Positions 1 to 28,538 of a stretch of 28,538 bases of DNA are shown here, in pieces. This DNA is from Candidatus Heimdallarchaeota archaeon (GTDB taxonomy: Archaea; Asgardarchaeota; Wukongarchaeia; Wukongarchaeales; JBHIFL01), in the NCBI GenBank assembly GCA_046761065.1, contig JBHIFL010000052.1:1-28538 (forward strand), written 5' to 3'. Made by a program: the position numbers and the translations under genes. The notes beneath the pieces are model-generated. The model did not search any database and was not told the origin of the DNA. It was given only the letters and a program-made list of their open reading frames with translations. How positions within the stretch are numbered: position 1 is the stretch's first letter; every line of letters starts with the position of its first letter.

Positions 1-121
1 CGCGAATTCGCCTGAAGCGACTTTACCCATCATACTCCGGGTAACAGAGTACTAGCTTTCGGATCCAACTGTGGGTATTATTCCTTTTATAACAAGCTAC
101 CCCGCCCTATGTGACACATCC

Positions 122-308
122 CTCTACCTGGTAGACTACCAGATCATCTGCGCCATTGATACCAACTCTCGGAAGAATCAAACAAATATTGCATAAAGAA
201 CTAGTGGTTCCCGCGACGTCTATAAGACGTTGGCTTTCAAGAATGATCGAAAAGGGCTTAATTGAACTTTCCTTGAAGATTTACCCTGATGTTAGTTTTT
301 GTATCTAA
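122..308 (+). pseudogene. Frameshifted Lrp/AsnC-type winged-HTH regulator remnant
   Basis: Manual translation: 122-193 LYLVDYQIICAIDTNSRKNQTNIA, one extra base at 194, then 195-308 KELVVPATSIRRWLSRMIEKGLIELSLKIYPDVSFCI*. The joined sequence fits the AsnC HTH pattern (D..I...L..nsR.....IAkelgv...tvrrRl.rm.e.GlI). Upstream frames contain stops. Confidence 0.6.
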
Positions 309-356
309 AAAGGAAAATCGACCAGAAAGGAGTTCAGGCACAGATAGATAAGAACT

Positions 357-374
357 TCAAGAAAAAAAGAAAAT
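357..374 (-). terminator. Archaeal T-rich terminator for the ABC/small-ORF transcript
   Basis: Minus strand reads TTTTCTTTTTTTCTTG shortly after the small-ORF stop. Confidence 0.4.
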
Positions 375-399
375 TTATCAGGGGAGGTTAACCTTGCGC

Positions 400-513
400 T
401 TATACTGCTTCGGTAGTCTGTGCTCTTCTCTTGACGATATAAGTTTCTTTATACTCAAATTTTTTCGCGTTCTCCTTTAGGGCCAGAATATTGATTTGCT
501 CAGGATCTTTCAT
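400..513 (-). CDS. Small hypothetical protein, 37 aa (MKDPEQINILALKENAKKFEYKETYIVKRRAQTTEAV)
   Basis: Below the ORF-track cutoff. ATG at 513 has GGTG a few nt upstream; TAA at 400-402 is followed by a T-rich tract on the minus strand. Co-oriented downstream of the ABC permease. Confidence 0.4.
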   Translation of the reverse strand: MKDPEQINILALKENAKKFEYKETYIVKRRAQTTEAV

Positions 514-571
514 CGTTACACCTTATGTTTTGATCACTTTGAACTTGGTTTTTTCTTCTGAATTTACTGAC

Positions 572-1372
572 TTAGTCTTGCAGGGTTCTCTTAAATAACT
601 GAAGGCCGACCAGCAAAAATGTAAGGGCAAACCCGAGCATGATCGGGATACTCCAACCTACCGCGATTCCCGTATCTATGATCCCTGAACTCATATAATC
701 CGTAAGTTCTATTGTTGCCTTGAACCCTTTCCCCCATAATCCAATGTCAATAGCGAATTGCCGGGCCCAGAAGACTGGATTTCCATAAATGATTGGACTA
801 TTGATGGGAACAAAACTCCCACTCAAAAAAACGATCGGTAAAATGACGATCATGGGTATTTGCCCGGCCAACTTCGGACTCAGCGTAGCAGCTAAGATCA
901 GCCCAATTCCAATGCATACTAACGCAAGTAAGAGGTACATGCCTAAGTTAATGACTAACGCTCCAACACTTGCGACGAAAACTCCAAGTACAAGGAAAGC
1001 TATGGTGTAGACGATCAATAACTGTATACCAATGATTAGAACCTCTGATAGAATAAACCCCGTGAATATTGCATGGGTCCCGCCGACGGGCGTTGTCAAC
1101 AGCCGTTTTAATGTTCGTTCCTTTTCTTGCGAAAACGCTACTGAGGCGCTTTGAGCTGCAAAGGCGGTCGTAAATCCAAGGAGCCCCCAAATAAAGACAT
1201 CAAACATACTAAATTCGGAATCTACACCGAATGGTAGATTTCTAAACATAATCCAGAAGATAAGGACAAACATCACTGGAAAACCGAACATAAAACTGAA
1301 CTGTTCTATGTCTCGAAAACGGAATTTCACGTTTTTTAGAGTAATCACCCAAATTTCTCTCATAGCGCTCAC
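572..1372 (-). CDS. ABC-2 type exporter permease
   Basis: About six TM segments and an ABC-2 motif EKERTLKRLLTTP ... FLSGSFVP. Overlaps the ATPase stop by 4 nt. Confidence 0.9.
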   Translation of the reverse strand: MSAMREIWVITLKNVKFRFRDIEQFSFMFGFPVMFVLIFWIMFRNLPFGVDSEFSMFDVFIWGLLGFTTAFAAQSASVAFSQEKERTLKRLLTTPVGGTHAIFTGFILSEVLIIGIQLLIVYTIAFLVLGVFVASVGALVINLGMYLLLALVCIGIGLILAATLSPKLAGQIPMIVILPIVFLSGSFVPINSPIIYGNPVFWARQFAIDIGLWGKGFKATIELTDYMSSGIIDTGIAVGWSIPIMLGFALTFLLVGLQLFKRTLQD

Positions 1373-2337
1373 TCTCTTAAGGCTCTGCCAGTTAATACTA
1401 AAAAGACGTCTTCTAGGGTATTCCCATGGATATTCAGATTCTCTAACGACTGCAATTTGTTGGGGAGAAGTGCTTCAATTTCCAGAAGCCTTTGGACTCC
1501 TCCCGTCGCCGAAATAACCATCCGGTCTGCGCTTAAAATTTGGACTTTCTTGATGTAGGAGCCGAGAGCTTCTACTTTTTGCTTCAACTCATTCAAGTCG
1601 AGGGGTTCCTTGAATTTCAAATCAAAGAACTCCCCCTCTCCGATATTTGCGCGAAGAGCTTGGGGGGATCCGTCGGCAATGATTTGCCCATGATCAATGA
1701 TATATATCCGGTCACTGAGTTCTTCGGCTTCGTGCATATTATGAGTTGTGAGTATAATTGTTTTCCCCTGGTCTCGGAGCTCTCTGATAAAATCCCAGGT
1801 CACTCGGGCCGCTTGTGGATCAAGACCCGCTGAAGGTTCATCTAAAAATATTATCTCCGGATCCATAACGAGCGCCATCATAAGATTCAACCGTCGCTTC
1901 AAACCTCCACTCAAGGTGGAACTTCGGGCAGTTATCTTATTTTGCAATCCTAACTTCGTAAATAAAAAGTCTATTTGTTGTGTAATTTTCTCTTTGGGAA
2001 GTTGATGCATTTCCGCGAAGAATTCACAATTTTCTCGAGCTGAAAGATAATCATACAAAATTAGTTCCTGGGGGCACACTCCAATCCGTTTACGTGCTTC
2101 TTGAGGCTCTTTGATGATACTATGGCCTTCAATAAATGCATCCCCACTGGTGGGCTTGAGAATAGTACTGAGCATAGAAATAGTAGTTGTCTTCCCCGCC
2201 CCATTCGGGCCCAGAAAACCTACAAGTTCACCTTGATGCACGTGAATATTGAGCTCATCTACGGCGGTTAAATCCCCGAATTGCTTTGTTAAGTGTGAAG
2301 TTTCTATAATTTTTTCTTTCATATTGTTTACATCCAT
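1369..2337 (-). CDS. ABC exporter ATP-binding protein (DrrA/CcmA-like multidrug type)
   Basis: Walker A GPNGAGKT, signature LSGGLKRR, Walker B IIFLDEP, H-loop LTTH, C-terminal TLEDVFLVLTG. Confidence 0.95.
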   Translation of the reverse strand: MDVNNMKEKIIETSHLTKQFGDLTAVDELNIHVHQGELVGFLGPNGAGKTTTISMLSTILKPTSGDAFIEGHSIIKEPQEARKRIGVCPQELILYDYLSARENCEFFAEMHQLPKEKITQQIDFLFTKLGLQNKITARSSTLSGGLKRRLNLMMALVMDPEIIFLDEPSAGLDPQAARVTWDFIRELRDQGKTIILTTHNMHEAEELSDRIYIIDHGQIIADGSPQALRANIGEGEFFDLKFKEPLDLNELKQKVEALGSYIKKVQILSADRMVISATGGVQRLLEIEALLPNKLQSLENLNIHGNTLEDVFLVLTGRALRE

Positions 2338-2406
2338 TTTTAGGAGACAGGTTTGTGATTAACTTTACAACTTATAATTTTATGTTAATTTGTTGGGAGA
2401 AATAAT

Positions 2407-2422
2407 GTGAGAATTTTCTCAC
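2407..2422. promoter_or_regulatory. Palindrome GTGAGAA-TT-TTCTCAC (candidate operator or terminator hairpin)
   Basis: Perfect 7-bp inverted repeat between the nuoN stop and the ABC ATPase start. It follows a pyrimidine-rich tract (2426-2454, minus strand). Confidence 0.35.
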
Positions 2423-2454
2423 CGAATACAAGAAAAGGGAGAGAGAATAAGGAA

Positions 2455-3942
2455 TCAGCCGAGGTTGAACGTATCCGCTGCAGTCGCTATGAAATCCAAT
2501 ATCTGACCGGAGAAAATGCCCATTGCTACCAGTAACACGGCAGCAATCACAATAATAACTAGTGGTGCCTTCAATTCGACTAGCTTTGTGTCATCTGTTG
2601 GATCCTCGAGATAAACATACTTCAAGATGTTCAGATAGTACCCTAGAGAGAACACACTGTTGAGGATGGCAACCAAGGCCAGCCAAACTAGGTCTGCCTC
2701 CACAGCCCCCAAAAACAGGACAAATTTGCTGAAAAACCCAGCAGTTGGGGGTACTCCACCCAATGAAATTATGGCTACGGTAAACGCCGCCGAGGTGAGC
2801 GGGGCTCGCTTCCACAGCCCAGCAATATCCTCATATTCCACATTCGTTTTTCCGAGGGAAACAGCCACCATCGTGATGGCAATGAACGCGGCGGTCTTCA
2901 TCACGGCATGTACTAAGGCGTGAAAAATTGCTCCCGTCGCGCCTACCTCGTTTGCGGCTGCCACACCTACGAGCAGATATCCCATCATTGCAATCGAACT
3001 GTAAGCTAGCAGCCGCGCCAAGTTTCGTTGTGTGAGGGCTAAAAAGTTCCCTAGGAACATGGTTATCACTGCTAAAACAATGACCACCCACGTCCAATCT
3101 GCCCTCATAAAAACAAACGCGACTAACAAGATTCGCAATAATGCTGAAACGCCTGCTTTTTTCGTACCACCCGCCAAATAGGCGGCGACGGTCCCTTCGG
3201 CCCCATGATAGCAGTCTGGGATCCACATGTGGAACGGAACAACACCAATCTTGAAGCCAAAGGCCACAATAAAGAGGATAAGAGCCAATAACACAACTGG
3301 TCGCATCTCTTGAGTGATTCCAGTTTCTACAAAACGGGCAACCTCAACTATACTGGTGACCCCGCTTATTCCATAGGTCAAGGCGATGGCAAACACCAGC
3401 AACATACTAGAGAGCAAGCCCAGCACCAGATACTTGCTTGCTCCCTCTACTGCCTCCTTTTTTCGGCCAATAGCAGCCAAGACATAGGTGGGAAAACTCA
3501 TGAGTTCCCATGCCACAAACAAGGTGACAAGATCACCCGCTAGAACAACCATAATTGCTCCTGCAATAGAGATCAAGAACAATGAAATATACTCTGTTTG
3601 CTCTTCAGGGAAGAGCGTACTTGAGACCAGGACAAATATAGCTACTAGGAGAATTATAATTGCAAAAATGATCGAAAAGGCATCAAACACCAGCAAGCCA
3701 CCATATGTCTCAACCCGGGCATCAAATGTGACCAGTACGACAAAAAGGAAGGCTGAGATAATGGAACCAAGTACACCCAGGATCAAGGTAGTCGTCTTCC
3801 CACGGAACGGGAGAACCAGCACTGCGAATACAGCTAACGTGATTACAGGTAACAACAAGGCTAAGTCTTGTGAACCTACAACTTCATAAATCGCATCAGC
3901 CAGTGGTTTAAGCACATCTAGCATTCTTATTTCCTCCGTCAA
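2455..3942 (-). CDS. nuoN: Complex I-like oxidoreductase subunit N (antiporter-like)
   Basis: About 14 TM helices; WELMS (TM5 Glu), GFKIGVVPFHMWIPD, RLLAYSSIA, PPTAGFFSKF; last gene of the operon. Confidence 0.92.
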   Translation of the reverse strand: MTEEIRMLDVLKPLADAIYEVVGSQDLALLLPVITLAVFAVLVLPFRGKTTTLILGVLGSIISAFLFVVLVTFDARVETYGGLLVFDAFSIIFAIIILLVAIFVLVSSTLFPEEQTEYISLFLISIAGAIMVVLAGDLVTLFVAWELMSFPTYVLAAIGRKKEAVEGASKYLVLGLLSSMLLVFAIALTYGISGVTSIVEVARFVETGITQEMRPVVLLALILFIVAFGFKIGVVPFHMWIPDCYHGAEGTVAAYLAGGTKKAGVSALLRILLVAFVFMRADWTWVVIVLAVITMFLGNFLALTQRNLARLLAYSSIAMMGYLLVGVAAANEVGATGAIFHALVHAVMKTAAFIAITMVAVSLGKTNVEYEDIAGLWKRAPLTSAAFTVAIISLGGVPPTAGFFSKFVLFLGAVEADLVWLALVAILNSVFSLGYYLNILKYVYLEDPTDDTKLVELKAPLVIIVIAAVLLVAMGIFSGQILDFIATAADTFNLG

Positions 3943-5453
3943 ACGACTGTATTAGTTATCTGATGTACCACCGCCCAGACCATGTCTAGGAGCAGCCTTG
4001 GATATATCCCCAAGATAACAATCGGAGCTAAAAGGATGAAACTGGGAACCATCTCAAATCGGGTGATGTCCCGTGCCTCAATGGTCTGTTCGGAAAAAGC
4101 AATCCTGTTCAAAATCCAGATGAAATACCCAGCTGTCATAACAACTCCAGCCACGACAACACCAGTCCACCATAGGACAGGCTCCACAGAGGACGAAAAC
4201 GCCCCGAATATGACCAAGGCTTCCGCAATGAACCCCGAGAATCCGGGTAAGCCAAAACCTGCGAAGGAAGCTAGGATCAAAAGATAAGTTAACCGCGGGG
4301 TCCGTTCCAACATGCCAGTGAGTTTAGGAATATCCCTTGTCCCATAACCTCCAGTCGTGCTGTGCCCCATCAACCCTGCTAAACAGAAGAGGACACTTAT
4401 TATTACTCCATGCGAGAACATCTGATAGATGGCACCACTTATACCGAACTCCGTGCTGACAGCGACCCCTAAAAGCACGAAACTCATGTGGTTGATGCTG
4501 GTATACGCCACAAGGCGCTTAAAATCGACTTGGGCCATTGCGGTGAGTGCTGCATAGAAAAGAGTGAATACCGCGATAGCAGCAAATATCCACCGCATCT
4601 CATACCATCCTCGTGGGAGCAGCCACGGCCCCCCTCGGATAAAGAGATATCCACCCATCTTTAGGAGGATTCCAGCTAGGACCATGGACATCGGGCTAGG
4701 TGCGCGGACATGCGCGTCAGGTAACCAATTATGCAATGGGAAGACAGGGAGCTTGACCCCTGCACCCATAAAAATTGCAAGAGTTACCCAAATTTGTGTT
4801 TGAGTTGGGAAGGCAAAATCTCGTAACTCAAGCATGTTAAATGTCCCAGCGTAAGAATACATCACAAGGAAGCCGATAAACATGATCGCGGAGCCTAAAT
4901 GCGTATAGATGAAAAATTTGATCGCCGCGTAGGTCTTATCCAATTCACCCCAGCGACCTATTAAGAAGAACATGGGGATCAGTACAAGCTCCCAAAAGAC
5001 AAACAAAGCTAGTAAGTCAAATGTTATGAACACGCCTAGAAGACCCGTCTCCATTAAGAGGACAAACCCAAAATAGGCGCCTTCATCCCCATAGACTTGG
5101 GCGGGTGTGGAAGCCAGGGTGGCACACATGACCACGAGGGCGGCTAGGAGGACCATAACGGCACTAAGGGTATCAACGCCAAGAAGAAATGTCATCCCAA
5201 ATCGAGGAGCCCATTCAATTTCGGTCTGAAACTGTATAGCTGTACTGCTCCGATCCACAGTGAACACTAACGCCAGAGAAAGTAAGAAGACGAGTATGGT
5301 TACAATAACCGAAAAGACCATCGGCGCCTGTTTGTGGGCTTTACCCAGAGCATATGTAATTGGTGTTGCAATGAGTGGAATCAAAAGCAAGGCAGGCAGT
5401 ACATCAATAGGTAATGCGTTAATTAACGAACTACTTAGACTACTTAGATCCAT
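3939..5453 (-). CDS. nuoM: Complex I-like subunit M (M1)
   Basis: FWELVLIPMFFLIG, VKLPVFPLHNWLPDAH, LLKMGGY, LPGFSGFIAE; located between L and N. Confidence 0.93.
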   Translation of the reverse strand: MDLSSLSSSLINALPIDVLPALLLIPLIATPITYALGKAHKQAPMVFSVIVTILVFLLSLALVFTVDRSSTAIQFQTEIEWAPRFGMTFLLGVDTLSAVMVLLAALVVMCATLASTPAQVYGDEGAYFGFVLLMETGLLGVFITFDLLALFVFWELVLIPMFFLIGRWGELDKTYAAIKFFIYTHLGSAIMFIGFLVMYSYAGTFNMLELRDFAFPTQTQIWVTLAIFMGAGVKLPVFPLHNWLPDAHVRAPSPMSMVLAGILLKMGGYLFIRGGPWLLPRGWYEMRWIFAAIAVFTLFYAALTAMAQVDFKRLVAYTSINHMSFVLLGVAVSTEFGISGAIYQMFSHGVIISVLFCLAGLMGHSTTGGYGTRDIPKLTGMLERTPRLTYLLILASFAGFGLPGFSGFIAEALVIFGAFSSSVEPVLWWTGVVVAGVVMTAGYFIWILNRIAFSEQTIEARDITRFEMVPSFILLAPIVILGIYPRLLLDMVWAVVHQITNTVV

Positions 5454-7517
5454 CTAGATTACCCCCTGACTCACTAATAGGGTTAGAATGAGCATAGCAA
5501 GACCAAAGAGGAACACGAACGCGTAGTCGGAGATTCTTCCGGTCTGGACTGGCTTTGCCTCATCAGATACGAACACGCCGCTATCTTTGATTCCATCGGC
5601 TAGCCCATCAACCACATGTTCATCGGTCCAGCGCACCCCAATCGAACCACGTCGGATGACTTCGGCTATGCCTACATTGATGCCCTCAAGCACGGCCAAA
5701 TCAAATTTCTTAAACAACCCGCGACAGAACCATAGAAATCCAGCAAGCAGTTTCAAGTACAATGCATTGATATACCATCGATTTTCAAAGAATCGATGAA
5801 GGGCTCTCAGAACAATATTCCCATCCACTAGAGAAACGCGATCAATTCTTTGCCGGATGTAGAGGAGATAGGATGGTACACCCCCGACAATCAACGCTCC
5901 GAGAGTGATCAAAGAAGGTGTTGATGCTTTCGAGACGATCATTTCGTTAAAAGTGATTCCTTCTGCTTCAAGTAGAAGATGACTTAAGGCAGGTCCAATT
6001 CCCATCGCGATCACAGAAAAACCCGCGAGACAGAATAAAGGAACCATCATGGGCAACCCAGGGTCGGCTACATGCCCTCCTGCCTCCTCATGGCGCTTAA
6101 GATTCTCGCTCTTGGGACCAAAGAACGACAATCCGATGATGCGTAAGGAGTAAAAAATCGTTATTGCGGCTGTAGCCACGGCAAGGCCAAATAGTAACAT
6201 CCCGATTGGCTCTTCATGACTTAGGTCCCAAGTGTATTCAATGATTGAGTCCTTACTCCAGTAACCGCTGAAGGGAGGGACCCCTGATAGCGCTAGGGCG
6301 CCAATCAACATCACGGCAAAGGTTTTTGGTAATTGTTTCCGCAATCCCCCAAGGTCGAACAGTTCCTTGACATACCTCCCATGATAAGGATCGTCACCGG
6401 CTGCGTGGAGGACCGCGCCGGCGGAGAGGAATAACAAGGCTTTGAAAGCCGCATGGTTGACCCAGTGGTAAACAGCTGAGAAATAGGCCATCTCGTAGTG
6501 ATGCGCTAAGAGACCTGCGGTTCCAAGTCCCATGAGCATGTACGCTAATTGGCTGCACGTACTAAAGGCCAATACTTGCTTCAGTTCTCGGGCTGCCGTG
6601 CCCATTGTCCCGGTCACAAAGGCCGTGATCCCTCCAATCACCGCAATGACGAGGAAGAGCGCTTTCAACGTGACTTCCGCATGGAATAATAAAAATAACC
6701 GAGATGAAAGATAAATCCCCGCTTTCACCATTGCGGCTCCGTGAATGATACTGGATACGGTTGCGGGGCCTGCCATCGCTTCTGGCAACCACACCTGGAG
6801 GGGGAATTGAGCAGATTTCCCAATCGCTCCGATAAACATGAAGATGAGAGCTGGGAGAAGCAACACACTACGAGCAATCTCTGTCACTAGGGCGTGGTGA
6901 TGGGCAGCTAGTTCTGTGAGGCTAAGGGTGCCTGCCAAGTGATAAAGGATCATCAGGCCTGCGAGAAGAAAGGCATCACCAATTCGCGTGACGATGAAGG
7001 CCTTAGTACCAGAGGCAGTGTTATATTGTTCGTCTTCTAGCCCTTTCCCCTCTTTCCAGAAGCCAATAAGCGTATATGAACAGATACCCATAACTTCCCA
7101 GCCGATAAATGCGGACAAAAGGCTATCAGACATAACCAAAAGTTGCATACCACCAATGAAAAGGAGCATCAGGAAGTAATACCGATCGAGATCGCCCTTA
7201 TCTCCCCCATGCTCCATGTACTCAATCGAATAGGTGACAATGAATAAACCAAGGATACTGACTAGAAAGGTGATGACGACCGAGAGGGGATCCCGTATCA
7301 CCCCAAAGTTGATCTCTAATTCAGGGATCCATGTCCAGAACTCAGTGTCACCGGTTCCGACGAGAAGTGAAAGAAACGCTAAGATAGCAGAGAGGCCAGC
7401 GATAGCCACAGCATACCAACTTCGCACTTTCTCCCCGACTCTGGATACGAACGGAATGAACAAGGCGCCAATGAAGTTGATCATGAAAATCATGAATTCA
7501 GGTATTCCGTAGATCAT
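5454..7517 (-). CDS. nuoL: Complex I-like subunit L with lengthened lateral helix
   Basis: GWEVMGICSYTLIGFW, GKSAQFPLQVWLPEAMAGPATVS, NHAAFKALLFL, GYWSKD, C-terminal VQTG..DY plus a final TM; 687 aa. Confidence 0.93.
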   Translation of the reverse strand: MIYGIPEFMIFMINFIGALFIPFVSRVGEKVRSWYAVAIAGLSAILAFLSLLVGTGDTEFWTWIPELEINFGVIRDPLSVVITFLVSILGLFIVTYSIEYMEHGGDKGDLDRYYFLMLLFIGGMQLLVMSDSLLSAFIGWEVMGICSYTLIGFWKEGKGLEDEQYNTASGTKAFIVTRIGDAFLLAGLMILYHLAGTLSLTELAAHHHALVTEIARSVLLLPALIFMFIGAIGKSAQFPLQVWLPEAMAGPATVSSIIHGAAMVKAGIYLSSRLFLLFHAEVTLKALFLVIAVIGGITAFVTGTMGTAARELKQVLAFSTCSQLAYMLMGLGTAGLLAHHYEMAYFSAVYHWVNHAAFKALLFLSAGAVLHAAGDDPYHGRYVKELFDLGGLRKQLPKTFAVMLIGALALSGVPPFSGYWSKDSIIEYTWDLSHEEPIGMLLFGLAVATAAITIFYSLRIIGLSFFGPKSENLKRHEEAGGHVADPGLPMMVPLFCLAGFSVIAMGIGPALSHLLLEAEGITFNEMIVSKASTPSLITLGALIVGGVPSYLLYIRQRIDRVSLVDGNIVLRALHRFFENRWYINALYLKLLAGFLWFCRGLFKKFDLAVLEGINVGIAEVIRRGSIGVRWTDEHVVDGLADGIKDSGVFVSDEAKPVQTGRISDYAFVFLFGLAMLILTLLVSQGVI

Positions 7518-7529
7518 TTTTCATTTCTC

Positions 7530-9014
7530 CTAACTCAAGAAAGCCGCAACAAAATCCGCTGCCGGCACGATCACGCGGTGTACGAAACTCGGCCAGATAC
7601 CAAGAATCACGATAACTGCGGCTAGGATTGTCAGCGGGATGACCATGGACTTTAATCCCTCTTCCGTTTCTTCGAGGTGTTCTGGTAAAGGACCCAGGAA
7701 GACTTTCCATAGCAATCGGAGCATGTAGCCTGCACTCACAATTGTGGATAAAACCGCGGCTAAGGTCAGAACGGTGAAGCCGGCTTCGAAGCCACCCCGA
7801 AAGATCAACCACTCACTTTGAAAACCGAAGAGCGGCGGTGCTCCGGCTATGGATAGAGCCCCAATAAATGCAGCCGTCGCAGTGTATGGCATCTTGCTAG
7901 AGAGGCCTCCAAGTCGGTTAAGATCCCGGAAGCCAGTTTCGTGCATAACAACCCCTGCCATGCCGAAGAGAAGCCCCTTCCCACAGGTATGGGCGATGAT
8001 ATGTGTTAAACTTCCTGCAAACCCCGAGAATGTCGCAACAGAGAGCCCAAAGAATATGTAACCCATCTGTGAGACCGATGAATAGGCCAACAGCCGTTTC
8101 AGATCGGTCTGGACTAAGGCCATAATCCCCCCATACCACATCGTAGCGACGCCCATAATTGCAAGGCTCTGGGAGTACCAGGCAAGGGGTTTGTTAAAAA
8201 AGATTCCTCCGAACCGTAAAAATGCGTATGCCCCAGTTTCGATCATCACCCCTGAGAGCAACATCGAAATTGGAGTGGGCGCCTCGGCATGCGCATCTGG
8301 GAGCCATGTGTGAACCGGAAAAACCGCCATCTTTACAGCGAAGCCAACAGTTAACAAAAGGAAGATCATTCGTAGCATTTGCGCCGTTGGCGTCGCGGCA
8401 GTCAGCGCTTGGGCCAAGAATCGCATGTCAAAGGTTCCTGCGAGATCATACGTGAGAGCAAACCCGATAATAATTAGCACTGCGCCAGCGTGTGTAAACA
8501 AGAAATATTTCATAGAGATCCGCTTTGCCTGTTCAGGAGTCCCCCAGTAGAGGATTAAGAAGTATGAGGGAACTAACATGATCTCCCAAAAGATGTAGAA
8601 TTCTACCAAGTTCGTAGCCAAACAGACGCCTAACATGCCACCAATGAATGTCACTTGATTTGCCCAATACGCGGGCTTGGAGTGTTCGTGGGTGACATAC
8701 CCAAAGGCATAGATCGTCGCGAGAACCCCCAAAAGTACGACTGCAAAGGTGATGGGGTAACTCACCAAATCAAGCCGAAATCCAATAGGACCGAGGGTAT
8801 CAGACCATGCATAAGTTTCTAGCACTTCTTTGCCCTCGTTTACATCAGGGAAGTTCGTTAAGATCAGCGCTGCCGCACCTAATACAAGAATAATTGCAAT
8901 GAACCCCGCGTAGTCTGTCTCACGGTCAAGCACGCCTTTAAACACGTAAATTAGGGAGCCTCCAATCAATAGGATTCCTAGAGCAAGCATCATGGAGTTC
9001 GCGATTATTGCCAT
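7530..9014 (-). CDS. nuoM: Second NuoM-like antiporter subunit (M2)
   Basis: FWEIMLVPSYFLI, VKMAVFPVHTWLPDAHAEAPTPIS, DLKRLLAYSSVSQMG, GFQSEW. At 494 aa it lacks the NuoL C-terminal helix. Confidence 0.85.
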   Translation of the reverse strand: MAIIANSMMLALGILLIGGSLIYVFKGVLDRETDYAGFIAIILVLGAAALILTNFPDVNEGKEVLETYAWSDTLGPIGFRLDLVSYPITFAVVLLGVLATIYAFGYVTHEHSKPAYWANQVTFIGGMLGVCLATNLVEFYIFWEIMLVPSYFLILYWGTPEQAKRISMKYFLFTHAGAVLIIIGFALTYDLAGTFDMRFLAQALTAATPTAQMLRMIFLLLTVGFAVKMAVFPVHTWLPDAHAEAPTPISMLLSGVMIETGAYAFLRFGGIFFNKPLAWYSQSLAIMGVATMWYGGIMALVQTDLKRLLAYSSVSQMGYIFFGLSVATFSGFAGSLTHIIAHTCGKGLLFGMAGVVMHETGFRDLNRLGGLSSKMPYTATAAFIGALSIAGAPPLFGFQSEWLIFRGGFEAGFTVLTLAAVLSTIVSAGYMLRLLWKVFLGPLPEHLEETEEGLKSMVIPLTILAAVIVILGIWPSFVHRVIVPAADFVAAFLS

Positions 9015-9047
9015 TTATTACACCCCAGGGTTCTCTCTTTCATCCTC

Positions 9048-9578
9048 TTAGAGAGCGAAATCCTCTTTTGAGCGCCATTTAACTTTCTCACGCGTTGAAC
9101 GGTGAATCAATCCTTGTTCCAAGGCTTCCTGAAATTCTTTGGGAAGCTCTTCTTTGTGAACTCGCAGGAATTCGAGAGTCTTCGGATCGACTGCTTCTAA
9201 GGCCTTTTCGTCCATTTTGAGCGCATCGAAGGAATAAACCGACAAATCGTAATCGGGAAGATGGAACAGGGATCCTGTCGGGCACTCATCGACGCAGTAG
9301 CCACAATAAATGCAGCGACTGTAGTTGATAACGATATGGGAGTCTTCTTTCGGCTTTTTTCGATGGACTGTAATAGCTACATTTGGACAGACCCGAGCAC
9401 AACGCCCACACCCAATACAAGTACCAGTTGGCCCACCTAAGTGCAGATGTCTCCCTCGTGCCCGTAAAGGCAACACCCGCTTCTCGCGGGGGTATAGGAC
9501 TGTCCATGGTCTGCGAATTGCCTGACGAAGGACCTTTACCGCAATACTTGGGATTTCACCAATCGTTTTTAGTCGCAT
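9048..9578 (-). CDS. nuoI: Complex I-like subunit I, 2x[4Fe-4S]
   Basis: TVLYPREK...RGRH, CIGCGRCARVCP and CIYCGYCVDECP. Confidence 0.93.
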   Translation of the reverse strand: MRLKTIGEIPSIAVKVLRQAIRRPWTVLYPREKRVLPLRARGRHLHLGGPTGTCIGCGRCARVCPNVAITVHRKKPKEDSHIVINYSRCIYCGYCVDECPTGSLFHLPDYDLSVYSFDALKMDEKALEAVDPKTLEFLRVHKEELPKEFQEALEQGLIHRSTREKVKWRSKEDFAL

Positions 9579-9607
9579 TTTCTCAACGCCTCACTTTTCT
9601 GTACGGC

Positions 9608-10759
9608 TTATATGAGTCCAAGGGATTCAAAGAATCCGGGAAATAGGGCAAGGCCAAGCATTGCCCCCAAGATGTTGATCAAGGCCAAAGGGATTAGAAT
9701 TCTCCACATGAGTTTCAGGATCTGATCCATGCGAATTCGATGTAACGAATTCGTTATTATGATGAACAGTAGGTACACAAGGAGCATTTTCCCGATGAAA
9801 ATAAAGGCCGGAGGAATTAAATTGATAATCGGGATAGCGGCATTGGGCACAAAAGGAATTAATTGCCCACCTCCGAGCCATAAAGCAACAGCAGTTCCGG
9901 TAAACAGGAAAATCTCGACATATTGAGCCATGAAAACGATCATGAAGAGGGATCCGCCGTATTCCGTGCGCCATCCGACTACTATTTCACTGTCCGCATC
10001 TTCTATGTCGAATGGCCATCGCCCAACCGATGCTATACCTGCTGTGACAAAGGTGATGAAAGTAAGAGGAAGCAAGAACACAAACCAGATGGTTTTTGCC
10101 TGTGTGAGAGAGATGGTCATGAGACTGAGACTGCCTGTGAGGAGTGCAGGTCCTACCGTACTCAAGAGAAGGGGGATTTCCACAGCAAATTGCTGGTTAG
10201 CGTATCGCCAGCCACCGATGATTGGGTATTTCGATCCAGCTGCCCAACCGGCGAGCAATCCCGCAACAGGAATACCGGTCAATAACGCATAGAGCAAGAT
10301 AAGGTCGTAGCTGAGGTAGTGACAGCCAGTCCCGTTTAGACCCGTTCCAGTGCAGGTCTCAACCCCAGTATCAATGCTATAATAAAGCGCCCAGTTTTCA
10401 TCAAAAGGAAGCAAGCTAAAGGCTGTGAGCGCAAAAAATAAGCTTAAAATTGGTATTACACGAAACATGAGCTTGTGCGCTTTTTTGGGAATGATTGTCT
10501 CCTTGCTGAGAAGCTTGATAAAATCGGCTAAAAGCTGCATGAATCCCCCAAACCCGAGGTGAGTCGGACCTCGCCGATCGTGGATGCGGCCCCACATCTT
10601 ACGTTCGATCCATACATTTGGCCACACCATGATAACGGCGAAGAGTAAACCCGGGAAGATCAAAATTCGAATTAATTGCCATATGAGGTCATGCGTTAAA
10701 AAGGGGATAAGCTGTAATAACAGATCTTCAATATAGGGGATTTTCGGAAAGTAGCTCAT
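9608..10759 (-). CDS. nuoH: Complex I-like subunit H
   Basis: ERKMWGRIHDRRGP, QLLADFIKLLSKETIIP, RWPFDIEDADSEIVVGWRTEYGG, RIRMDQ. Confidence 0.95.
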   Translation of the reverse strand: MSYFPKIPYIEDLLLQLIPFLTHDLIWQLIRILIFPGLLFAVIMVWPNVWIERKMWGRIHDRRGPTHLGFGGFMQLLADFIKLLSKETIIPKKAHKLMFRVIPILSLFFALTAFSLLPFDENWALYYSIDTGVETCTGTGLNGTGCHYLSYDLILLYALLTGIPVAGLLAGWAAGSKYPIIGGWRYANQQFAVEIPLLLSTVGPALLTGSLSLMTISLTQAKTIWFVFLLPLTFITFVTAGIASVGRWPFDIEDADSEIVVGWRTEYGGSLFMIVFMAQYVEIFLFTGTAVALWLGGGQLIPFVPNAAIPIINLIPPAFIFIGKMLLVYLLFIIITNSLHRIRMDQILKLMWRILIPLALINILGAMLGLALFPGFFESLGLI

Positions 10760-10870
10760 TCTGGATTCACCATTCTTGTTTATGTGTACCGGTTCATTTT
10801 GAGTTCGTATTTGATCCTCACATATTTTTGGGGATTATGCTAGCTAGGGTTGATTGTATCGTTTCATGGC

Positions 10871-11974
10871 TCAGCGATCAAGTTCCGCAATATACATATC
10901 AAGACTACCAAATATGGCAACAATATCTGCAAACCGTGTCTCTTGACTTTCTACAATGTGTTTAAAGCCAAACATATGGTTGAAGGAGGGGCTTCGGATC
11001 TTCACCCGAAAGGGCATTCGGGCCTTATCTTCTTTAACTCGGACATAAGCGGCTAAGATGCCCCGTACCCCTTCGATGCGCCCATAGGCTTCCCCAGCTG
11101 GGAGTCGGGCTGGAAACTTTTCCACGTGATAATCCCCGTTGGGGAGGTTTGGAAGTAATTGGTTGAGGATAAGATCGAGACTCGTCTCAATTTCACGGAT
11201 GCGGGCCACTATGCGGGAAAGGGCATCGCCATCTGGGCCCGTTGGGACTTCAAAATCTAGCCTGTCATAAACCAAATAAGGGTCATCTTTACGAAGATCG
11301 GAGCGATCATTCGCCCCTTTTAAATTCGGTCCCGAGATCCCTAACCGAATCGCATCTTTCCGTGAGAGCATTCCAATACCTTGAGTTCGCAATTTGAACG
11401 AGGGGCTTCCGGGAAAGATGCGCCAATAGGTTGGTACGCGTTTCTGAATCCAAGCAAGATTCTTGCGGATCAACTTGATTATCTTGTCACTGAAATCCCA
11501 ACGAACCCCCCCAGGGATGTGATAACTGGGAGTATGCCTTGAGCCGGTGAGTTCTTCGAAGATATCTAAGATATACTCACGATCTCGGAAAGGCCACATC
11601 ATCGTATAGAATTGGCCGAGTTCCGCCCCGTAAGAAGCAAACCAGAAAAGGATAGAATGAATTCGGCTGAGTTCTGCTAGGATTGTCCGAATGTATTGGA
11701 CCCGCTCAGGCACTTCGACGTCAGCAATTTCTTCGATCGCCAGCACATAAGGAAGAGGCAACGCCATCGCTTCAAGCATCGAGAGACGTTCAAAAATCAA
11801 GGGTCCCTGTTGAAACGTTCGGAATTCAAGAACTTTCTCCGCCGAACGATGAAACATACCAATCCGTGGATTAACCTCGACCACATAGTCTCCTATCATC
11901 TTAACTTGGAGGGCAAACCCGTGGACGGATGGATGTTGGGGGCCCATCCAAATCGTAGTTTCTTCCATGGACAC
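10871..11974 (-). CDS. nuoD: Complex I-like subunit D (49-kDa family, no NiFe ligands)
   Basis: GPQHPSVHG, HRSAEK, ELSRIHS, RVKIRSPSF, C-terminal SLDMYIAELDR; no CxxC pairs; AGGAGG upstream of the GTG start. Confidence 0.93.
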   Translation of the reverse strand: MSMEETTIWMGPQHPSVHGFALQVKMIGDYVVEVNPRIGMFHRSAEKVLEFRTFQQGPLIFERLSMLEAMALPLPYVLAIEEIADVEVPERVQYIRTILAELSRIHSILFWFASYGAELGQFYTMMWPFRDREYILDIFEELTGSRHTPSYHIPGGVRWDFSDKIIKLIRKNLAWIQKRVPTYWRIFPGSPSFKLRTQGIGMLSRKDAIRLGISGPNLKGANDRSDLRKDDPYLVYDRLDFEVPTGPDGDALSRIVARIREIETSLDLILNQLLPNLPNGDYHVEKFPARLPAGEAYGRIEGVRGILAAYVRVKEDKARMPFRVKIRSPSFNHMFGFKHIVESQETRFADIVAIFGSLDMYIAELDR

Positions 11975-11991
11975 CGTGTTTTCCTCCTGAC

Positions 11992-12564
11992 CTAAGGCTC
12001 CTCGTCTGATTTATACGCTCCAAGATCGGGAGGATATTTGAATGCTCGATGAGGGTTCTTTGGGATGGGGGGTGGTGGAGCCGCGGTCCTTTCCTTTTCC
12101 CGTGTTCGATCAATAACAAAGCTTTTACGGAGAGGATATTTCCCCCGAAGGTCTTCAGAAAGCAGGAGAAGATCGAGGTTTGGATGACCCTTAAAAGCTA
12201 TGCCAAACATCTCCCAAGTCTCACGCTCATGCCACTCAAGCCCAGGCCAGAGGTCGGTAAGCGAAGCAACTGAGGGGGTCGGTCCTTCTACCTTGGTCTT
12301 CAAGATGACTAGAAGTTTCTGAGAATGTGACCAAAGCCACCAAAGAATTTCATATTTTTCTTCGGTGAGGTCTACGCCGGAGACCAGTTCCCCGCTTATG
12401 TCAGGTAGTATTTTCTGTAACGTTTCCGCGAGGAGCCGCACCTGATGAGTCGGAACTTTGATCTCAATACGTGTTTTAGTGAGTTCTTTCGTCTCTGCCT
12501 CGGGAACTTGCTGCTTTAGTTTAGTCATGAGGTCTTGAGTGAGTGAAATCCTGTATTCCTCCAA
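11992..12564 (-). CDS. nuoC: Complex I-like subunit C
   Basis: SLTDLWPGLEWHERETWEMFGIAFKGHPNL...YPLRKSF. Confidence 0.92.
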   Translation of the reverse strand: MEEYRISLTQDLMTKLKQQVPEAETKELTKTRIEIKVPTHQVRLLAETLQKILPDISGELVSGVDLTEEKYEILWWLWSHSQKLLVILKTKVEGPTPSVASLTDLWPGLEWHERETWEMFGIAFKGHPNLDLLLLSEDLRGKYPLRKSFVIDRTREKERTAAPPPPIPKNPHRAFKYPPDLGAYKSDEEP

Positions 12565-12575
12565 GTTTTTTTCAT

Positions 12576-12887
12576 CTATCCCCTCAGCGTTTTCTGCTCG
12601 AGGAGGTCAATTGTCCGATATCGACGGTTAAACAACATCACCATACACAGAACAATTGCGGTTTGAGCCGCGGCCAACGCAATCAGAAAGAGGACGAAAG
12701 CTTGTCCAGTGATACTAAAAGTTGGAGAATATGTCGAAAAAGCGATTATAGCGATACCAGCCCCATTTGCTGCTATCTCGGTCGAAATAAGAACTCGAAT
12801 TAGGTTCCGCTTGGTTGCAATCCCATAAATTCCTAGTCCAAATAGGGTAAATGCAAGCCCGAGGTACCAAGCTAATGGAATAGTCAT
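12576..12887 (-). CDS. nuoK: Complex I-like subunit K
   Basis: Three TM helices; RNLIRVLISTEI, GQAFVLFLIALAAA. Confidence 0.92.
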   Translation of the reverse strand: MTIPLAWYLGLAFTLFGLGIYGIATKRNLIRVLISTEIAANGAGIAIIAFSTYSPTFSITGQAFVLFLIALAAAQTAIVLCMVMLFNRRYRTIDLLEQKTLRG

Positions 12888-13513
12888 GATGTTTCACTCT
12901 GTGAATTTGCTTCTTCCATCGGTGATAGGTACCCCTCCCTAGGGTTCTCCTCATTCAAGGCTGGTTCTCCACGGAAGGCCGCTATACGTTCGATTTTCTC
13001 CCTTCGCAGGAGAGCAACGCCTCCGATCATGGCTGTTAATAATGCGAGGCCAATGAGTTCCACAGGAAGAACGTAATCCCCCCATATCGCTTGAGCCAGA
13101 GTACCAAGGTTTTGTGCTTGCTCGTAATTCCCAGGGGCAATTTTTGAGGGCCAAGCAAACTGAATGGCACCTAGGGCCATGAGACCAGCGACGAATGCGG
13201 CGATCAAGATACCCAGAAGTGTTCTTTTAGCAGTTGGGTAGGGTTCAAGTGGTTGATCCGCTTCCCGCCGGATGAGTAACACCCCAAAGATAATCAATAC
13301 AGAAATTGCGCCTGTGTAGACAGCCATTTGGATCATTGCGATGAAAGGCGCATCCAATAATAAATATAAGCCTGCCACAATGACTGAAAAGATGCCAAAT
13401 GAAAAAGCGGAATATACAAAATCATGGTATTCTAAGGCCAAGATGGCCAAAGCAATTGCAGAAATGGATAGAACAGCAAATTCCAGCAGTTCAATATCAA
13501 TTGTAAAAGGGAT
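12884..13513 (-). CDS. nuoJ: Complex I-like subunit J; probable non-canonical ATC start at 13513 (first canonical start is TTG at 13450)
   Basis: LDAPFIAMIQMAVYTGAISVLIIF, YVLPVELIGLALLTAMIG. The frame stays open upstream of 13450 and encodes most of TM1 (IPFTIDIELLEFAVLSISAIA). Confidence 0.88.
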   Translation of the reverse strand: MPFTIDIELLEFAVLSISAIALAILALEYHDFVYSAFSFGIFSVIVAGLYLLLDAPFIAMIQMAVYTGAISVLIIFGVLLIRREADQPLEPYPTAKRTLLGILIAAFVAGLMALGAIQFAWPSKIAPGNYEQAQNLGTLAQAIWGDYVLPVELIGLALLTAMIGGVALLRREKIERIAAFRGEPALNEENPREGYLSPMEEANSQSETS

Positions 13514-13655
13514 TTTGGGTAACTCCTGCGTATAAATGTAGGCGCGACAGTTTTTATAAAGAAATAAATATCTTTCGACATATATGATAGAGGAAAAATT
13601 ATATACTCGCCAGTAGTTAAAGCAAATTTAAGCTATTTCAGAGGAGATATCATCT
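13514..13655. promoter_or_regulatory. Divergent archaeal promoter region between nuoJ and nuoA
   Basis: Minus strand: TTTATAAA at 13560-13553 and AGGAG at 13527-13523. Plus strand: purine-rich BRE-like GGAAAAA followed by TTATATA (about 13592-13605), and GAGGAG at 13641-13646 before GTG 13656. Confidence 0.6.
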
Positions 13656-14093
13656 GTGAGGACATTTGAAGAATTCGTACCAATTATTATTTTTGCCGTA
13701 GCCGCCATTGCCCTTGTTATAGTGGTACTGATCCTTTCTGCACTTCTACGGCCACATGAACATCAAAGTGAGACCAAACTCTCACCCTACGAATGTGGGG
13801 AGGAACCCATCGGAGAAGCCCGGATGAATTTCCCATACTCGTACTACGTTTATACAATCATCTTTGCGGTTATCGATGTTTTATCAGCCCTATTATTTAT
13901 GTTTGCAGTTGCATTTCACGCTCCAGAGGGATCTTTGAGATTCAGCATTAGCTTAGTCCTCCAAGCGTTCATTCTCGTAGGGATATTAATAGCAGGGCTG
14001 GTCTATGGGCTGTCAAAGGTCTCAGACGTGATGCTTTCCGGAACGGAAATCCTGGAACTACGGAAGGCAAATAAAAAGGCAGAATTGCAGTAA
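13656..14093 (+). CDS. nuoA: Complex I-like subunit A
   Basis: Three TM helices and KLSPYECGEEPIGEAR...YYVYTIIFAVIDV; T-run at about 14136-14143 downstream. Confidence 0.93.
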   Translation: MRTFEEFVPIIIFAVAAIALVIVVLILSALLRPHEHQSETKLSPYECGEEPIGEARMNFPYSYYVYTIIFAVIDVLSALLFMFAVAFHAPEGSLRFSISLVLQAFILVGILIAGLVYGLSKVSDVMLSGTEILELRKANKKAELQ

Positions 14094-14200
14094 AAGATCC
14101 CATTGTCGTTTAAAGCTTGAAACAAAGGCTTGATGTTTTTTTTGCTAAAATATGTTCATTGGAACACCTAAGTGATCTTTCAATATCAAGAGAACAAAAA

Positions 14201-14217
14201 AAGATCTTACCATATTA
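14201..14217 (+). repeat. 17-bp direct repeat AAGATCTTACCATATTA, copy 1
   Basis: Identical to 14949-14965. Confidence 0.8.
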
Positions 14218-14290
14218 TTCATAACACAATTAGATAGAAATTTTTGTTGGTTTTTCGGACTAGAAACCATTTTGTGGAGAAGGATTCATT

Positions 14291-14815
14291 ATGAATAAAC
14301 ACCAATTTACTTTTTCTTTCATAGAAAAGCAGATCCGAAAGAAGACATTTGGTATTTTAACCACAATTAATCAAGATGGAACACCGCATTCAACAGGCAT
14401 CCTGTTTGGAGTTTCCCCACCTTTCTCAAAGTTTGTGTTATATTTTTTCACGTCGAGGGAGTACAAGAAGGTTCGAAATATAAAGAGAAATCCCTATGTA
14501 TCTTTAATTATCCCTTTCCCCCATTATTACATCCGATTCGCTCCTTCAGGCACAGTTACATTTAATGGGAAGGCTGATTTTATTTCTATTGACGACATTG
14601 ATGTACATGATATCTTTTCTAAAAAAAGAGTACTTAGATTAGTGATAAAAGAAATAGAAACCCAAGATACGGAATCCTTGACCTTTGTTAGGATTATTCC
14701 TAATCCTAAAGTTCTATGCTTTGGCGTAGGTTATAATGTTTTTAAATTAAGAAAGGATCATAGACAAGGAGGCTATTCGGTCATAATCCCACAAGAAAGA
14801 TTACTGGAAATTTAG
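14291..14815 (+). CDS. Pyridoxamine 5'-phosphate oxidase-like (split beta-barrel FMN/F420-binding) protein
   Basis: GILTTINQDGTPHST...LYFFTSREYKKVRNIKRNPYVSL; GGAG upstream of the start. Confidence 0.85.
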   Translation: MNKHQFTFSFIEKQIRKKTFGILTTINQDGTPHSTGILFGVSPPFSKFVLYFFTSREYKKVRNIKRNPYVSLIIPFPHYYIRFAPSGTVTFNGKADFISIDDIDVHDIFSKKRVLRLVIKEIETQDTESLTFVRIIPNPKVLCFGVGYNVFKLRKDHRQGGYSVIIPQERLLEI

Positions 14816-14948
14816 TTACTGATATGTGTATTTGAACATGTGTAGGTATCTTGTTTCTTCAGATTCTATTTCAAAGCTTAGAGATTACATAGAGAAAAGT
14901 TTCAGAGAACCCCCTAAGCAATCCTCACTATTACAAGAATTTGAGTAG

Positions 14949-14965
14949 AAGATCTTACCATATTA
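14949..14965 (+). repeat. 17-bp direct repeat AAGATCTTACCATATTA, copy 2
   Basis: Identical to 14201-14217. Confidence 0.8.
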
Positions 14966-15111
14966 ATTTCATTTCAGGATTGAAGTGGGTATGGTGGGTT
15001 TGTCTGGTAGAACACGTTTTCATACTACTCATCTCTTATTTACTTGAGTAAAGTTAGTGTTCGGGGATATAAGATAAGAGGTGTATCCGCACCTTTTATT
15101 ACGTTCTAAGA

Positions 15112-15750
15112 TCAATCAACCAGAACCAACCCATTCCAAACTGCTGTTTCTTTAGGAGGAATATCAAAGGGTAATCCTGCATTAGCAGCTGTTTGAAAGA
15201 CATCGATGCCCATGGCCTCCATCGAAGGACGAGCTCGAAAGGGATGGCGACACGGCTCATTCGAGCTGATAGCAATGCATTCGGCGCATAACCGGCAAGA
15301 TCCACCAATAAAGCCGACAGCAAATCGATAACCCATCGAGAACGCAGCCGATTCGACCCTATGAACTATTTCATGAAGTTTCATCTTAGCCAGAGTAAAT
15401 GATTCATGATAACTAGCAATGAACGCGTTGTTTTGGTAGAGGTTGGTCACATAATCTGTTTCATTTTTGATCAATTGCTGCATCTCGTGGGGGATTAGAC
15501 AGTTTACTTGGAGGAGAAGGGCAATTCGGTATTTTGAAAGGGTCCGAGCAAAATTGGAAATGGATATACCAAGATGGGGCGGACACATCAAATTTATCCC
15601 ATAATCATCACAAATCGGAATCTGGCATTTCAAGCGAACTCGTTCATCGACTACCACATCTTTTGCATCAAATGCCTTGGCTTTGGTAGCGCCCAACTCA
15701 CGTGCAAGCTTACACAATCGGTTTAAGTGTTGTTCAGTATTATTCTCCAT
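15112..15750 (-). CDS. DUF2284-family predicted metal-binding protein
   Basis: RVRLKCQIPICDDYGINLMCPP, GSCRLCAEC...CRHPFRARPSMEAMGIDV, C-terminal GLVLVD. Confidence 0.85.
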   Translation of the reverse strand: MENNTEQHLNRLCKLARELGATKAKAFDAKDVVVDERVRLKCQIPICDDYGINLMCPPHLGISISNFARTLSKYRIALLLQVNCLIPHEMQQLIKNETDYVTNLYQNNAFIASYHESFTLAKMKLHEIVHRVESAAFSMGYRFAVGFIGGSCRLCAECIAISSNEPCRHPFRARPSMEAMGIDVFQTAANAGLPFDIPPKETAVWNGLVLVD

Positions 15751-15874
15751 TTAAACCACTTAACTCGCGTGCTAGATTGAATAATCAATTAAGGTGGTGC
15801 TCAACATTATTCCGCATTTAGGTCATAGCACATGCTTACACAAGGATTAAATCTTTGATAGATGTACAACGTTC

Positions 15875-16902
15875 TTATTCAAACGAGCGAAGGTCATTAT
15901 TGGAAATGGAACATATTGGAACATATTGATTCGATACGATGTTTAAGATCTTTTTCAAACGCTTTTTTTTTATGTCCAAGTAATGTCTTCGATTAAATAA
16001 ACACTCTTTGATACATATTGAACAGCCATAGTGTTTAAAAAAACACTGGAAAGCATTTTTCTACGCCAATGTGTGTTTTTTGCGCTGTTTTCATGTATGA
16101 TAGGTGTTTAATATATTGCATTTGAGGGATACGCTTTAATACATTGCTTACATCCGGTACAAAAAGTCTCGACCACAGGCATGTGAGTTTTGCGAAGTCA
16201 TTGGAAGATTGGCAATATTGGTATAAATGGCAGCAAGCCGATGGCGTGGACCAAATTCGGGGATAATAAGCAAACCATGACTTCCATGCCATCCCATTCC
16301 GGCCAGCTGGCCGAACGGAGGATATACTATAAGTCCACCAAGCGGATGACCAGTTTGTGCGGCGAAACCTTGTTGTCTAAGATAATCTGTGAGTTTATTC
16401 GCAGCTATTCTGAGATCGTTATAAATCCAGAGAATTATGATCCGCGTTTGAAGATTAGATATCATAGCTATCTTTTCGCAATCCATTTCTATGGCCAAGA
16501 TGATTATATTATCGAAAAGTACGGCTTTACCGCGAAAGATGTATTCTCTCAGAAGTTTGTATAACCGATACTACCAACACCAAGAGATTTCACATAGCTT
16601 GTAACTTTCGTTAAAAACGATTCATCAACTTCTGTTTTTGGATACTGAGTATTTTGATCCAAGGAAGATAGCGCGAGACGCATATTGAGCCGCATGGGGT
16701 GTATGATCCTCAACAACGAAGGTATTAATCTGAGACTAAAGGGAGGTCCCATGGTATCTGGATTTGGGGGAATGAATATCTCAACACGTTCTGGAGATGA
16801 GGGAATTACCCTTATCACATCATCCCTTTAAGTTAAACTATCTTCTACGCCAAGAGGATATAATTCACTTCTGTTAAGAAGTTTAAAGATAGACCCTTTC
16901 AT
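15875..16902 (-). pseudogene. Multiply disrupted QueG/reductive-dehalogenase-like (cobalamin, 2x[4Fe-4S]) gene
   Basis: Fragments across frames: KSLGVGSIGYT; AIEMD; AGMGWHGSHGLLIIPEFGPRHRLAAIYTN; FCTGCKQCIKAYP; KCFPVFF/KHYGCSICIKEC. Several frameshifts plus internal stops. Confidence 0.8.
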
Positions 16903-16988
16903 AAAATCCCCAAACCCAAAATGAGTTCGTACTCTATTATAGTACATTTTCTTCAAACAACTATGCCAGTTTTCGATACTCAAGAGCA

Positions 16989-19088
16989 TTAGGTCACTTT
17001 TAAAGCTTTGTAATATGCTTTTAAGCCCTCAATAACCATGGTAGTTGTAATAAGGCACTTCGAGTCAAGGTAAAACCCAAATTCCGAGCGTGCTCCTGAT
17101 TGGAGGACTATTGTTTTTTCGATTCGCTTGATTGGTACTGAAAGCCATTGTCCATCCTTTTGTTGTTGCGAACGAAGATAGTTGAGAATTCGATCAATGC
17201 GGGAATAGTGTACATGACCTTGAGTAGCAAACCAACAACTCAACCAAAGCCCCAGAGCAAATGGCTCATTCGGAACTGCTTGGGTGTAGAGGTAATGATT
17301 AGTATCCTTTACAACGTTAATTGCCGATTGAACAATGGTGTTTGGCAGTCGAGTGGCTCGATTATCCATCGTTGCAAACCGGATAAATGCATTGAGCGAA
17401 TGGAGAGCCCTACAGGTAGCGAATAAATCATCCTTCCACCAAAATGAGTTCCAGCCACCCTTTCCTCGCTGTTGGGATAAAAGATGATCCACTGTATCAC
17501 AGATTATGTTTGTCTTTATAAGACCTGCTTCCAATTGAGTTAGCAAAACACCAGATGTGATTTCAACTGGTCCGATACCATGTTTGTGATCTAGATCTCC
17601 ATCAGAATAAGCGCCGTATCCACCGTTAGGAAGGCGATAGCGGAGTAAGGTTTCACAAGCATCTTCTGGCAAGGACGTATTCAATCGATGTAGTGCTAAA
17701 AGTGCCAAGGCAGTTGTTTCTGCGTCTGTGGGGAATTTTCTGTTGTATCCCCACCCTTTACCTGGCCGAAATCGTTTTTGGAGCCATTCTATTGAAGATG
17801 TCAGAAGGGGGTGGAGACTCGGTTCCTTTGACAGCATTGCAGTTACAAATGCAGTAACCCACTCATCCGACATCCCTTGCTGAAGAGAAAAATCAATCCA
17901 GTAGCCGTCTGTTTCTTTTGTTGCTAGTATGTAATCTATAGCGCGCGAGATCATTTCTTCGATGCATATTAAATGATTAGGAACTTGATTTCTTGTAATA
18001 ATCGTGTTACGAGCCTTAATCTTCTTGGGGGTGGTTCTTGGTAAATATTCCATTTGCTCCGCGGGATTCGTGATTACTCCTTCAAAGATCGGGCAAAAAT
18101 AAAAGCTAATGGATGGATGTGGTTCCCCAAGTCCGATTGCCATCCAAGTCGGGAATAGTGGAATCTTGTATTCAGAAAATATATTTAATATAGTATATAA
18201 CTGCCAAAGATTCAAGGAGAAGGTCTTCAACAAATAGAGAACCAGATCAAGAAAACCCTTTGGGTGAATCCAATCCCATGCATAACACGGGAAAAAGATT
18301 TTCATTGGTTGAGGTTCTGTGTGTTGGTCAAGACTTAGCTGCATTGCAATTGAATATGGAAATTGATATGCGTCACAATCTCTTTGGAAATGTTCAAAGA
18401 CTTTTCTTGCAGGTGCAAGATTTGGATGATTACCAGCAACCTCAGAAAATTGACTTTTTGAGTTTTTATAGTCAAGCCATCCCAATAACTTGGTTCTGGT
18501 CATTTCACCTGTTGCTGTAAATTCATACTCAAGAGCTTCAAGCTGGAAACTACTCGGTCCATCATCCTGATTCAAGAGCCTATCCACTGCGGAGGCATAA
18601 CTTGGAAATCGATCTTTAAACTCCGCATCAGATAACCAGCTTTTGAAGAAATAAAGTTCTGATATTTTTAACCCAAAACGCCCATACCCAATCCCCCCAT
18701 ACATTGGTGATCCAGTTAGGTCCGGAATTCCGTTTAAGTGTCTGGTACATAATCTCCATAATTGGGGATATTGGTCTGTATTGATACCAGTGATAATTTT
18801 TGCAAACTTCAAGGAATGGGTCCAATTACTCACCATACCTTGGGAATAATCAGCTATATCCACAATATACCGAAAAGAGTGGTTTTTATCACTTTTAATT
18901 CCAATAGAAAGTTCAACCGGAACTCCGTGGAGGGTTAGAGTTGATGGCCAATGAGAATGCTTGAAAAACAAATTAAGGGGGTCTGTTACCACAGATTCAA
19001 TTTCGTTAAACACTTCATCTGCATGTTCACGAATGCCAAGAGATACAATAGAGTCCACAATCGCCTGAGTAAGAATTTTCGAGTGCAT
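16989..19088 (-). CDS. Fusion of ABBA/DMATS-like prenyltransferase (N-terminal) and MstE-like class II terpene cyclase (C-terminal)
   Basis: N-terminal domain: WPSTLTLHGVPVELS...FRYIVD, RTK, PQPMKIFFP, SISFYF. C-terminal domain: GYWIDF...SDEWVTAFV, GWGYN..PTDAETT, QW-type repeats QQRGKGGW and QQQKDGQW. Confidence 0.75.
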   Translation of the reverse strand: MHSKILTQAIVDSIVSLGIREHADEVFNEIESVVTDPLNLFFKHSHWPSTLTLHGVPVELSIGIKSDKNHSFRYIVDIADYSQGMVSNWTHSLKFAKIITGINTDQYPQLWRLCTRHLNGIPDLTGSPMYGGIGYGRFGLKISELYFFKSWLSDAEFKDRFPSYASAVDRLLNQDDGPSSFQLEALEYEFTATGEMTRTKLLGWLDYKNSKSQFSEVAGNHPNLAPARKVFEHFQRDCDAYQFPYSIAMQLSLDQHTEPQPMKIFFPCYAWDWIHPKGFLDLVLYLLKTFSLNLWQLYTILNIFSEYKIPLFPTWMAIGLGEPHPSISFYFCPIFEGVITNPAEQMEYLPRTTPKKIKARNTIITRNQVPNHLICIEEMISRAIDYILATKETDGYWIDFSLQQGMSDEWVTAFVTAMLSKEPSLHPLLTSSIEWLQKRFRPGKGWGYNRKFPTDAETTALALLALHRLNTSLPEDACETLLRYRLPNGGYGAYSDGDLDHKHGIGPVEITSGVLLTQLEAGLIKTNIICDTVDHLLSQQRGKGGWNSFWWKDDLFATCRALHSLNAFIRFATMDNRATRLPNTIVQSAINVVKDTNHYLYTQAVPNEPFALGLWLSCWFATQGHVHYSRIDRILNYLRSQQQKDGQWLSVPIKRIEKTIVLQSGARSEFGFYLDSKCLITTTMVIEGLKAYYKALKVT

Positions 19089-19435
19089 TTGCTTCGCCTA
19101 GATTTCCTATGGCTTTTTTTCCTTCTATTGCTGTGAATTGAAAGGCATTGGGACAAATATGTTTTTACAATTGGATTAGAACCGGCTATTTATTTCACTA
19201 GTTATTTTATTGATATTACTGTCTTTGAATTATATTATCTCATTACTAAGCTATTGCAACAGTGTGTTCTATTGTCTACATGTTTCCATATAATAAAAAG
19301 ATTTGATCCCTCTTTGATGAGTAGGACAAAATTTCTTTTCCGATAGAACGCCTTATCCGTATTTGTATAAGGCTTGATTAAAATAACTCAATTTAACGCA
19401 AGGATTCGGTATTGAGAGACAGGAGATGGGAATGG

Positions 19436-19675
19436 TTAGGGGCTCCCCCACATTGGCTGGGGACCATGAGATCCTTGATGCCGTATATAATCGATGATAG
19501 CTTTTTGTACCGCTTTTTTGTTTGTAATCAATTTTAAATCAAAAAGGTAATCTAACACACCCTTGTATATGGTATCCCAATATTTTTTAGACACTACTTC
19601 AAGTTTATTCTCTTCCTTACTCATGATTTTCTTAAGTTTTATTTTACCAGGGTCTATTTCACTCATTTTTCTCAC
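19436..19675 (-). CDS. Small protein (76-79 aa); candidate precursor peptide for the downstream prenyltransferase-cyclase
   Basis: Clean ORF in AT-rich DNA; charged, helix-like body followed by the tail GSHGPQPMWGSP. The precursor role is inference. Confidence 0.6.
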   Translation of the reverse strand: MRKMSEIDPGKIKLKKIMSKEENKLEVVSKKYWDTIYKGVLDYLFDLKLITNKKAVQKAIIDYIRHQGSHGPQPMWGSP

Positions 19676-19904
19676 TCTCTTTATTTTTTGTTTTCTTAAT
19701 TGCTTTCAATGTTTATTATAACAAATTAAATTCTTGTTAAAAATGTTTTGGGCGTATAAATAATATAATCAATAATTCAATTGGAAACATTCTACTTTAA
19801 GTGATTAGTTAAATTAAAAACCCAAGGATTTTGGTTTCTAACTGTGGAAATACTTTTAATTCCCGTGAGGTAAATGGGAGACGCACAGAAACAAGGTAGG
19901 CGGT

Positions 19905-21794
19905 TCAATCAATAACACTTTCTGCTTGAAAAATTTCCAAGACCATCTGGTTCAATCCGGGTTCACCCACTACTCCAATATCCTCAATGGTTTTGAGTGT
20001 TGCATCAGACTTCATCATAGTTTTCAGAATTTCCCAAATACTTGGTGACGCCTGGACTTGTTCGATGAGCCGTTCTAATTTCTGAAGAGCTAAATATGAT
20101 TGCCCTTTAAAGATATAACAGAATAACAAGGACTCTAGCGCTTTTAGAACCACGGTATACTCTTGGTACGTGATCCGGTCGGTTTCCGCTCCAGCAAACA
20201 CTTCTTTGCCAAAGTTATTGATCGCAGTTAATAAGCCACCAATAAGTTGATCATCCAATTGCTGCCCCAAGGTAAATTTCTTGGAATAAATGCTGATTCC
20301 GCTTTCCGTCAAAATCAAAAGTAACAACGGTTCATCGGGTTGGAGTGGGGGAAGCTCAACGGCTCGTTGCTGCACCATCCGCGTGAGTTGTGATTCAACT
20401 CCAGATAATGCACCAGCGTCGGCTAGGGATGGTTCCCGATCTCGGAGAGCCTCCCACTGGTTTAATTGATCAAGTAACAAATCATGTTCATAGGAGATGC
20501 TCATGGCCAACTTCTGTAACCCTTTTTCTTCTGCGAGGACTTGGGCTTGCGATAATAAGTGACGAGCGTGAGGTATGTCCAGTTCGATGAGAGCCAGCTT
20601 CGCTTGTAGCAAGTAGGTTTCAGCAAGTAAAGAATATGAATATTGTGACTTTGCTAGGTCAAGGAGGCGGTTAGTAATGGTTTTGATTTCGTGTAAAATT
20701 TCAGGAGCTTCCGACGTTTTAAACTCGAAGAACAGTAATTCGCAGAGATTAAGACTCGCCAAGACAGTATAGTCGCGGGATATAATCTCATCTTTTGTGA
20801 TTTGCTGAAAAAGCTCTTGGGCCCTCATTTTATCCCGAGTTCGTGGACTCACCTTGAGAACCATGGCCTGAGTGAAGCGATACGCAAGATCCGTGACCTT
20901 ACTAGCTACATTTCCACGAAGTGTCTTTAGCCGGTGCAAATAGCGTCTTGCGAGCTCCATCTTGCCCTGCTCGAGGGAGATCCAAACCAAAAGACTAAGA
21001 TTAAAAGCGAAGAAAAAACCTCCAAAGAGAGTGATTCCTGCTTCCTCTAGAACCTTCAAACTCTCTAACCCGTATTGGAATGCCGCATCTAAATTACCTG
21101 AATGCAGATATAACCGGCCGATTAAAGTACGATTTAATCCAATTTGTAATTTAATTCCTTGTTCCTGAAAAATAGACAAACTTTTCTGCAAATACTCTAA
21201 GGAGGACTCCCATTCACCTTTCTGCAAATTAATAATCCCGAGATATTGGAAAGCTCGAGCTTCTACAAAAGTACCGGGAATTCTCACATGCTCACAGATC
21301 GACAAGCATTGTTGAAGGGTTTCTAAGGCATGTTCCAGCTCTCCTTTGTTCGTGTAAACTGCACCGAGCCAGGCGAGCGATTGGGCAACCCCGTAATGGG
21401 TTCCCAAATGCTCACGTAGCGTTAGACTTTGCTGTAAATATTCTAAGGCGCGTTCCATTTCTCCTATATTTGCGTAAGTTACCCCGAGACAATAGAGCGA
21501 CTGAGCGATTGCTTGAGGAGTGCCCAGCTGCTCACGTAGTGTCAGACTTTGCTGTAAATATTCTAAGGCGCGTTTATAATCTCCTTGATGCAAATAAGTA
21601 AAACCAATATAATAGAGGGAATTGGCAATCATGTGGGGCCGTTTTAGCTGCTTATGAAGCGTCAGACCTTGTTGTACGCACTCTAAGGCGCGTTCCATTT
21701 CCCCCATATATGAGTAAAGCCCACTTTCGAGCGCTAGTAACATTACCTTTCGTTCTGTGATATCTGAGGCCATAACATTTTGGATGGTATCCAA
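19905..21794 (-). CDS. TPR-repeat protein (40-aa repeats) with C-terminal longin-like domain; main part of a frameshifted gene
   Basis: Repeats of the form AQSLY.LG..Y...GE.ERALEYLQQSLTL. C-terminal LLLILTESGISIYSKKF...DDQLIGGLLTAINNFGKEVF...LLFCYIFKG. Confidence 0.85.
   Translation of the reverse strand: MDTIQNVMASDITERKVMLLALESGLYSYMGEMERALECVQQGLTLHKQLKRPHMIANSLYYIGFTYLHQGDYKRALEYLQQSLTLREQLGTPQAIAQSLYCLGVTYANIGEMERALEYLQQSLTLREHLGTHYGVAQSLAWLGAVYTNKGELEHALETLQQCLSICEHVRIPGTFVEARAFQYLGIINLQKGEWESSLEYLQKSLSIFQEQGIKLQIGLNRTLIGRLYLHSGNLDAAFQYGLESLKVLEEAGITLFGGFFFAFNLSLLVWISLEQGKMELARRYLHRLKTLRGNVASKVTDLAYRFTQAMVLKVSPRTRDKMRAQELFQQITKDEIISRDYTVLASLNLCELLFFEFKTSEAPEILHEIKTITNRLLDLAKSQYSYSLLAETYLLQAKLALIELDIPHARHLLSQAQVLAEEKGLQKLAMSISYEHDLLLDQLNQWEALRDREPSLADAGALSGVESQLTRMVQQRAVELPPLQPDEPLLLLILTESGISIYSKKFTLGQQLDDQLIGGLLTAINNFGKEVFAGAETDRITYQEYTVVLKALESLLFCYIFKGQSYLALQKLERLIEQVQASPSIWEILKTMMKSDATLKTIEDIGVVGEPGLNQMVLEIFQAESVID
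21294..21701 (-). repeat. 120-bp-period tandem repeats encoding TPR units
   Basis: TGCTCACGTAG-GT-AGACTTTGCTGTAAATATTCTAAGGCGCGTT at about 21409 and 21529; more diverged copies near 21290-21340 and 21650-21700. Confidence 0.8.
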
Positions 21795-21820
21795 TACGAC
21801 TTTTCCTTCGTTTATAAAAC

Positions 21821-22183
21821 TCAGCTGACCTCAAACATACCTCGCTCCAGCCAAGCTTCAGCCATAACGTTAAGCGCATCTACTTGGATTAATGGCTGCT
21901 CTAGGTTTTGACTTGCCATGATGACTTGATCTGCAATAGCTTGTGCCCTTATCACGTCTTGTTGAGCGAAAATACGACATTTGAGCAACTGTTCTTTCAA
22001 TCGTTTGGTCTCTGTTACATCTTCCTGGGTTCCTAGCCGGTCTAATTGTACTAGAGCTTCACTGAACTTTCCTTGCTGGAATAAGTGTTCTGCTTGCTGG
22101 AGTGGTTTGTTTTGGGTGGTGCGTTTAGAATCGCATTTATCCCCTTGTCGCACCACATTTAACCCCTTGGGGGATATCCCCAT
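21821..22183 (-). pseudogene. N-terminal fragment of the TPR gene, separated by a single-base frameshift
   Basis: TPR-like LQQAEHLFQQGKFSEAL...QVDALNVMAEAWLERG. Adding one base near 21824 joins it in frame to LSFINEGKVVLDTIQ of the downstream ORF. Confidence 0.75.
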
Positions 22184-22586
22184 AATCTCAGCAGAAACCT
22201 CCCTAACGGTATTCTGCGAATTCGATAAGTCGGAGAAACCTTCCTATTGTGGAAATATGAAGAACATTGTTAAAATGTTGATGGTTGATGTTATATAATT
22301 TATGGATTTCCTTGGATCTTAAAAAAGTAAATGTTGATACCCGTTTTGACATGATCTATCTCATCCCAGGTCGGATTTCAGAAGGAAGGTTTAACCCTAC
22401 CTCTTTATAAGTTGAGGAGTCTTCATGTTATAAGGTACCTCTGACTGTTAACTTACAAGGATAGCATTAAACGAAATTTAAGAGAATAAAAAGAGCACGA
22501 ACGTGCGGAGGTAGTTGTTGTATAAGCGACTAAAAAGTTATGTAGTAGAAGTAAAGCATCGATCCCACCAGAAGGAGACCAATTAA

Positions 22587-23756
22587 ATGACCACTTACAA
22601 AGAACAATTGCAAATATGCACGTTTACATTCCCACCCAGAATCGAATTTGGAATCGGAGCTGTAAAAAATCTTGGAAAATGGGTTAAGAACTTTCAATCA
22701 AAAACCCCTTTCATCATTACTGACGAAGGAATAGTTAAAGCAGGTATTCTCACAAAAATACAGAATTCCTTGGAAGACGCATCTCTTCAATACGAAGTAT
22801 ACGACAAGGTCCAACCAAACCCTCTCGATCAAAACGTCAACGAAGGAGCAACTCTCTATCGAAAAGGAACCTATGATCTCATCATTGGGCTCGGAGGAGG
22901 GAGTCCCATAGATGCCGCGAAGGGTATTCAAGTTTTGGCCACCGTCCCGGGACCTATTAACAAGTATTACATCGATAATAATCCTCCTGAAGTTATCCCT
23001 GCTGTCAAACTGATCGCAATCCCAACTACCGCAGGCACTGGAAGCGAAGTAGGGACCGGAGGCGTCATTACAGACTCACAAACAAATAGAAAACGATTTG
23101 TGCGGAGTGGTAGGCCGAATTTGGCACTCGTGGATCCGGAGCTCATGAAAACCATGCCGCCACCCGTTACGGCAGGTACTGGCATGGATGCACTTTCTCA
23201 CTGCATTGAAGCCTATGTTTCCATAAATTATAGCCCGATAGCCGACGGGATTGCCCTTAAAGGGATACAATTGATCGAGGAAAACCTGAGGTTGGCTGTG
23301 AAAGATGGAACCAACATGGAAGCTCGAACAAATATGGCAATGGCAGCCACGATGGGAGGATTGGCGATGAGTAAGGATTTGGGGGTGATCCACTCTGTTT
23401 CCCATCAACTATCTACTCAGAGGGACATTCCCCACGGAGTGGCAAATTCAATCATGTTGTCGCATGGAATGCGGTTCAATCTCGAAGTGGCAATGAGCAA
23501 ATATGCAGATATTAGTTATGCATTTGGTGTGGATATTTCTGGGATACCCATGGAAGAATCTGCAGTTGCAGCTATCAACGCCATTCGTCAGCTTTCACAG
23601 GACATAGGGTTGCCTCAGAAACTGAGTGAAGTTGGGGTGCAGCGAGAGGATATTCCACTCATGGCAAAAAACGCTATGCTCGATTTTGTCCATGCTACCA
23701 ATCCTCGGCGCTGTTCGGAAGAAGATATGATCTGGCTCTACGAGCAGGCCTATTAA
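22587..23756 (+). CDS. Iron-containing (group III) alcohol dehydrogenase
   Basis: GLGGGSPIDAAK, IPTTAGTGSE, DALSHCIEAY, HSVSH...PHG; AGGAG upstream of the start. Confidence 0.95.
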   Translation: MTTYKEQLQICTFTFPPRIEFGIGAVKNLGKWVKNFQSKTPFIITDEGIVKAGILTKIQNSLEDASLQYEVYDKVQPNPLDQNVNEGATLYRKGTYDLIIGLGGGSPIDAAKGIQVLATVPGPINKYYIDNNPPEVIPAVKLIAIPTTAGTGSEVGTGGVITDSQTNRKRFVRSGRPNLALVDPELMKTMPPPVTAGTGMDALSHCIEAYVSINYSPIADGIALKGIQLIEENLRLAVKDGTNMEARTNMAMAATMGGLAMSKDLGVIHSVSHQLSTQRDIPHGVANSIMLSHGMRFNLEVAMSKYADISYAFGVDISGIPMEESAVAAINAIRQLSQDIGLPQKLSEVGVQREDIPLMAKNAMLDFVHATNPRRCSEEDMIWLYEQAY

Positions 23757-23777
23757 TACGGTTTGGAAGTGCCTCTT

Positions 23778-24578
23778 ATGGTGAATGAGGATATTTCGTC
23801 TGATTATTATGACCGCAGAGCTATGCAGGCCTTGCAATTGTGGGTTATGTTTATTATAGTAAGTGTAATCAATAATGGTACTATCTTTTTCGCAATGGAG
23901 GTAGATCTGTGCGATTGAACTTATTCATCTATCAAGTTCCTCATTAGTGGGATAGTTATTTATGCTGGGCTTTTTCTTGTTGCTCCGTTGATCCTGATCA
24001 AAGGCTGGAAAGTAGTACGTCAACCCAACTTCATCCTCCCACTAATTATCGCAACTATCGCAATTACCTTCTGGCATAACCCCCGTGGGATTGCAGGTAT
24101 TTCTGTGGTGGTTTTAGCATATTTACACTGGCGTTACGATTTATCAGATTATTTGGGGATACACTCGAAAAGATGGCATAAGGCAGATATGGCTGCAATT
24201 CTGTTTGTGGGATTGTTGAGTTCAGTGCCAAGATTTCTTGATCCTAGCCCTTACTCATTATCGATTGATAGAGCTTTTGTAGCGGCTATAGATCGCTTAT
24301 TCGCGAACCCTGCATCAACAGTTGAGAATTTTTTCTACTTTGGGTTTCTTGCAGAGAGATTATCTCATAAGACTGGAAGGTGGTGGACTCCATTGATTAT
24401 CGGACTTATGTATACCGCCCACGAGATGAGCAATCCAGAATATTGGTATGAGGGGATGTCGTTTGTTCTTGTGTTTCTAGCGGTTGCAATTTTTACTGTA
24501 ATATATTTATGGCGTCGTAATGCGTTAGTGTTATGGTTAGGTAGTGGACTAGGCAGATTATTCAGCAATCTAATTTGA
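23778..24578 (+). pseudogene. CPBP/Abi (CAAX-protease-like) membrane protein with in-frame TGA at 23916
   Basis: The frame from ATG 23778 (MVNEDISSDYYDRRAMQALQLWVMFIIVSV...DLCD*TYSSIKF...) is continuous with the listed 23988-24578 ORF except for one TGA. Motifs STVENFFYFGFL and YTAHE are present; the last His motif is degenerate. Confidence 0.65.
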
Positions 24579-24766
24579 AAATAAATAGACAATAGAGATT
24601 CTTCCAATGGTACCTAATGGTCCAAGGGAGACGACTACGTTGGAATGTCTGGAGGGATTAAGGACTTAAATAGTCCCTATAACCATTCATGGGTAAAAAA
24701 TTCATTTAGAACTATGTTTGGAACAATATTTTTATTCCTCTAATAATACCCATTTCCTGATTCACA

Positions 24767-25744
24767 TTGGACGACGCGATATCTCTCTGTGGGTTTAATT
24801 GCGGTATCTGCCCCGCCTACAAGCCGAACCTCAAGTCTGATGAAGACCGAGTAAGGGTTGATGAAGGATGGAAAAAGTTCCATAGAACACGTGGGTGGAT
24901 ATACAAGAAGCCCTATTGTGAAGGATGTTTCAATATCCCGGAGAAAGCTCCCCTTTGGAGTAGCTGTCCGATCAGGAAATGCGTCTTGAACAACAACGTA
25001 GATAACTGCGGCTACTGTCATGACTATCCCTGCTCTCGTATCAACAATATGATCCACGTCACACAGCTGATTGCCAAAAGAACACGAGAAAACGGAACAC
25101 AGGAAGACTTCCAAAAGTTCGCATTACCTCACTTGAGTAAATCACGACTAGAGGAAGTCCACCAAAAAGTCTCTAAAATAATCCAAGGTACAGAGTTTCA
25201 ACCAGTAAATACTTCATATATAGGTTTCCCATCCAAATTGAACCTAAAAACACTTTCAGGAACACAACTCGAACAAGAGAAATTCACAGAGGCTCTACAA
25301 GACCTACATTCCACACTAGAAAGTATAATAACATTACATTGTAGAACACCTGGAGGACGAGAACAAGAACTGAAAAGAAACAAGGATAATGCAAAGTTCC
25401 TCTGGGTCATTGGAAGATATGGAATACTGCTGGGTAATGAGGATGAAATCTCAATTGAGATCACATTAGAAGAAATCAAAAAATATCTCAAATATGGAAA
25501 ATACAAAATTAATCGGAAACTTCCAGAATTAGTAAAACATGGAATAGATAGCGATTACTTAGATGATAAAATAAGAATCAGATTCACTGAACGACCAGAA
25601 ACTGCCATTGCACTCCTACTCTACACACAGCTACTTCTCGAGAACCACAGTGAAAGAGCTGCCTACTCAAAATTTTGGAAAGCAGACATGAGCGTTTTCA
25701 GTGAGCAACCAAATAAAATCAACCCGACCGAAACCTCCTTATAA
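24767..25744 (+). CDS. DUF3795-domain Cys-rich protein with long C-terminal extension
   Basis: CGFNCGICPAY, CEGC, CPIRKC, NCGYCHDYPC. Confidence 0.8.
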   Translation: MDDAISLCGFNCGICPAYKPNLKSDEDRVRVDEGWKKFHRTRGWIYKKPYCEGCFNIPEKAPLWSSCPIRKCVLNNNVDNCGYCHDYPCSRINNMIHVTQLIAKRTRENGTQEDFQKFALPHLSKSRLEEVHQKVSKIIQGTEFQPVNTSYIGFPSKLNLKTLSGTQLEQEKFTEALQDLHSTLESIITLHCRTPGGREQELKRNKDNAKFLWVIGRYGILLGNEDEISIEITLEEIKKYLKYGKYKINRKLPELVKHGIDSDYLDDKIRIRFTERPETAIALLLYTQLLLENHSERAAYSKFWKADMSVFSEQPNKINPTETSL

Positions 25745-25791
25745 GTTGAAGTTTCTTACAGCGCCAATCACATTTTTGGATAGATTTACCG

Positions 25792-26724
25792 ATGCGAATC
25801 GCAATTATGGGAGCGGGGGGTGTTGGCGGATATTTTGGGGCGCTGTTAGCCAGAGCGGGCGAAGATGTTACCTTTATCGCGAGGGGAGAACACCTCGAAG
25901 CAATGAAACGGAATGGACTGCAGATCCGGAGCCCAGAAGGGGATTTCAAAATAGAAGTGAAGGCAACAAATGATCCTTCTGATGTTGGCCCTATGGACTT
26001 GGTTCTTTTCTGTGTTAAAGCCTATGACACGGAAGAGGCAGCCGTGCAGGTTAAACCGATGATCTCAGAAGATACCACAGTAATCTCTTTACAGAATGGG
26101 GTGGAGAAAGAAGACATGCTTGGTCGTATTCTTGGAACCGAGCATATTATGGGAGGATTGTGTGGAGTGTCTGCCTTCATCGAAGCGCCAGGTGTCATCA
26201 CACACCATGCAGGGAAATTACTAACGTTTGGAGAGATGGATGGAAGTCAATCCACCCGTGGGAAACGCATTTGGGAAGTATTAAAAAACGCAGATATTAA
26301 TGCTATCCTATCGCAGGATATTATCAAGGCGGAATGGGAAAAGTTCACTTTCATTTGTGCAGTCGCAGGCCTGTGTTGTCTCACAAGGTTGCCTATGGTC
26401 ACGATTTTCCAATTAAAGGAAATCAAACAGCTGTATATTGATACAATGAAAGAGGTCATCCAAGTGGGCCGCAAAAGAGGGGTGGATTTGGATCAAGAAG
26501 AGCTCATTGAAAGGTTTTTAAACATCATGAAGGGAGCTAGTCCTGAAATACAACCCTCTATGCTCCGGGACTTAGAGAATGGGAAGCAGGTAGAGGTTGA
26601 GCCACTTCATGGTACCGTGGTCCGATTTGGTCGTGCCTTGGAAGTTCCTACACCAATCACTAAGGTCATCTACGCATGTCTGAAAGTTGTCAATGAGGAA
26701 AACCGTAGACGTAGTCAAACATAA
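25792..26724 (+). CDS. panE: 2-dehydropantoate 2-reductase (ketopantoate reductase)
   Basis: GAGGVGG Rossmann motif, CVKAYD, SLQNG, WEKF, SMLRDLENGKQVE. Confidence 0.92.
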   Translation: MRIAIMGAGGVGGYFGALLARAGEDVTFIARGEHLEAMKRNGLQIRSPEGDFKIEVKATNDPSDVGPMDLVLFCVKAYDTEEAAVQVKPMISEDTTVISLQNGVEKEDMLGRILGTEHIMGGLCGVSAFIEAPGVITHHAGKLLTFGEMDGSQSTRGKRIWEVLKNADINAILSQDIIKAEWEKFTFICAVAGLCCLTRLPMVTIFQLKEIKQLYIDTMKEVIQVGRKRGVDLDQEELIERFLNIMKGASPEIQPSMLRDLENGKQVEVEPLHGTVVRFGRALEVPTPITKVIYACLKVVNEENRRRSQT

Positions 26725-26802
26725 CAGAATTTTATCAACTAGGTGTTAAGCTTGCCTTTCAAGACTTTTTGCGATATTATCATTGCAATCAGGAGTGTGT
26801 GA

Positions 26803-27291
26803 TTGAAAATTAGCAAGACGGATTTGATTGCAGCAGTACGAGCGGCTAGAGCCTATCTTTTAGAAATAATTGAGGATTTCAACCCTGAAGAGATGTTACA
26901 ACCCACCAAAATAGGAAAATGGTGTGTGAAAGATATTTTGAGTCACATTGCGGGGTGGGATACTCTGATGAGAACGACTATGCGAGCAATATTCGAGGGA
27001 AAACAGCCAGATCTCTCTGCTACGAAGGATATCGATGCTACCAATGTGAAATTCGTAGATGAACGGTCTGGTTGGTCAGTTGAACAGATTCTTGCTGAGA
27101 TGGCTGAAAATCATCAAAAGATGCTTCAATTTGTAGAGGAACTAACGGATGAACAACTCTTTAAACCTCGAATTTTTGCAGGTGAGAATTGGTCCCTGGA
27201 CGGGTTTCTTAAAATATGGGATAGGCATGACCGTCTTCATGCAAAAAAGATCGTTCTTTGTCAGAAAGCGTGGAAATCGAAACAAATTTAG
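26803..27291 (+). CDS. DinB-superfamily (ClbS/DfsB-like) four-helix-bundle protein
   Basis: WCVKDILSHIAGWD and C-terminal HDRLH, forming the His triad; AGGAG upstream of the start. Confidence 0.8.
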   Translation: MKISKTDLIAAVRAARAYLLEIIEDFNPEEMLQPTKIGKWCVKDILSHIAGWDTLMRTTMRAIFEGKQPDLSATKDIDATNVKFVDERSGWSVEQILAEMAENHQKMLQFVEELTDEQLFKPRIFAGENWSLDGFLKIWDRHDRLHAKKIVLCQKAWKSKQI

Positions 27292-27373
27292 GGAGATCAA
27301 GATTAAACAAGCTAAAATTGCTTGAGTGGATACCTATAGAAAGACCGGCCAGAGAACACGGAGGATTTCCGAA

Positions 27374-28538
27374 TTGGCTGAATCCTATGATCTTGTTGTC
27401 ATTGGCTTGGGTCCAGCTGGATGTTTCACAGTCAAAAGTGCAACCACAGAAGGCTTGTCTGTTTTGGGGATTGATAAACGGGAGAGAGTAGGCTTCCCGG
27501 TAAAGTGTGGAGAATTCTATCCTTCAAGTATTGAAATGCCGTCCTTATTGCCCCAAGTAGCGGATTTCGAGTTGTTAAAGATTCCAGACAAGTTTATAGC
27601 GAATAAAACAGAACGAACAGCTTTGATTACGCCTTCAGGAGCTGTTTATTCTGCTCCATTCGATGGTGTTGTCTTGAACCGGGACAAATGGCTCCAACAT
27701 ATTGTTGCAGAAACAAAACGTTATGGTGCTGAGATTTGGACTGCATGTAAAGCCATTGGCCTGATTGGAGAGCGTATACGAATCTTGAAAGGGAGTACGG
27801 AACTGGAAGTACGAGCGAAAGTCATTGTAGGGGCCGATGGAACTGTGTCACATGTAGCGAAATGGGTAGGATTGCCACGTCTACTAACTCCCGAGAACTT
27901 GTGCCCCGTTAAACAGCATCGAATGCGAGACGTAGATGTAGATCCGAGGGTTGTTGAGATGTACTTAGGGCGAGAATATGCGCCTGGTGCTTATGCATGG
28001 ATTATCCCACGAAGCAAAAATGAAGCCAATGTAGGAATCGGGTTTCGGCGGGATTATGTACGACCAGGAGATACAATGTCGGCCGTCTTAGAGCGGTTTC
28101 TTACGAAGCATCCAGTGGCACGTGAGCGCCTAAAAGATGCTAAAATTGAATCAACTATTACCGCGATTGTGCCGGTAGCTCGGCCTGCAGAACATCCGGG
28201 GGACACAGTACGGGGACAAGTCCTGTTAGTCGGTGATAGTGCTCGTCAGGTGATTCCTTTCGTTGGAGCGGGCATTCCCCCCGCAATCATTGCTGGAACA
28301 ATTGCTGGGCGTATCGTGAAGGAACATATCCATAATGGGCTCCCATTGACACGGTATGAGACTGAATGGAAAAAACAACTGCTTGATGCACTTCAACGGG
28401 GGCACTTGCTAAAATTATTGTGGGACCGCCTTGCAGAAATGAAGGATGAACGAAAACTTGATTGGTTCTTCAACCAATTGTCCGAACAGAATCTTGCTAC
28501 AATTTTGAGAAACAAAATCCCTTTCAAATTGAAAGTTG
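27374..28538 (+). CDS. Geranylgeranyl reductase family (digeranylgeranylglycerophospholipid reductase-like), truncated by the window end
   Basis: Not in the ORF track because there is no stop. Manual translation from TTG 27374 (GGAGGA upstream): YDLVVIGLGPAG, PVKCGE, VIVGADG, APGAYAWIIP, LLVGDSARQVIPFVGAGI; open to the end. Confidence 0.9.
   Translation, partial: MAESYDLVVIGLGPAGCFTVKSATTEGLSVLGIDKRERVGFPVKCGEFYPSSIEMPSLLPQVADFELLKIPDKFIANKTERTALITPSGAVYSAPFDGVVLNRDKWLQHIVAETKRYGAEIWTACKAIGLIGERIRILKGSTELEVRAKVIVGADGTVSHVAKWVGLPRLLTPENLCPVKQHRMRDVDVDPRVVEMYLGREYAPGAYAWIIPRSKNEANVGIGFRRDYVRPGDTMSAVLERFLTKHPVARERLKDAKIESTITAIVPVARPAEHPGDTVRGQVLLVGDSARQVIPFVGAGIPPAIIAGTIAGRIVKEHIHNGLPLTRYETEWKKQLLDALQRGHLLKLLWDRLAEMKDERKLDWFFNQLSEQNLATILRNKIPFKLKV

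Follow-up and report, generated by a model that had tools for sequence, protein, structure and literature searches.

To our knowledge, peptides that carry a cyclised terpene were first described in 2024 and from bacteria only, and we know of few ribosomal natural products from archaea. The enzyme NctPC and its precursor were reportedly presented by Hubrich, Kandy, Chepkirui et al. (Chem 2024, 10:3224). As summarised in a review, NctPC fuses an ABBA P domain with an MstE-like C domain, geranylgeranylates a peptide Trp and then cyclises the chain (PMC13290415). Trp-specific peptide prenylation is also performed by the trans-IDS-like enzymes PalQ and ChrPC, of which PalQ needs a terminal Trp and ChrPC possesses a fused cyclase domain (PMC13290415). 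The cyanobactin F-type enzymes PagF, KgpF and LimF are ABBA barrels that prenylate residues of ribosomal peptides, Trp included, and the ComX/ComQ system of the Bacillus quorum-sensing pheromone consists of a minimal pair of precursor and prenyltransferase in which the precursor Trp is prenylated (PMC13290415).

The window analysed here, a 28,538-nucleotide stretch of DNA from an Asgard archaeon (Candidatus Heimdallarchaeota archaeon, contig JBHIFL010000052.1), encodes on its minus strand (16989..19088) a 699-aa fused prenyltransferase-cyclase that we presume to be the maturase of a small peptide encoded upstream. The P domain (approximately residues 1 to 335) is made up of five alpha-beta-beta-alpha repeats with invariant G55-P57-E59, R73 and K200, as judged from the family alignment (A1) and an AlphaFold2 (AF2) model. 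A linker (337-363) leads to the C domain (approximately 365-699), which reads D455-A-E457-T-T where MstE reads DADTT. In A1, every member of the family keeps D455 and has either D or E at position 457, the Glu being common to P0009 and P0011. Searches of Pfam and NCBIfam returned SQHop_cyclase matches that exceed the Pfam cut-off, and comparison with PDB profiles aligned the C domain with MstE (E 1e-21) and with the monodomain cyclase 8paj (E 2e-27). The Pfam Trp_DMAT match (E 0.0019) fell below cut-off, and a phmmer search of the N-domain against the PDB retrieved lectin matches only, which were judged spurious. Because the N-domain sequence matches are weak or spurious, the prenyltransferase assignment rests on fold. 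The AF2 model (pLDDT 76, pTM 0.78) arranges the P domain as ten strands in five helix-flanked beta-hairpin pairs, for which Foldseek retrieved CymD, 5- and 6-DMATS, TleC and PriB (E 1e-7 to 1e-6, TM 0.6-0.7); the C domain retrieved MstE (E 1.5e-10). Judged by these models, the enzyme is a DMATS-fold (ABBA) prenyltransferase fused to an MstE-type class II cyclase. Foldseek, the PDB profiles and AF2 thereby bear out the first-pass annotation of this DNA, which had proposed a DMATS-type prenyltransferase joined to a cyclase.

The two folds stand in the window enzyme in the same order as in the published domain architecture of NctPC. The window system differs in being archaeal, in consisting only of peptide and enzyme, and in its acid motif DAETT. 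MstE, a Scytonema monodomain class II terpene cyclase (PDB 6SBB-6SBG), is the best match of residues ~365-699 and its acid motif aligns with that of the window enzyme; however, MstE stands alone and its substrate is geranylgeranyl-dihydroxybenzoate, not a peptide. Full-length homologues of the enzyme numbered 10 in the protein collection, with more in Planctomycetota, a Desulfobacterales MAG and metagenomes. A search of 200 genomes from the same phylum with the full-length query gave no match to the enzyme, and a whole-genome search revealed no paralogue in the window genome.

The small ORF upstream of the enzyme gene lies on the minus strand at 19436-19675; according to the ORF listing and the sequence, it runs from a GTG at 19675 (79 aa) to a stop codon at 19436-19438. 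An alternative in-frame ATG at 19666 gives 76 aa, the GTG adding three residues. In alignment this ATG is kept in both relatives (L003 and L171), and it is the start of the public gene call P0001 (76 aa); it is probably the true start, rather than the GTG. We place the precursor-peptide gene at 19436..19666 (minus strand) on the evidence of the ORF listing, P0001, the homologues in L003 and L171 (P0017) and the frame-preserving indels described below.

The first-pass annotation had described a co-oriented small ORF about 350 bp upstream of the enzyme, with a Lys/Glu-rich, helix-like leader followed by a Gly/Pro/Ser tail. The distance was measured at 347 bp on the same strand, and composition and AF2 confirmed the two-part layout. 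Residues 1-64 (19475..19666, minus strand), leader-like by AF2, composition and the three-sequence alignment A6, contain 13 K and 4 E (K+E 27%; KRED 36%; G/P/S 9%). Run on the three-sequence alignment, AF2 predicted helices at residues 6-15, 27-43 and 50-63, and rendered residues 64-76 as non-helical coil of low confidence (mean pLDDT 67). The putative leader motif IYKGVLDYL occupies residues 33-41 (19544..19570, minus strand). The core-like tail GSHGPQPMWGSP, comprising the last 12 residues (65-76; 19439..19474, minus strand), is delimited by A6, the codon substitutions and the AF2 coil; G/P/S make up 67% of it and charged residues number 0. Trp73, the proposed prenyl acceptor (codon TGG, 19448..19450, minus strand), stands three residues before the C-terminus. 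Cys is absent from the peptide. A match to an unrelated family had been named beforehand as evidence that would speak against a precursor; the peptide matched no family of Pfam or NCBIfam at E up to 1, save noise far below cut-off, and among the models of these two collections it matched neither the NHLP (nitrile-hydratase-like) nor the Nif11-like leaders. The want of an NHLP or Nif11-type leader is a further point in which the window peptide departs from the NctPC system.

When the 816-nt intergenic stretch (32% GC) is shuffled, 10.7% of the shuffles contain an ORF of 76 aa or more, so that the ORF taken alone is within chance. Conservation carries it beyond chance, through an open frame in three genomes, in-frame indels and the synonymous-only substitution pattern of the tail. 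A word-indexed homologue search with the peptide recovered itself alone, and a peptide search across the genomes of 40 relatives gave no match. An exhaustive profile search retrieved an 80-aa homologue, P0017 (locus L171), at E 2e-19, and an 87-aa homologue was detected in L003, in the context of the enzyme's closest homologue. The enzyme of L003 is 81% identical to that of the window, and that of L171, of which the N-terminus is on the contig, 83% over 139 aa. The frame is open in all three genomes (76 aa in the window, 87 in L003 and 80 in L171) despite 22-24% nucleotide divergence. In a three-way DNA alignment the ORF contains three indels, all multiples of 3 (3, 6 and 36/30 nt), and most of the indels in the flanking DNA are of 1, 2 or 5 nt. 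Among these close relatives, identity is 78-90% in non-coding DNA and approximately 76% at synonymous sites of the enzyme gene.

Conservation within the peptide is concentrated at its end. GPQPxWGxP followed by the stop codon is invariant in 3/3 homologues of A6 (GPQPMWGNP in L003 and GPQPQWGNP in L171), and the codons of the G, P, Q and P of the tail vary synonymously among the relatives. The last 20 codons of the window and L003 differ by 7 synonymous and 4 nonsynonymous changes, giving an omega of 0.08 by the Nei-Gojobori method (0.13 for the window and L171), while outside these codons omega is 0.74-1.1. The peptide gene is conserved and its tail is under purifying selection. By the same substitution counts, the leader beyond its conserved blocks evolves almost neutrally (omega 0.7-1.1); the blocks kept in A6 are VSKxYWDxIxxGVxDYL and AIxDYIRH. 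Trp73 and Trp30 are both invariant in A6, and position 34 is Tyr in the window and L003 and W in P0017. The first-pass annotation had allowed either Trp or His as the acceptor. Trp73 stands as the candidate and His does not, because His67 is replaced among the three sequences (H/D/K). In each homologue the Trp has exactly three residues after it (WGSP or WGNP). In all three loci the peptide gene has a TPR gene on one side and the enzyme gene on the other; since the genomes are closely related and this gene order is common to them, the three homologues amount to approximately a single observation of linkage. A whole-genome search of the window genome found no further Trp-tail peptides and no peptides of the rSAM-linked type introduced below.

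In its layout (55-90 aa, with a Trp near the C-terminus) the precursor resembles the substrates of ComQ and PalQ, whose prenyltransferases have a different fold. The ComX precursor is 55-73 aa long with its Trp near the C-terminus, and ComX168 ends in RQWGD, a terminus that may be set beside the PQWGNP of P0017. ComQ is a bacterial, trans-IDS-like and not an ABBA enzyme, it has no terpene cyclase domain, and in ComX the ring is closed on the indole and not along the isoprenoid. No ComQ-type prenyltransferase adjoins the precursor at the window, where Foldseek assigns the adjacent enzyme a DMATS/ABBA fold. PalQ and ChrPC likewise differ in the fold of the P domain, and the window Trp, with three residues after it, is not terminal as PalQ needs. 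PagF, KgpF and LimF differ in using C5-C10 donors on mostly macrocyclic substrates and in having no cyclase domain; the precursors and proteases that go with them belong to the PatE/PatA/PatG type, of which no example was seen at the window.

Small peptide genes were found upstream of every enzyme homologue with readable context, that is, in the window, L003, L171, L004 and ten more distant loci. It had been suggested that similar small ORFs with a C-terminal Trp be sought beside homologues of the enzyme: such ORFs were found in L003 and L171, and a different one in L004. In this last locus, a Hodarchaeota contig, the enzyme is 68% identical and an 84-aa ORF lies 277 bp upstream, ending ...AAKMITIWRTSPP (tail ...MITIWRTSPP). 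The L004 peptide looks unrelated to that of the window, although its Trp is likewise near the C-terminus; no relatives of it were found, leaving it a singleton whose resemblance is vague at best. The ten distant loci (L005-L009, L014, L015, L091, L092 and the P0010 contig) begin with between one and three small peptide genes (two copies in L005, three in L091), followed by a radical SAM (rSAM)/SPASM gene and then by the enzyme gene, whose product is 39-54% identical to the window enzyme over its full length. L014 and L015 are from Planctomycetota, and L005-L009, L091 and L092 from metagenomes. The expected co-occurrence of peptides with enzyme homologues thus extends to 10/10 distant readable loci, in each case together with an rSAM/SPASM maturase. 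A distant fused enzyme in Tolypothrix (L047) had no obvious precursor at its locus.

The rSAM genes are mutually orthologous (E 1e-171 or better, with CxxxCxxC present) and match RiPP-maturase families (TIGR04463 at 3e-62, Clo7bot, CefB and PapB). In L005 the enzyme gene is followed by a gene of the geranylgeranyl-reductase family (4.6e-40; 138 bits against a family cut-off of 158.8 bits), and in the P0010 contig by an FAD oxidoreductase gene of similar size. The presence of an rSAM of RiPP-maturase type and of a geranylgeranyl-reductase-family gene suggests that this enzyme clade acts on peptides and plausibly on isoprenoids. The peptide gene of the window is linked to a member of this clade, and the enzyme's relatives lie in RiPP clusters. 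The window, L003, L171 and L004 contain neither the rSAM gene nor a Cys motif, and no close homologue of the rSAM was found in the window genome, which is 91% complete (best E 3e-7). Compared with the rSAM-linked loci, and as far as gene content and peptide sequence tell, loss of the rSAM is paired with loss of the Cys motif across these four loci.

In the rSAM-linked peptides (alignment A3, n=11) the leader contains the invariant motif (L/I)WxxR/Q(L/I)DMA and the core reads [W/Y]..D.NCxC, a W or Y standing 3-6 residues ahead of CxC. Comparison of the window peptide family with them by hhalign was non-significant (E 0.23-0.33), and at the window both the [W/Y]..D.NCxC core and an adjacent rSAM/SPASM maturase are absent. 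The L004 peptide aligned with the rSAM-linked family at E 0.016, over 8 columns only, a stretch too brief to carry weight. IYKGVLDYL nonetheless takes the form hydrophobic-[W/Y]-x3-hydrophobic-D-x-x and begins at residue 33, in the same place (31-35) as the rSAM-linked motif, which lies at residues 31-34 in full-length rSAM-linked peptides. Built solely on the rSAM-linked peptides, the pattern [IL]W.{3}[LI]D reappears at residue 35 of P0017 (IWEGVLD), where chance would yield 0.002 occurrences per 76 aa for a motif that was noticed post hoc. A widened motif was present in 12 peptide genes beside full-length enzyme homologues; among the remaining 12,769 small ORFs of the fetched loci, only 2 contained it. 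These matches suggest that a leader element, read by the enzyme, is common to all of these loci. The window system therefore resembles the rSAM/SPASM clusters in full-length enzyme homology, in the upstream position of the small peptides, in a leader motif (L/I)[W/Y]x3(L/I)D at the same position and in an aromatic residue within the flexible C-terminal part; it differs from them in having neither the rSAM/SPASM maturase between peptide and enzyme nor the Cys cores.

Taken together, we favour the reading that the 76-aa peptide is the substrate precursor of the neighbouring prenyltransferase-cyclase and is modified on Trp73, and consider it fairly probable. The ribosomal precursor would consist of a Lys-rich leader of three helices, containing the recognition motif IYKGVLDYL, and an unstructured C-terminal core, GSHGPQPMWGSP. 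The 699-aa enzyme would bind the leader, and its DMATS-fold P domain would move an isoprenyl chain onto the indole of Trp73, an acceptor role proposed by analogy with NctPC, ComQ and PalQ (PMC13290415). Two polyprenyl synthases are encoded in the window genome, only these two and on other contigs, which makes an isoprenyl donor plausible. Archaea make geranylgeranyl in bulk for their lipids, and for this reason a C20 geranylgeranyl chain (from GGPP) would be the most likely. With D455/E457 of DAETT, the MstE-like C domain would next protonate the chain at its distal double bond and fold it into rings, so that the product would be either a peptide decorated with a terpene or a small protein bearing a lipid. 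The two-gene archaeal peptide-terpene pathway put forward in the first-pass annotation thus gains support from linkage, from selection on the tail and from the folds of the enzyme; the substrate role, and with it the Trp73 site, the C20 chain and any leader cleavage, is what we infer. In a variant that we hold to be distinctly improbable, the 76-aa product would stay whole, and a cyclised C20 terpene attached at Trp73 would anchor it to the membrane, the C-terminus forming a 'W-x-x-X box'. The three residues after the Trp in all homologues and the borderline Rce1-like ORF described below would fit this variant. If true, this would be a functional analogue of eukaryotic CaaX prenylation and an Asgard protein-lipidation system assembled from the parts of secondary metabolism.

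Modification of Trp73 has to be weighed against other accounts of the same observations. The peptide might be an unrelated small, helical, Lys-rich protein with a regulatory, nucleic-acid-binding or structural role, its place beside the enzyme owed only to the close kinship of the three genomes, and the enzyme would then act on a small aromatic metabolite. Synteny that reaches beyond the pair in close relatives (TPR, Fe-ADH and complex I genes), the conserved blocks and T5 run within the 347-bp gap, the want of significant homology to the rSAM-linked peptides and the action of monodomain C-domain relatives such as MstE on meroterpenoids would all agree with such a protein. We consider it unlikely because selection is strongest not on the helices but on the unstructured Gly/Pro tail, in which the Trp is invariant, because L004, with an enzyme 68% identical, has swapped the peptide for another small ORF with a Trp tail, because the more distant enzyme homologues all lie in clusters with a peptide and an rSAM maturase, and because the leader motif is common to the window and the rSAM-linked peptides. 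The combination of a leader with a flexible Trp tail is a substrate-like layout, and it speaks against a partner of the enzyme that is not its substrate, be it a regulator, chaperone, scaffold or self-protection factor. A partner of this kind has no precedent in the enzyme family, and the multiple variable peptide copies of L005 and L091 are typical of substrates; its role is very improbable, even though adjacency is what is conserved, the modification being a prediction, and no cleavage motif, protease or exporter lies nearby.

The peptide could also be a substrate whose acceptor is Trp30 or Tyr34 in the helical region, the tail acting as a signal for cleavage, export or recognition. Trp30 is invariant in A6, position 34, a W in P0017, corresponds in the alignment to W33, which is invariant among the rSAM-linked peptides, and the L004 tail KMITIWRT resembles the group-B MxTLWxA (hhalign E 0.016, 8 columns). 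Residue 34 is, however, Tyr in the window and L003; both positions lie inside a predicted helix, and a flexible tail would better suit the barrel pocket; and the substrates of ComQ and PalQ have their acceptor in a short C-terminal core (PMC13290415). We regard acceptors in the helical region as quite improbable. Least credible of all is that the ORF is untranslated, a chance frame within a conserved regulatory or non-coding RNA region. The frequency of such ORFs in shuffles of the AT-rich spacer (10.7%) and flanking non-coding DNA that is conserved equally or better than the ORF would permit it, but the frame is open in three genomes at 22-24% divergence, each of its three indels is a multiple of 3 in length, synonymous changes outnumber nonsynonymous ones in the tail by 7 to 4, and neither an Rfam match nor a supported RNA fold was obtained.

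Should the peptide and the prenyltransferase-cyclase work as proposed, the locus would encode an archaeal (Asgard) ribosomal peptide-terpene hybrid and, needing a single peptide and a single enzyme, would be the smallest version so far. The type of chemistry is not itself new, given that NctPC was described in 2024 (PMC13290415). New are, as judged from sequence comparison and gene content, a precursor family that matches neither Pfam nor NCBIfam, the archaeal host, the minimal two-gene form and the paired loss of rSAM and Cys motif. The pair would offer an attractive and easily reconstituted system in which to study leader recognition by a fused prenyltransferase-cyclase and its modification of a near-terminal Trp. 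Set beside its rSAM-linked cousins from bacteria, it gives a natural series that could be used to assign a residue to each enzyme.

We also examined the DNA around the two genes. No protease or exporter was found in conserved synteny with the peptide-enzyme pair, and no cleavage motif was seen in the peptide. A borderline Rce1-like ORF of the CAAX-protease family (23988-24578) lies 4.3 kb away. It was rejected as evidence for processing of the tail: its Pfam match is just at cut-off (22.4 bits), it has no NCBIfam match, and the gene that occupies the equivalent position in L003 does not correspond to it. Among the close relatives the synteny extends well past the pair, taking in the TPR gene, Fe-ADH and complex I genes. 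The spacer between the peptide and enzyme genes (347 bp; 19089..19435, minus strand) has, in the three-way DNA alignment, conserved blocks and a T5 run, together with an insertion of 42 nt found in the window alone (19197-19238). Searching it against Rfam gave 0 family matches, and consensus folding (-10.7 kcal/mol, 1 compensatory pair) gave no convincing sign of a conserved RNA structure. With its T5 run and conserved blocks, the spacer makes separate transcription possible, and the peptide and enzyme genes may be transcribed apart. Upstream of the peptide gene, a conserved non-coding block (19711..19857, minus strand) is approximately 93% identical across the three genomes, compared with 78-80% elsewhere in the flanks, and is probably a promoter or regulatory region.

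The peptides encoded beside distant homologues of the 699-aa prenyltransferase-cyclase apparently constitute an uncatalogued RiPP family. At eight such loci from Planctomycetota and metagenomes (L005, L007, L008, L009, L014, L015, L091 and L092), one to three peptides per locus combine the leader motif (L/I)WxxR/Q(L/I)DMA with a core of the form [W/Y]..D.NCxC, and searches of Pfam and NCBIfam matched them to no family. The peptide gene or genes are followed by an orthologous gene for a radical-SAM-type (rSAM/SPASM) maturase, the prenyltransferase-cyclase gene and, at some loci, a gene of the geranylgeranyl reductase family.

The window carries a reductase gene of this kind on the plus strand (27326-28537, running off the window; TIGR02032, 193 bits, above the cut-off), situated 7.7 kb from the gene for the Trp-tail peptide. 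It probably encodes an ordinary archaeal lipid reductase. Among relatives of the enzyme, a reductase-family gene is found directly downstream of the enzyme gene itself.

More distantly, many bacteria represented at loci L018-L064 (including Chitinophaga, Pedobacter, Nostoc, Tolypothrix and Rivularia) encode proteins of 680-750 aa that align with the cyclase domain over their C-terminal half, at 24-29% identity; in Acidobacteria the versions are mostly monodomain, at approximately 320 aa. Thus, fused proteins of the prenyltransferase-cyclase type seem to be widespread.

Comparison of the window with two close relatives revealed conserved non-coding DNA on both sides of the peptide gene. Upstream, a block at 19711-19857 retains approximately 93% identity across the three genomes, against approximately 78% in the adjacent non-coding DNA, and presumably acts as a promoter or in regulation. 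Downstream, the spacer separating peptide and enzyme genes (19089-19435) contains invariant blocks, among them the stretch immediately 3' of the stop codon and that surrounding AATCAAGCCT..CGGATAAGGCGTTCTATCGGAAA, together with an AT-rich insertion of 42 nt (19197-19238) that is specific to the window. The spacer gave no match in Rfam and no supported fold.

A 196-aa ORF on the plus strand (23988-24578), 4.3 kb from the Trp-tail peptide, gave a borderline Pfam match to Rce1-like proteins (type II CAAX prenyl endopeptidase/CPBP) with an E value of 1.6e-4, exactly at the cut-off. An NCBIfam search with this ORF returned no match, and it is not homologous to the gene occupying the same position in the close relative L003.

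Directly downstream of the enzyme gene, L003 encodes an intact 289-aa 4Fe-4S (Fer4) protein. The window copy (16038-16902, minus strand) is broken: its match to this protein, at 66-80% identity, consists of four segments that fall in three different reading frames, owing either to a pseudogene or to assembly frameshifts. A second frameshift near the peptide/enzyme pair lies upstream of the peptide gene, where the coding sequence of a TPR protein on the minus strand is divided between two ORFs that are out of frame with each other (19905-21794 and 21821-22183); these match a single 769-aa gene in L003 at 86% and 78% identity, respectively.
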